Below the pieces are notes generated by a model. The model had not been told where the DNA came from and searched no databases. It saw only the letters and a list, made by a program, of their open reading frames with translations. From a virus (lineage: Duplodnaviria > Caudoviricetes): a DNA stretch of 55,018 bases. Location of the stretch: positions 1 to 55,018 of the IMG/VR virus record IMGVR_UViG_3300048586_000930; one strand, 5' to 3'. Position 1 is the first letter of the stretch; each line of letters opens with the position of its first letter. Positions 1 through 55,018 of the stretch are shown here, piece by piece. A program made the translations under genes and the position numbers.

Positions 1-3000
1 TTATGATTTCCTCTCGTTCGGAGTCTCATCGGGACGCTCCTCGGCCGCGGAGCCGAAAGACCGCACGAAGTTTATGAGATCGGTGAGGTCGGCTTCGTCC
101 TGGAACACGCCGTCCGGACCGTCCGCGTCGACCACGGTGAAGGGGTCGTCATAGAGCCGTTCGACCTCGATCGTGCCGTGCCGTGCGATGTGGTTCTGCA
201 GCAGCGCGAGGAAGCGCGTCTGCTTTGCGCTAAGTTTCGGGTGCCTCTGAGCGAAGGCGGTGAACTTCTCACGCACTGCCTCGGGGTCCATTCCCACGAT
301 CATTCGTACTGCGAGGTAGAGCGGACCGGCGATCTCGCTGAAGAACTCCTCGAGATGCTCGCGACGCACGTCCGGGCGCTGGGTCAGGATGAGCGAAACC
401 AGCGAGTCGATTTCGAGGTCGGACACTGCTTCGCCCGCACGGATCTTCTTCAGAACCGGACTGGTCTCGAAGTGCTTCTTGAGCTCTGCCTCGACGATTT
501 GCTGATAAGCCTTCATGTCGACGGACTTCAGGCTCGCGGATCGCCGGGCGAACTGCATCTGCGCTGCATCCTCGGTGATGTCGACCACCTTTGGAGGCGC
601 GCCCTGCGAGCCGCCCTTGGCCCTGTGATGCATGATGTCGCGAAGTTGGAGGCGCGCGTCTTCCAAATCGGCGACGGTGACGTCCGTCCAGAACGCATCG
701 GACTTCACGCGCTTGATGACCTCCGCCTTCTCGCGCACCGGGTTCAGGTGCATCAGAAGGGAGGCGAGCCTGTCCATCAGCTCGATCTTCAGGTCGGCGA
801 TTTCGCCCGAGCGCCGCAGCGCGGCGATCTGCATGCGAGCAATGAGGAGGTCGAGCGCAAGGGCATCACCGAAGCCACGAATATTCCGCCACTGCATAAG
901 CGGTGCGATCTCCTGGCGCAGCCGGGCAACGGTGGCCGGGGTGAAGGCCTTCAGCACTTCAGGGCGCGATAGGGCGCGCTTTGCCTTCCATTTCTCTCGG
1001 ACCGCGATGGACTCCTCGGGCAGCGCGTTGATGTCCTGCGCCACGAGTTCGATGACTACGTCGAAGGCTGCGATCTCGCTTTTCTGGAGCGAGGTCTCGG
1101 CAAGGCTCAGGCGCTCCTCGAACACAAGTTGGGCGAGCGGCTTGCCCTGCACGGGTTCCGCCGGTCGGTAGCCCATCTCAAAGCGGGCAAAGTTGCCCCA
1201 ATGATCGAAGATGCGGAAGATGGTCTTATCTTGGCCAGGACCAAAGAGATCCGGACAGAGGCGCGTGCCACGCCCGATCATCTGCCAGAACTTCACTGGT
1301 GATTTCACGGGCTTCGCGAAAACGAGATTCACGATCTCCGGAACGTCAATGCCGGTGTCGAGCATGTCGACCGAGATTGCAATCGTGAGGTCGTTGTTGT
1401 TACCGTCACCCTTGAAGTCGTCGATGAGCTGCTCGGCCCGAGGGTCATAGTTGTCTATGACCTGACAGAATTTGCCAGCATACTGTGGGTACATTTCATC
1501 AAAGAGCTGGCGCACCAGCATCGCGTGCTGGTGGTTGCGCGCGAAAATGATACTCTTGCCAACGAGTTGTCCCGTCGCGTCCTTGATTCCGTTTTCCATG
1601 AGATTTCGGAGAATCGCGCGGTTCGTGTCCTTGTTGTAAATGACTTTGTCGATCTGCTCCGACGAGAAATCGTATTGCGCCGGGTCCTCTCCCTGGTCTT
1701 CGAGTTCCTGGATCTGCTGAGGTGAGAGGCCGTCGAGGGCAATACCGTCCCGCAGGAACTGAGTGGTATGTTCATAGACCTCGAACGGGGTCAGGTAGCC
1801 TTCCTCAACTGCCTGCTCGAGATCGTAATTTGATGTCGGCAGCTGCCCTTCGCATCCGAAGAGGCGGAAGGTGTTGCGTGTAACGAAATCGACCGGTGTC
1901 GCGGTGAGGCCGACCTGGTGACAGTCAAAATATTGAAAGATGTCGCCGTAAACGTTGTAGATGCTCCGATGCGACTCGTCGGCGATGATAAGATCAAAGA
2001 AGCCGGGGTCAAACGACTGAAAGACTTTTTGCATCGCCGGATACGTAGCGAGGAAAACCCGCTCGCTGGCATTCGCCTTCATCCGCGACGTGATGATCCG
2101 CGTAGGCTCCGACAAAAAATCATTGAATGCGTTCTTAGCCTGCTTCCGAAGCTCTTTTCGGTCGCAAAGGAAGAGAACCCGCTTCACCCATCCTGCTCTG
2201 ATGAGCAGCTCTGTAAGCGCGATCGCAACTCGGGTCTTCCCGGTCCCGGTGGCCTGAACCACAAGGGCCCTGCGATGCTTCTGGGTGAACCGCTCCGATA
2301 CCCGCTTGATTGCCTCGAGCTGGTATAGGCGATCAACGATCTGATTACTGATCTCGACTGTGTCAAGAGGCTTCTTCTGATGGCGCTGGTAGTTGGCCAG
2401 GTGCTGGAGGCTGTCCTTCGAATAGAAGCCGTAGAGCTTGCGTGGCGGAAAACCCTGAGAGTCGTCCCAGAGCCAAGTATCGAACCCGTTAGTGTAGAAT
2501 ATTACCGGCCGATGACCGAACCGCCTCTCCAAGCTATCGGCGTAGAGTTTGGCTTGATGGCGTCCGAGTTCTGCGTCGACGGACGTCTTTTTCGCCTCGA
2601 CCACGGCAAGAGGATTTCCGTTGTCATCCCAGAGCACATAGTCGGCGTAGCCGATGCTGGAAGGCGTAGGCTGGCCATCAACCTCGACTTCCTTGCCGAC
2701 CTGCGTCGTGCTTTTGACGCCTTCTGCGATATCCCAGCCGGCGCTCGCGAGCATGCTGTCAATGAGGCGAGTTCGGGTCTCCGCCTCGCTAAAGTTGAGC
2801 TGGTCGGCTGCAGCCTGCGCCGAGCTTGCAAGCTGCTTCAGTTCAGACGCTTCCCTCTGTGCAGAAGATGCTTTCGAGCGCGCTTCCTCAAGCTCTGAAA
2901 GCAACGCGTCCATCTGCGCTTCTTGGGCAGCGAGCTTTTCAAGAACTTGACGGCGTTCACGCTCCTCTGCCTGACCCGGCGTGGCCGGCTGCTGAAATGC

Positions 3001-3396
3001 GGGCAGCTGGTCCGCTTTCGCTTGGCCGTATCGAACACACATCCAGCGGGCGAGATCGTGGGCTTCCTTTAGAAGCCAGAGCGCGTGTTGCGGTCGAACG
3101 GGCTCACCATGGGCAGCCTTGTTGCCGTGCATGCGCAGAGCATGCAGCTTGTCGAGCACAACCTTCGGCGTGATCGCAACGAACGCGTCGTTCTTCAAGA
3201 GATCGACGAATGTCGGCTGATCCTGCTTCGGAAGTCGCAGCGCCTGATAGATGTCCTTCGTCAGATTCTCCGCGAATAGCCGGAGCTTGACGAGCGCGCT
3301 CGCCGGGTCCGCGTGCGCATAGGACTCCGCAAAACCGCCAAGGCCTGCGAGTTCGGGCCAACCTTCACGCAGGATCTCAAAGTTGACCGATCTCAT
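1..3396 (-). CDS. hsdR: Type I restriction enzyme R subunit (EcoAI/EcoEI-like, DUF4145-like N-terminus)
   Basis: 1131 aa. Nuclease motif ADYVL...VEAKK, Walker A QATGTGKT, DESHR, GLTATP, MLDTGID and QMIGRGTR. hsdM/hsdS would lie outside the window. Confidence 0.93.
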   Translation of the reverse strand: MRSVNFEILREGWPELAGLGGFAESYAHADPASALVKLRLFAENLTKDIYQALRLPKQDQPTFVDLLKNDAFVAITPKVVLDKLHALRMHGNKAAHGEPVRPQHALWLLKEAHDLARWMCVRYGQAKADQLPAFQQPATPGQAEERERRQVLEKLAAQEAQMDALLSELEEARSKASSAQREASELKQLASSAQAAADQLNFSEAETRTRLIDSMLASAGWDIAEGVKSTTQVGKEVEVDGQPTPSSIGYADYVLWDDNGNPLAVVEAKKTSVDAELGRHQAKLYADSLERRFGHRPVIFYTNGFDTWLWDDSQGFPPRKLYGFYSKDSLQHLANYQRHQKKPLDTVEISNQIVDRLYQLEAIKRVSERFTQKHRRALVVQATGTGKTRVAIALTELLIRAGWVKRVLFLCDRKELRKQAKNAFNDFLSEPTRIITSRMKANASERVFLATYPAMQKVFQSFDPGFFDLIIADESHRSIYNVYGDIFQYFDCHQVGLTATPVDFVTRNTFRLFGCEGQLPTSNYDLEQAVEEGYLTPFEVYEHTTQFLRDGIALDGLSPQQIQELEDQGEDPAQYDFSSEQIDKVIYNKDTNRAILRNLMENGIKDATGQLVGKSIIFARNHQHAMLVRQLFDEMYPQYAGKFCQVIDNYDPRAEQLIDDFKGDGNNNDLTIAISVDMLDTGIDVPEIVNLVFAKPVKSPVKFWQMIGRGTRLCPDLFGPGQDKTIFRIFDHWGNFARFEMGYRPAEPVQGKPLAQLVFEERLSLAETSLQKSEIAAFDVVIELVAQDINALPEESIAVREKWKAKRALSRPEVLKAFTPATVARLRQEIAPLMQWRNIRGFGDALALDLLIARMQIAALRRSGEIADLKIELMDRLASLLMHLNPVREKAEVIKRVKSDAFWTDVTVADLEDARLQLRDIMHHRAKGGSQGAPPKVVDITEDAAQMQFARRSASLKSVDMKAYQQIVEAELKKHFETSPVLKKIRAGEAVSDLEIDSLVSLILTQRPDVRREHLEEFFSEIAGPLYLAVRMIVGMDPEAVREKFTAFAQRHPKLSAKQTRFLALLQNHIARHGTIEVERLYDDPFTVVDADGPDGVFQDEADLTDLINFVRSFGSAAEERPDETPNERKS

Positions 3397-4250
3397 GCCA
3401 TTGCCTCCGCAAGCGCTGCTTCGAAAGCAGCGCGATTGGCGACCACGACAGGGATCTCGTGCGCGTTGTCGAGTTTATCAGCGACATCCAGACGTAGGCG
3501 CTTCGTGAAGTAATAAAGAAGCGCCTTGCGCACCAAAATTTCGGCGCGTCCGTTCTTCATCTTGTAATCTTGGGCGATAATCGACTGCTGGGTCTCGCTC
3601 AAAGCCGGATTTGGTGTGAGTGCGACCGCAAAATGATTGTGCCAAAGCGCGTCATCCTGGCCCGATGCGCCCGGCAGGCCAGGCTTTCGGGTCTCCATGC
3701 ATCGCGACAGGATGAAGTCCTTGAACTTGTGGTCGACATGACAGAATGCGCGAACGTGCCAACGCATCCCGTCGTCACCGAGAGCATGGGGCGTGATGCG
3801 CCTCCATTCTGGGGAAGGCTTTTGGGCGCTCATCGACTGGTAGAAGATTTCGGTGGATAGGCCCTCCCGCACAGCCTTGAGCACGTCGCGGAGGACCTCA
3901 GCATCCACGCGCCTGTGCGGTATCGGCAAGGCATCGTGCTCGGGTGCAGCGGCAAGCCAAGCCTCAGTTGCGCCGGCCGGCCCTCCGTTCGAGGCACGCA
4001 GATGCGCGAGATAGACGGATGCATTTGGTTCCACGAAGACCGGTTTGAGCGCGTCCGCGGCTCGGTAACGCTTTGCGCTCTTGTCATAAATCAGGTTTCC
4101 CGGTGCCTTCTCCTCGTAGAGCGTCAGGTCCTTGGATGCCTGCGGCACAGAGACTCCGAATTGGTCGACGATGTCGGCACGGTTGATGCCGCCCTCCCAG
4201 AAGAGGCGGAATTCAATGAACTCAAGCCGTTTCTCGACACCCCAACGCAT
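3393..4250 (-). CDS. WYL-domain transcriptional regulator, CapW/BrxR-like
   Basis: N-terminal wHTH (RLEFIEFRLFWEGGINRADI...GVSVPQAS.D) and WYL core (RRITPHAL..DGMRWHVRAFC...FKDFILSR). Its stop overlaps the hsdR ATG. Confidence 0.88.
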   Translation of the reverse strand: MRWGVEKRLEFIEFRLFWEGGINRADIVDQFGVSVPQASKDLTLYEEKAPGNLIYDKSAKRYRAADALKPVFVEPNASVYLAHLRASNGGPAGATEAWLAAAPEHDALPIPHRRVDAEVLRDVLKAVREGLSTEIFYQSMSAQKPSPEWRRITPHALGDDGMRWHVRAFCHVDHKFKDFILSRCMETRKPGLPGASGQDDALWHNHFAVALTPNPALSETQQSIIAQDYKMKNGRAEILVRKALLYYFTKRLRLDVADKLDNAHEIPVVVANRAAFEAALAEAMA

Positions 4251-4355
4251 GGTACGTCCTCATGGCGCAGACGGGAGCCCTGCAGGTAGACAGCAGCACA
4301 GCACCTCATCCGACGTGTTTCGCGATGGATCGATAAACTATACTAGTCGGCGCGG

Positions 4356-4781
4356 TCAATCGATTTTTGCGTGATGCCCTGCTGGAAGAGCTTCAGCGGC
4401 GGCACCTGCCAAAAACCGGCGACGCTGCTCACTCCAGCGCGCGGGAAACGGCGCTATCAGCCCCGGCAACGTCATTCCCTGCGGCTGTCGCCCATCCAGG
4501 ATCGCCTCGACGATGTCCGGCACCAGCAGTGTCAGCCGCAGCACCCGCGAGACGTAGGAGGAGTTGATCTTCTCCGCCTCGGCGAGCTCATTGATGGTGG
4601 CGAACCGCCCAGTCTCCAGCATCCGCCGCCACCGGAAGGCGCGTGCGACCGCCTTGATGAGCGTGACGTCCTGCCGGCGCTCCAGCGCCAGCGCGCCTGG
4701 CGTGACCATCGCCTTCCGCCCGCCGCGTGGCTTCACCCGAAGCGGGATGACCACTGTGAGGGTCTGCGCCGCCTCGCTCAC
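4356..4781 (-). CDS. Small HTH-like protein downstream of the serine integrase (possible recombination accessory factor)
   Basis: 141 aa with HTH-like FATINELAEAEKINSSYVSRVLRL. Translationally coupled to the integrase C-terminus. Confidence 0.7.
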   Translation of the reverse strand: MSEAAQTLTVVIPLRVKPRGGRKAMVTPGALALERRQDVTLIKAVARAFRWRRMLETGRFATINELAEAEKINSSYVSRVLRLTLLVPDIVEAILDGRQPQGMTLPGLIAPFPARWSEQRRRFLAGAAAEALPAGHHAKID

Positions 4782-6130
4782 GCCGCGGCCCTCCCGGCCT
4801 CGGGCGCCCGTGCGGCGAGGTCGCGGACCAGGCTGCCGAGCCCGTTCAGCCGCAGCCGCACCGCAGCCCCGCCCGCTCGGACGTCGACCCGGTCCACCAG
4901 CAGTCGCACGATGCGCGCCCGCTCGGCGGGGAAGAGCTCATCCCACAGCGGTTCGATCCGTTCCAGTGCCAGCAGGACCTCCTGCTCGGTGACGTCCGGC
5001 GCCGCCGCGCGCGCTGCCCGCCAGGTGCCGACCACCATCTCGGGCTGGCGCAGCAGCGCACCGACCTGGGCGACGACCGCCGCCTCGATCTCGCCGGCAG
5101 GCACGCGCGGGATCGCCGGCCGCTCCGTCGCGTCGCCCTTCAGCACGGCCTGGCTGACTTAGTAGCGGTACATCTGCCCGCCCCGCCCGCGGCTGTGGCT
5201 CGGCGACATGGCGCGGCCGTAGCTGTCGAAGATCAGCCCGCGCAGCAGCGGCGCGGTGGTGTTCCGTGTCCGGTTGACCCGCACTCGCGGGCTGACCTGT
5301 AGGACGGCGTGCACCGCGTCCCACTGCGTCTGCGCGACGATGGCATCGTGCTCGCCGGGATAGGCTGTGCCCTTGTGCACCGCCTCGCCGAGATACACGC
5401 GGTTGCTGAGGATGCGGTAGACGTCGCTCTTCGTGAGCGGGCGGCCCCGCTTCGTGGCGGCACCCTCGTCGCGCAGCACTCCCACCAGCTTGGTGCAGGA
5501 CTCCAACTCGACGAAGCCCTGGAAGATCCGCTGCACCAGAGCGGCCTCGGCGTCGTTCACCACCAGCTTGCGCTCGCGCACGTCGTAGCCGAGCGGCACA
5601 TACCCGCCCATCCACATGCCCCGCTTGCGCGACGCGGCCACCTTGTCGCGGATTCGTTCGCCAATGACCTCACGCTCGAACTGCGCGAAGCTCAGCAGGA
5701 TATTCAGCGTCAGCCGCCCCATGCTGGTGGTGGTATTGAAGCTCTGTGTCACCGACACGAACGTCACACTGTTTGCGTCGAACACCTCGACCAGCTTGGT
5801 GAAGTCCACCAGCGACCGGCTGAGGCGGTCGATCTTGTAGACGACCACCACGTCGACCAGCCCCTCCTGGATGTCGGCGACTAGGCGCTTGAGGGCGGGG
5901 CGTTCGAGGGTGCCGCCGGAGATGCCGCCATCGTCGTATTGGTCGCGCACCAGCACCCAGCCCTCGGCGCGCTGGCTGGCGATGAAGGCCTCGCAGGCCT
6001 CGCGCTGGGCGTCGAGGGAGTTGAACTCCATGTCGAGCCCTTCCTCGCTCGACTTCCGAGTGTAGACGGCGCAGCGGAGCTTCCGAACGGCGGCCGGCAT
6101 CACGCCGGTGGGCTTCGCGTCGCGCTTCAT
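4778..6130 (-). pseudogene. Large serine recombinase (integrase) with an internal nonsense codon
   Basis: Catalytic YTRKSSEE and VVYKIDRLSRS motifs plus a recombinase domain. ORFs 5159..6178 and 4778..5146 share a frame and read ...QMYRY*VSQAVLKGD..., with TAA at 5161-5159. Read-through length is 450 aa. Confidence 0.88.
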
Positions 6131-6633
6131 GCGACGCGCCGGCTCGGGCGCAGCCCGAAGAACACGCGCCCGTTCCATCGCGTGCCGGTGATGGCGCGCG
6201 CGATGGCGGACAGCGATTGGTAGGGGCGGCCCTGGTACTCGAAGCCGGCCCGCGTCACGGTCACGACGTGCTCAACACCCTGGTACTCGCGGATCAACTG
6301 CGTGCCGGCGATCGGCTTGTCGTCGCCGCGCCTGCGACGGACGGTGACCTTGCCGCCGTCGAGCTGCTCACCGAGCGCCTCGAGACGGGCCAGCGTCTCG
6401 GGCTTCAGGCCGCCATAGGCCAGCTCCTGGATCCGGTAGGCGAGCCGGCTCTCCAGGAAGCGCCGATTGTAGGGCGGCGGCTCGGTGCCGAAGAGCTCCC
6501 GCCAATGCTGCTTCAGGGCGGGCGTGGCGGCGGTCTTCAGGGCGGCGAGCCGGCCCAGCACGTCGGCGGGCGGGATGGCAGGGGCCGTGAACGCCGGCGG
6601 GGTGGCGGGCTTGGGCTTCGTGGTGCGCGTCAT
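6127..6633 (-). CDS. DUF2924-family protein
   Basis: LAYRIQELAYGGL, GTQLIREYQG and YQSLSAIARAITGTRWNGRVFFGL. ATG at 6633, coupled to the integrase. Confidence 0.85.
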   Translation of the reverse strand: MTRTTKPKPATPPAFTAPAIPPADVLGRLAALKTAATPALKQHWRELFGTEPPPYNRRFLESRLAYRIQELAYGGLKPETLARLEALGEQLDGGKVTVRRRRGDDKPIAGTQLIREYQGVEHVVTVTRAGFEYQGRPYQSLSAIARAITGTRWNGRVFFGLRPSRRVA

Positions 6634-6839
6634 GCGTCTCTCCGGGTGGTCCGGTTCGCATGCAGACGCTGGGCGGCCGGGAAGTGTAGCAACCGCTCTC
6701 CCCGGTCCGCCGCACCCCGCGCCGCTTCCTCGGCAGCGCGGCTGCGGAGCCGCAGCAGGCCGCGGGCGAGAAGGTCGCAGACCTCGCGTAGGTGAGGCGG
6801 GAGGTGGTGATTGGTCGGGGTCGGCAGGGGCATCGCCAT
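6630..6839 (-). CDS. Small hypothetical protein, first gene of the integration operon
   Basis: 69 aa (LREVCDLLARGLLRLR). ATGA overlap with the DUF2924 gene. Confidence 0.6.
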   Translation of the reverse strand: MAMPLPTPTNHHLPPHLREVCDLLARGLLRLRSRAAEEAARGAADRGERLLHFPAAQRLHANRTTRRDA

Positions 6840-6859
6840 CCAACACGCATGGTCCTGCC

Positions 6860-6894
6860 TGTTATGTACGGATTTGGGGTGGTGCCGTTCTCAC
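6860..6894 (-). promoter_or_regulatory. Putative ECF-like promoter, copy A (GTGAGAA-N14-ATCCGTA-NN-TAACA)
   Basis: The minus strand reads gtgagaa cggcaccaccccaa atccgta ca taaca. A near-identical motif is at 9491-9524 (+). Confidence 0.55.
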
Positions 6895-6902
6895 GGCACC
6901 AC
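6879..6902. repeat. Perfect 10-bp inverted repeat overlapping promoter copy A
   Basis: GTGGTGCCGT-TCTC-ACGGCACCAC. Confidence 0.8.
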
Positions 6903-6916
6903 GCGAAGCACCCCGA

Positions 6917-7594
6917 TCACGCCGCCTTCCGCTTTGCCTCCGACCCGAAGATGGCCCAGACATCGCGCAGCCGACGCTTCATCGTGCTCTCGTCGGGCAC
7001 CCTGCCGCCCTTCTCGGCAAACCAGCCCTGCACATGCCGGATCAGGGCGCCGAAGGATTCCGGCACGCCCTCGAAGTAGATCAGACGGCACGCCTCGAGC
7101 CGAGCCGCGTCCCAATCATAGATCGCTTGCGAACCACGGGACGTCCCAATCTTCGTACCGATCGTGATGTCATCCAGCGCTTCTTCTGTGGCCGCGTAGC
7201 GCGCGAACTCCTCGTGGCGCACGCCGACCTCGTCACGAATGACGGTGTAGCCGCGATCCTCTTCGCTCGTGCTGACCAGGCGCCGATAGAAACCCGACTC
7301 GGCCTCCAGCCAGAAAATCGTCTGCGATCCATGCCGCAGAACGAACCACGCATCGTCCGGCTTCAGGTCGACGAGGCCCTGAACACGAAGCCGGTCATCG
7401 GGGATCGGCGCGGCATCGCCATCGAGCGCGACCTCGTAGTGTCCGGCCTCCACCAGCAGGCCAGCCACGGCGGTGCAGAGCTGGATCTTCCGCTCAGATA
7501 CCAGCACCGACATGTCGAGCAGCGACAGCCCAAGCCGCTCGCACACGTCATCGATCTGATAGAAGACCTTCTTCTTCTTCGGCACGTTCGCCAT
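6917..7594 (-). CDS. Hypothetical protein, probably a DNA-binding regulator
   Basis: 225 aa with HTH-like segments at both ends (YQIDDVCERLGLS and VPDESTMKRRL). RBS GGAGG upstream. Third gene of the ImmA-XRE operon. Confidence 0.6.
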   Translation of the reverse strand: MANVPKKKKVFYQIDDVCERLGLSLLDMSVLVSERKIQLCTAVAGLLVEAGHYEVALDGDAAPIPDDRLRVQGLVDLKPDDAWFVLRHGSQTIFWLEAESGFYRRLVSTSEEDRGYTVIRDEVGVRHEEFARYAATEEALDDITIGTKIGTSRGSQAIYDWDAARLEACRLIYFEGVPESFGALIRHVQGWFAEKGGRVPDESTMKRRLRDVWAIFGSEAKRKAA

Positions 7595-7605
7595 GAAGTC
7601 CTCCG

Positions 7606-7887
7606 TCAGCCCGCGCGCATGCTGCGCAGGCGCCGATAGGCCAGCACGACGCGACCCATATCCTTGCGCATGTCGGGCGGCAGACGCTCCGCCTCGACAA
7701 ACAGGGCGTCGAGCGGAATGCCGAGGATCGCCGCGGCGCGCTGGACCACCTCATCGCTCGGTGGCCTGTCGAGATTGCGCTCGATCCGTGACCAATAGCC
7801 GGGAGAAATCCCCATCCGCTCGGCCAGATCATTGAGCCCGATCGCGAGCTCCGTGCGCCGAGCGCGCACCACATCGCCAAACGCCAT
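7606..7887 (-). CDS. XRE-family HTH repressor (ImmR-like)
   Basis: MAFGDVVRARRTELAIGLNDLAERMGISPGYWSRIER, 93 aa from the ATG at 7887. Confidence 0.88.
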   Translation of the reverse strand: MAFGDVVRARRTELAIGLNDLAERMGISPGYWSRIERNLDRPPSDEVVQRAAAILGIPLDALFVEAERLPPDMRKDMGRVVLAYRRLRSMRAG

Positions 7888-8615
7888 CACACGCCTCCTT
7901 CCACCAGGCCGTAGCGTGACAGGCGCACGGCGATGAACCGCTCCGACACACCGAAATCGCCGGCCAGCGCCGCCAGCACGCCGGCGAGAACATCGGACGG
8001 ATTGCCGGCCGCGACGATCGGGCTGGCCGGTCGGCCCTGGTGCGGCCCGCGGCAAAGCCGCAGCCCCTCGCCGCGCGCGTAGGCCAGCAGCCGCGTGTGC
8101 AGCGGCACTGGCGGCGCCAGCAGGGCGCCCATGAACTCGTTGGCACGAGCTTCAGCGCCACGACCCTGGCGTTCGAGCGCCCGCGGTGAACTCGCCACCG
8201 CGTGATAGCGCTGGTCTCCTCTGGCCAGCGCGGCCGGCACGTCAAACAGCAGATGGCCGAGCTCATGCGCCGCCGTACTCAGCGCCAGGTCGGGGCGATT
8301 GGCCGTCATTGGTCCATTGACCGCGATGTAGGCCCAGCCCGGTTCGTGCGCATCGATGTCGCAGAGGCCGAGCACGGTCTGGCCGAACTCATCGCGCAGC
8401 GCGCGGCCCAGCTCCCAGGACACGGACAGGCGCTGCCCGTTCACCTCGACCGCGCGACAGGCGTCGATCAGGGCCGGGAGGGTGAGCGCGAGGCTGTCGG
8501 GCTCGCGCGGGACCTGGCGCCGGACCTGGGCGGCAACCGCGCGAATGGCTGGGGCAGCTGCGTCCTGGCGCGGGCTGAGCGCCGCGGCTGCGGGATAGGC
8601 GATCGCGATGCACAT
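7887..8615 (-). CDS. ImmA/IrrE-family Zn metallopeptidase
   Basis: TAAHELGHLL (HExxH) and EARANEFMGALLAP. Adjacent to the XRE gene. Confidence 0.9.
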   Translation of the reverse strand: MCIAIAYPAAAALSPRQDAAAPAIRAVAAQVRRQVPREPDSLALTLPALIDACRAVEVNGQRLSVSWELGRALRDEFGQTVLGLCDIDAHEPGWAYIAVNGPMTANRPDLALSTAAHELGHLLFDVPAALARGDQRYHAVASSPRALERQGRGAEARANEFMGALLAPPVPLHTRLLAYARGEGLRLCRGPHQGRPASPIVAAGNPSDVLAGVLAALAGDFGVSERFIAVRLSRYGLVEGGV

Positions 8616-8657
8616 GGGAATTAAAGCCCCGGCTTAGAGATGATTGGGCAACGGCAA

Positions 8658-8672
8658 GTTCACTGTATGTTC
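8658..8672 (-). promoter_or_regulatory. Alphaproteobacterial LexA (SOS) box
   Basis: GTTC-ACTGTAT-GTTC is an exact GTTC-N7-GTTC, about 43 bp upstream of the ImmA-like start. Confidence 0.75.
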
Positions 8673-8705
8673 CACTCCGTGGAGGTGTCCAGCGCTCTCG
8701 TCGAG

Positions 8706-8854
8706 AGGGGGTGCGTTGATCGCGGCTATCACGCACCCCCTGGTGCGTAAGTGTTTGATGGGGAGTGCTAACGCATTGAGTAGTTATGGGGTGCGATGAT
8801 TGGCGGGGGCGTTCAATGCACCCCTGCGCACCCCCTTGCCCTAGCCGCACCCCC
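8706..8854. repeat. Array of six GCACCCC(C) motifs, putative operators
   Basis: Perfect 11-bp inverted repeat AGGGGGTGCGT (8706-8716) / ACGCACCCCCT (8731-8741). Further copies at 8788-8795 (reverse), 8817-8824, 8827-8835 and 8846-8854. Confidence 0.75.
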
Positions 8855-8909
8855 GACCGTGGCGCTGATCTCGGCTCATCGCAATCAACCGAGCCGGAAG
8901 GGCCGTGGG

Positions 8910-9494
8910 ATGAGAGAGAAACAGCAATCGCAGGCACATCTTCCTGAAAAATGGGATGAACATCAGGTCCGCGCGGCACTGGCGGCGGCTCGCTTCCACG
9001 CCGCGCGTTTCGCCCGGCAGCGTCGCCTGGCCCGGGAGGACCGGGAGGACCTGACCCAGGACATCCTGCTGGTCATCCTTGAGGCGGGCCAGCGCTTCGA
9101 CGTTACGCGGGCGTCCTGGGCCACCTTCGTCGCTGTGCTCGCGCGGCGTGCCGTCATCGATCGCGCGCGGCAGCCATCGCCGCCGGCGTGCGTGTCCCTC
9201 GATGGCGAGTTCGCTGCAGACATCCGTAGTTCCCTCGTGGTGCCGCAGGCAGATCCCGACATCGGCATCGCATTCGGGCGCGTCGGCGAGGATCTACCGC
9301 CGGCACCGCGAGCGCTGCTGCGGCGGATCATCCTGTACCGTGATGTCGCGGCAGCGCGCGACGCCGGCGCTGCCTCTCCCGCCACCTTCTATCGCGAGCT
9401 CCACGACCTGCGCTGCTGGCTGCGCGCGCTCGGTGTCCGCCCTGCGGCAGCAGCATCCGTGCGTGGGACGGCGCCGATGCGATCGGGGCCGTGA
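8910..9494 (+). CDS. Sigma-70/ECF-like factor (region-2-like domain)
   Basis: DREDLTQDILL...RFDVTRASWATFVAVLARRAVID resembles sigma region 2. C-terminal HTH-like segment (AASPATFYREL). Confidence 0.7.
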   Translation: MREKQQSQAHLPEKWDEHQVRAALAAARFHAARFARQRRLAREDREDLTQDILLVILEAGQRFDVTRASWATFVAVLARRAVIDRARQPSPPACVSLDGEFAADIRSSLVVPQADPDIGIAFGRVGEDLPPAPRALLRRIILYRDVAAARDAGAASPATFYRELHDLRCWLRALGVRPAAAASVRGTAPMRSGP

Positions 9495-9524
9495 GAAGGA
9501 TTTCGCGCGGATCCGTAATTAACA
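9491..9524 (+). promoter_or_regulatory. Putative ECF-like promoter, copy B (GTGAGAA-N13-ATCCGTA-NN-TAACA)
   Basis: gtgagaa ggatttcgcgcgg atccgta at taaca, directly upstream of the replication operon. Confidence 0.55.
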
Positions 9525-9559
9525 AAGACAGCACCACGCGTCGAAGGGAGCCCCACACG

Positions 9560-9943
9560 ATGCGCTTCTCATCCCCTGAACTGCTCTCGACCGCACTCAT
9601 GTCGAGCATCGAGGATCTGCTCGATGTCGTGATGACGGAAAACGGCCTGTGCGATCGCTTTGCCGATGCGTCACCCGGCGATGGCATCGTCTACCACATT
9701 GGCCTACTGGCCCGTGATCGCGACAAAGCCGCGTCCGAACTGTCGGCCGAGCGGCGCGAGGATCTCGAAGCCGTCGCGCGGCGCGTCTGGGCGATGGCGG
9801 AAGCCGGCCTCGGTCATCTCGTGCAGCGCCGCGTCGCCGAAGGGCGCTGCGCCTATCTGCTGGTCGTCCGGCCAAGGCCGCTCAGCGCGCGGAGCGCTGC
9901 TGGCTACGCGCTGGCCGACCTCCTCGGCCGGGAGGCGGCGTGA
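9560..9943 (+). CDS. Hypothetical phage protein
   Basis: ATG at 9560 after GGGAG. Contains IVYHIGLLARDR...GLGHLVQRR and is coupled to the next gene. Confidence 0.7.
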   Translation: MRFSSPELLSTALMSSIEDLLDVVMTENGLCDRFADASPGDGIVYHIGLLARDRDKAASELSAERREDLEAVARRVWAMAEAGLGHLVQRRVAEGRCAYLLVVRPRPLSARSAAGYALADLLGREAA

Positions 9944-10368
9944 TGGGCAAACCCTCCCGCGATAAGGGATTGCGCCGCGAGCGCGCCATCGTCGAGCTGC
10001 ACGTCAAGTGCGGCATCCGGGCCGAGCGCGTGCCGCTCTCCGGCGCCCTGCGCTATCGCGGCAACGGCGCCGACGTGGATCTCTACGTCCGCGGACCCGA
10101 GCCGCTCAAGGCAGAGGTCAAGGCGCGCGGCGAGGGCAGCGGCTTCCGCACGCTGGAGCGCTGGCTCGGCAGTAACGACGTGCTGTTTCTCATCCGCGAT
10201 CGCGCGACGCCCCTGGTGGTGGTGCCGTTGCATGTCTGGATGGAGATCATCCGCCTCAGCGCCGCGCAGGCGGACCCAGATGCCGCGCGCGATCGTGCCC
10301 ACCGCGCGCGCCAGGCCGAGGAAGGCCCGCTGCCGCCGGCCGACGCGATCGCAGAGGTGACGCTGTGA
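9943..10368 (+). CDS. PD-(D/E)XK nuclease, Holliday-junction-resolvase-like
   Basis: KG.RRER, RVPLSGA and D.D...AEVK motifs. Confidence 0.75.
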   Translation: MGKPSRDKGLRRERAIVELHVKCGIRAERVPLSGALRYRGNGADVDLYVRGPEPLKAEVKARGEGSGFRTLERWLGSNDVLFLIRDRATPLVVVPLHVWMEIIRLSAAQADPDAARDRAHRARQAEEGPLPPADAIAEVTL

Positions 10369-10493
10369 GCCCACGCAGCACCCTCCGCCCGCGCGCCATC
10401 GGCGAAGCCCTCCGCAGCCTGGCCAGTGGCGCGCTGCTGGCCGGCGGCTTCATCGCGCTCTGCTGGTTCGCCGGCTTGGTGACCATCCGATGA
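10365..10493 (+). CDS. 42-aa single-TM membrane peptide (not in the ORF track)
   Basis: MSPRSTLRPRAIGEALRSLASGALLAGGFIALCWFAGLVTIR. GTGA and ATGA overlaps with both neighbours. Confidence 0.55.
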   Translation: MSPRSTLRPRAIGEALRSLASGALLAGGFIALCWFAGLVTIR

Positions 10494-10999
10494 GCACCAC
10501 CCCCTCAACCAACAGGTCCACTATGACCAATCGAACGACTCTGGCGCAGCTGCGCGAGATGGACGTTGCGGCGGCGGCTTGCCTGCCCGTCGATCATCTG
10601 GCGCTGCTGCTGGGAGAGGTCGGGGCGCTGAAGGCCGACGCCAAGCACCTCTCCGACCTGCTCCACGACGCGCTGCATGCCCGCTACGGCGAATCCGCCG
10701 CGGCGGCCCGTCGTGCCGAGGGCAAGGACACCGGCCGTGTCCGCATCGCGGATGACGCCTTCGAGGTCGTCGCCGACCTCCCGAAGAAGGCAGCGTGGGA
10801 CCAGCCGAAGCTGGCCACGGCCGTCGCCACCATCGTCGCGTGGGGCGAGGACCCCGCGGATTACGTCACCACCGAGATCCGCGTGCCGGAGAGCCGCTTC
10901 ACGGCCTGGCCGCCGCGCATCCGCGCGGTCTTCGAGCCGGCGCGCACCGTCGCCACCGGCCGTCCCTCCTACACCCTCGAACGGAAGGACGCCGCGTGA
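10490..10999 (+). CDS. Hypothetical phage protein (start may be 10523)
   Basis: 169 aa in the replication operon, with strong GC3 bias. Confidence 0.75.
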   Translation: MSTTPSTNRSTMTNRTTLAQLREMDVAAAACLPVDHLALLLGEVGALKADAKHLSDLLHDALHARYGESAAAARRAEGKDTGRVRIADDAFEVVADLPKKAAWDQPKLATAVATIVAWGEDPADYVTTEIRVPESRFTAWPPRIRAVFEPARTVATGRPSYTLERKDAA

Positions 11000-11187
11000 T
11001 GGCGCACGAACTCCGCATCCAGGTCGTCATCCCGCTGCAGGGTGATGCCGTCGCCCGCGCGAAGGACGTCGCCGCCTTCGAGCCGACGCTCGACAGCTTC
11101 ACCGAAGTCGTCGCGCGCGCCGGCGGCGACATCAAGGTCGACGTCATCAAGGCCAAGCCGCGTGCCGCGAAGCAGGAGGCGCATTGA
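10999..11187 (+). CDS. Small hypothetical protein
   Basis: MAHELRIQVVIPL..., 62 aa, coupled on both sides. Confidence 0.65.
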   Translation: MAHELRIQVVIPLQGDAVARAKDVAAFEPTLDSFTEVVARAGGDIKVDVIKAKPRAAKQEAH

Positions 11188-11978
11188 TGGCGATCTCCCT
11201 CGCATCCCTGCGGCGCGGTGGCGATGCGCGTCCGCCACGGCTGCTCACCTATGGTGTGGCCGGTGTCGGCAAGACGCTCTTCGCGACCTCCGCGCCGCGG
11301 CCTGTTGTCGTTCAGACCGAGGACGGGCTGGGCACGATCAGCGCCTCCACCTTCGGCGTGCTGCGCAGCTTCGACGCGGTGATGGAGGCGCTCGGCAGCC
11401 TCTACACCGAGGCGCACGACTTCGAGACGCTGGTGGTGGACAGCCTCGATTGGCTGGAACCGTTGGTCTGGCAGCACACGGCGCAGACGCACAACCAGCC
11501 GGACATCGAGTCCTTCGGCTATGGCAAGGGGTACCTCGCCGCGCTTGATACCTGGCGCAGCTTCCTCGACGGCGTGAACGCGCTGCGTGACGAGCGTGGC
11601 ATGGGCGTGATCCTCATCGCGCACGCCGAGATCAAGCGCTTCGACAGCCCCGAGACGGAACCCTACGACCGGTACCAGCCGAAGCTCCATCGCAGCGCCT
11701 CCGCGCTGGTGCAGGAGCATGTCGATGCCGTGCTCTTCGCGAACTATCGCGTCAGCACGCTGAAGTCGGACGTAGGCTTCAACAAGAAGGTGGTCCGCGG
11801 CGTGAGCGGCGGCGATCGCCTGCTGCACACCGTCGAGCGGCCGGCCTTCCTCGCAAAGAACCGCTTCGGGCTGCCCGAGACGCTGCCGCTGTCCTGGCCC
11901 GAGCTCGCCGCCGGCATCCCCTTCTACGCGACGCCGCGCAGCGCCGCTCCCGCCTCCACCACCGAAGCCCGGAGCTGA
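11187..11978 (+). CDS. Sak4-like AAA ATPase / single-strand annealing recombinase
   Basis: YGVAGVGKT, TLVVDSLDWLE, ILIAH and AKNRFGLP. Followed by an SSB-like gene. Confidence 0.85.
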   Translation: MAISLASLRRGGDARPPRLLTYGVAGVGKTLFATSAPRPVVVQTEDGLGTISASTFGVLRSFDAVMEALGSLYTEAHDFETLVVDSLDWLEPLVWQHTAQTHNQPDIESFGYGKGYLAALDTWRSFLDGVNALRDERGMGVILIAHAEIKRFDSPETEPYDRYQPKLHRSASALVQEHVDAVLFANYRVSTLKSDVGFNKKVVRGVSGGDRLLHTVERPAFLAKNRFGLPETLPLSWPELAAGIPFYATPRSAAPASTTEARS

Positions 11979-11981
11979 CCC

Positions 11982-12521
11982 ATGGCATCCCTCAATGGAA
12001 CCTTCGACGCGACCGAAGTCGCCCCCGCCGTCCCGCTCGAGGTGCTGCCGCCCGGCAAGTACCTCGCGCATCTGATCGAGAGCGAGATGCTGCCGACCAA
12101 GGCCGGCGATGGGCAGCTGCTCAAGCTGGTGTTCGAGGTGCTGGAAGGCCCCTCCGCGCGCCGGAAGATCTTCGATCAGCTGAACCTGGTGAACCGCAAC
12201 GAGCAGACGGTGGAGATCGCGCAGCGCACGCTGTCGGCCATCTGCCACGCGGTCGGCCAGGTGCATGTCAGCGACAGCGAGCAGCTGCACTTCAAGCCGC
12301 TGATCGTGACGCTGAAGGTCGAGCCGGCCGGCAACGACAAGTACGGCGTCTATCGCGAGGCGCGGAACAAGGTGAGCGGGTACTCCGCCGCGAATACCGG
12401 CGCCGCCACCGGGACGGCCCCGCGCCCGACCAGCCCAGGGTCCCGCCCGGCCGCCGCAGCGCCTCCGCCGGCCGCTCGGACCGGTGCCGCGGCCACCCCG
12501 CCCTGGCGCCGCAATGCCTGA
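11982..12521 (+). CDS. DUF669-family putative ssDNA-binding protein
   Basis: LPPGKYLAHLIESE...RKIFDQLNL with a Pro/Ala tail ending PPWRR. Confidence 0.8.
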   Translation: MASLNGTFDATEVAPAVPLEVLPPGKYLAHLIESEMLPTKAGDGQLLKLVFEVLEGPSARRKIFDQLNLVNRNEQTVEIAQRTLSAICHAVGQVHVSDSEQLHFKPLIVTLKVEPAGNDKYGVYREARNKVSGYSAANTGAATGTAPRPTSPGSRPAAAAPPPAARTGAAATPPWRRNA

Positions 12522-12579
12522 TCTTCAGCCGGCAGGCGATCTGCCTGCCGGCCTCCCTTCCTCCATCCAGGATCAGGTC

Positions 12580-13680
12580 ATGGCTGCCCTTCCTCCGCCC
12601 GCGTCCCCCACCGTCACCGCCATCTACGCGTCCTATGAGGCGGCGGCGGATCGCGGCTATCGCGCGCATCTCGGCGCCTCGCTGATCGGCACCGAATGCG
12701 AGCGCGCCATCTGGTATTCCTTCCGCTGGGCCACCCGCGCCCGGCACACCGGCCGGCTGCTGCGGCTGTTCGACACCGGCAATCTGGCCGAGGCTCGCTT
12801 TGTCGCCGACCTGCGCCGCATCGGCGTCACCGTCCTGGACCTGGATCCCGCGACGGGGCGCCAGTGGAACCTGCGCGATGCCTCCGGCCACTTCGGCGGC
12901 AGCATGGATGCCGTTGTGATCGGACTACCCGAGGCGCCGGGCACCTGGCACGTCTGCGAGTTCAAGACGCACAGCGCCAAGTCCTTCGCCAAGCTGAAGG
13001 CCGAGGGCGTCGCCGCCTCCAAGCCGCTGCACTGGGCGCAGATGCAGGCGTACATGCATCTCGCCGGCCTCGATCGGGCCTTCTATCTGGCGGTCGGCAA
13101 GGACACGGACGAGCTATACCAGGAGCGCATCCGGCACGATGCCGAGGCCGGGCTGCGCATCCTGGCCAAGGCCGAGCGCATCATCGGCGCCGCGCGGCCG
13201 CCGGCCCGCATCAGCCAGGATCCCGCCTGGTGGCAGTGCCGCTTCTGCGACCACCACGCCGTCTGTCATGCCGGCGCGGCGCCGGAGCGGCATTGCCGGT
13301 CCTGCCTGCATGCCTCGCCCGCCCAGGGTGGGGACTGGCATTGCGCCCGGCACGCAGCCCCCCTCGACCGGCGCGACCAGGAGGCAGGATGCGCGGCGCA
13401 TCTCTACCTGCCGGACTTCGTGGCCGCCGAGCAGATCGACGCGGGCGAGGATTGGGTCAGCTATCGGATGCCGGATGGCACTGCATGGCGTGATGGCGTG
13501 CCCGCCGCGGCGCGGCCGGACATCGTCTCGCACCTGCCGTGCCGGATCTGCCGCAGCACGATCTATCGGGTCGGACCCGGCAAGGGGCCGCACATCGCCG
13601 ATCTGATCTGCACCGGCTGCGAGGTGGGCGGGCGCTGGCTCAGCAAGGTAGATGCCGCGGCGATGGGAGTGGCGGCATGA
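12580..13680 (+). CDS. Cas4-like PD-(D/E)XK exonuclease with a C-terminal Zn-ribbon extension
   Basis: HLGASLIGTECER, GSMD, EFKT, QMQAYM, CRFC and CRSC, plus extra CRIC...CTGC. Start may be 12514. Confidence 0.78.
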   Translation: MAALPPPASPTVTAIYASYEAAADRGYRAHLGASLIGTECERAIWYSFRWATRARHTGRLLRLFDTGNLAEARFVADLRRIGVTVLDLDPATGRQWNLRDASGHFGGSMDAVVIGLPEAPGTWHVCEFKTHSAKSFAKLKAEGVAASKPLHWAQMQAYMHLAGLDRAFYLAVGKDTDELYQERIRHDAEAGLRILAKAERIIGAARPPARISQDPAWWQCRFCDHHAVCHAGAAPERHCRSCLHASPAQGGDWHCARHAAPLDRRDQEAGCAAHLYLPDFVAAEQIDAGEDWVSYRMPDGTAWRDGVPAAARPDIVSHLPCRICRSTIYRVGPGKGPHIADLICTGCEVGGRWLSKVDAAAMGVAA

Positions 13681-15260
13681 CCCTCTCGCTCCGCCCCTAT
13701 CAGCGCGCCGCCATCGAGGCGCTCTACGACTACTTCTCGGCCAGCAGCGGCAACCCGCTGGTCGTTATGCCGACCGGCACGGGCAAAAGCCTGTGCATCG
13801 CCGGCTTTACGCGCGAGGCCATCGCCGCCTACGGCGACACCCGCGTGCTGATCCTCACCCACGTGAAGGAGCTCATCCAGCAGAACTTCATGGCGCTGCT
13901 GCGCGCCTGGCCGGAGGCGCCGGCCGGCATCTACTCGGCCGGGCTGTCGCGCCGCGACATTCACGCGCAGATCCTGTTCGCCGGCATCCAGTCGATACAC
14001 CGCCACGCGCGGCAGGTGCAGCGCTGCGATCTGGTCCTGATCGACGAGGCGCATCTGCTCGGCCGCGGCGATAGCGGCATGTACCGCTCCTTCCTGGCGC
14101 AGCTGAACGAGATCAACGCAGGCCTGCTTAAGGTCGTCGGCTTCACGGCGACACCGTATCGCCTCGACAGCGGCATGCTGCATGAGGGGAAGGATCGGCT
14201 CTTCACCGACATCGCCTTCCAGGTGCCGGTGCTGGAAATGATCCAGCAGGGTTACCTCTGCCCCGTCGTCCCCAAGCAGACCTCGACGCAGCTCGACGTC
14301 GGTGGCGTCGGCACCCGCGGCGGCGAATTCATCGCCAAGGATCTTGAGGCGGCAGTGGACCGCGACGAGGTCACGCGCGCCGCAGTGGCGGAGATCGTCC
14401 AGCACGGCGAGGGCCGCGGCTCCTGGCTGGTGTTCTGCTCGGGCGTCGCTCACGCCGGCCATGTCCGAGACGCCATCCGCGAGCATGGCATCTCCGCCGA
14501 GACGGTCACCGGCGACACGCCCGGCCCCGAGCGCGACGGCATCCTGGCCGCCTTCAAGGCGGGGCGCCTGCGCTGCGTCACCAACGCGAACGTCCTGACC
14601 ACCGGCTTCGACGCGCCCGGCACCGATCTCATCGCGCTGCTGCGTCCGACAAAGAGTGTCGGCCTCTACGTCCAGATGGTCGGCCGCGGCACGCGCCTCG
14701 CCGAGGGCAAGGACGACTGCCTCGTGCTGGATTTCGCCGGCAACACGGCGCGGCACGGTCCGATCGACACGGTCGACGGCCGGAAGAAGGAACCCGCCGG
14801 CGACGGCGAGGCACCGATCAAGGTCTGTCCCGAATGCCAGACCATCAACCATGCCAGCGCGCGGCGCTGCATCGAGTGCGACCACGAGTTCCCACCGCCG
14901 GTGGTGAAGGTAGCGCCGCAGGCGGCCTCCAACGCGCTGCTCTCGACGCAGATCCAGCCGTCCTGGTGCGACGTCACCGGGATCACCTATGCGCGCCATG
15001 ACAAGCCTGGGAAGCCAGCCTCGCTGCGGGTCACCTACGAATGCGGCCTGGCGCGGCACAGCGAGTGGGTCTGCTTCGAGCACACCGGCTTTCCGCGGGA
15101 CAAGGCGGTGGGCTGGTGGCGGCGGCGTGCCGGCAATCTGCCGCCCCCCGCCACCGTCGATGCGGCGCTGGAGCAGCTGGATCAGCTGCGGCGGCCCATC
15201 GCGATCCAGGTGCGGCCGGCGGGCCAGTACACCGAAATCGCCGCCGCGAGGTTCGTGTGA
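13677..15260 (+). CDS. SF2 DEAH helicase (RadD/YejH-like) with Zn finger
   Basis: LRPYQ, PTGTGKS, DEAH, TATPYR, LTTGFD, QMVGRGTR and CPEC..CIEC. Confidence 0.92.
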   Translation: MTLSLRPYQRAAIEALYDYFSASSGNPLVVMPTGTGKSLCIAGFTREAIAAYGDTRVLILTHVKELIQQNFMALLRAWPEAPAGIYSAGLSRRDIHAQILFAGIQSIHRHARQVQRCDLVLIDEAHLLGRGDSGMYRSFLAQLNEINAGLLKVVGFTATPYRLDSGMLHEGKDRLFTDIAFQVPVLEMIQQGYLCPVVPKQTSTQLDVGGVGTRGGEFIAKDLEAAVDRDEVTRAAVAEIVQHGEGRGSWLVFCSGVAHAGHVRDAIREHGISAETVTGDTPGPERDGILAAFKAGRLRCVTNANVLTTGFDAPGTDLIALLRPTKSVGLYVQMVGRGTRLAEGKDDCLVLDFAGNTARHGPIDTVDGRKKEPAGDGEAPIKVCPECQTINHASARRCIECDHEFPPPVVKVAPQAASNALLSTQIQPSWCDVTGITYARHDKPGKPASLRVTYECGLARHSEWVCFEHTGFPRDKAVGWWRRRAGNLPPPATVDAALEQLDQLRRPIAIQVRPAGQYTEIAAARFV

Positions 15261-15610
15261 GATGCGCCGCCTGTCGTCTCCGCACCGCCCGCGGCTTTGG
15301 CTGGTTCGATCCGCGCGTGCGGACCAGCGAGCCGCTGCCGGCCTGTTCCATGCGCTGCATGAGCGCGCTCTGCCGGAGGTGGGGCGTGGTTGATCCCGAC
15401 GAGCACGAGATCGCCGCGATCGCGGCGGCTAGCCCCATGGCAGGCGAATACCTGGAGAGCATCGGCAAGAGCGATCTCGCGGTGCTGACCGAGGCCGAGT
15501 GGCTGACGCTGCTGGAGGTGATCATCACCGCCTACCAGGACGAGCTCGCTCGCCTGCTGGATCACGGTCGTCATCCGGCGCCCCCGCTCGCTGCGGGTGG
15601 CCGGTCATGA
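15257..15610 (+). CDS. DUF6511-like phage protein
   Basis: GTG at 15257. CAAC...CSMRC...GEYLESIGKSDLAVL. Confidence 0.65.
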   Translation: MRCAACRLRTARGFGWFDPRVRTSEPLPACSMRCMSALCRRWGVVDPDEHEIAAIAAASPMAGEYLESIGKSDLAVLTEAEWLTLLEVIITAYQDELARLLDHGRHPAPPLAAGGRS

Positions 15611-16008
15611 GTGGCGTCACCTCGGCCCGAGAGGTCGCGCGCCGGCTCGGCATTTCGCACACCGCGATGCAGAAGGCTGAACGCGCCGGACGGATCGCGC
15701 GTGAGCCGAATGGCGCGTGGGACATCGAGAAGGTCCGGGCCGGGCTCGCGACCAAGGGCACCCCTGCGCCGCGCAAGCCCTATGGTCCACGCGCGACGCA
15801 GCCGCCCTGGGCGAGGGCTGCGCACCATCTCGGCGAGCTCGCGTCGGACATTCGCGGCCCCGCACGTGGGATCCACGCCGAGCTGGAGCGGGCACGCCAG
15901 GCGCTCGAACGCGCCGCCCGCCAGATGGCCGCGCTCTATCCTGAAATTCTGCGCCTGGAGCGCACGTGCGACGCCGCCATTGCCGCTCAGGAAGGAGGCA
16001 GCGAGTGA
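15607..16008 (+). CDS. wHTH protein paralogous to the N-terminus of the terminase small subunit
   Basis: 26/43 identical residues with the N-terminus of 25325..25840 by manual alignment. The C-terminus is unrelated and helical. Confidence 0.75.
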   Translation: MSGVTSAREVARRLGISHTAMQKAERAGRIAREPNGAWDIEKVRAGLATKGTPAPRKPYGPRATQPPWARAAHHLGELASDIRGPARGIHAELERARQALERAARQMAALYPEILRLERTCDAAIAAQEGGSE

Positions 16009-18323
16009 CGGATGCCCCCTCCTTTATGGCCGATTACGGCGAGCGCCTGGTCGATAACGGCTATTCGGTCATCCCGATCATGCCGGGCACCAAGGTGCCG
16101 GGGCGCTTCACCGGCGGGGAGTGGTCGCCCTATCCCGACTGGGCGCGTCACTGCGACCGGCCGACGAAGTCCTTCGAGGTGGACATCTGGCGCCGCTGGC
16201 CCGGCTGCGGCGTCGGCATCGCCACCGGCGCCGTTGTGGGCATCGACATAGATATCGTGGACGGCGCGCTGGCCATCCAGATCGCCGAGCTCGCCACGTC
16301 CATGCTTGGCGAGACCCCCTGCCTGCGCATCGGCCGCGCCCCGAAGCGCCTGCTGGTCTATCGCGCCGCCACGCCCTTCGCGGGCCGGAAGCGCCATCCC
16401 CTCGAGCTGCTGGCGCGTGGCCAGCAATTCGTCGCCTATGCCGTCCACCCGGACACCGGCCGCCCCTATGAATGGCCGGAGGACAGCCTGGTGGAGCTGT
16501 CGCTGTCCCGATTGCCGGTCGTGGACGAGGCCGGCTGCACGGCCTTCCTGGACGCTGCCTGGCAGCTCGTGCCGGACGAGGTAAGGGTCAACTCGATCCT
16601 GGCGGACGCGCCCACCAGCACCTGGCGAGGCCCGAGTGACCCGAAGGGCACGCGGGATGCCATCGCGGCGGCACTTGCCTGGCTGCCGAACGACGACCTG
16701 CCGGGCAACGAGTGGATTACCGTCGGCGCCGCCATCAAGGCCGCGATCGGCGAGGAGGGCCGCGACCTCTGGCTCGACTGGTCGCGGCGGTCCGGGAAAT
16801 CAGGGCAGTCCGGTCGATCGGACACCCCCGAGCGGCGCTGGGCCTCGCTGCGGCCGCACAGCGTCGGCGCGGGGAAAATTTACTGGCTGGCCGAGCAGCG
16901 CGGCTGGGTGCCGGATCCTGCTCTGACGCTGAACGGCACTGCAGCGGAGCAGGCGGCACAGCCGCATCCCGCGGCCGGCCTGCTGGCGAAGGTCGCGGTG
17001 GCGCCGCTGCCGATCGCACCGCCGCCGAAGCCCTATCGCGTCCCGCCCGAGCTGCTGCAGGTGGATGGTGCGCTGCGCATGTTCGTGGACTATGCCACGG
17101 CCAGTGCCGTCAGCCCGCAGCCGTTCCTCTCGCTGGGTGCCGCCATCTGCCTGGTCGGCGCCATCGCCGGCCGCCGCTATCGCACCCCCACCGATCTGCG
17201 CAGCAACGTCTACGCCATCGGCATCGCCGACAGCGGCGGCGGGAAAGACCATGCCCGGCGCTGCGCGAAACGCGCGATCTACGCCGCAGGCCTGGACCGA
17301 TACCTTGGCGGCGAGGATCTCGCCTCCTCGGCGGGGCTGCTCACGTCGCTGCAGCGCCATCCCGCCCGCCTGTTCCAGGTGGACGAATTCGGCCAGTTCC
17401 TGAAGCTGGTCCTGAACCAGCGCGCACCGGCGCATAAGGCGGCCATCTGGTCGGAGCTGACGAAGCTCTACACCTCAGCGGCTGAGCCCTACATCGGCGC
17501 AGAATACGCCGACCAGAAGGCGCGGCCGCGCGTCACCATCGAGCAGCCCTGCGCCTGCATCTGGGGCGTCACCGTCCCGGGCCCGCTGTGGACCGCCCTG
17601 GAAGGCGGTGCGCTCGCCGACGGCTCGATCGCGCGCTTCCTGGTCTTCCTGACGGACGACGACTACCCGGAGCGCAATGAGACGCCGGGGCCGATGGATC
17701 CGCCGGCGGCGCTGGTGTCCGCCCTTCAGGGGATCGCTCGCGGCGTGCCCGGCCACAGCCATGGCGGGAACATCGCCGATGCCATGGAGTCCTCGGCGCC
17801 GATCCACGCCTACACGGTGCCGCTCAGCCCCGACGCGGAGACCGCGATGGCGCGTGTGCGTCGGGAGGCCACCGAGCTCCTGCGGTCGCACCGTGGCACC
17901 TACGCCACCGCACTGTTCGGCCGATACGCCGAGAACGCGGCGAAGCTGGCGATGATCGCCGCGGTCAGTCGTGATCCCGCCCGGCCCATCACCCAGGCCC
18001 GCGACGTCACCTGGGCCTCGGCGCTGGTCGAGCACTGCATCGGCACACTGCTTCGCGAAGCCGAGCGTCTTGTCGCCGACACGCCGGCGCATTCCCGCAT
18101 CAAGAAGGTCCTCGAGGTGATCCGCAAGGCCGGCCGGATCAGCCGCAGCGCCTTCGTCCGGAAGACGCAGTTCCTCTCGAAGGCCGAGCGGGAGGACGCC
18201 ATCGCCACGCTGCTCGACAGCAAGCAGATCGCGATCGAGGTCACGCAGAACGCCTCCGGCCCCGGCACCAGCTGGATCATCGCCACCGAACCACAGGAGG
18301 GCTTGAAGAGTGATGCTGCATGA
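16005..18323 (+). CDS. Bifunctional primase-polymerase with PriCT-2 and DUF3987-like helicase domain
   Basis: GYSVIPIMPGTKVP, VGIDID, WITVGAAIK...WLDWSRRS, DSGGGKD and QVDEFG. Confidence 0.88.
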   Translation: MTDAPSFMADYGERLVDNGYSVIPIMPGTKVPGRFTGGEWSPYPDWARHCDRPTKSFEVDIWRRWPGCGVGIATGAVVGIDIDIVDGALAIQIAELATSMLGETPCLRIGRAPKRLLVYRAATPFAGRKRHPLELLARGQQFVAYAVHPDTGRPYEWPEDSLVELSLSRLPVVDEAGCTAFLDAAWQLVPDEVRVNSILADAPTSTWRGPSDPKGTRDAIAAALAWLPNDDLPGNEWITVGAAIKAAIGEEGRDLWLDWSRRSGKSGQSGRSDTPERRWASLRPHSVGAGKIYWLAEQRGWVPDPALTLNGTAAEQAAQPHPAAGLLAKVAVAPLPIAPPPKPYRVPPELLQVDGALRMFVDYATASAVSPQPFLSLGAAICLVGAIAGRRYRTPTDLRSNVYAIGIADSGGGKDHARRCAKRAIYAAGLDRYLGGEDLASSAGLLTSLQRHPARLFQVDEFGQFLKLVLNQRAPAHKAAIWSELTKLYTSAAEPYIGAEYADQKARPRVTIEQPCACIWGVTVPGPLWTALEGGALADGSIARFLVFLTDDDYPERNETPGPMDPPAALVSALQGIARGVPGHSHGGNIADAMESSAPIHAYTVPLSPDAETAMARVRREATELLRSHRGTYATALFGRYAENAAKLAMIAAVSRDPARPITQARDVTWASALVEHCIGTLLREAERLVADTPAHSRIKKVLEVIRKAGRISRSAFVRKTQFLSKAEREDAIATLLDSKQIAIEVTQNASGPGTSWIIATEPQEGLKSDAA

Positions 18324-18504
18324 TGCGCGCAAACCCGCGGAAAACCGGACTCTTCAACAATTCAACTTTTCACGCGGGCGTATGCAGACGTTCGGGCGGG
18401 GGCGCGGGGGAGAGAGACCCATTGAAGAGTTTGAAGAATTGAATAGTCATATTGATCAGATACTTAGGCCTCTCCCACCCCCTCGACTCTTCACCACTCT
18501 TCAA
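18303..18504. repeat. Seven TTGAAGAG/CTCTTCAA-like octamers in an AT-richer tract, putative replication origin
   Basis: Copies at 18303, 18350 (rc), 18422, 18431, 18439, 18487 (rc) and 18497 (rc), at the 3' end of and downstream of the primase gene. Confidence 0.65.
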
Positions 18505-18527
18505 GAGCGCGGCCGGGGGAGGCAGGC

Positions 18528-18758
18528 GTGAGCATGCCTGGCGCGCCCTTGCCGCCCCGCTCGTCCCTCGACCGCGGAAGCCGCAGCGCAACCACTGTGC
18601 CCGAGATGGAGATGCTGCGCCGCCGCGTCTGGCTGCAGCAGGGCGTGGTCTCGCTGCACCTCGAGGACATCACCGATCCCTGGCTGCGCCAGGCGATCCA
18701 GAACGAAGCCGTGCGCCGTTGGGGCCCGCGGCAGCAGGAGAAGACTCATGGCCGGTAA
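18528..18758 (+). CDS. Small hypothetical protein
   Basis: 76 aa. RBS GGAGG upstream, overlaps the next gene. Confidence 0.6.
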   Translation: MSMPGAPLPPRSSLDRGSRSATTVPEMEMLRRRVWLQQGVVSLHLEDITDPWLRQAIQNEAVRRWGPRQQEKTHGR

Positions 18759-19296
18759 GCGGAAGGCAAAGGACTCGAAGCGGAACGAGGCCCTCGGGCC
18801 GTCGAAGTGGCGGATGCAGCATGGCGGGTTCTCGGAGCCGATCCGTGAGGCCGATCCCGAGACTGGCCTGCCGGTCGTGCACCGTCGCACGGTCGACACC
18901 CTCGGCCAGATGCTCGCCAACGGCACTATTACGGAGGAGATGCACGACGCCGGCGCCGTGTTCCGCCGGCAGTTCCGTGTCGCCGCTCTGGATCAGCTGC
19001 GTGCCATGCCGCTGATCCGCATTCCTGGCGGCTCCGGTGATTCCCTCACCGATCGCCAGGTTGCTGCCCGGGAGCAGATCGCGCATGCCATGATGGCGCT
19101 GGGCGGCTTCGAGAGCGCAGCCGGCTCCTGCGTCTGGCACGTTGTGGGGCGGGAATGCTCCGTGCGGGAATGGGCGCTGCGCCAGGGCTGGGGTGGGCGC
19201 AGCGTTGGCCACGCGCAGGCCCAGGGCATGTTGGTGGCGGCGCTCGGTGTCCTGGCCGCGGTCTATGGTCTGGTGCCGGCGCGGCGAGCAGCGTGA
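18748..19296 (+). CDS. DUF6456-like protein, possible late transcription regulator
   Basis: 182 aa, RBS AGGAG. Last gene of the replication operon, the position lambda Q occupies. Confidence 0.65.
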   Translation: MAGKRKAKDSKRNEALGPSKWRMQHGGFSEPIREADPETGLPVVHRRTVDTLGQMLANGTITEEMHDAGAVFRRQFRVAALDQLRAMPLIRIPGGSGDSLTDRQVAAREQIAHAMMALGGFESAAGSCVWHVVGRECSVREWALRQGWGGRSVGHAQAQGMLVAALGVLAAVYGLVPARRAA

Positions 19297-19301
19297 GGCG
19301 G

Positions 19302-19508
19302 TCACTCCATGCCGAGCACGAAGGCGACCGCCTCGCCGATCAGCGTGAATGGCAGGGCCGGATGATGGGCGAGGATGGCGTCGTGGACAGCCTTGCTGGT
19401 GTCGACCCTGGTGAAGGGATCGGGAGGTCGCCGCGCAGCCCGTGCGGCGGCCAGCGTCGAGACGCTCAGCCATGGCGGAGGAAGGCGGGGTGGCTCGCCA
19501 TCGGGCAT
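19302..19508 (-). CDS. Small hypothetical protein
   Basis: MPDGEPPRLPPPWL..., 68 aa, divergent across an SOS box. Confidence 0.5.
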   Translation of the reverse strand: MPDGEPPRLPPPWLSVSTLAAARAARRPPDPFTRVDTSKAVHDAILAHHPALPFTLIGEAVAFVLGME

Positions 19509-19531
19509 GCGGACGCATATCGCCCCTATGA

Positions 19532-19546
19532 GAACAATACAAGAAC
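19532..19546 (+). promoter_or_regulatory. Alphaproteobacterial LexA (SOS) box
   Basis: GAAC-AATACAA-GAAC is an exact GAAC-N7-GAAC in a divergent intergenic gap. Confidence 0.78.
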
Positions 19547-19582
19547 ATGATAGAGAGACCGTGCTCACGAAGGAGGACGGTA

Positions 19583-19918
19583 ATGGCCGCACGTCGCCGG
19601 GCAGCGACACGCCCTCTCGATGCGGCGCTGGTGCGCCTGCAGACGATGGCGGCGCGTGGGGTCCAGCCGACCCGCATGGCGCGCGAGGTTGAGATCATCG
19701 TCGGTGAATGGCTTGGTGAGTCGGATGCCGATCCTGGTGACGTGAGGTCCCGGCTGGACGAACTGCATGAGCAGCTGGCGTCCGGCGTTGTCGATGCCGA
19801 GGAGCAGGTGTCCTACGTCGATCCCGATGAGGCAGCCGCGGTGAAGCAGGCTGGCGTCACCTTGGCGGCGCTGGTCGCGACGCGGGATGCGGTCGAGCGC
19901 GCACGCAACGCGCTGTAA
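19583..19918 (+). CDS. Hypothetical helical protein, probably SOS-inducible
   Basis: AGGAGG RBS at 19571-19576, 111 aa, 37 bp downstream of the SOS box. Confidence 0.7.
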   Translation: MAARRRAATRPLDAALVRLQTMAARGVQPTRMAREVEIIVGEWLGESDADPGDVRSRLDELHEQLASGVVDAEEQVSYVDPDEAAAVKQAGVTLAALVATRDAVERARNAL

Positions 19919-20009
19919 TCCGCACGGCCGGCACAGCCATGCCGCGTTGGTTGCTGACAGGCTGTCTTGGCTTCGCTATGGCACGCGCTCTGCAACGGAG
20001 ATCTAGTCT

Positions 20010-20321
20010 GTGTCGAAGAAGTTCCTGACCGACGTCATCGCAAACTCCACCGACTTGTCCGGCGTCGCGGCGACCAAGCTGGCTGGCGACATCATCGAGG
20101 CGATCAAGGGCGAGATCGTCGCGAGCGGCCGGTTCACGATCCCCGACTTCGGCGCCTTCGTTGTGCGCGAGACGCCGAAGCGCACGGCGCTGAACCCCCG
20201 CACGGGTGAGAAGGTGCCCGTGAAGGCGGGTGCGACGGTGAAGTTCAAGGCGAGCCCGGCCCTGAAGACGGCGGCGCTGGGCGGCCTCAAGAAGGCCAAG
20301 CGCAAAGCTGCGAAGGGCTGA
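20010..20321 (+). CDS. HU/IHF-family DNA-binding protein
   Basis: FTIPDFGAF...RTALNPRTGEKV...VKFKAS..LK with a Lys-rich tail. Confidence 0.93.
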   Translation: MSKKFLTDVIANSTDLSGVAATKLAGDIIEAIKGEIVASGRFTIPDFGAFVVRETPKRTALNPRTGEKVPVKAGATVKFKASPALKTAALGGLKKAKRKAAKG

Positions 20322-20487
20322 GACAGCGACGCGCGGCCGGTCCGCGCTGTTACAATTCACCCGCTGGCGGAGCGGAATCCGCATCTCGTAGACTCTCCCC
20401 ACGATGATGAATTGCGGGTGCAGCCTGCTGCACCGCGGCTCGCCAGCCACAACGTCGCTCAATCGAGACAGTGGCTCGCGAGCCGCA

Positions 20488-20642
20488 GGGTCCTTCCTGG
20501 GCCCGGCGTATGCGGGGGGCGGAAGCGCGCAACATCGCTAGCGCCTGGCCGGAAATGTGGTTCGCAGTTCGCACCCTTCGGCTCTGATCTCAATTGCTTA
20601 GCTGCGAACCATGGCCGCGCCGGTTCGCAGCCTCGGTTCGCG
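20488..20642 (+). other. Putative cos packaging site (cosQ-cosN-cosB-like)
   Basis: GGGTCCT (lambda cosQ heptamer) at 20488-20494. TGCG-GGGGGCGGAAGCG-CGCA at 20511-20531. Five GTTCGC(A) repeats at 20559-20642 around an IHF-like TCTCAATTGCTTA (20588-20600). Confidence 0.6.
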
Positions 20643-20666
20643 CCCACCCTGATCCTGGATGGCCCG

Positions 20667-22133
20667 ATGACGCTCCCCTGGATGGCAGCGAAGATCCTGC
20701 TGCGCCCGGTGGCGGAGCTGCGCGCGCATCCCGGCAACGCGCGCGTGCACGGCGCCGCGCAGATCGAGCAGATCAAGGCCAGCATGCTGGCCTTCGGGTT
20801 CACCAATCCGCTGCTGGTGGACGAGGACGGCGTGCTCATCGCCGGTCACGGCCGCCTCGAGGCCGCGGTGGCGCTTGGCATCGAGAAGGTGCCGACCATC
20901 GTGCTGCGGCATCTCTCCGCGGCGCAGAAGGAGGCGCTGCGGCTCGCCGACAATCGCATCGCGGAGAACGCGACCTGGGACCAGGCGCTGCTGCGCGATG
21001 CGCTCACCGCTGTGCAGGCGGCGCCTGACCTCGACCTTGCGGCGCTCGGCTTCTCGGCCGCGGAGCTCGACGACATCCTCGCGGCGGCTGAAGAGGCCGT
21101 GTCCGACGGCGACGCGCCCGAGGACCTGTCGGCACCCGCGGTCCAGAGGGGCGGGGATGGCGCGGCGGAGACGGAGGAGGCGGCGGAGGATGATCCCGCC
21201 GATGCCGAGTCGGATCCGCCGCGCCAGGCCGTCACCAGGCTGGGCGACCTCTGGCTTCTCGGCGAGCACCGCCTGCTGTGCGGCGACAGCACGGATGCCG
21301 CGTCGGTCGCTCGCGTCATGGGCGCGGACCGTGCAGCGCTGCTCTTCACCAGCCCGCCGTACGGGAACCAGCGCGCCTATACCACTGGCGGCATCTCGGA
21401 TTGGGATGCGCTGATGCGCGGCGTCATCGCCGCTGCCTCCGGCGCGATGCGCGCCGACGGCCAAGTGCTGGTGAACCTCGGCCTGATCCACCGCGAGGGC
21501 GAATGGCAGCCCTACTGGCAGGGGTGGCTCGACTGGATGCGTGCGCAGGGGTGGCGGCGCTTCGGGCTCTACGCCTGGGATCAGGGGCCCGGCCTGCCAG
21601 GCGATTGGAATGGACGCCTCGCGCCGGCCTTCGAGCTGGTCTTCCACTTCAACCGCGAGGCCCGCGCGCCGAATAAGATCGTGCCCTGCAAATGGGCCGG
21701 CACACCGAACAAGGGCAGCGGCTTGCGCGCCGCCGACGGCGAGGTGAAAGCCTACACCCATATCGGGCTCCCCGTGCAGGAGATGCGGATCCCGGACAGC
21801 GTGCTGCGCATCACACGGCACAAGGGCCGGGGCATCGAGACCGAACATCCTGCAGTGTTCCCCGTGGCGCTGCCGGAGCTGCTCCTGCAGACCTACGCAA
21901 ATCTCGGCGACGCGGTGTTCGAGCCCTTTGCCGGCTCCGGCACCACCATCCTCGCCGGACAGCGCACGGGACGGAAGGTCTGGGCGATTGAGCTCGCGCC
22001 GGCCTATGTCGACCTCGCCATCGCGCGCTACCGCATGCTGTTCCCTGAGCTGAACGTCACGCTGGATGGCGACGGCCGAGGTTACGATGCCGTGGCTGCA
22101 GAGCGGGCGGAGGCGCTGTCCGATGCAGCTTGA
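20667..22133 (+). CDS. ParB-N fused amino (N4-C/N6-A) DNA methyltransferase 1
   Basis: FGFTNPLLVD...IAGHGR, TSPPY, HPAVFP and EPFAGSGTT. Confidence 0.9.
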   Translation: MTLPWMAAKILLRPVAELRAHPGNARVHGAAQIEQIKASMLAFGFTNPLLVDEDGVLIAGHGRLEAAVALGIEKVPTIVLRHLSAAQKEALRLADNRIAENATWDQALLRDALTAVQAAPDLDLAALGFSAAELDDILAAAEEAVSDGDAPEDLSAPAVQRGGDGAAETEEAAEDDPADAESDPPRQAVTRLGDLWLLGEHRLLCGDSTDAASVARVMGADRAALLFTSPPYGNQRAYTTGGISDWDALMRGVIAAASGAMRADGQVLVNLGLIHREGEWQPYWQGWLDWMRAQGWRRFGLYAWDQGPGLPGDWNGRLAPAFELVFHFNREARAPNKIVPCKWAGTPNKGSGLRAADGEVKAYTHIGLPVQEMRIPDSVLRITRHKGRGIETEHPAVFPVALPELLLQTYANLGDAVFEPFAGSGTTILAGQRTGRKVWAIELAPAYVDLAIARYRMLFPELNVTLDGDGRGYDAVAAERAEALSDAA

Positions 22134-23391
22134 GCTTCAGGTGACGACCGTCCCCGTCGCGGCGCTGGTCCCCTACGCGGAGAACGCGCGGACGCACTCC
22201 GAGGAGCAGGTGGCGCAGATCGCCGCCTCGATCGCCGAGTTCGGCTTCGTGAACCCGGTGCTGGTGGATGCCGCCGGCGTGCTGGTTGCGGGCCACGGTC
22301 GCGTCATGGCCGCGAAGCGCCTTGGGATGGCGGCGGTGCCGGCGATCCGGCTCGCGCACCTGACCGAGGCGCAGGTGCGGGCGCTGCGGCTGGCCGACAA
22401 CCAGATCGCGCTGAACTCCGGCTGGGACGAGGCGCTGCTCGCCGCCGAGATCGCGCGCATCCGCGACGAGGCGGTGGTGGACCTCGACGTCCTCGGCTTC
22501 TCTGGCATCGAACTCGACCGCCTGCTGGCCGCCGTGGATGCCGGCCTCGAGGACGACGCCGACGACGCGCCCGAGCCCCCGGCCGTGCCGGTCACGCGCG
22601 CTGGCGACCTCTGGCGCTGCGGCGAGCACCGCCTGCTGTGCGGCGACGCCACCAAGCTGGCCGACGTGCAGCGCGCTCTCGGCTCCGATCGCCTCGCTGA
22701 CATGGCCTTCACGGACCCGCCCTACAACGTCGCCTACCAGGGCGGCACCGCGGCGAGGATGACCATCGCCAACGACGCGCTGGGCACCGGCTTCCTCGAC
22801 TTCATCCGCCCAGCGCTCGCGAACCTGCTCTCGGTATCGAAGGGCGCCTGCTACATCTGCATGTCCTCGTCCGAATGGCCGACGCTGCACCGCGCCTGGC
22901 AGGAAGCCGGCGGGAAGTGGTCGAGCACGATCATCTGGGCAAAGAACACCTTCGCGCTCGGTCGCGCCGACTACCACCAGCAGTTCGAGGCGATGCTCTA
23001 CGGCTGGAAGGCGGGCACGCAGCACTACTGGTGCGGCGCGCGTGACCAGGGGAACGTCTGGCGCTTCGACAAGCCGGCGCGGAACGACCTGCACCCGACG
23101 ATGAAGCCGGTGGCGCTGGTCGAGCGTGCCATCCGCAACAGCAGCAAGCAGCGCGACACGGTGCTGGATCCGTTCGGTGGCTCCGGAACTTCGATGATCG
23201 CGGCGGAGCGGACTGGGCGGCGCGCCGTGCTGCTCGAGCTCGATCCGGCCTATGCTGATGTGATCGTGCGTCGCTGGCAGGAGGCGACCGGCGGGACTGC
23301 GGTGCTCGATGCCGAAGATCGCACCTTCGCGGACATCGCCGCGGCACGCGGCATCGTCGATCATGATGTGATCCAGACCGCCGAATCATAG
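22123..23391 (+). CDS. ParB-N fused DNA methyltransferase 2
   Basis: FGFVNPVLVD...VAGHGR, TDPPY, HPTMKP and DPFGGSGTS. Confidence 0.9.
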   Translation: MQLELQVTTVPVAALVPYAENARTHSEEQVAQIAASIAEFGFVNPVLVDAAGVLVAGHGRVMAAKRLGMAAVPAIRLAHLTEAQVRALRLADNQIALNSGWDEALLAAEIARIRDEAVVDLDVLGFSGIELDRLLAAVDAGLEDDADDAPEPPAVPVTRAGDLWRCGEHRLLCGDATKLADVQRALGSDRLADMAFTDPPYNVAYQGGTAARMTIANDALGTGFLDFIRPALANLLSVSKGACYICMSSSEWPTLHRAWQEAGGKWSSTIIWAKNTFALGRADYHQQFEAMLYGWKAGTQHYWCGARDQGNVWRFDKPARNDLHPTMKPVALVERAIRNSSKQRDTVLDPFGGSGTSMIAAERTGRRAVLLELDPAYADVIVRRWQEATGGTAVLDAEDRTFADIAAARGIVDHDVIQTAES

Positions 23392-23488
23392 CAATTCCGC
23401 GGCGCTCCATCTTGCTTGGCTCACGCGTGGCACAGCGCGAATGGTCCGTCACGCGCAGGGGATGCCCTGCACCAAGACGGAGACCAGC

Positions 23489-23725
23489 ATGACCAACCGC
23501 GACGCCCGCGCCGCCCGCAATCAGCAGACGAGCCTCGAGGCCTTCCTGCAGCAGAAGGCCCGCTTCGACGCGATGGTCGCCGAACTGCAGCAGATGAGCG
23601 CGGACCACTTCGTAGCGGATCCCGAGGACGTCCTCTGGGGCAAGGCCGCGAGGCTCGAACACTGGAACAGCCGGCTGGCGAGCGTGACGGATTGCTACTT
23701 CAAGCGCGGTGAATTCGCCGAGTAG
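23489..23725 (+). CDS. Small hypothetical phage protein
   Basis: 78 aa from the ATG at 23489, GGAG RBS. Confidence 0.7.
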   Translation: MTNRDARAARNQQTSLEAFLQQKARFDAMVAELQQMSADHFVADPEDVLWGKAARLEHWNSRLASVTDCYFKRGEFAE

Positions 23726-23822
23726 CACGCGGCACATCCCGCCGCGGCCCCGACCGGCAGCACCGGCGGGGCTCCCGGCAGTAGGGGCCGATGGTCGGCA
23801 CCCGACACCGGAGACCACCAAG

Positions 23823-24599
23823 ATGACGAAGCTTTCCGACACCCAGCGCGTGATCCTGAGCGCGGCTGCGCAACACGAGATGGGCCTCGCCCGCGCGCCG
23901 AAGACCCTGCCGGCCGCCGCCCGCAACGCGGTGTTCCGCAGCTTGATCAAGACCAACCTGCTGACCGAGACCAACGCCCCGCGGGAGCATGTCGGGCTCG
24001 GCTGGCGGCAGGATGAGGACGGGATCTGGATCGTGGCGCGCATCACCGACGACGGGCTGCGCGCCATCGGCATTGACCCGAACGAGGGGGATGCCCCGGC
24101 CGACACGGCGCCTGCCAGCGCGGAGGAGGCGGCGCCGCGGAGTGAGGACGCCCCGCCGCCCGAAGCCGCCCAGGCCGTGCCCACGCCCGCCCAGCGCGCG
24201 AGTCTGCGCGACGCCGCCGCGGCGCTGCTGGCCGCCTGGGACGACGAAGCCAACCGCGAGGCGGACATCATCACGGCCCTCGACGGCCCGATGGCGGCCC
24301 TCCGCACCGCCCTCGCCGGCAAGCCGCCCCGCGCCGCCCGCGAGCCGGGCGCGCCGCGCAAGCCGCGCGAGGGCACGAAGCAGGAGGCGGTGCTCGCCCT
24401 GCTCCGCCGCGAGGAGGGCGCCACCATCGCGCAGATCTGCGAGGCCACCGGCTGGCAGGGTCACACGGTTCGGGGCTTCTTCGCCGGCCTGAAGAAACGC
24501 CAGGGGATCGAAGTGCAGGTGCTGGAGCGGGTCCGGCAGGTCGGCCCGATCAAGGAAGGAGCGCGGGGCAGCTACACCATCTACAAGGTGGATCGCTAA
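23823..24599 (+). CDS. DUF3489-family wHTH protein
   Basis: MTKLSDTQRVILSAAAQH...REGTKQEAVLALLRREEGATIAQICEATGWQGHTVRG. Confidence 0.82.
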   Translation: MTKLSDTQRVILSAAAQHEMGLARAPKTLPAAARNAVFRSLIKTNLLTETNAPREHVGLGWRQDEDGIWIVARITDDGLRAIGIDPNEGDAPADTAPASAEEAAPRSEDAPPPEAAQAVPTPAQRASLRDAAAALLAAWDDEANREADIITALDGPMAALRTALAGKPPRAAREPGAPRKPREGTKQEAVLALLRREEGATIAQICEATGWQGHTVRGFFAGLKKRQGIEVQVLERVRQVGPIKEGARGSYTIYKVDR

Positions 24600-24611
24600 T
24601 CGCCTGGCGCC

Positions 24612-24636
24612 GCCCGCTGCCGCTTCGGCAGCGGGC
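24612..24636. terminator. Hairpin between convergent genes, probable terminator
   Basis: GCCCGCTGCCG-CTT-CGGCAGCGGGC, an 11-bp perfect stem with no clear U-tract. Confidence 0.55.
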
Positions 24637-24656
24637 TCGACGGCCGGCGGGCGACG

Positions 24657-25184
24657 CTAGTACCGGATCGAGATCTCGATGGAGCTCTCCGGGATACCCA
24701 AACCGAGAGCGAGCCCGGCTTTCGCTTCAGCGATGGTCAGCGGACCAAAGCCTTCCTTATCCTCGTCCTGAGGCGCTGCAGCAGGAGTGGCCTCCGCAGG
24801 CGCGGGATCCGGGATGCGGTACCATTTCAGCGTTTCCGGGTCAGTGATGCCGAATTCTTCGAGCGTAGCGTAGCGCACCGGGTTCCGAAGGCCGGGCCAC
24901 GCATTCGGATAATCAATTCTCGCATATTCCGAGAACTTGACGAGATAGCGCTCAGGTCTGCCCTCCGGAGACGGCACTACTTCGCTGATCCGTCCAACCA
25001 TGAACGCATGGTGGTGTTCTTGGTCGGCACCACCCCAATGGCCGTTATGGCGGTTTTGGACACAGACGCAGTAGGCAAGCCGACGGACATTCTCGGGCTT
25101 AAGCCGCCAAGCCTGCGTGCCGCCTTCGGCGAGCAGGCGGGCCGGCCCCCTGGCGGTCAGAACGACTAGACACGGGGTGCTCAT
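24657..25184 (-). CDS. Accessory (moron) protein of unknown function
   Basis: 175 aa from the ATG at 25184 (GGAG RBS). Opposite strand to the late operon, with an AT-richer upstream region. Confidence 0.75.
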   Translation of the reverse strand: MSTPCLVVLTARGPARLLAEGGTQAWRLKPENVRRLAYCVCVQNRHNGHWGGADQEHHHAFMVGRISEVVPSPEGRPERYLVKFSEYARIDYPNAWPGLRNPVRYATLEEFGITDPETLKWYRIPDPAPAEATPAAAPQDEDKEGFGPLTIAEAKAGLALGLGIPESSIEISIRY

Positions 25185-25324
25185 TCGGATTCTCCGCGGT
25201 CGGAACTCGCGTAATGTAATCCCGGTTTTTCGGCAATTGCAAGGCATATTCCAGCAATATACTCACGGAATATCGCGCCACTTGAGACGCGCCGCACCGC
25301 CGCGCACGGCGGGAGGTCGCCGCC

Positions 25325-25840
25325 ATGCCCGAGCTGACCCCATCCACGCGCGAGGCCGCCCGCCGAATCGGCATTACCGAGACGGCGCTGCGCAAGGCCG
25401 AGCAGACCAGCCGCATCGCGCGCGAACCGGACGGCCAGTGGGATATCGACAAGACCCGCCGCCGCCTGGTGGAAACCGCCGACCCCGCTCGCTCGCCCCT
25501 GGCCAGCGGCACCGGCGCCGAGGGCACGCCGTTCGCTCGGCTGAAGGTCGCGCAGCTCGCCCTGAAGGTGGAGGCGCAGCGCCTCTCGCTGGATGAGACC
25601 AAGCGCCGTCTGCTCGACGTTGCCGAGGCCAATGCCGCGCTCGACGAGATCGGCAGCACCATGCGGGACGCGCTGGTGAACTGGCCCGCCCGTGTCTCGG
25701 GCCTGATCGCCGCCGAGCTCGGCGTCGACCCGCATCTGCTGCAGACGATCCTGCAGAGTCACATCAACGACCTGCTGACGGAGGCGGCCGATCGCTTCGA
25801 TCCAGCAGGCCTCGGAGGGGACCGGCCTCCGCAGCCGTGA
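25325..25840 (+). CDS. Terminase small subunit (gpNu1-like)
   Basis: N-terminal wHTH, coiled coil and L.NWPARVS.LIAAEL. GGAGG RBS. Immediately precedes TerL. Confidence 0.8.
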   Translation: MPELTPSTREAARRIGITETALRKAEQTSRIAREPDGQWDIDKTRRRLVETADPARSPLASGTGAEGTPFARLKVAQLALKVEAQRLSLDETKRRLLDVAEANAALDEIGSTMRDALVNWPARVSGLIAAELGVDPHLLQTILQSHINDLLTEAADRFDPAGLGGDRPPQP

Positions 25841-25844
25841 GCAT

Positions 25845-27764
25845 GTGCGCCGGCGCGTGGGTGCGATGCTACGCCCACCGCCGCAGCTCACCGTCTCGGA
25901 ATGGGCCGAGCGGCATCGCATGCTCGGCAGCCGCGCCTCAGCCGAGCCGGGCCCCTGGCGGACCAGCCGCACGCCGTATCTGAAGGACGTGATGGACGCG
26001 CTCTCGGCAGTGCATCCCGCCCGGCGCGTCGTCTTTATGAAGGGCGCGCAGGTCGGCGCCACCGAGAGCGGCAACAACTGGCTCGGCTACATCATGCACC
26101 ACGTGCCGGCGCCGGCGCTGGCGGTGCAGCCGACTGTGGAGCTGGCCAAGCGCTTCTCGCGCCAGCGCATCGACCCTCTGCTGGAGGAGACGCCGGCGCT
26201 GCGGGAGCGGGTGGCGCCGGCGCGGGCCCGCGACAGCGGCAATACCATGCTGTCGAAGGAATTCCCTGGCGGCATCCTGGTGCTGACGGGCGCGAATAGT
26301 GCGGTCGGCCTGCGCTCGATGACGGCGCGTTTCCTGTTCCTCGACGAGGTGGACGCCTATCCCGGCGATGTCGCCGGCGAGGGCGACCCCATTGCCTTGG
26401 CCGAGGCTCGCGCCCGCACCTTCGGCTGGCGCCGCAAAGCCTTCCTGGTCTCGACGCCGACCATCGCCGGCCGCAGCCGGATCGAGCGGGAATACCTGGC
26501 CAGCGACCAGCGGCGCTTCTTCGTGCCGTGCACGGCGTGCGGGGAGATGCAGTGGCTGCGCTTTGAGCGGCTGCTCTGGGACAAGGGTGCGCCGGAGACG
26601 GCGCGGTATCACTGCTCGGCCTGCGACCACCCGATGCAGGAGCACGACAAGACGGCAATGCTCGGCGGCGGGGAATGGAGGGCGACGGCAGCGGGTCAGG
26701 ACCCGCACACCATCGGCTTTCATATCTCGGCGCTGTACTCGCCCGTGGGCTGGCTCTCCTGGGCGCAGATCGCGCGCGATTGGGAAGCGGCGCAGGGCAA
26801 GCCCGAGGACATCAAGACCTTCAAGAATACGGTTCTGGGCGAGACCTGGCAGGAGCAGGGCGAGGCGCCGGATTGGGAGCGCCTGGTCGAGCGCCGCGAG
26901 GATTTCGCCATGGGCGTGGTGCCGCCCGGCGCGCTGGTGCTGACCGTGGGCATCGACGTGCAGGATGATCGGCTGGAATGCGACGTCTGGGGCTGGGCGG
27001 AGGGTTTCTCGTCGTGGCTCGTGGATCACGTGGTGATCCCGGGCAGCCCGCGGGACCGCGAGCCCTGGGACGAGCTGGCGAAGCTGCTCGCGCGGGACTG
27101 GCCGCGGCAGAGCGGCGGCGCGATGCGCATCGCCCGGCTCTGCGTCGACACCGGCGGCCGCGACACCGCCGCCGTCTATGGCCACCTCCGCCGCCTGCGG
27201 GATCCCCGCATCGCGCCGACCAAGGGCATCGACGGCTGGAACCGGGCGCAGCCGGTGCAGGGGCCGACGCCGGTGGATGCGCTGGTCGACGGTCGGAAGC
27301 TCCGGCGCGGCCTCAAGCTGTGGACGGTGTCCGTCTCGACCTGGAAGGCCGACCTGTACCGCCGGCTCTGGCTCGGCCGCGGGGATGCGGAGGAGTTGCC
27401 GCCCGGCTGGGTGCATCTGCCGCGGGCAATCGAGGTGGAATGGGTCAAGCAGCTGGTCGCGGAGCAGCTGCGCACCACGAAGGATCGTCACGGCTTCGCG
27501 CGGCAAGAATGGGCCAAGCTGCGCGAGCGGAACGAGGCGCTGGATTGCGCCGTGCTCGCCCGCGCCGCCCTGTGGCTGCTCGGTGCCGACCGCTACGGCG
27601 AGCGCTTCTGGCAGCAGCTGCGGGACCAGATCGCCGACGCCCCGCTGCGGCCGAGCGAGCTTCCCACCACCGGGAACGTCGCTCCCCCGTCGGCGCCGCC
27701 GATCGCGCCCGACACCCATCGCCCGCCTGGCTGGCTCGCCCCGCGTGGCGGCTGGCTGCGCTGA
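25845..27764 (+). CDS. Terminase large subunit (lambda gpA family)
   Basis: RTPYL, MKGAQVGATE, FLDEVD, STPT, GIDVQDDR and RNEALDC. Confidence 0.95.
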   Translation: MRRRVGAMLRPPPQLTVSEWAERHRMLGSRASAEPGPWRTSRTPYLKDVMDALSAVHPARRVVFMKGAQVGATESGNNWLGYIMHHVPAPALAVQPTVELAKRFSRQRIDPLLEETPALRERVAPARARDSGNTMLSKEFPGGILVLTGANSAVGLRSMTARFLFLDEVDAYPGDVAGEGDPIALAEARARTFGWRRKAFLVSTPTIAGRSRIEREYLASDQRRFFVPCTACGEMQWLRFERLLWDKGAPETARYHCSACDHPMQEHDKTAMLGGGEWRATAAGQDPHTIGFHISALYSPVGWLSWAQIARDWEAAQGKPEDIKTFKNTVLGETWQEQGEAPDWERLVERREDFAMGVVPPGALVLTVGIDVQDDRLECDVWGWAEGFSSWLVDHVVIPGSPRDREPWDELAKLLARDWPRQSGGAMRIARLCVDTGGRDTAAVYGHLRRLRDPRIAPTKGIDGWNRAQPVQGPTPVDALVDGRKLRRGLKLWTVSVSTWKADLYRRLWLGRGDAEELPPGWVHLPRAIEVEWVKQLVAEQLRTTKDRHGFARQEWAKLRERNEALDCAVLARAALWLLGADRYGERFWQQLRDQIADAPLRPSELPTTGNVAPPSAPPIAPDTHRPPGWLAPRGGWLR

Positions 27765-27778
27765 CCCTGGAGAACCTG

Positions 27779-28132
27779 ATGACCGCGATCGTGCCCGTGC
27801 GCACCAGCATCGCCGCCGGCCAGGCGCTGAGCGGGCCCGTCGCCAGCGTCGGCTACGGCGTCTGCCTGCTGCTGCTGCCCGCCGCCTGGACCGACGCCCC
27901 GCTGACCCTGCAGGGCTCGCTCGATGAGGGCGAACCCGTGGCCTGGGCGGATCTCTACGACCATCTCGGCAACGAGGTGGTGCTGACGGCCACTGCCGGC
28001 CGCGCGCTCACCCTGCCGCCCACGCTGCTGCTCGGCTGGCGCTGGCTGCGCCTGCGCTCCGGCCTCGCCGCTGCGCCGGTGAACCAGGCGGTGGAGCGGC
28101 TGCTCACCCTCGGCATCCGGCCGCTCGCATGA
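27779..28132 (+). CDS. Hypothetical protein, possible virion component
   Basis: 117 aa from the ATG at 27779 (GGAG RBS), beta-rich. Confidence 0.7.
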   Translation: MTAIVPVRTSIAAGQALSGPVASVGYGVCLLLLPAAWTDAPLTLQGSLDEGEPVAWADLYDHLGNEVVLTATAGRALTLPPTLLLGWRWLRLRSGLAAAPVNQAVERLLTLGIRPLA

Positions 28133-28734
28133 CCGCGCTCATCCAGCACTATTTGCCGCCGGCACCGGCGATGCTGCCCTACGTCTCGGGGCGGTTCTAC
28201 GCCTCGCAGCATGCGCGTGCAGTGGGCGGCGCGGTCGCGATGACGGCGAACCGGCTCTACTGCGTCCCCTACGTGCTGGCGCGGCCGGGCCTGTTCTCGG
28301 CCATCGCGGTGAGCGTGACGACCGGCGCCGCGGGCCTCCTGCGTATGGCGCTCGCCGCGGACAACGGGGCCGGCCGACCGGGGGCGGTGATGGAGGAGCC
28401 GCTGGCAGACGCAGACACGACTGTGGCCGGCAATGCGCTCTGCCCCTTCGCGCAGCCACGCTGGATCCCGGCCGCAATCTGGTGGCTGCTGCTGTGCTTC
28501 TCCGGCGCGCCCTCGGTGCGCGGCACCTCCACCCAGGCCTTCAGCGGCGGCAACACCTTGCTGCTTGGCTCCACGGCAGCGGATGGCGGCGCCGGCGGCG
28601 GCACCGGCAGCGAGAACGGCTTCTTCGCGCCGCTGACCTGGCAGGCGGGGGTGCCGATCATGTCGAACCCGCCCTCCGGGCTGTCCTATTTGGGCAATGC
28701 GGCGACGCCGCTGCCGACGCTGCGGGCGGCGTGA
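28129..28734 (+). CDS. Hypothetical protein, possible head fibre/decoration protein
   Basis: 201 aa, Gly/Ala/Thr-rich, coupled on both sides. Confidence 0.65.
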   Translation: MTALIQHYLPPAPAMLPYVSGRFYASQHARAVGGAVAMTANRLYCVPYVLARPGLFSAIAVSVTTGAAGLLRMALAADNGAGRPGAVMEEPLADADTTVAGNALCPFAQPRWIPAAIWWLLLCFSGAPSVRGTSTQAFSGGNTLLLGSTAADGGAGGGTGSENGFFAPLTWQAGVPIMSNPPSGLSYLGNAATPLPTLRAA

Positions 28735-28970
28735 TGGATCCCGCCGTCCTCGCCTGGGCGCTGGCGCAGCCGCAGGGCAGCCGCGCCGCGGTGCTGGCCG
28801 CGGCGTATACGGGCGGCACCACGCGCGTAACCTTCGACGGGCGCACCGTGGAATACCGCAGCCTCGATGAGCTCGGCCGGGCGCTCGCGGTGCTGCGCGG
28901 GGCGGAAAACAGCGCGGCGCGGCGGCCTTCAATGACGCTGGCGAGCTTCACCCGCGGAGGTGCTGCGTGA
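28734..28970 (+). CDS. Head-tail joining protein (gpW-like)
   Basis: GTTRVTFDGRTVEYRSLDEL, directly before the portal gene. Confidence 0.82.
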   Translation: MDPAVLAWALAQPQGSRAAVLAAAYTGGTTRVTFDGRTVEYRSLDELGRALAVLRGAENSAARRPSMTLASFTRGGAA

Positions 28971-30454
28971 TCGATCGCATGACCCGCCGCCTCCGCGACG
29001 CCTGGTCGGCGCTGCGCGGCTACGCCGCCGCGCAGGACCACCGCGCCTCCGCCTGGGCGCCCTCCGGCGGTAGCGCCAATGCCGAGGTCGGCATGGCCGT
29101 GGCCACAGTCGCCCGCCGCGCCCGCGATGCTGTGCGCAACGATCCCTATGCCAGCCGCATCGTCGATCTGTGGACCGGCAATGCGGTTGGCGCCGGCATC
29201 ACCACCCGCTGGCCCGACGATGCGCATGGCCGCGCCTGGCAGCGCTGGGCGGAGGGTACCGCCTGCGATGCCGAGGGCCGGCTCGATCTCTATGGCCTGC
29301 AGGCGCTGGTCATGCGCGCCGTCGTCGAGAGCGGCGAGTGCTTCGTGCGCTTTCTGATGGTGCCGCCCTCCGCCGCCAACCCGATCGGCCTGCGGCTGCA
29401 GGTGCTGGAGAGCGACCATCTCGATACCGCGCGCACCGGCATGGTGGAGGGCGCCCCGACCATCCAGGGGATCGCGCTCGGCACGGCCGGTGAGCCAGTT
29501 GGCTACTGGCTGCATCGCGTCCATCCGGGCGCGGCCTGGATCCTTCCGGGGTCCACCTGGCAGAGCAGCGAGCGCATTCCCGCGGCGGAGGTGCTGCACG
29601 TCTACCGCAAGCGCCGGCCCGGCCAGCTGCGCGACGTGTCCTGGCTGGCGCCGGTGCTGCTCCGCCTGCGCGACCTCGGCGACTACGAGGCCGCGCTGCT
29701 CATGAAGGCCAAGATCGAGGCCTGCCTTGCCGCGGTGGTGACTGAGGAGGGTGACGAGGCGCTGACCGGCGCCGCGACCGGCCTACTGCGCGACGCGCAG
29801 GGGCGCACCGTCGAGAGCTTCGAGCCCGGCATGATCCTCTACCGCCGCGGCATGGGCAGCGTGGAGGTGGTGAACCCGAGCGGCGGCGGATCGCACGCGG
29901 CCTTCGCCCGCCGCGCGCTCGAGGCCGCGGCGGTCGGCGCCGGCCTGACCTACGACCAGGTCTCCGGTGATCTCACCCAGGCGAACTATTCCAGCCTCCG
30001 GGCCGGCAAGATCGAGTTCCGCCGCCTCTGCGAACAGGTCCAGTACGGCACGCTGATCCCGATGCTGGTCAGACCGATCGCGGACCGCTTCCACGCCCAG
30101 GGTGCTCTGCTGGGGCTTTGGGGGACGGAGATGCCGGAGGGCGTCAGCCACGTCCCGCCGGCGCACGAGATGATCGATCCGCTGAAGGACACGACCGCCC
30201 TGATCGCCCAGGTGCGCGCCGGCTTCGTGCCGCAACCCGAGGCGGCGGGGGCCTTCGGCTACGACTTCCGCGCCGCGGTGGAGATGATCCGCGAGGCCAA
30301 TGCGCTGCTCGACGAGGCCGGCCTCGCGCTCGACACGGACCCACGCCGGGTTGCGAAGTCCGGCGCAGCGCAGGACGCGGCGCAGATGGCTGCCGTCGAG
30401 ATTGCAGCCACCGGCGCCGCGGCCCCGCCGCGCGAGATCCCAGCACAGGGCTGA
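28967..30454 (+). CDS. Portal protein, lambda family
   Basis: RARDAVRND, ESGECF, RPGQLR, ANYSSLRAG and IDPLKD. Confidence 0.93.
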   Translation: MIDRMTRRLRDAWSALRGYAAAQDHRASAWAPSGGSANAEVGMAVATVARRARDAVRNDPYASRIVDLWTGNAVGAGITTRWPDDAHGRAWQRWAEGTACDAEGRLDLYGLQALVMRAVVESGECFVRFLMVPPSAANPIGLRLQVLESDHLDTARTGMVEGAPTIQGIALGTAGEPVGYWLHRVHPGAAWILPGSTWQSSERIPAAEVLHVYRKRRPGQLRDVSWLAPVLLRLRDLGDYEAALLMKAKIEACLAAVVTEEGDEALTGAATGLLRDAQGRTVESFEPGMILYRRGMGSVEVVNPSGGGSHAAFARRALEAAAVGAGLTYDQVSGDLTQANYSSLRAGKIEFRRLCEQVQYGTLIPMLVRPIADRFHAQGALLGLWGTEMPEGVSHVPPAHEMIDPLKDTTALIAQVRAGFVPQPEAAGAFGYDFRAAVEMIREANALLDEAGLALDTDPRRVAKSGAAQDAAQMAAVEIAATGAAAPPREIPAQG

Positions 30455-30456
30455 CC

Positions 30457-32565
30457 ATGACGGACATCATCGAACCGGGCGGGGGCGACCCCGCGCCGGA
30501 GCTTGCTGCTGCGCCAATGGCCGGGGACCTTCCCGTGGTCGCGCAGCGCGCCATCACTGCCCCGGCCACCGTCGATCGCGCCGCCCGCACCGTTGAGGTG
30601 GTGTGGTCGAGCGGCGCGCGCGCCCGCAACTTCGTCCCCGCCCTCGGCCTGATCACCGAGGAGCTGGAGATGTCGCCCAACGCGGTGCGCATGGATGCGC
30701 TGCGCTCCGGCCGCGCCCCGGTGCTCGACACCCATCGCCGCGGTGGTGCCAGGGATGTGCTGGGGCGGGTGGTCGCCGCCCGCCTCGAGCGCGGCCGCGG
30801 CTATGCCACGCTGCAGTTCTCGGCCGCCGCCGACGTCGAGCCGATCTGGCAGCGCATCGCCGATGGCACGCTGCGGGCGGTGAGCGTCGGCTATCGCGTC
30901 CACCGCTACGAGCCGCGGCCCGATGCCGCCACCGGCGAGACCGTCCACCGCGCGGTGGATTGGGAGCCCTTCGAGATCTCCGTCGTGCCGGTCCCGGTGG
31001 ACCGCGATGCGGCGGTGCGTGGTGAGGCGCCGCAGGGCGCGCCCGCCATCGCGATCGAGCCCGCCCTGCCTGACGAGGATCCACCCATGCCCGAGACGAC
31101 GCCGGCCCCGCAGGCCGAGCCGGCCGCCCCGCTGGCGCCGCCGACCCATCCGCCCCAGGAGACGACGCCCGTGACCACCACGCCCAGCCCCGCGCCCAGC
31201 GCCCCGGCGCCCGAGCCGATCCGCGCCGCCCCGGACCTCGATGCGGTCCGTGCCGAGGCGCAGCGCGCCGAGCGCGAGCGCATCGCCGGCATCGATGCCG
31301 CTGTCGAGGCAGCCCGCGCCCTCCTGCCGGCGGACCGCGTCACGCCAATCCGTGCCGAGGCTATCGCCCAGGGCTGGACCGGCGACCAGGCCCGCCGCGC
31401 CCTGTTCGATGCCCTCGTCGCGCACGGCCCGCGTCCCTCCATCCCGGCGCGCCCGGAGACGGGTCCCGGCCACGATGATCCGGCGCAGCTCCTCGACGCC
31501 ATGGCCGAGGCGCTCGCCGCCCGCGCCATGCCCGGCTACCAGCCCCAGGGGGAGAATGGTCGCTCCGGCCGGCACGCCGAGTTCATGGGCTGGCGCCCCT
31601 CCGACATGATCGGCGAGCTGCTGCGGGCCCGCGGCGAGCGGAGCGTGCCCCGCAACCCGACGCTCCTCGCCGAGCGCGCCTTCCACACCAGCTCGGACTT
31701 CCCGCTGCTGCTCGCGGCCGCGGCCAACAAGATGCTGCTCGCTGCCTACCAGCCCGCGCAGCCGACCTATCGGCAGCTCTTCCTCCGTCGCGACTTCCGC
31801 GACTTCAAGCCGCACCGGCACCTGCGCATCGGCGACTTCCCGACCCTGCTGCCGCTCGCCGAGAACGGCGAGATCCAGGTCGGCACCATGTCCGAGAGCC
31901 AGGAGAGCGTCCTGCTGCAGACCTTCGCGCGGCGCATCCGCGTCACGCGGCCGATGCTGGTCAACGACGACCTCGGCGCCTTCACCGACTTCGCCGCCGC
32001 CATCGGCCGCCGCGTCGCCGAGTTCGAGAACGCCACCGCCTACCAGCTGGTGAACAGCGCCAATGGCGACGGCCCGACGCTCTCCACCGGCAGCGCGCCC
32101 GTGTTTGCCACCGGTGTGGCGCGCGCCAACAAGGCCGGCACCGGCACGGTGCTCGATACCTCGACCATCGGCGCCGGTCGCACTGCCATCATGAAGCAGC
32201 GCACGCTGGACGGGCTGCCGATCTCGATGGGCCAGACCATGCGCCTGCTGGTCGGGCCGAACCTCGAGCTTGCCGCGCGGCAGGCGACGGTGGTCGTGCA
32301 GGCGAGCGAGATCGGCAAGGCGAACGTCTTTGCCGGCTTCGTGCAGCCGGTGATCGAGCCGCTGATCGCGGCGAACCGCTGGTACCTGTTCTCCGACCCG
32401 GTCGCCGCGCCGGTCTATGTCTACGGCTACCTCAACGGTGCCGAGGGGCCGCAGGTCACGACCGGCCCGGTGCAGGGCGCCGATGGCGTCGAGGTCAGCG
32501 TGATCTTCGACTTTGGCGTCGGCGCCATCGACTGGCGCGGCGCCTGGTTCAACCCGGGCACCTGA
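30457..32565 (+). CDS. Prohead protease - major capsid protein fusion
   Basis: PVLDTH, AVSVGY and WEPFEISVVPVP protease domain, a Pro-rich linker, then a capsid domain (TSSDFP, DFKP, NDDLGAF, DFGVGAIDWRG). Confidence 0.92.
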   Translation: MTDIIEPGGGDPAPELAAAPMAGDLPVVAQRAITAPATVDRAARTVEVVWSSGARARNFVPALGLITEELEMSPNAVRMDALRSGRAPVLDTHRRGGARDVLGRVVAARLERGRGYATLQFSAAADVEPIWQRIADGTLRAVSVGYRVHRYEPRPDAATGETVHRAVDWEPFEISVVPVPVDRDAAVRGEAPQGAPAIAIEPALPDEDPPMPETTPAPQAEPAAPLAPPTHPPQETTPVTTTPSPAPSAPAPEPIRAAPDLDAVRAEAQRAERERIAGIDAAVEAARALLPADRVTPIRAEAIAQGWTGDQARRALFDALVAHGPRPSIPARPETGPGHDDPAQLLDAMAEALAARAMPGYQPQGENGRSGRHAEFMGWRPSDMIGELLRARGERSVPRNPTLLAERAFHTSSDFPLLLAAAANKMLLAAYQPAQPTYRQLFLRRDFRDFKPHRHLRIGDFPTLLPLAENGEIQVGTMSESQESVLLQTFARRIRVTRPMLVNDDLGAFTDFAAAIGRRVAEFENATAYQLVNSANGDGPTLSTGSAPVFATGVARANKAGTGTVLDTSTIGAGRTAIMKQRTLDGLPISMGQTMRLLVGPNLELAARQATVVVQASEIGKANVFAGFVQPVIEPLIAANRWYLFSDPVAAPVYVYGYLNGAEGPQVTTGPVQGADGVEVSVIFDFGVGAIDWRGAWFNPGT

Positions 32566-32668
32566 GGACAAGGTTGTCGGGTGGTGTTGCGTACGCCGAC
32601 GATGGGCGAGGATTGTGGCGATCTCGTCCATCGCTAAGGTGCGAAGAACAACCACGGATTCGGCTGCC

Positions 32669-33400
32669 ATGCGTGTCGCCACTTGGAACATCAGGCATGG
32701 CGGCGCAGCCGGTGACGGACATCGCCGCGTTGTCGGCACGCTCCTGGGACTTGATGCCGACGTCCTCGTCGTTACGGAGTTTCGCACCAACGATCGTGGT
32801 GCCGCGATGGTCGTGGCTCTGCAGCAGGCCGGCTACCACACCACTTATCCCGCGGCGCCTCCCAATCGAAACTCGGTCCTCATCGCGAGCCGAACGCCTA
32901 TCGCGACGGCCCAATCGCTGGCGCCCTCGCTTTCCGATCCCTGGCGGCTGTGGATGGCAGACCTTGTTTGGGGGCGCGTGACAGGCGTCTACATGCCGAA
33001 CCAGGAGCGCAAGCTGCCGTACTGGGACAGCGTTATCAGTGCTGCATCCGGCCCCAACCCACCATGCCTCCTGATCGGCGACTTCAACACCGGGCGCAAC
33101 GATTTGGATAAGGCGGACAACGCGACCGCCCTCATCGGGGCCGAGTACATGGATCGCATCGGAGAGGTGGGCCTCATTGATCTCTGGCGAACGCGTCATC
33201 CCGACCGGCGCGAGTACTCCTGGTTCAGCTCGCCGTGGAACAACGGCTTCCGGCTTGACCATGCCCTTGGGACCAGTCGCATCGCTGCAATGGTCACCGA
33301 CTGCCGATACGATCACGGACCGCGCCTGGAGCGCATTTCCGACCACTCGGCGCTGATCGTTGAGTTCGCGGTGGCTGGCACAGCGATCAACGCACGCTGA
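32669..33400 (+). CDS. Endonuclease/exonuclease/phosphatase (ExoIII-like) protein, accessory insertion
   Basis: RVATWNI, DVLVVTE, VYMP, LIGDFN, YSW, RLDH and SDHS. Confidence 0.88.
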   Translation: MRVATWNIRHGGAAGDGHRRVVGTLLGLDADVLVVTEFRTNDRGAAMVVALQQAGYHTTYPAAPPNRNSVLIASRTPIATAQSLAPSLSDPWRLWMADLVWGRVTGVYMPNQERKLPYWDSVISAASGPNPPCLLIGDFNTGRNDLDKADNATALIGAEYMDRIGEVGLIDLWRTRHPDRREYSWFSSPWNNGFRLDHALGTSRIAAMVTDCRYDHGPRLERISDHSALIVEFAVAGTAINAR

Positions 33401-33454
33401 ACGACAAACCGGCGCCATGGGGGCGCCGGACATATCAAGACATCGCAGAACCAT

Positions 33455-33487
33455 ACACGGGGCGCCCTTTGGGCGCCCTTCGTGTTT
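33455..33487 (+). terminator. Hairpin, probable terminator/attenuator
   Basis: ACACG-GGGCGCCC-TTT-GGGCGCCC-TT-CGTGT-TT. Confidence 0.55.
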
Positions 33488-33506
33488 CCGGGGAGCTTTC
33501 ATCACC

Positions 33507-33857
33507 ATGCGCAACTGCATCCGTCCCGACGCGCGCTCCATCCCGATGGTGGTGCCCTATGCCGGCGGGATTCTCTCCGGCCAGGGCATGCTGGTCGGCG
33601 CCTTCTTCGGCGTCGCGGCCTCCGACGCCGCGCAGAACGCCTCGGTCGACTGCGAGACCCGCGGCGAGTTCGAGCTCACCAAGGAGCCCGTACTGGCCAT
33701 CAGTCAGGGCGCACGGGTGTTCTGGGACAATACCAATCGCCGCATCACCACCACCACGACGGGCAATTTCCAGGTCGGCCTCTGCACCGTCGCCGCACTC
33801 GCCGCCGACGCCACGGTGCGGGTGATGCTGGCGCGCGTGCCGGCCTCGGGGGCGTGA
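33507..33857 (+). CDS. DUF2190 capsid cement/decoration protein
   Basis: GILSGQGMLVGAFFGVA...GEFELTK...GARVFWD. Confidence 0.85.
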   Translation: MRNCIRPDARSIPMVVPYAGGILSGQGMLVGAFFGVAASDAAQNASVDCETRGEFELTKEPVLAISQGARVFWDNTNRRITTTTTGNFQVGLCTVAALAADATVRVMLARVPASGA

Positions 33858-34255
33858 TGGCCGCGCTCCTGCCGCGCGATCGCGCGCGCCTCGAGGGCGT
33901 GCACCGCGACCTGGTGCGCGTCGTTGAACGGGCACGCCATGCGGTACCCTTCATCGTCACCGAGGGGCTGCGCTCGCGCGAGCGCCAGGCCCGGCTGGTC
34001 GCGATCGGTGCCTCACGCACCATGAACAGCCGGCACATCACCGGCCATGCCGTCGATCTCGCCTACTGGCTCGACGATGGCGACGGTGCGGTCGAGCAGG
34101 GCGAGGTCCGCTGGGATTGGCCTCTGTATGAGCAGATCGGCGCGGCCATGAAGGCCGCGGCGAAGGAGCTCGGCGTGCCGATCGTCTGGGGCGGCGACTG
34201 GGCGTCCTTCAGGGACGGGCCGCACTTCGAGCTCGACCGCACGGCCTATCCCTGA
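33857..34255 (+). CDS. Endolysin, M15 family (L-Ala-D-Glu peptidase)
   Basis: LEGVH.DL, TEGLRS, SRHITGHAVD, WGGDW and DGPHFEL. Confidence 0.92.
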   Translation: MAALLPRDRARLEGVHRDLVRVVERARHAVPFIVTEGLRSRERQARLVAIGASRTMNSRHITGHAVDLAYWLDDGDGAVEQGEVRWDWPLYEQIGAAMKAAAKELGVPIVWGGDWASFRDGPHFELDRTAYP

Positions 34256-34644
34256 TGGGCGCGGCGATCCTCGCCGTCATGTCCCGCCATGCCCTGCCGA
34301 TCGCCATGGGGCTTGCGCTGCTGATCTCGGCGGGCAGTGCCTGGCAGTTTCGCGCCCAGCGCGACGCCGCGCGCCTCAACGCGGCGATGGCCAGCCGCGC
34401 GGCGGAGGCGAATGCCGCTGCGCTCGCCCAGGCCACGGCCGAGCACGCGCGCCACATCGCGGTGCTGACCGGCGAGGCCGAGCGCGCCCGCGCCCAGGCC
34501 GCGCGCCTTGGTGCCAATCTGGAGGCCCTCCGCCGTGACCCGAGCCATGCTGCCGGCGCTGCCTCTGTGCTGCGCGATGCTGTCGAGCGCCTGCGCGCCG
34601 GCCGGACCGCCGGAGATCCGGCTGCTGCCGCTCCGCCTCCCTGA
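34255..34644 (+). CDS. i-spanin (Rz-like)
   Basis: N-terminal TM segment then an Ala-rich coiled coil. Follows the endolysin. Confidence 0.75.
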   Translation: MGAAILAVMSRHALPIAMGLALLISAGSAWQFRAQRDAARLNAAMASRAAEANAAALAQATAEHARHIAVLTGEAERARAQAARLGANLEALRRDPSHAAGAASVLRDAVERLRAGRTAGDPAAAAPPP

Positions 34645-34810
34645 CGCGCTGCTGGTCTGTGCGGAGGCGCCGGTCCTGCCAGGCACCGACCACCTGACCC
34701 AGGGGCAGGCGGCGGAGCTGCTGCTGGCCTACGACGCCGCCCATGCCGATTGCGCCGGCCGGCTCGCGGCGGTGCGGCGGCTGAACCCTACCGACGGGGG
34801 CGAGCAGTGA
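34535..34810 (+). CDS. o-spanin lipoprotein (Rz1-like), overlapping Rz
   Basis: GGAGG at 34521, GTG at 34535, lipobox LSSA-C, Pro-rich mature region with further Cys. Confidence 0.75.
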   Translation: MTRAMLPALPLCCAMLSSACAPAGPPEIRLLPLRLPDALLVCAEAPVLPGTDHLTQGQAAELLLAYDAAHADCAGRLAAVRRLNPTDGGEQ

Positions 34811-35115
34811 ATGCCTTCGCCGATGCGATGGCTGCGCTGGTCGCCGATCCGAACCTGGGCGCCGAGGCGGTCTATCGAACAGGCGGCAGTGGCACGCCGG
34901 TTGTCCTTCGGGTGCTGCGGTCTTCTCCGGACCGCGTCGCCGATGCCTTCGGCACCGAGATCCTCTCCGCGACCGACATCCTCTCGGTCGCCATCGCTGT
35001 CCTCCCGAACCTCGCCGCCGGCGACAGCTTCGCCCTCGGCCCCGACCTGCTCACCGTCACCCATGCCGAGCGCGACGCCTCCGGCACCGCCTGGCGCGTG
35101 CTCTGCCAGCGATAG
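34807..35115 (+). CDS. Head-tail joining protein (gpFII-like)
   Basis: 102 aa, beta-rich, ending ...GTAWRVLC. Called from position and size. Confidence 0.7.
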   Translation: MNAFADAMAALVADPNLGAEAVYRTGGSGTPVVLRVLRSSPDRVADAFGTEILSATDILSVAIAVLPNLAAGDSFALGPDLLTVTHAERDASGTAWRVLCQR

Positions 35116-35127
35116 GAGCCCCATTCC

Positions 35128-35448
35128 ATGCCGCAGAACGCCCTCACCCTGCTGGAGATCCTGCGCGACCTGCTGCTCGGGGCCGCGGCCGGTCTCGCCG
35201 GTGGCTTCGTGCGTTGGAACAACCCGGAGCGCCGGCGCTTCGGCTGGTGCCTCGCCTGGGAGGTGCCCTCCGCCGCGTTGGTCGGGAGCGCCGGCTATGC
35301 GCTGGGGGGCTTCCTCGAGTTCAACGAGTACGGCCGGTTTCTCTTTGCTTTCGTGTTCGGCTACCTCGGCCAGGCGGCGCTGCATGACCTGGCCGTCGCC
35401 ATCATCCGCCACCGCACCGGCCTGCCGCCTGGCGGCGGCACGCCATGA
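35128..35448 (+). CDS. Putative holin
   Basis: 106 aa with three hydrophobic segments and a basic C-terminus. Confidence 0.7.
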   Translation: MPQNALTLLEILRDLLLGAAAGLAGGFVRWNNPERRRFGWCLAWEVPSAALVGSAGYALGGFLEFNEYGRFLFAFVFGYLGQAALHDLAVAIIRHRTGLPPGGGTP

Positions 35449-36173
35449 GGCTGGCCGCCCGCATCGTCGGTGACCTACGGCAGGTGCTCGCGGCCGAGGT
35501 GCGCGCCGGCGAGCGCGCGGCGATGACGGCGATCCGCGCCGAGACCGAGCAGGTTAAGGCGGAGCTGCGCCGGCAGGTCACCAGCAGCTTCGGCGGCAAC
35601 GCCCGCGGCATCGCCAATGCCTGGCGCTCGCAGGTCTTTCCTCGCAGTGGTCAGTCACTGCGCCCCGCCGGGCTGGTGTTCACCAAGGTGCCGAACGTCG
35701 TTGACGCCTTCGAGCGCGGCGCGCTGATCCGCGCCAAGGGCGGGCGGACGTTCCTGGCGATCCCGACCGGGTTCAACGCGGCGCGGGGACGCCGCGGCCG
35801 CGGCGAGAAGGGGATGCGCGTCACGCCGGCGCAGATGGTGGCCTCGGGGCAGGGTTTCCTCCGCCCCTTTAAGTCCGGCCGGGGCTTCGTCTGGTGCCTG
35901 CCGCTGCGCCAGGGCGCGCAGACGGGCAGGCGTCGGCGGACGCGCCTGATTGCCGGCGGCCTCGCGGAGGTCGGTACCGGCAACCGCAAGGGCCGCGAGG
36001 CCTGGGCACGCGGCATGCTCGCCCGCGGGATGGTGCCGATGTTCCTGCTGCTGCCGCAGGTGAAGCTCGCCAAACGGCTGGACGTAAAGGGTGCGGCGGT
36101 GCTCGGCCTGCGCCGGCTGCCGGGGCGCTTCGTGGCGGCCTGGGAGCGCGAGAGCGGGAAATCGGCGCCATGA
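35445..36173 (+). CDS. DUF6441-like neck/tail-completion protein
   Basis: 242 aa, basic, with FLAIPT and VPMFLLLPQVKL.KRLD. Confidence 0.72.
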   Translation: MRLAARIVGDLRQVLAAEVRAGERAAMTAIRAETEQVKAELRRQVTSSFGGNARGIANAWRSQVFPRSGQSLRPAGLVFTKVPNVVDAFERGALIRAKGGRTFLAIPTGFNAARGRRGRGEKGMRVTPAQMVASGQGFLRPFKSGRGFVWCLPLRQGAQTGRRRRTRLIAGGLAEVGTGNRKGREAWARGMLARGMVPMFLLLPQVKLAKRLDVKGAAVLGLRRLPGRFVAAWERESGKSAP

Positions 36174-36616
36174 GCATGCGCGAGACCGCGATCGCCGCGC
36201 TGCACGACCGGCTGCAGACGGCCCTCGCCACCCGCAATCCCGCCCCGCTGGTCCTGCGTGGCGAGACTATGCCGCAGCGCGTGCCGCCAGGCGGGCTGGT
36301 CGTCATCCGCGACGGCGAGACCGTCGAGGAGACGGCAATCCTCTCGCCGCTCGCCTGGGCGATCGAGCACCGCGCCGAGGTCGAGGTCACCGCCGGCGGA
36401 GCGACGCCGGCGGCCCGCACCGCGCTGCTCGACGCGCTGCTGGTGGGCATCGCCGCCGCCATCACCACCGACCGCACGCTCGGTGGCGCGGTGGAATGGG
36501 CGCAGCCTGGCGCGCCTGATTTCGAGGATGTCGAGTTCGAGGGCGCCGCCGCGGCCCGCGCCGCCTCGGTCCTCGTCACTCTGTTCTTCACCGTCGCCGG
36601 CTCGCCGCTGGCCTGA
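36170..36616 (+). CDS. Putative tail terminator protein
   Basis: 148 aa with DRTLGGAV, directly upstream of the tail tube gene. Confidence 0.68.
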   Translation: MSMRETAIAALHDRLQTALATRNPAPLVLRGETMPQRVPPGGLVVIRDGETVEETAILSPLAWAIEHRAEVEVTAGGATPAARTALLDALLVGIAAAITTDRTLGGAVEWAQPGAPDFEDVEFEGAAAARAASVLVTLFFTVAGSPLA

Positions 36617-37427
36617 CGCTTCTTCCTCCCGCTGATCCCGGAGATCCCCGATGCCCCGTGCCATCGGCGCCAATTGCCGTCTGCTCGTGACCCCCGAGGC
36701 GACCTACGGCACCGCGCCCGCGGGCGACTGGCTGCGCATGCCGTTCCTCTCCTGCGACCTCGGGGCCGAGCAGCCGCTGCTCGATGCCGATGTCATCGGC
36801 GTCGGCAGCAGCCGCGATCCGGCCGCACCCTTCCTCGACACCGTCACCGTGCAGGGCCAGGCGGTGGTGCCGGTGGACCTGATCAACATCGGCCACTGGC
36901 TGCGCCTGCTGCTCGGCCCGCCGACCACCACCGGCACCAGTCCGAACTTCATCCACAGCTTCGGCTCGGGCGCCGCCGCGCTGCCGTCCAACAGCATCGA
37001 GGTCGGCTACCCGGACGTGCCGAACTTCGATCTCTGCACCGGGGTGCGCGCCGACACGCTGGAGATCGATTTCTCGCCGACCGGTCCCGCTACCGCGACC
37101 TTCGGGCTCATGGGGCAGGGCTCGACGCGCGGCGCGAACAGCAGCGGAGGCACGCCGACCAGCGCCGCCTACACGGCGTTCAACAAGGCGCAGGGGGCGA
37201 TCAGCCGGAACGGCTCCGCGCTCGCCCAGGTGACAGGAGCGCGGCTGACCTATGCCAACGGCATGGAGATGGTGCGCACCATCCGCGCCGACCGGAAGGT
37301 GGAGGGCGTGGATCCTGGCATCGCCCGCGCCACCGGCCAGATCACCGCGCGCTTCGCGGACACGGTGCTGCTCACCCAGGCGCAGAACAACGGTAACCAT
37401 CCGGCGAGGGCCGCGGTGTGGAGTGGA

Positions 37428-39017
37428 TCAGGCGGCGGCGGTGTGGATGGTCTGAGCGCCCTTCCAGTTCCAAGGCAGCAATTCGCGCAGGCGCGATGCC
37501 GGGTGGTCGGCGATGCGGGCCAGCACGTCCGCGAGCCATGCGCGCGGATCGACGTCGTTGAGCTTCGCGGTGACGATGAGCGAGTACATCGCCGCGGCGC
37601 GCTCGCCGCCGCGATCGGAGCCGGCGAACAGCCATGACTTCCGCCCCAGGGCGATGCCGCGCAGGGCGCGTTCGGCGGCATTGTTCGTCAGGCAGATGCG
37701 GCCATCGTCGAGGAACCGCGTGAACGCATCCCAGCGCTTCAGCATGTAGTCCATGGCCTTGGCCAGTTCCGTGTGCCGCGACAGCTTGCCACGGGTCGCG
37801 CGCATCCAGGCCTCGAGGTCGGCCACCAGAGATGCGATGCGCTGCTGCCGGGCAGCCTGCCGCGCCCCGGCCGACAGACCGTTGATGACACGCTCGGCAT
37901 CAAAGACGGCATCGATCCGGCGCACCGCCTCGGCGGCGAGCGGTGCGCGGGCGACTTCGGCGAGCTTGAACAGCTTGCGCCGCCCATGCGCCCAGCAGGC
38001 TGCCTCCGCAATCGGACCTGGATGTCGGCCAGGCGCATAGAGATCATTGAACCCGGCATAGGCGTCCGCCTGCAGGATCCCGCCATAGCCGGCGAGGTGT
38101 TGTCGCGGGTGCTCTGCCGTGCGGTCGCGCGAATAGCGGAACATCGCCGCCGGCGGTGCCGGGCCGGCGAATGGCCGGTCGTCGCGCACATAGGTCCATA
38201 GCCGCGCCGTGACGGTCTTGCCCCTGGCCAGCAGGGGAACGGTGGTGTCGTCGCCATGCAGGCGATCGGCCGCCAGCACATGCGCCTCGATCAGCGAGAC
38301 CAGCGGCCGCAGCATCGCCGTGCAGGTGCCGACCCAGTCGGCGAGCGTCGAGACGCTGAGATCGACACCCTCGCGGCCATAGGTCTCGCTCTGCCGGTTC
38401 AGCGGCAGGTGCTGGCCGAACTTGGCTTCCAGGACCATCGCCAGCAGGTTCGGCCCGGCGCGGCCGCGGGCAATCGGATGGAACGGCGCCGACGGCTGGG
38501 TGATGCTCTCGCAGGATCGGCAGGAGAACCGCTCGCGCACCGTCTGGATCACCTTCCACTGGCGCGGCACCACTTCCAGCGTCTCGGTGATGTCCTCGCC
38601 CAGCTTCGAGAGCGTCCCGCCGCAGCACGGACAGGCGGCCGGTGCCGCAATCACCACCCGCTCGCGCGGCAGATGCGCCGGTAGCGGCGCCCGCACAGGC
38701 TGGCGGCGTGCCGGCTGGTACGGGCGCTCCCCGGCACCGCCATTGAGGGTCGCTTCCTCCGCCTTGGCAGTATCCTCGCTAGTAGCGGCGACCAGTTCGT
38801 CGAGTTCCAGCTCCAACTGGTCGATCAGCTTCCGTCCACGCTCGGAGGAGGCGCCAAACCGGTCATGCCTGAGCTTGGCGATCAGCAGCTTCAGATGCGC
38901 CACCATCGCCTCGGCACCGCAGGCACGGGCCTCTGCCTCCTGCCGCGCCACCTGCTCAGCGGCGAGTGCAGCGCGCAGCGTGTCGATATCGGCGGTGGTG
39001 TCCGGCGCGGGGATCAC
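37428..39017 (-). CDS. tnpC: IS66 DDE transposase
   Basis: CPCCGG, HLPLNRQ, LHGDDT, LQADAY, CWAHGRRK and TNNAAERALR. Confidence 0.95.
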   Translation of the reverse strand: MIPAPDTTADIDTLRAALAAEQVARQEAEARACGAEAMVAHLKLLIAKLRHDRFGASSERGRKLIDQLELELDELVAATSEDTAKAEEATLNGGAGERPYQPARRQPVRAPLPAHLPRERVVIAAPAACPCCGGTLSKLGEDITETLEVVPRQWKVIQTVRERFSCRSCESITQPSAPFHPIARGRAGPNLLAMVLEAKFGQHLPLNRQSETYGREGVDLSVSTLADWVGTCTAMLRPLVSLIEAHVLAADRLHGDDTTVPLLARGKTVTARLWTYVRDDRPFAGPAPPAAMFRYSRDRTAEHPRQHLAGYGGILQADAYAGFNDLYAPGRHPGPIAEAACWAHGRRKLFKLAEVARAPLAAEAVRRIDAVFDAERVINGLSAGARQAARQQRIASLVADLEAWMRATRGKLSRHTELAKAMDYMLKRWDAFTRFLDDGRICLTNNAAERALRGIALGRKSWLFAGSDRGGERAAAMYSLIVTAKLNDVDPRAWLADVLARIADHPASRLRELLPWNWKGAQTIHTAAA

Positions 39018-39077
39018 GCCAGGGATCGAATCACACTCCGCGCCGGGCAGGTAGCCGGAATGCGCTGCAGCGCCGAT

Positions 39078-39425
39078 CTATCCGGCGACTTCCGGCCGCC
39101 AGGTCCGCTGCGGGTTCCGCCAGTCGATGCCCTCGAGCATATAGGCCAGCTGGGAACCCGATATCGCCACCGACCCATCGGCCGGTGATGGCCAGATGAA
39201 CCGGCCTTTTTCCAGCCGCTTCGCATAAAGCGACATGCCGAGACCGTCATGCCAGACGATCTTGATCAGGTCGCCGCGGCGGCCGCGAAAGACATAGAGA
39301 TCACCGACATAGGGATCGCGCCCAAGCGCCTGCTGCACCTGCAGCGCCAGCCCGTTCATGCCGCGCCGCATGTCCGTGTGTCCTGCCGCGAGCCATACCC
39401 GAACGCCCGAGGGAACCGGGATCAT
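39078..39425 (-). CDS. tnpB: IS66 accessory protein TnpB
   Basis: TDMRRGMNGL...KRLEKGRFIWP. Confidence 0.95.
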   Translation of the reverse strand: MIPVPSGVRVWLAAGHTDMRRGMNGLALQVQQALGRDPYVGDLYVFRGRRGDLIKIVWHDGLGMSLYAKRLEKGRFIWPSPADGSVAISGSQLAYMLEGIDWRNPQRTWRPEVAG

Positions 39426-39817
39426 CCGCGCAGCGCCGACAGCACCCGGCGCAGCGCTGTCGCACTGATCCCCTCCGCCACCCGCAACGCCGTGCCATCC
39501 GGCAGCACGATCTCGATGCGCTGGGGATCGGGACCCGCCAGATCAGGTGCAGCATCAGGCAGGGCCGGCTCTGCCTCCATCTGCGGTCCGGGCAGCGCCG
39601 GCACGACATGGAAGGGGATGAATGCCGCCGGCCGGTCCGTCGCGAGCTTCCCGCGACGCCGCGCATCCCGCCATTGCCACAGCAGACCTCGGCTCACATC
39701 GTGCCGGCGCGCGACATCGACGAACCTCACACCAGGCTCCTCGAGTTCCGCAAGGATCCGAAGCTTGTCCTCCAGCCGCCAGCGCCGCCGACGCTCAACG
39801 CCGGTGATGATCTCCAT
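39422..39817 (-). CDS. tnpA: IS66 accessory protein TnpA (HTH)
   Basis: RRRRWRLEDKLRIL...VARRHDVSRGLLWQWR. Confidence 0.92.
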   Translation of the reverse strand: MEIITGVERRRRWRLEDKLRILAELEEPGVRFVDVARRHDVSRGLLWQWRDARRRGKLATDRPAAFIPFHVVPALPGPQMEAEPALPDAAPDLAGPDPQRIEIVLPDGTALRVAEGISATALRRVLSALRG

Positions 39818-40212
39818 CCCGCCACCCTTCCCCCGCTCTTACCGGCGCTCCAAAGAACGCCCGTAGAAGCAGAAGACAGATCTCGCACTTCCTCGGAAGG
39901 CGGCCTTCACCGGAGGGTTACGAACAACGCGCCGGCGGAGTTCGCCTTCAGCTATGCGATCGACGCCAATCGCAGCCTGACCTTCACGCTGCACGAGGTC
40001 TACCTGGCGCTGGCCAAGACGCCGGTCGAAGGGCCGGGCGGCGTTGAGGTCACCTTCGAGTTCCGGGCTGCCTACAACGCGGCGGCGACGAGGATGATGT
40101 CCGCGGTGCTGCGCAACCAGCAGGCGGGGACGGAGTATGCGTGATCTTGATGACGATTCTCATTGTCGAAAAGGAGACGTCCCACGAGCTTGAGGTTCGG
40201 CCCACGAGGGCG

Positions 40213-42783
40213 TTAGTGCTCTACCTCATACTCATCGAGCATACGATTGCGCGCTCGAATCTCTGCCGCCTCACGTCTTAGACGATCACGATCGGCAAAC
40301 GGCGTCGCGTGATCGTCGGCACGGGCCTCGAGGATCCTGGCGCGCAGCAGTTCCTCCTGGGCGTTAAGGTTTCCGGCCTTCGCCAACTCGTTCTCGGCAC
40401 CGTCGTAGTCGCGCTGCACGAGCCTGATACGGGCCTCGATTCCAGCGACACCCCCCGCTGCCCCGCGAGCTTTCAGGAATTCAACGTCCTCGCGCGCGAC
40501 GCGAACGTCACCAGCGGAGGCGGCTGCCACGGCACGTAGCCTCCGAATGAACATCTGACCGCCGGACCCACGCTGGAGCACGTCGGTGAGCATGCGCTGA
40601 GCCCCAGCGAAATCCTGGCTTTGGCGCATAATCAGCATCGCCCTGCGACCGTCGGCATACGCTTCCTGGCCCCGCAGGCTGTGCAGGGTACGAATGACCT
40701 TGTCCGCCTCGTTAAACTCGCCTTGCGCGATGAGCATGCCGGCTTGCACATCGAGCAGAACTGGGTTCCTGCCTATGTAGTCCGCCTGATCCCGAACTAG
40801 CTCGTGCAGCTGCGGCCACATCCCCAGGCGCTGGTAGCAACGGGCGAGGTCGCCCACGACCAGCTTAATGTATTTTCTGACTTCCCGCGCCTTCAGTAGC
40901 ATGTCTATGGCGCCCTTGAGATCGCCTTTGCCGACACGCAGGTGGAAGGCCCGCAGGTAAAAGCGGGAGCGATAGCTGCGCTCGTCAAAGAAATCGAGCA
41001 GACGCTCGGCCTCATCGTTTCCCAGTCGCACGTGAGCGCGTACGACGTACGACAGGATCTCCTCGCGTGCAGTCTCATCCATCCGTGCCTTGAGCGCCGA
41101 CGACCCCCAAGCGACAACCCTGCGAAGCGCCTCGGGATCGTCATGGCCACGATCGTACGTCTCCTTAACAACCTCCTGCAGCGTGGATGGCAGTAGCAGG
41201 TCCCTGAATTCGGTTGGCAGGGTGCCGCCCTCGATCGCAGCCATGAAGGCAAGCGCATCCAATAGCTCCGCGCGCAATTCGTCGTTTTGACGGGCGCGCT
41301 CGAGTTCTTCCCTCAGCGCCTTTGAGAACGCAGCCATCAACTCTTTAGAGCCGTAACCGTGGAGCCGCCGGAAAAGCGATCGAATGGGCGCGGAGATGAG
41401 ATAGCTCGCGCCAGACACCTCAACCAAGCATGCGAGGATGAGCCCAGACACAGCGTCGGCAAAATCCACGGTCGAGATGTTCGTGCGCTGGAGCACGATG
41501 CGTTTCAGCGTGTCGCCGGCGAGCTGCGGCACCCAGCTTAAGACGGACAGCACGTCTCGCTCCACCGGTGTGCGGTGAGCGAAGTCAAGGGAATCGCCGA
41601 GTACCTCCTCCTGCAGGGAGAATAGGTCCGCGGGGTGGGCATCCAGAACCGCCGGTCCTCGCTGCGCAACCAGTGCCGCGGTCGCCCGGGCGATTCCTGG
41701 ATGGCCGCCGATGGTGCGGATGATGTCCGTGCTCGGGAGCTCGGGCTTTGCCCCGAAGACTCCCGTCGCCTGAATCATCAAGGTGCGGACGTCCTGCTCC
41801 TTTAGAGGCGGAACCGGAATTTGAATGACATTCGGATGTGCGCGCAACTCATTCTCGTGGAGGAGGCGATTCGATACGACGACCAGCTTCACCTGTCGGT
41901 TGTCCGCCAGCTCGCCGAAAAGGATGGGCACCCAGGGCTTCAAGAAGCCTCTGTCCTCGAAGATGCCATTGCCAGTGACGATCATGACTGCTTGCCCGAG
42001 TTCGGCGAAATGAGCGAGGCGGCGCGCTATCTCCTGTGCCTGTTCGTGCAGCGCCGCGGCGCCGAAAGCACGGAGATCGTCGCCAATCGAATGGAGCGGC
42101 AGGTCGGTCTCGACCTCCTGCCTTAGCGCGCGGTATATGTCGGCCAAGTCCGCAAACTGCGGCAGAACAAACTCCGGACCGAAACCCAATTCTGGCGTCG
42201 CCGGGAATGCCTCGGTAAGCAGGCGTCGACTGAAGGTGCGGCGACCGATACCGAGTGGGCCCGCGAGCACTAGTACATTCGGCGTCTGCTCCGTACGCAA
42301 CACGACGTCGTTCACTAAAGCCACGGCAGCGTCGACAAGCGCCCCACGACCAAAGACCTGTGCGCCTGGCAGGTGACTTAAGGGACCCGTGATAAGCGCT
42401 TTGCGAATGTATCTCGCAACCTCGCGCGGTCCTTCGCCAACACGGCCAACCCAGTAGTCGCGCATCCAGGCGGGCAGGTCGGCGTGTGTCACAGTGGGAT
42501 CGATCGGGATCACGATGACGCGGAACTTCGGATCCTTGATCTTGGAAATGCGGGCCCGATCAATCTCAAACCCGACCCATGGCGACTTCAAAGCCTTCTT
42601 TGTCGCGAACAGCGCAAACATGGTTGCCTTGCCAACCCGCTGCTCCATCGCGGAGATCAGATCCTCACCATTGCGGAAGCTCCGAGGATAAAAGTAGGCC
42701 AATCCGTCGGGGAGGAAGCGTTGGATTTTGGTCACAAAACTCTCGTCACCGCCCTCCAGGGACAGGAAAACGGTAGGTAGCAT
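40213..42783 (-). CDS. TIR - atypical P-loop (STAND-like) NTPase - wHTH - TPR protein, candidate anti-phage gene
   Basis: TIR motifs VFLS and SPWVGFEI (E73). FGR...LVLAGPLGIGRRT, VPPL and IGGHP, then a helical repeat C-terminus. GAAGGAG RBS. Reverse strand inside the tail operon. Confidence 0.8.
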   Translation of the reverse strand: MLPTVFLSLEGGDESFVTKIQRFLPDGLAYFYPRSFRNGEDLISAMEQRVGKATMFALFATKKALKSPWVGFEIDRARISKIKDPKFRVIVIPIDPTVTHADLPAWMRDYWVGRVGEGPREVARYIRKALITGPLSHLPGAQVFGRGALVDAAVALVNDVVLRTEQTPNVLVLAGPLGIGRRTFSRRLLTEAFPATPELGFGPEFVLPQFADLADIYRALRQEVETDLPLHSIGDDLRAFGAAALHEQAQEIARRLAHFAELGQAVMIVTGNGIFEDRGFLKPWVPILFGELADNRQVKLVVVSNRLLHENELRAHPNVIQIPVPPLKEQDVRTLMIQATGVFGAKPELPSTDIIRTIGGHPGIARATAALVAQRGPAVLDAHPADLFSLQEEVLGDSLDFAHRTPVERDVLSVLSWVPQLAGDTLKRIVLQRTNISTVDFADAVSGLILACLVEVSGASYLISAPIRSLFRRLHGYGSKELMAAFSKALREELERARQNDELRAELLDALAFMAAIEGGTLPTEFRDLLLPSTLQEVVKETYDRGHDDPEALRRVVAWGSSALKARMDETAREEILSYVVRAHVRLGNDEAERLLDFFDERSYRSRFYLRAFHLRVGKGDLKGAIDMLLKAREVRKYIKLVVGDLARCYQRLGMWPQLHELVRDQADYIGRNPVLLDVQAGMLIAQGEFNEADKVIRTLHSLRGQEAYADGRRAMLIMRQSQDFAGAQRMLTDVLQRGSGGQMFIRRLRAVAAASAGDVRVAREDVEFLKARGAAGGVAGIEARIRLVQRDYDGAENELAKAGNLNAQEELLRARILEARADDHATPFADRDRLRREAAEIRARNRMLDEYEVEH

Positions 42784-43061
42784 CGTAGCTCCTTCTTGAT
42801 TGACCTGATCGAACTAAGTCACAGCCCTGAATACTGAATCATTCGCCGACATCTACATCTCAGTATCACGATCGCTGAGAGCGGCCGCAAGCGCGCCGGT
42901 GTTCGCGATGTGCAAGTTGGTTTTCAATCTACCCCGGCCAGCTGCTCCGTCGCGCCTACGCTAGACCGCTTCGCGCCGGCGGTGAGGCCGAGCCATGGCG
43001 TGTTCGCCTCCCACCGCTTCGGCCTGAGCGGATCACCCCCACGAAGTTAATGGAGAACGGT

Positions 43062-43439
43062 ATGCTCACCCTCGACCTTCCGGCCGAGCCGTATTGGCTC
43101 GACCTGCCGCGCGGCGTCCGCGTCGAGATCCGACCCGTGACCACCGCGGTCATGGCCGCGGCCCAGGCCGCCGCCGCGCGCCGCCTCGCCGCGATCCGCA
43201 TCGCCGACCCCGACCTCGACCCCGACATGTCGCGCGGCCTGTCCTTCGCCTTCCTGGTCAAGGCACTCGCCCGCCACGCCGTCACCGCCTGGGAGGGCGT
43301 CGGTGACGCCGCCGGCAAGCCGCTGGCGCTCTCCCCGGAGGCCGTCGAACGCCTGATGGACCTCGACGACATCGCGGCCGCCTTCTGGGATCGCGCCACC
43401 GCCCCTGTCGCCGCGGTGGCCGCCGAGGGAAACGGCTGA
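43062..43439 (+). CDS. Tail assembly chaperone (gpG-like)
   Basis: Lies between the tail tube and tape measure genes. AWEGVGDAAG.PL, ending in a slippery site. Confidence 0.82.
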   Translation: MLTLDLPAEPYWLDLPRGVRVEIRPVTTAVMAAAQAAAARRLAAIRIADPDLDPDMSRGLSFAFLVKALARHAVTAWEGVGDAAGKPLALSPEAVERLMDLDDIAAAFWDRATAPVAAVAAEGNG

Positions 43440-43753
43440 GGGCCCGCGCCACCTGGCACTTCGGCCGCGGGCCCGACTACTGCCGCGGCTGCGCCGCCCT
43501 GGAGCGCCACTGCGCCGACGCCTGCCCCTACGCCGCGCACGCCCCCGCCAGCGTCGAGGGCCACGCCTGCTGGGCCGCCGGCACCGCCTGCGCCGAGGCG
43601 AGCATGGCCGGCCTGACGCTCGACACCGCCGGCGCGCTCGCCGCGGCGCGCGAGATGGGCGCCGCTGGCTGGGCTGCCGCCGAACTGCTGCTCGCCATCC
43701 GCATCGGCATGGCCGAGGGCGCCACCGCCCGCCGCGAGGGGGAGACCTCCTGA
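43427..43753 (+). CDS. gpT-like extension reached by a -1 frameshift at G GGA AAC
   Basis: Heptamer at 43427-43433. The -1 frame stays open for 108 codons to TGA 43751-43753, 1 nt before the tape measure ATG. Confidence 0.8.
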   Translation, partial: GKRLRARATWHFGRGPDYCRGCAALERHCADACPYAAHAPASVEGHACWAAGTACAEASMAGLTLDTAGALAAAREMGAAGWAAAELLLAIRIGMAEGATARREGETS

Positions 43754-43754
43754 C

Positions 43755-45929
43755 ATGGCCGACGCTACCCGCCGCGTCTCGGTCCGCCTGTCGCTGGACG
43801 ACGCTGCCCGGGTCAAGGCCGGGCTGCGCGAGGTCGGCGAGACCGGCCAGCGCTCCCTCGACCAGATCAAGGGTGGCGCCGAACGCGCCTCCCGCTCGCT
43901 CGACCTGCTGGACGTCGCGACCCGCGGCATCCAACTCGCCGGCGTGGCGGTGGCGGCCCGCGCCCTGGTCCAGGCCGGCGACGCGCTGACCCAGAGCCTC
44001 TCGCGCCTGCAGAACGCCACCGGTTCGGTGGAGCGCGCCGGGCAGGTCTACGAGGCGCTGTACCGCAACGCGCTCTCCACCGGCGTCGCGGTCTCCGAGA
44101 GCGTCGACGCCTTCCAGCGCTTCTCGATCGCCGCACGGGAGATTGGCGCCACCTCCGCCCAGGTGGTGCGCCTCGTCGGCGGCCTGCAGCGCGTCGCCAT
44201 CGTCTCTGGCGCCTCCACCCAGGAGATCTCCTCGGCCACGCTGCAGCTCGCCCAGGCGCTGGCCTCGGGCGTGCTCCAGGGCGACGAGCTGCGTTCCATC
44301 CTCGAGGCGATGCCGCTGCTGGCCGAGGGTCTGGCCAAGGAACTCGGCGTCTCCATGGGCGAGCTGCGCAAGCTCGGCTCCGAGGGCAAGCTCACCGCCG
44401 AGCGGGTCTTCCCGGCGCTGCTGCGCGCCACCGAACGCCTCGGCGCCGAGCTCGATCGCGCCCCGCTCTCGCTCGGCCGCGCCTTCGGCCAGCTCTCCGC
44501 CGCGACGGAGAATTTCCTTGGCCAGCTCGACCGCGCCATCGGCCTGTCCAATGCCCTGGCCCGCGCCCTGTCGGCTGCCGCCCGTGCGGTGGATGGCGTC
44601 CGCCAGGGCGCCGGCCTGCTCAGCGAGGAGGAACGCTTCGCCGGCATGCGCCGCCAGGCCGAGGCACTGGCCGCGCAGATCGCCCGGTTGGAAAGCCAGC
44701 AGGACGGCCGCGCCAGCCTCACCGCCCCGGTCCGCCGCGGCAGCATCCGTCCTGGCCTGGTCGGCACCGCCGAGCAGCAGGCCGGGGTGGATCGTGCGGC
44801 CCGGCTGGAGGAGCTGCGCCGGCAATACACGGACCTCCAGGCCGAGATCACCCGCGGCGAGCAAGCCGCCGGCGAGCGCCAGCGCAGCGAGCAGGAGAAC
44901 GCCGCGACCGCCGCCGCCGACGCCCGCCGCCGGCGTGCCACGCAGGACGTCCAGGACCTCACCCGCGACCTAGACGACCGCTTCCGGATCAACCGCGAGT
45001 ACGAGGAGCGGGTCCGCCGCCTGCGCGAGGCCGAGGCCGCGGGTGGCGTCACCGCCGCCGAGCGCACCCGCCTCGAGACCCTGGCGCTGCAGGAACGCGA
45101 CGAGGCGCTGCGCCGGCTGGAGCCGCGCGTCGCCGCCGTCCGTCGCGCCAGCACCGAGGGTGCGCGGGAGGCCCGCGAGGCCGAGCGCGAGCTCAACGAG
45201 CTGCTGCGCGAGCGCGAGCGGCTCATCCAGCAGAACGAGACCGCCTATGAGCGCTACCAGCGCCGGATGGCCACCCTGTCCAGCCTGGTGGAGCGGGCGG
45301 AACGGGCCGGACGGGCGGTGCCCGACGAGACCATCCAGCGCGAGGCGGTCGCGGCGATGGAGGAGCTGGAACGCGCCGAGGAGCGTGTGCAGCGCGGCGC
45401 GGAACGCACCTCGGACACGGTTCGCGAGCTCGGCCTGACCTTCTCCAGCGCCTTCGAGGACGCCATCGTCAAGGGCGAGAAGTTCTCCTCGGTGCTGGAG
45501 GGGCTGCTGCAGGACATCACCCGCATCCTCGCCCGCAAGGTCATCACCGAGCCGCTCGGCAACGCCGTCTCGGCCGGCCTGTCCGGCATCTCCTTCGACA
45601 GCCTGTTCACCGATGTCGGCTCCTGGCTCGGTGGCCTGTTCCGCGCCGAGGGCGGGCCGGTCGCCGCTGGGCAGCCCTATGTCGTCGGCGAGCGCGGACC
45701 CGAATGGTTCGTCCCGCGCCAGGCAGGCACCGTCCTGCCCAACGGCGTCACCCCGGGCGGAGGAGGCCCGACCATCCACACCAGCATCAGCATCGACGCC
45801 CGCGGCGCCGATGCCGGCGTCGAGGCGCGGCTGCGCCTGCTCGCCGGGCAGATCGCGCGGCAGGCCTCGGCGATGACGCTGGACGCCATCCGCCGCGGCG
45901 GCGCGGCCTACGACACGGTGCGCGGGTAG
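43755..45929 (+). CDS. Tape measure protein
   Basis: QLAQALASGVLQGDELRSILE, coiled coils and RAEGGPV...YVVGERGPEWF. Confidence 0.93.
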   Translation: MADATRRVSVRLSLDDAARVKAGLREVGETGQRSLDQIKGGAERASRSLDLLDVATRGIQLAGVAVAARALVQAGDALTQSLSRLQNATGSVERAGQVYEALYRNALSTGVAVSESVDAFQRFSIAAREIGATSAQVVRLVGGLQRVAIVSGASTQEISSATLQLAQALASGVLQGDELRSILEAMPLLAEGLAKELGVSMGELRKLGSEGKLTAERVFPALLRATERLGAELDRAPLSLGRAFGQLSAATENFLGQLDRAIGLSNALARALSAAARAVDGVRQGAGLLSEEERFAGMRRQAEALAAQIARLESQQDGRASLTAPVRRGSIRPGLVGTAEQQAGVDRAARLEELRRQYTDLQAEITRGEQAAGERQRSEQENAATAAADARRRRATQDVQDLTRDLDDRFRINREYEERVRRLREAEAAGGVTAAERTRLETLALQERDEALRRLEPRVAAVRRASTEGAREAREAERELNELLRERERLIQQNETAYERYQRRMATLSSLVERAERAGRAVPDETIQREAVAAMEELERAEERVQRGAERTSDTVRELGLTFSSAFEDAIVKGEKFSSVLEGLLQDITRILARKVITEPLGNAVSAGLSGISFDSLFTDVGSWLGGLFRAEGGPVAAGQPYVVGERGPEWFVPRQAGTVLPNGVTPGGGGPTIHTSISIDARGADAGVEARLRLLAGQIARQASAMTLDAIRRGGAAYDTVRG

Positions 45930-45946
45930 CGGGGAGGAGGGGCGGC

Positions 45947-46636
45947 ATGACCGAATACGCCTGGCCCGCTGCGCTCCGCCCGTCGCGGCTGAGCTTCTAC
46001 CTGCAGCACAACACGCTGCGCTTCGTCTCGCCGGTCAGCCGCGCCACCCAGGTGCTGCGCTGCGACGGCGCGCGCTGGATCGCCGAGGCCAGCTTCGATC
46101 CGCTCAACCGCCTCCAGGCCGGCGTGCTGGAGGGGTTGCTCGCCGCCCTGGCCGGATCGGCCAACACCGTCCGCATCTGGGACTGGCGGCGCGAGTACCG
46201 CACCGGCGATCCGCGCAGTCAGGGCGAGGTGCCGTCGGGGCCGTACTCCTTCTCGGACGCCACCATCTTCACCGATGGGACGGGGATGGTGGTGGGCAGC
46301 GGCACGCCATCGCTCGCCGCCGGCGCGGCGCGCGGGGCCCTCTCCCTGCAAACGCAGGGTTGGTGGCCGAATGCGGTGGCAGTCGGCGCGGGGGATCACA
46401 TCGGCCTCGCCGGCCGGCTCTACATGGCGACCGAGACGGTGGTGGCCTCGGGCACCGGCACGGCCACTATCCCGATCGCCCCGCCGCTGCGCGCCGCGGC
46501 CTCGCTCGCCGAGCCGCTGGTGCTGACGACACCGACGGTGGCCATGCGCCTCGCCTCCGATGACGAGGGGGCGAACCCCACCCGGCCGGGGCGTTTCACC
46601 GCCATCACCATCCGCCTGGAGGAGGCCCTGCCGTGA
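45947..46636 (+). CDS. Distal-tail-like protein
   Basis: 229 aa immediately after the tape measure gene. GGAGGAGG RBS. Confidence 0.72.
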   Translation: MTEYAWPAALRPSRLSFYLQHNTLRFVSPVSRATQVLRCDGARWIAEASFDPLNRLQAGVLEGLLAALAGSANTVRIWDWRREYRTGDPRSQGEVPSGPYSFSDATIFTDGTGMVVGSGTPSLAAGAARGALSLQTQGWWPNAVAVGAGDHIGLAGRLYMATETVVASGTGTATIPIAPPLRAAASLAEPLVLTTPTVAMRLASDDEGANPTRPGRFTAITIRLEEALP

Positions 46637-47211
46637 GCGACGGCATCACCGCCACGCCGCGCCTGTCGCCCCAGGCCGCCGCGGCGGCGACCGGGCCGGT
46701 CGCGACGCCCGTGGTGCTGGTCGAGCTCGACTTTGCCGCCGGCCCCATCCGCGCCTGGACCGGGCTCGGGCCGCTCAGCTGGGCTGGGACGGTCTACGAG
46801 GGCATGGGGACCATCGGTGCCGTCTCCGACATCGAGGAGACTGCCGAGCTGCGCGCCGTGCGCATCACCCTGACCCTCTCCCCAGTGCCGCAGGAGGTGG
46901 TGGACATCGCGCTCGCCGAGCAGAGCTTCCGCCTGCGCCCGGCCCGGCTGTGGGGCGCGCTGCTCGATGCCGAGGGCGCCTTCGTCGCCGACCCGTTTCC
47001 CCTCTGGGCCGGGCTGATGGACACCATGCAGGTGGTGGACGGCGCCGAACCGCGCATCTCGCTGACCTGCGAGAGTCGCCTCGTCGACCTCGAGCGCGCC
47101 GAGGTGCGGCGCTACACCGACGCCGACCAGCAGGCCGAGTATCCGGGGGATCGCTTCTTCGAGTTCGTCCCCGCCCTGCAGGAGGCGGAGATCCGGCTGC
47201 CGGCCAACTGA
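46633..47211 (+). CDS. Minor tail/hub protein
   Basis: WTGLG...YEGMG...RYTDADQQAEYPGDRFFEFV. Confidence 0.75.
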   Translation: MSDGITATPRLSPQAAAAATGPVATPVVLVELDFAAGPIRAWTGLGPLSWAGTVYEGMGTIGAVSDIEETAELRAVRITLTLSPVPQEVVDIALAEQSFRLRPARLWGALLDAEGAFVADPFPLWAGLMDTMQVVDGAEPRISLTCESRLVDLERAEVRRYTDADQQAEYPGDRFFEFVPALQEAEIRLPAN

Positions 47212-47564
47212 TGGCACGGTTGCCGGATTGGCCTGCCCGGCTGGCAGCTCTGCTGGCCGCGGTGGAGACGCGTCCCTTCGATGCCCATCGCTGGAACTGC
47301 GGGCGCTTCTCGCTGGCGGCAATCCATGCGACGACCGGTGCGCGACTTCGTCCCAGAATTCTGACCTCGTTGGAGGCGACTGCCGACGGCGCCGGCTTCC
47401 CGCGCGTCCCGCCGCCCTTCGCGCGGGCCGGTGATGTCGTCCTGGCCGGCGATCCGCCGCGCCTCGGCGTCGTGGTCGATGGCGGGCGCGCCGCCTTTGT
47501 CGGCCCCCGCGGCCTAGTCCGCGCCCCGCTCACCGCCTGCACCGCTGCCTGGCGCATCGACTGA
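47211..47564 (+). CDS. DUF6950-like (NlpC/P60-related) tail assembly protein
   Basis: MARLPDWPARL...WNCGRF...ARAGDVV...AWR. Confidence 0.68.
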   Translation: MARLPDWPARLAALLAAVETRPFDAHRWNCGRFSLAAIHATTGARLRPRILTSLEATADGAGFPRVPPPFARAGDVVLAGDPPRLGVVVDGGRAAFVGPRGLVRAPLTACTAAWRID

Positions 47565-47585
47565 TATTGGGGAGGACCGCGACCC

Positions 47586-49592
47586 GTGCCTGCCGCTGTC
47601 CCCCTTATCGCCGTCGCCGCCGCCGGTATCGCCTCTGCCGCGGTCGGTGGCGGCATCATCGGTGCCGTGGTCGGCGCCGGTGCCGCCTTCATCGTCTCCG
47701 CCATCGGCCAGTCGGTCTTTCCGCAGAAGCAGAAAAAGCAGGCCAGCCTCAGCCCGCAGGCCGCGGCGATCGCCGGCTTCGACGCCGGCCAGCCCGGCGC
47801 CGGCCGCACCCAGGCCTTCCGCCAGCCGGTCACCGAACACCAGATCGTCCTCGGCCGCTGCAAGGTCTCGGGGCCAATCGTCTTCCTGCACTCGGCGACC
47901 GATGATGAGGGGCGCGCGGACGGCTACTTCTATTCCGTCGTCGTGCTCGCCGCGCACCATGTCCGCGCCATCGGCGAGGTGTTTTTGGGCGACAAGGTCG
48001 AGAGCGACGGCTCGCTCGCCGGGCTGGTGCGCGTCGACCGCCATCTCGGCGAGCCCGACCAGGCCGCCGACGCCAACCTGATCGCCGAGACCGGCGGCCA
48101 GTGGACCAGCGCACATCGCGGCCGTGGCCGTGCCTATGTCGCCGTCCGGCTCAAGCTCACCGCCGAGGCCTTCCCGGCCGGCCCACCCAACATCGCCGCC
48201 ATCGTCGAGGGCGCCGACACCATCCTCGATCCACGCACCGGCATGGTGGGCTGGTCGGACAACCCGGCCCTCCTGCTCGCCTGGTACCTCACCGCGCCCT
48301 TCGGCTGGCGGGCGTCCTGGGCCGACATCGACATCCCCGCGCTGATGGCTGCGGCCAACATCTGCGACGAGCTGGTCGGCACAAGGGCCGGGGTCTACGA
48401 GCGCCGCTACACCGCCAACGGCGTGCTGTCCCTCGCCGAGGGCAAGATCGCCATCACCCGGAAGCTCGCCGCCGCCATGGCCGGCGCGCTGGTGGTCTCC
48501 GGTGGGCGGTTCTTCATCCATGCCGGCGCGCCTGCGCTGCCGGCCGCGACGCTCACCTCGGACGACCTCCGCGGCGACGTCACCATCCAGGGGGCGCGGC
48601 CGCGGCGGGATCTCTTCAACGGGGTGCGGGCGGTCTATGTCGAGCCCGCGGCCAACTGGCAGCCCACCGATGCACCGCCGCTACTGGCGAGCAACTACGT
48701 CGCCCAGGATGGTGGCGAGATGATCTACCGCGACCTCGAATTCCCGCTGACCACCTCCGTCAGCACCGTGCAGCGGCTGATGAAGGTCGAACTCGAGCGC
48801 AACCGCCGTCAGCGCACCGTGGCCTTCCCCGCCAACCTCTCGGCGCTGCGCCTGCGGCCCTGGGAGGCGGCGACGGTGGCGCTCGACCGCCTGACACCCT
48901 TTCCGGCGCGGGTGACGGCCTGGTCGCTCGCCGCCGAGGCCGGTGTGGATCTCACCCTGGAGGAGGAGGACGCCGCGGTGTGGGACTGGAACCCGGCGGT
49001 CGATGAGCGCGCCACCGGATCGAACCCCGCCGTGGTGCTGCCGAATCCCGGCGTCATCGTAGCGCCCGCCAGCATCACGGTGGAGACGCCGCAGACCACC
49101 GCCTTTGCCCTGCTGTCTCTATCTTGGGCGGCGGTCGGCTCCTCACACCTTGCCGGCTACCAGGTCGAGTTCCTGCCGGCCTCGGTGGCGGCCTGGCAGG
49201 GCTACGGCGGATCCCTGGGTGCCACCGCGGCCGTCCTCCCCACCGCCGAACCCACCGGCTTCCGGGTGCGCGCGGTGGCGCGCAGCGGCGCGGTGTCGGG
49301 CTGGCGGCAAGCGCTGGTGCCAGCCGCGGTGGCGGCACCGACGGCGACGGGGATTGCCGGCGGCATCCGCCTCTCCGGCGGCTTCCCGACCGATGCGATG
49401 CGGCTGCAGCTGTTCGAGGCGGCGACCAGCAGTCTCGCCGCCGCCGTGAAGCTCGCGGACGAGCCGACCAGCCTCTTCTGGGATCGCACCGGCCTGACCG
49501 CCGGCGACACCCGCTGGTACTGGCTGCGCGCCGTCTCGGCCGAGGGCAACGTCTCGGCCTTGGTCGGGCCGGTGACAGCGACTGCGCTGTAG
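47586..49592 (+). CDS. Tail tip / central fibre protein (gpJ-like)
   Basis: 668 aa with WSDNPAL, AANICDE and NWQPTDAP, plus FN3-like C-terminal repeats. Confidence 0.85.
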   Translation: MPAAVPLIAVAAAGIASAAVGGGIIGAVVGAGAAFIVSAIGQSVFPQKQKKQASLSPQAAAIAGFDAGQPGAGRTQAFRQPVTEHQIVLGRCKVSGPIVFLHSATDDEGRADGYFYSVVVLAAHHVRAIGEVFLGDKVESDGSLAGLVRVDRHLGEPDQAADANLIAETGGQWTSAHRGRGRAYVAVRLKLTAEAFPAGPPNIAAIVEGADTILDPRTGMVGWSDNPALLLAWYLTAPFGWRASWADIDIPALMAAANICDELVGTRAGVYERRYTANGVLSLAEGKIAITRKLAAAMAGALVVSGGRFFIHAGAPALPAATLTSDDLRGDVTIQGARPRRDLFNGVRAVYVEPAANWQPTDAPPLLASNYVAQDGGEMIYRDLEFPLTTSVSTVQRLMKVELERNRRQRTVAFPANLSALRLRPWEAATVALDRLTPFPARVTAWSLAAEAGVDLTLEEEDAAVWDWNPAVDERATGSNPAVVLPNPGVIVAPASITVETPQTTAFALLSLSWAAVGSSHLAGYQVEFLPASVAAWQGYGGSLGATAAVLPTAEPTGFRVRAVARSGAVSGWRQALVPAAVAAPTATGIAGGIRLSGGFPTDAMRLQLFEAATSSLAAAVKLADEPTSLFWDRTGLTAGDTRWYWLRAVSAEGNVSALVGPVTATAL

Positions 49593-49603
49593 GGAAACCC
49601 ACC

Positions 49604-51430
49604 ATGCCTGCCCGCATCGATGACCTGCTGGTGCTCGACACCGCGGTCAGCAAGACCGATCTCGCCAAGTACCTGCGCGACCGCGAGACGGTGCTGCCCT
49701 CCGACTTCGGCGGCCTCGGCGATGGCGTTGCCGACGACCGCGTCGCCATCCAGGCGGCCTTCGACCGCGCGGCGGCGGACCAGAAGTTCGCGGTCATCCC
49801 GCCCGGCACCTGGAACGTCTCCGCCGGGGTGGTCCTCGGCGGTGGTGCCCGCGGCCTGATCATGCACGGCATCATCCGCTACACGGGCTCGGCCGCGGCC
49901 ACCGTGCTGACCCTCGGCGACGGCGGCACGGTCCGCAATGGCGAGAAGCACTATGCCGGGCTGCAGGTCATCCGGCAGACCCAATCCGACTGGCTCGACG
50001 AGGCCGACATCGGCATCCTGGTGCGCAACATCGACGCCTCGGTGGTCGAGCTACGCCTGGTGTCGGGATTCACCATCGGCATGCGGACGCTGGGTGACGG
50101 CCGCGGCGTCGAGGACAGCACCTTCCACCTCGGGCGCATCCTCAACAACCGCATCGGCCTCGATATCCACTGCGCCACGGCGACCGCCTGGAACACCTCG
50201 GTGCGCTACTATGGCGGGCACTTCGCCATCGCGACGGGGATCAACCCCACCATCGATCGCTTCGGGATCCGGCTGTCCAAGGCGGACGGCGCCTATTCCA
50301 ACCACAACCGGCACGTCTTCGATGCGCCGAATTTCGAGCTGCGCCAGCTCGATCCCAACGTCGCCATCCCCTTCCTCAACGAGACCAGCGGCTCGGCGAT
50401 CATCGGCCGGGCGCTGCGCATGGAGGCCTGCTCGCCGATCGTCGCCCGGCACACCGCCGCGGCGCAGGACTGCGAGTACGAGGTCGCTTGGAGCAACACC
50501 TACCAGGTCGGCATCGACTACGCCGCCACCGCCACCCGTTGCGGCAATACGGTTCTTAACCGCCACCGGGCGCCGGCATCGCGGCATCTGCGGCTGCTCG
50601 GGTCCGTGCCGAATGTCCGGGCCGAGGCCTTCCGGCACAGTGCCACCGAGATCGGCGTCGAGGGGCTGGCGGTGGTCGCCACCTCCACCACCAGCGCCAC
50701 GACGCTGGCCGGGCTATCCTTCAACGGGCTCGACGACATCACGCCGACCGCCCGTGGGCTGCTGCTCGCCGCGCAGCGGGGGCTCGCCTATGTGGTGGAG
50801 TGCAGCCAGGCGAAGGAGTTCGCGCTGGTGCATTCCCTCGTCGGCGGTGCGGATGGCGGGCGGATCTTCGTACGCTGCTTCGATGCGGCGATGAATGTCC
50901 GTGAGAACATCGCCGGCGACGCGCTGGCCTCGATCACCACGCTGCTGTGGAACGTGCCATCCAAGGCCTGGACTGGGGGTGCGGCCATGGCCGACGCCTC
51001 GCTGAACAAGCGCATGACGGTGCGGCTCGGACCCGGCGTCGCCTTCGCGCAGATCGGCATCGTCGGCTTCGACGGACAGATCGAGGTGGAGGCGCTGCGG
51101 CTCTACGGCCTGCCCGAGGCCGCGCCCGCGATGCTCTGCGGCACGCCGGCCTTGCCGATCGGGCAGCGGGAGTTCGCGGCAGAGGTGGCGTGGGATCTGC
51201 CGTCACTGGCACCTGGGGCGACCAGCCTGCTCGACGTCACCGTCACCGGCGCGCGGCAGGGGGATCCCGCCCATGCGGCGCTGGCATCGTCGACGCGCTT
51301 CATCGAGATGGATGCCGCAGCGTGGTCCAACAACACCGTGCGTGTCATGGCCAGGAACGTCTCGCCCGCAACCTTCGACCTGGGCGCGGCGACGCTGTCC
51401 GTTGCCGCACGAAAGCGGAGAGTACCGTGA
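49604..51430 (+). CDS. Receptor-binding tailspike, beta-helix (pectate-lyase-3-like)
   Basis: DFGGLGDGVADDRVAIQAAFD...IPPGTW, 608 aa, last tail gene. Confidence 0.78.
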   Translation: MPARIDDLLVLDTAVSKTDLAKYLRDRETVLPSDFGGLGDGVADDRVAIQAAFDRAAADQKFAVIPPGTWNVSAGVVLGGGARGLIMHGIIRYTGSAAATVLTLGDGGTVRNGEKHYAGLQVIRQTQSDWLDEADIGILVRNIDASVVELRLVSGFTIGMRTLGDGRGVEDSTFHLGRILNNRIGLDIHCATATAWNTSVRYYGGHFAIATGINPTIDRFGIRLSKADGAYSNHNRHVFDAPNFELRQLDPNVAIPFLNETSGSAIIGRALRMEACSPIVARHTAAAQDCEYEVAWSNTYQVGIDYAATATRCGNTVLNRHRAPASRHLRLLGSVPNVRAEAFRHSATEIGVEGLAVVATSTTSATTLAGLSFNGLDDITPTARGLLLAAQRGLAYVVECSQAKEFALVHSLVGGADGGRIFVRCFDAAMNVRENIAGDALASITTLLWNVPSKAWTGGAAMADASLNKRMTVRLGPGVAFAQIGIVGFDGQIEVEALRLYGLPEAAPAMLCGTPALPIGQREFAAEVAWDLPSLAPGATSLLDVTVTGARQGDPAHAALASSTRFIEMDAAAWSNNTVRVMARNVSPATFDLGAATLSVAARKRRVP

Positions 51431-51454
51431 CCGATCAGAGCGCATCGTCGGAGA

Positions 51455-51688
51455 TCATGTGCGGCGTCGCGAGCAGCCCCCACGACCGTGCCGCTTGCGT
51501 TGCGACTTGATGGCGGGCGCGACGTCCGCCCAAGACATGCCCCTCTGTCGAACATAGTGCCTGGCGAGCGCCAACACCCTTGCGCGCCCATCGTCACCAA
51601 GTGCCTCCATCAGCCGGATGAACTCCTCCCGCTCATCAGGGCCGATCGAGCCGCGAGGAAACCGGGGATCGTCTTCTATGCCAGGCAT
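51455..51688 (-). CDS. Small hypothetical protein
   Basis: MPGIEDDPRFPRG..., 77 aa, AGGAG RBS. Confidence 0.5.
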   Translation of the reverse strand: MPGIEDDPRFPRGSIGPDEREEFIRLMEALGDDGRARVLALARHYVRQRGMSWADVAPAIKSQRKRHGRGGCSRRRT

Positions 51689-51982
51689 CGCTGTCGTCTC
51701 CTGCGTCAACGCCAATGGAGATGATCCAATGGAACGGGGCATCAGCGCGGTGATGGCCCAAGGCGCGCTCGGCAGAAGGCGTGCCCGGCGCTGTCGCTGT
51801 GCCGGGCACGCTTCCACTGTTCGGCCGGTCCCATGGCGGCCGGCCTGGTGGGCACAAGCGGGTTCGCCGCCATTCCCACCACCGCCCTCGATCCGCCCCA
51901 CCGTGCGGCGTCTCCGGCGGTCCCCGCGCTTTCGGGTCCGGGTCCCCATCTCAGTAGCCGGCCCCACCCGGCCGCACAGGAG

Positions 51983-52882
51983 CTACGCCACAGCCGTTTG
52001 GCCATCCACCAGTTTGCGAAACTCGGTCAGCATCTCCGGCTGGTGCTGCTGGAGCCAACGCTCGACCCGAACATTTGCGACGAGCTTGGTCAGATAGGTC
52101 CGCGCGAGCACCATCCGCAGATGGTCCGGGCCGTAGGATTGCTCGGCAACCTTGATCTCCCGGTCGAGCCGAGCCGTCTCGCGCTCCATCAGAACCACCT
52201 GCTCACGGGTCAGGGCCTTCGGCGCCTTCGGCTTGCCGTCCTGCACCAGTTGGTCATCCGGCGTCGCGACCAGCAGCGCCTGGACGTAGCCCTTCGAGTA
52301 GCGGTTCATGCCCACCATCATCTCAGCGGCTTCCATCTGTCGCAGCGGCATCATGCGCCGCAGGATGGAGAACACGCTAAGCGAAATCGGCTTGTCCTTC
52401 AGGATCTCGACGGCCTCCGGACAGATGCCTTGAAGGGCCCGCTTCTTCTGGCGAAGCGTGCTGATGTCGATGTTGAGTGCACGGGCCAAGCGTTCTTCGG
52501 GAACGTTCCGGTCGACCGCCTGCAAGATCATGCGGTGCTCCTGCACCGCGGCGAGGCGGCTGATGCGCTTGTTGTAGGTGAACGCCTCGTCGTCAGTCGC
52601 GACGAGGCAGAGGACATCGACAGCGCCCCGATCGCGGAGGATCTCGACCCGGAGATGCCCATCCAGCAGTAGGTAGGCGTCCGGCTCCGACGGATGGCGC
52701 ACCACGATCGGCGGCTCGATCAGGCCCACCTCGGCCACGGAGGCCGCGATCTGCGCATATTTGGCTGATCGCCGAATCTTGCCGGAGACCGGGCGCAGTG
52801 GGCGGATCCGCTCCAGAGGGACCTGGATGCTGCTGGCCTCGAACGCACTCTTGATACGCGGCGGCTTGTGCTCGGCGACCAT
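51983..52882 (-). CDS. ParB-N / RepB-C-terminal-domain protein 2
   Basis: SVAEVGLIEPPIV...YLLLDGHLR...AFTYNKRISRL. Confidence 0.85.
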   Translation of the reverse strand: MVAEHKPPRIKSAFEASSIQVPLERIRPLRPVSGKIRRSAKYAQIAASVAEVGLIEPPIVVRHPSEPDAYLLLDGHLRVEILRDRGAVDVLCLVATDDEAFTYNKRISRLAAVQEHRMILQAVDRNVPEERLARALNIDISTLRQKKRALQGICPEAVEILKDKPISLSVFSILRRMMPLRQMEAAEMMVGMNRYSKGYVQALLVATPDDQLVQDGKPKAPKALTREQVVLMERETARLDREIKVAEQSYGPDHLRMVLARTYLTKLVANVRVERWLQQHQPEMLTEFRKLVDGQTAVA

Positions 52883-52883
52883 C

Positions 52884-53774
52884 TCACGCCTCCCCCGGCG
52901 CGGGCCCAACGCGTTCGGCCAGCTTCGCCGGCATCGTATAGAGGCCCTCGGCACGCAGCAGATTCACGAAGCCCTCATCGGCTCGAAGGGCCCGCAGCGC
53001 CTCCACTACGAACAACAGCATGCCCCGGGTGTTCGTCGCATCGCGCACGATCATGCGCTTCTTATCCACATCCTGCCGATAGGTCCGCAGCAGGGAGTCC
53101 ACCGAGAGCGGTCGCAGCCGACGACGCTCGTTGGCCTTGACCCGCGGTCCCTGGCTCCTGCGTACCTCGATAAGGCGCTTCGCCGACATCAGGTTGTGGC
53201 CGCGCAGCAGCTTCTTCTCATAGGCCTCATGCAGCACGCGCTGGACATTCGCGTCCTCTGCTTCCGCGATCTCAACGGCGACGCTGACCGGCATCTGTCC
53301 TGCCTCCACCGCCCTCAGAAGGCGCGTTTCGCCACCCGTGAGGAGCCGAAGAACACCACGGACGTACTCCAGCGATAGCCCGGTCTTGCGGGCGATCTCG
53401 GGATCCGAATGGCCGCGCTGCCGCATGCCGTCGATATCGTGCAGCAGGTCGATAGCCTGGTGCTGACGCCGGGCCACATTCTCGACTAGGCTCATCACGA
53501 GGCAGTCCTCGCTCTCGGCGTCCACCACCACGGCCGGGATTTCCACCTGGCCGAGTTCCCGGAAGGCCTCCAGGCGTCCCTGCCCACAGATGAGGTCGTA
53601 CCGGAGGCCCTGCGGACCTTGCCGCATAGCGACGGTGATGGGTCGCTTCAGGCCGACAGCAGCAATGCTGTCGAGCATCTCCCGGAACACCTTGCGGTTC
53701 CGCACACGCGGATTGATCACGTCGATTAGCGCGATCGGGACGGATTGCACCTTCGCAGCGGCAGGGACAGGCAT
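52884..53774 (-). CDS. ParB-N / RepB-C-terminal-domain protein 1
   Basis: SIAAVGLKRPITV...LICGQGRLEA...SLVENVARR and HTH IARKTGLS. Confidence 0.85.
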   Translation of the reverse strand: MPVPAAAKVQSVPIALIDVINPRVRNRKVFREMLDSIAAVGLKRPITVAMRQGPQGLRYDLICGQGRLEAFRELGQVEIPAVVVDAESEDCLVMSLVENVARRQHQAIDLLHDIDGMRQRGHSDPEIARKTGLSLEYVRGVLRLLTGGETRLLRAVEAGQMPVSVAVEIAEAEDANVQRVLHEAYEKKLLRGHNLMSAKRLIEVRRSQGPRVKANERRRLRPLSVDSLLRTYRQDVDKKRMIVRDATNTRGMLLFVVEALRALRADEGFVNLLRAEGLYTMPAKLAERVGPAPGEA

Positions 53775-55018
53775 CAGGCAGCCTCCATGATGCTGACGCG
53801 CCGCGCCAGGTCGGCGAGAGCGTCCAGGGTGTCGAAGCGGAAGGCCTCGAGCAAAAGGTCGTTCGTCTCTCCGATGCGCAGCCGATCCAGCGTCGCATCG
53901 CGGCGAGGCAGGAGGTAGTAGTCGCGAATGCTCGCATTGCCGGGTGCCATGCGGACCGCGACCGTGATGTCCGGTGCGAGGCCCGTATCGAGGCGGATAT
54001 GCCATCGCACCGTCCCCGAAGGCGCCTCCTGGCAGCGCGCGAGAACGATGGACACCGTGAACTCGCCATTCACGGTCAGAAGGTCGGTGGCCGGATCCTG
54101 TTCGACGGCTCCTCCGACATCCCGGATCCCCGCCATGGCCTGAGCGACGATCTCCGGATGGAGCCTTCGCAAGGCACGGTTGACCTCGACATACCGATAA
54201 TCACGGTCGGGCGAGAAGCCGACGAGCTGGTATGCACGTAGGAGGCTCCCGAAACGGGACCGGTAGGCCGAACTGGAAGGGGCTCCGTCCACTTCGTCGA
54301 TGACAAGGCCCGACAGGTAGCCGCGATTTGCGAGGATGGTCCGCAGGACCTCTAGCATCTCCTCATCCGTGAGGCGTCTCGATCGTTCCCGGATGATGAT
54401 CTGCGCCGCCTCGAACAGCATCCGGTCGACGAGAGGTTCGAAGGCGCCGTCTCGTCGGATCCACATGTCGGGGCGGTTCCGCACCCGCGCGCCCTGGAGC
54501 TTGCACGAGATGCGGTTCCAGACGTTGTCGCCGACATACTTCTCGTTGATGAGAATCTGATGGACGGTACCGCGCGTCCAAGGCCGCCCCAGATCCGTGC
54601 TGATGCCCTGGGCGTTCAGCAAGGCGGCGATCTCGTTCTCGCTGCGTCCCTCCTCGACGAAGCTGCGGTAGATCCAGCGGACCGCATCCACCTCCTCGGG
54701 AGGTCCCGGCACAAGGATCACCCGGTCCGTCTGCAGGCTCTTGTGCTCACCACGGGCCAGCGACGCCTTGCGGTTCCCGGCACCATCCAGGAGATGGCGG
54801 CGCAATCCGAACCCCGCAGGGCCGCCTTGGCGGAAGCCGAGTTCGATCAGCCGGCCCTGTCCGGCAAAGACACGGACCGAGAGCAGGCGGCTGCCCTCAC
54901 CGGCGAGGGCGCGCTTGACGCCTTTGACGATCGTGGCGACCGGGCTGCCATCATTCTCGAAGCCGTCGACGCAGTACTCGACCTGGATCCCGGCCTTGCG
55001 GCACTGGTACTCGTAGAA
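53774..55018 (-). CDS. Large serine recombinase (5' end beyond the window)
   Basis: Frame is open to the window edge (FYEYQCRKAGIQVEYC...GFRQGGPAGFGLRR). Recombinase domain IAALLN...WTRGTVHQILINEKYVG. Confidence 0.88.
   Translation of the reverse strand, partial: FYEYQCRKAGIQVEYCVDGFENDGSPVATIVKGVKRALAGEGSRLLSVRVFAGQGRLIELGFRQGGPAGFGLRRHLLDGAGNRKASLARGEHKSLQTDRVILVPGPPEEVDAVRWIYRSFVEEGRSENEIAALLNAQGISTDLGRPWTRGTVHQILINEKYVGDNVWNRISCKLQGARVRNRPDMWIRRDGAFEPLVDRMLFEAAQIIIRERSRRLTDEEMLEVLRTILANRGYLSGLVIDEVDGAPSSSAYRSRFGSLLRAYQLVGFSPDRDYRYVEVNRALRRLHPEIVAQAMAGIRDVGGAVEQDPATDLLTVNGEFTVSIVLARCQEAPSGTVRWHIRLDTGLAPDITVAVRMAPGNASIRDYYLLPRRDATLDRLRIGETNDLLLEAFRFDTLDALADLARRVSIMEAA

Follow-up and report, generated by a model that had tools for sequence, protein, structure and literature searches.

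A TerS-type DNA-binding head in an optional replication-operon cassette of Acetobacteraceae cos prophages, and its possible role as a decoy

The window considered here is the whole of a provirus record (55,018 bases, 69% G+C, ∼97% complete by estimate). Its early replication operon contains a small cassette gene, the product of which joins a wHTH of the kind found at the N terminus of small terminases (TerS) to a conserved long C-terminal helix. Across 24 related loci that carry both genes, the recognition type of the cassette HTH (the first one in tandem forms) differs in every case from that of the TerS encoded by the same phage. The comparative evidence points, with a little less than even confidence, to a decoy that would bind the cos repeats of a rival phage.

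The cassette gene and its surroundings

The features relevant to this analysis are collected in Table 1. The cassette open reading frame ends with a TGA at 16006-16008. Its ATG overlaps the stop codon of the DUF6511 gene (ATGA, 15607-15610), and its own stop overlaps an in-frame GTG of the primase gene (GTGA, 16005-16008), which is preceded by GGAGG 8 nt upstream; an alternative primase ATG lies at 16026. The coupling just upstream of the primase that had been noticed by the sequence-only reading is therefore confirmed. The order of the operon is Sak4-like annealing protein, DUF669-like SSB, Cas4-domain exonuclease, helicase, DUF6511, cassette and primase. Full-text literature searches returned no paper mentioning DUF6511.

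Table 1. Features of the window discussed in the text
Feature	Position	Strand	Remarks
DUF6511 gene	15257-15610	+	start approximate; stop overlaps cassette ATG
Cassette gene	15607-16008	+	133 aa; TerS-type wHTH, linker and conserved long C-terminal helix
wHTH domain of cassette protein	15616-15750	+	residues 4-48; recognition helix ISHTAMQKAERAG, "type H"
Long helix of cassette protein	15805-15999	+	residues 67-131; most conserved part of the family
Primase gene	16005-18323	+	Prim-Pol, PriCT_2 and a C-terminal part; the final 80 aa divide into classes
AT-rich origin-like region	18303-18527		CTCTTCAA/TTGAAGAG repeats, directly after the primase stop
Cos-like region	20420-20668		conserved core, then GTTCGCA at 20560, 20567, 20603 (-) and 20623
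Cognate TerS gene	25325-25840	+	recognition helix ITETALRKAEQTS; phrog_57, E 9.5e-23
Large terminase ORF	25845-27764	+	GpA-like by reading of the ORF; PF05876 tags on relatives

Several other features of these regions were recorded. Five GGGGGTGCG-like words at 8706-8850, between a divergent regulator gene (241 aa, 7887-8615, -) and the early operon, look like operators. A serine recombinase gene (5159-6178, -; 338 aa; phrog_95, E 4.7e-92) is the sole recombinase recognized near the left end. Some contigs from RNA libraries include the cassette gene (for example X19 record 4, 15066-16772), and presence in such a contig does not equate to transcription. The rare 8-mer CACGTGCG occurs three times within the cassette gene; it was rejected as a meaningful repeat and is treated as chance, because the matching codons vary among relatives. 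A generic repeat search of 15000-26000 returned nothing useful.

The structure of the cassette protein was predicted with AlphaFold2 from a 49-row alignment. The model comprises the wHTH, a low-confidence linker at residues 49-66 and a single long helix, with pLDDT values of 92-97 across residues 90-130. Comparison of the family indicated that this helix is retained when the N-terminal domain is replaced. The initial description of the remainder of the protein as different from TerS holds; given the one long predicted helix, "coiled-coil-like" is plausible only.

The cassette is an optional insert between the DUF6511 and primase genes of Acetobacteraceae cos prophages. It is found with one HTH (133 aa), with two tandem HTHs (∼207 aa) or with an unrelated N-terminal domain (P0122/L023, L132), or it is absent; all forms have the same strongly conserved tail and precede the same primase. 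At locus L034, the DUF6511 gene is joined straight to the primase gene. In addition, contigs from two RNA-library runs, each of a different study, pass from the DUF6511 gene into the primase gene with 5-6 other letters between them; the part left out is exactly 15611-16016 or 15611-16017. Given that such contigs occur in freshwater and other samples, cassette-less relatives circulate there. On the basis of L034 and these contigs, the cassette is dispensable for the replication module. In one host genome, the cassettes of three related prophage loci (L002, L022 and L023) have three different heads: one has a single HTH, one has two HTHs in tandem and one has a non-HTH domain. L002 and L022 have near-identical TerS heads; L023 ends before TerS.

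Relationship of the cassette head to small terminases

The two wHTH domains of the window had been reported to share 26 of 43 residues without gaps, and re-counting gave the same value. No more than 14 identities were reached in 100,000 shuffles, and the runner-up 43-mer in a six-frame comparison of the window scored 13. BLASTP of the cassette protein against the 171-aa TerS of the window gave 35/67 identities (E 3e-17). The word RIAREP was present in both proteins and at no third place in the six frames of the window, and the whole record contains these two copies of the wHTH. Assignment of the downstream protein as TerS rests on its phrog_57 match and on the ORF that directly follows its gene, which we read as a GpA-type large terminase (TerL) from the ORF itself and from its PF05876-tagged relatives. 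The cassette is not adjacent to TerL: TerS and TerL are encoded 9.7 kb downstream. The same layout was observed in 15 of 23 genome loci, the remaining eight of which end too early. Between a DUF3489 gene and TerS lies a gene of lower G+C content (24657-25247, -; 56-64%) that is missing from the other loci searched and has no Pfam match; it looks like a moron.

The best PHROG match of the cassette protein was phrog_57 (E 3.2e-7), with a weak match to phrog_66 (excisionase and regulator; E 0.007). No Pfam family scored above its cut-off, HTH_50 reaching 22 bits against a cut-off of 27. A word-indexed search (E ≤ 1e-3) returned 330 proteins, and the figures given here rest on the best 120 of these 330. 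About 50 clusters in this set are full-length cassette relatives from Roseomonas-group Acetobacteraceae, and phrog_57 was matched by 69 of the next 70. An exhaustive search of representatives gave 170 matches; phrog_57 was found in 132 of the 148 that were scanned, two giant low-complexity proteins being omitted. Because the head by itself could produce a phrog_57 match, the C-terminal part of TerS was also made into a profile, with the HTH left out. This profile matched 36 of 53 representatives of 150-260 aa and, among the best 120 of the 330 word-indexed matches, 56 of 86 proteins in the same length range. By contrast, it matched none of the 51 members of the cassette family. Judged by these searches, the nearest relatives outside the cassette family are TerS proteins, and the domain is closer to TerS than to excisionase families; the possibility raised at the outset of a generic excisionase-like HTH was not borne out.

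The cassette head resembles one class of TerS most closely, with identities of up to 74-77% to type-H TerS heads (the types are defined in Table 2) and agreement at 12 of 13 recognition-helix positions with the type-H TerS of L057 (ISHTALQKAERAG). In a tree of HTH domains, D-type cassette heads grouped with D/E TerS (SH-aLRT 89); resolution of this tree is poor, and a monophyletic group of cassette HTHs was not rejected (AU p 0.164). A Foldseek comparison of the cassette protein with the PDB gave no match at E ≤ 0.001. The top rows, none of them significant (best E 0.49), were BldC, MerR-family proteins, RacA and Xis/RdfS. A sequence-profile search of the PDB with the cassette protein gave nothing below E 0.1. 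A protein-atlas search with the cassette tail gave no usable match, and one with the alternative N-terminal domain of P0122 gave leads at 0.89-0.90 only (DUF3631 and DUF3874).

Recognition types, cos repeats and the opposite-type rule

Two repeat regions of the window had been put forward as possible targets of the cassette protein. That at 20488-20642 does resemble a set of cos repeats, lying as it does after a conserved core and varying in concert with the recognition helix of TerS. The core (TATGCGGGGGGCGGAAGCGCGC...) is common to two prophage lineages, with 94% identity over 151 nt at L038, and the GTTCGCA repeats at 20560-20629 are presumed to be the sites of the "type E" TerS of the window. 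Covariation was assessed at 51 loci, for which duplicates were dropped; each had to have a core match, 100 nt or more of sequence past the core and a TerS head that was known. At all 51, the repeats after the core change in step with residue 2 of the TerS recognition helix, differing from one another by 1-2 bases (Table 2). The repeat motifs are GGTTGCCA for type H, GGTTCGCA for type E, the window's own, and GGTTTGCA for type D. In phage lambda, the N-terminal wHTH of gpNu1 reads the R sites in cosB. Given the covariation and this parallel, the best reading is that TerS binds at the repeats and that its helix determines specificity; linkage within one module could partly be the cause of the covariation.

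Table 2. TerS recognition-helix type and the repeat that follows the cos core
Residue 2	Helix	Repeat	Loci
H	SHTALQKA	GTTGCC	24/24
D	SDTAIHKA	GTTTGC	18/18
E	(T/S)ETALRKA (window, L017)	GTTCGC	2/2
R	distant SRGA type	none of the three motifs	7/7

An HU-like gene (20010-20321) lies immediately upstream of the cos-like region and was detected by tblastn in five other loci only (L004, L010, L015, L016 and L020). Tandem genes for ParB-domain DNA methyltransferases (20669-22133 and 22066-23391) separate the cos-like region from TerS; in type-H phages, extra GTTGCCA/TGGCAAC copies are present in the linker-coding part of the first of them.

The other region, 18303-18504, was not sustained as cos. Over 20 loci, its repeats fall into four classes that match the class of the last 80 residues of the primase, the C-terminal part of which is probably a winged-helix origin-binding domain. 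The identical cassette recognition helix, ISHTAMQKAERAG, occurs with all four classes. Since the repeat classes track the primase C terminus, 18303-18527 is considered origin-like and not the site of the cassette protein.

To compare the cassette with the TerS of the same phage, the HTHs of all loci were classified and the TerS from the record of L122 was added, which gave 24 loci having both genes. Nine same-record duplicate loci were dropped, and every remaining pair of loci has at least 30 differences over 2.7 kb. At 20 of the 24, a D/E TerS is accompanied exclusively by H-type cassette HTHs; at the other four, an H-type TerS is accompanied by a D-type first HTH (Table 3). No single-HTH cassette of the same type as its own TerS was present in the 24 loci. 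A candidate exception is provided by L125 and L126 (H-type TerS), in which the second HTH is H-like (ISHTALMKAERAG). Tandem forms with a D-type and an H(Q)-type HTH also exist (P0023, L123), outside the 24-locus count. A metagenome scan yielded 11 further loci, most of them short or duplicates, none of which was a new locus having both genes.

Table 3. Combinations of TerS and cassette HTH types among the 24 loci
TerS type	Cassette HTH type	Loci
D	H	12
D	H + H	6
E	H	1
E	H + H	1
H	D	2
H	D + H-like variant (ISHTALMKA)	2

In a tree of the primase N-terminal domain (331 columns), loci with type-H TerS do not group together: L122 pairs with L020 and L128 with L017 as sisters, and the clade of the window includes both L125 and L126. 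This gives three independent sister pairs, on branches with good support, that differ in TerS type; in each of the three, the type of the cassette has flipped likewise. A sign test on these pairs gave a p of only 0.25, because three pairs are too few. Whether the cassette wHTH tracks the cognate TerS had been put forward as a check. Head identity within genomes (0.672) was no higher than that between genomes (0.673; permutation p 0.69; Mantel r 0.20, p 0.15), and therefore no positive tracking was observed. The 43-aa HTH of the window's cassette is identical to those of L002 and L016; the cos repeats are GTTCGC in the window and GTTTGC in L002 and L016. Since the pool has two main types, the opposite-type rule could also arise if selection acted solely to keep the cassette from matching the TerS of its own phage.

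The cassette HTH of the window is of type H, with GGTTGCCA as its predicted site, and its own TerS is of type E, with GGTTCGCA as the corresponding site. The sequence GTTGCCA is absent from the 55-kb window (0 copies against 4.3 ± 2.2 expected), and clustered GTTNNNA variants were not found there besides the GTTCGCA of cos. Singletons in relatives are scattered and not conserved in position. Similarly, GTTTGCA has 0 copies in the sequence examined from each of the four loci whose cassettes are D-type. Candidate sites were present in other prophages of the same hosts. Among the 10 host genomes with a window-type prophage, five also encode a full-length type-H TerS, with 74-88% identity to P0063, and a sixth encodes a partial one. 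All five co-resident type-H stretches examined contain the cos core followed by 4-5 GTTGCCA copies, and none has a cassette within 11 kb upstream of TerS.

Explanations and comparison with known systems

These data are most simply explained by a model in which the cassette protein acts as a decoy. Its wHTH head would have been drawn from the small-terminase pool, with the specificity of another cos-phage lineage that circulates alongside its own (type H, GGTTGCCA). Expressed from the early operon, the protein would occupy the cosB repeats of the rival and thereby keep the rival terminase from assembling, leaving its own cos free. The protein lacks the TerS C-domain; as a decoy it would be without the part that recruits TerL, and the conserved C-terminal helix might serve self-association or an effector contact. 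If the head reads TerS-type repeats, a cassette of its own type would be harmful to its phage. Against the decoy reading, it explains neither the role of the very conserved tail nor the close coupling with the primase.

The earlier suggestion of an early TerS mimic had several branches, of which interference with competing phages is favored by the comparative data, as opposed to occupation of the phage's own cos. That the protein acts on its own cos repeats, delaying packaging or coupling it to replication, is very improbable. A TerS-like head that lacks the TerL-binding part, encoded in an early operon, would suit such a role; however, a recognition type that differs from that of the cognate TerS at 24/24 loci argues against both the timing of packaging and its coupling to replication, as do the lack of GTTGCCA in the window, the identical HTH in phages with GTTCGC and with GTTTGC repeats, and the lack of positive tracking of the cognate TerS. 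A replication accessory, in which the variable head, an HTH borrowed from TerS, would tether the constant helix and thus the primase or helicase to DNA, is unlikely. It would account for the position and translational coupling between DUF6511 and primase, and for a tail that is the most conserved part, is kept on head swap and always stands upstream of the same primase. It is at odds, however, with origin-like repeats that track the primase C terminus and occur in all four classes with the same HTH, with the absence of the cassette from otherwise similar modules (L034 and the contigs of two runs) and with the lack of clustered candidate sites in its own genome, and it leaves the opposite-type rule unexplained. 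An origin-binding initiator like lambda O was also rejected, because the iteron classes track the primase C terminus and the cassette is missing from L034 and from the contigs of two runs. Co-folding of full-length primase with the cassette protein from separate alignments scored 0.00 and 0.00 and carries no weight either way.

A MerR/Xis-like wHTH transcription regulator, or a recombination directionality factor, acting on a site in its own genome is quite unlikely, more so than the replication accessory. The weak phrog_66 match and the non-significant Foldseek rows point in this direction, as does an integrase candidate that is a serine recombinase; the directionality factors of serine recombinases may be encoded at any genome position. 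Nevertheless, TerS is far closer than any excisionase family, no conserved self site was found, and the head type flips between near-identical flanks, which argues against a fixed self site.

To return to the decoy, a broader version would be a reciprocal war over packaging specificity between sibling cos-phage lineages that share hosts. Here, D/E phages would carry a type-H decoy, cassette-bearing type-H phages a type-D head, and tandem forms would be multi-specific, with the resulting pressure diversifying cosB/TerS into H, D and E in a manner likened to the immunity types of lambdoid phages. This extension is speculative and is considered rather unlikely. If the decoy reading is correct, a full phage blinds the cos of its rival by means of a rival-type TerS head, in competition for the DNA site itself, and there would be a selective reason for the diversification of cos/TerS specificity. 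It predicts that the residue class of the 13-aa helix (H, D or E) pairs with one base change in the 7-mer repeat, and natural polylysogens with both players exist, namely the hosts of L006, L010, L011, L020 and L021.

In agreement with the initial impression that the arrangement is undescribed, full-text literature searches returned no account of a TerS-head cassette in a replication operon. The cassette protein shares a homologous N-terminal wHTH with phrog_57-type TerS. Unlike TerS (171-196 aa), it has 133 residues, is not encoded beside TerL, lacks the C-domain for oligomerization and TerL binding, and has a type that is never that of its own phage's cos. With MerR/Xis-like wHTH proteins such as BldC and Xis, which bind head-to-tail on direct repeats, it shares the fold class of the head, as suggested by non-significant Foldseek rows; in contrast to TerS heads, which are much closer, these proteins gave no significant structure or sequence match.

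Rpp of Gram-negative PICIs is described as binding the helper TerS and redirecting it to the PICI genome (PMC6739421). The likeness to what is proposed for the cassette lies in packaging interference at the step where TerS recognizes cos; the proposal differs in that it concerns competition for a DNA site, by a phage against a sibling phage. The element that carries the cassette is, moreover, a 55-kb provirus estimated to be ∼97% complete and no satellite, unlike a PICI. In SaPI cos interference, the element reportedly blocks packaging of the competitor's genome. Gpi of the PLE satellite (Gpi/GpsAB) is described as targeting TerL (PMC11417361). A block on the packaging of a competitor, proposed for the cassette, would be common to all of these; Gpi/GpsAB and SaPI belong to satellites that parasitize a helper phage, whereas the cassette would set a full phage against a phage. 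Known packaging interference involves satellites that seize or poison terminase proteins, and competition for the DNA site would constitute a different mechanism.
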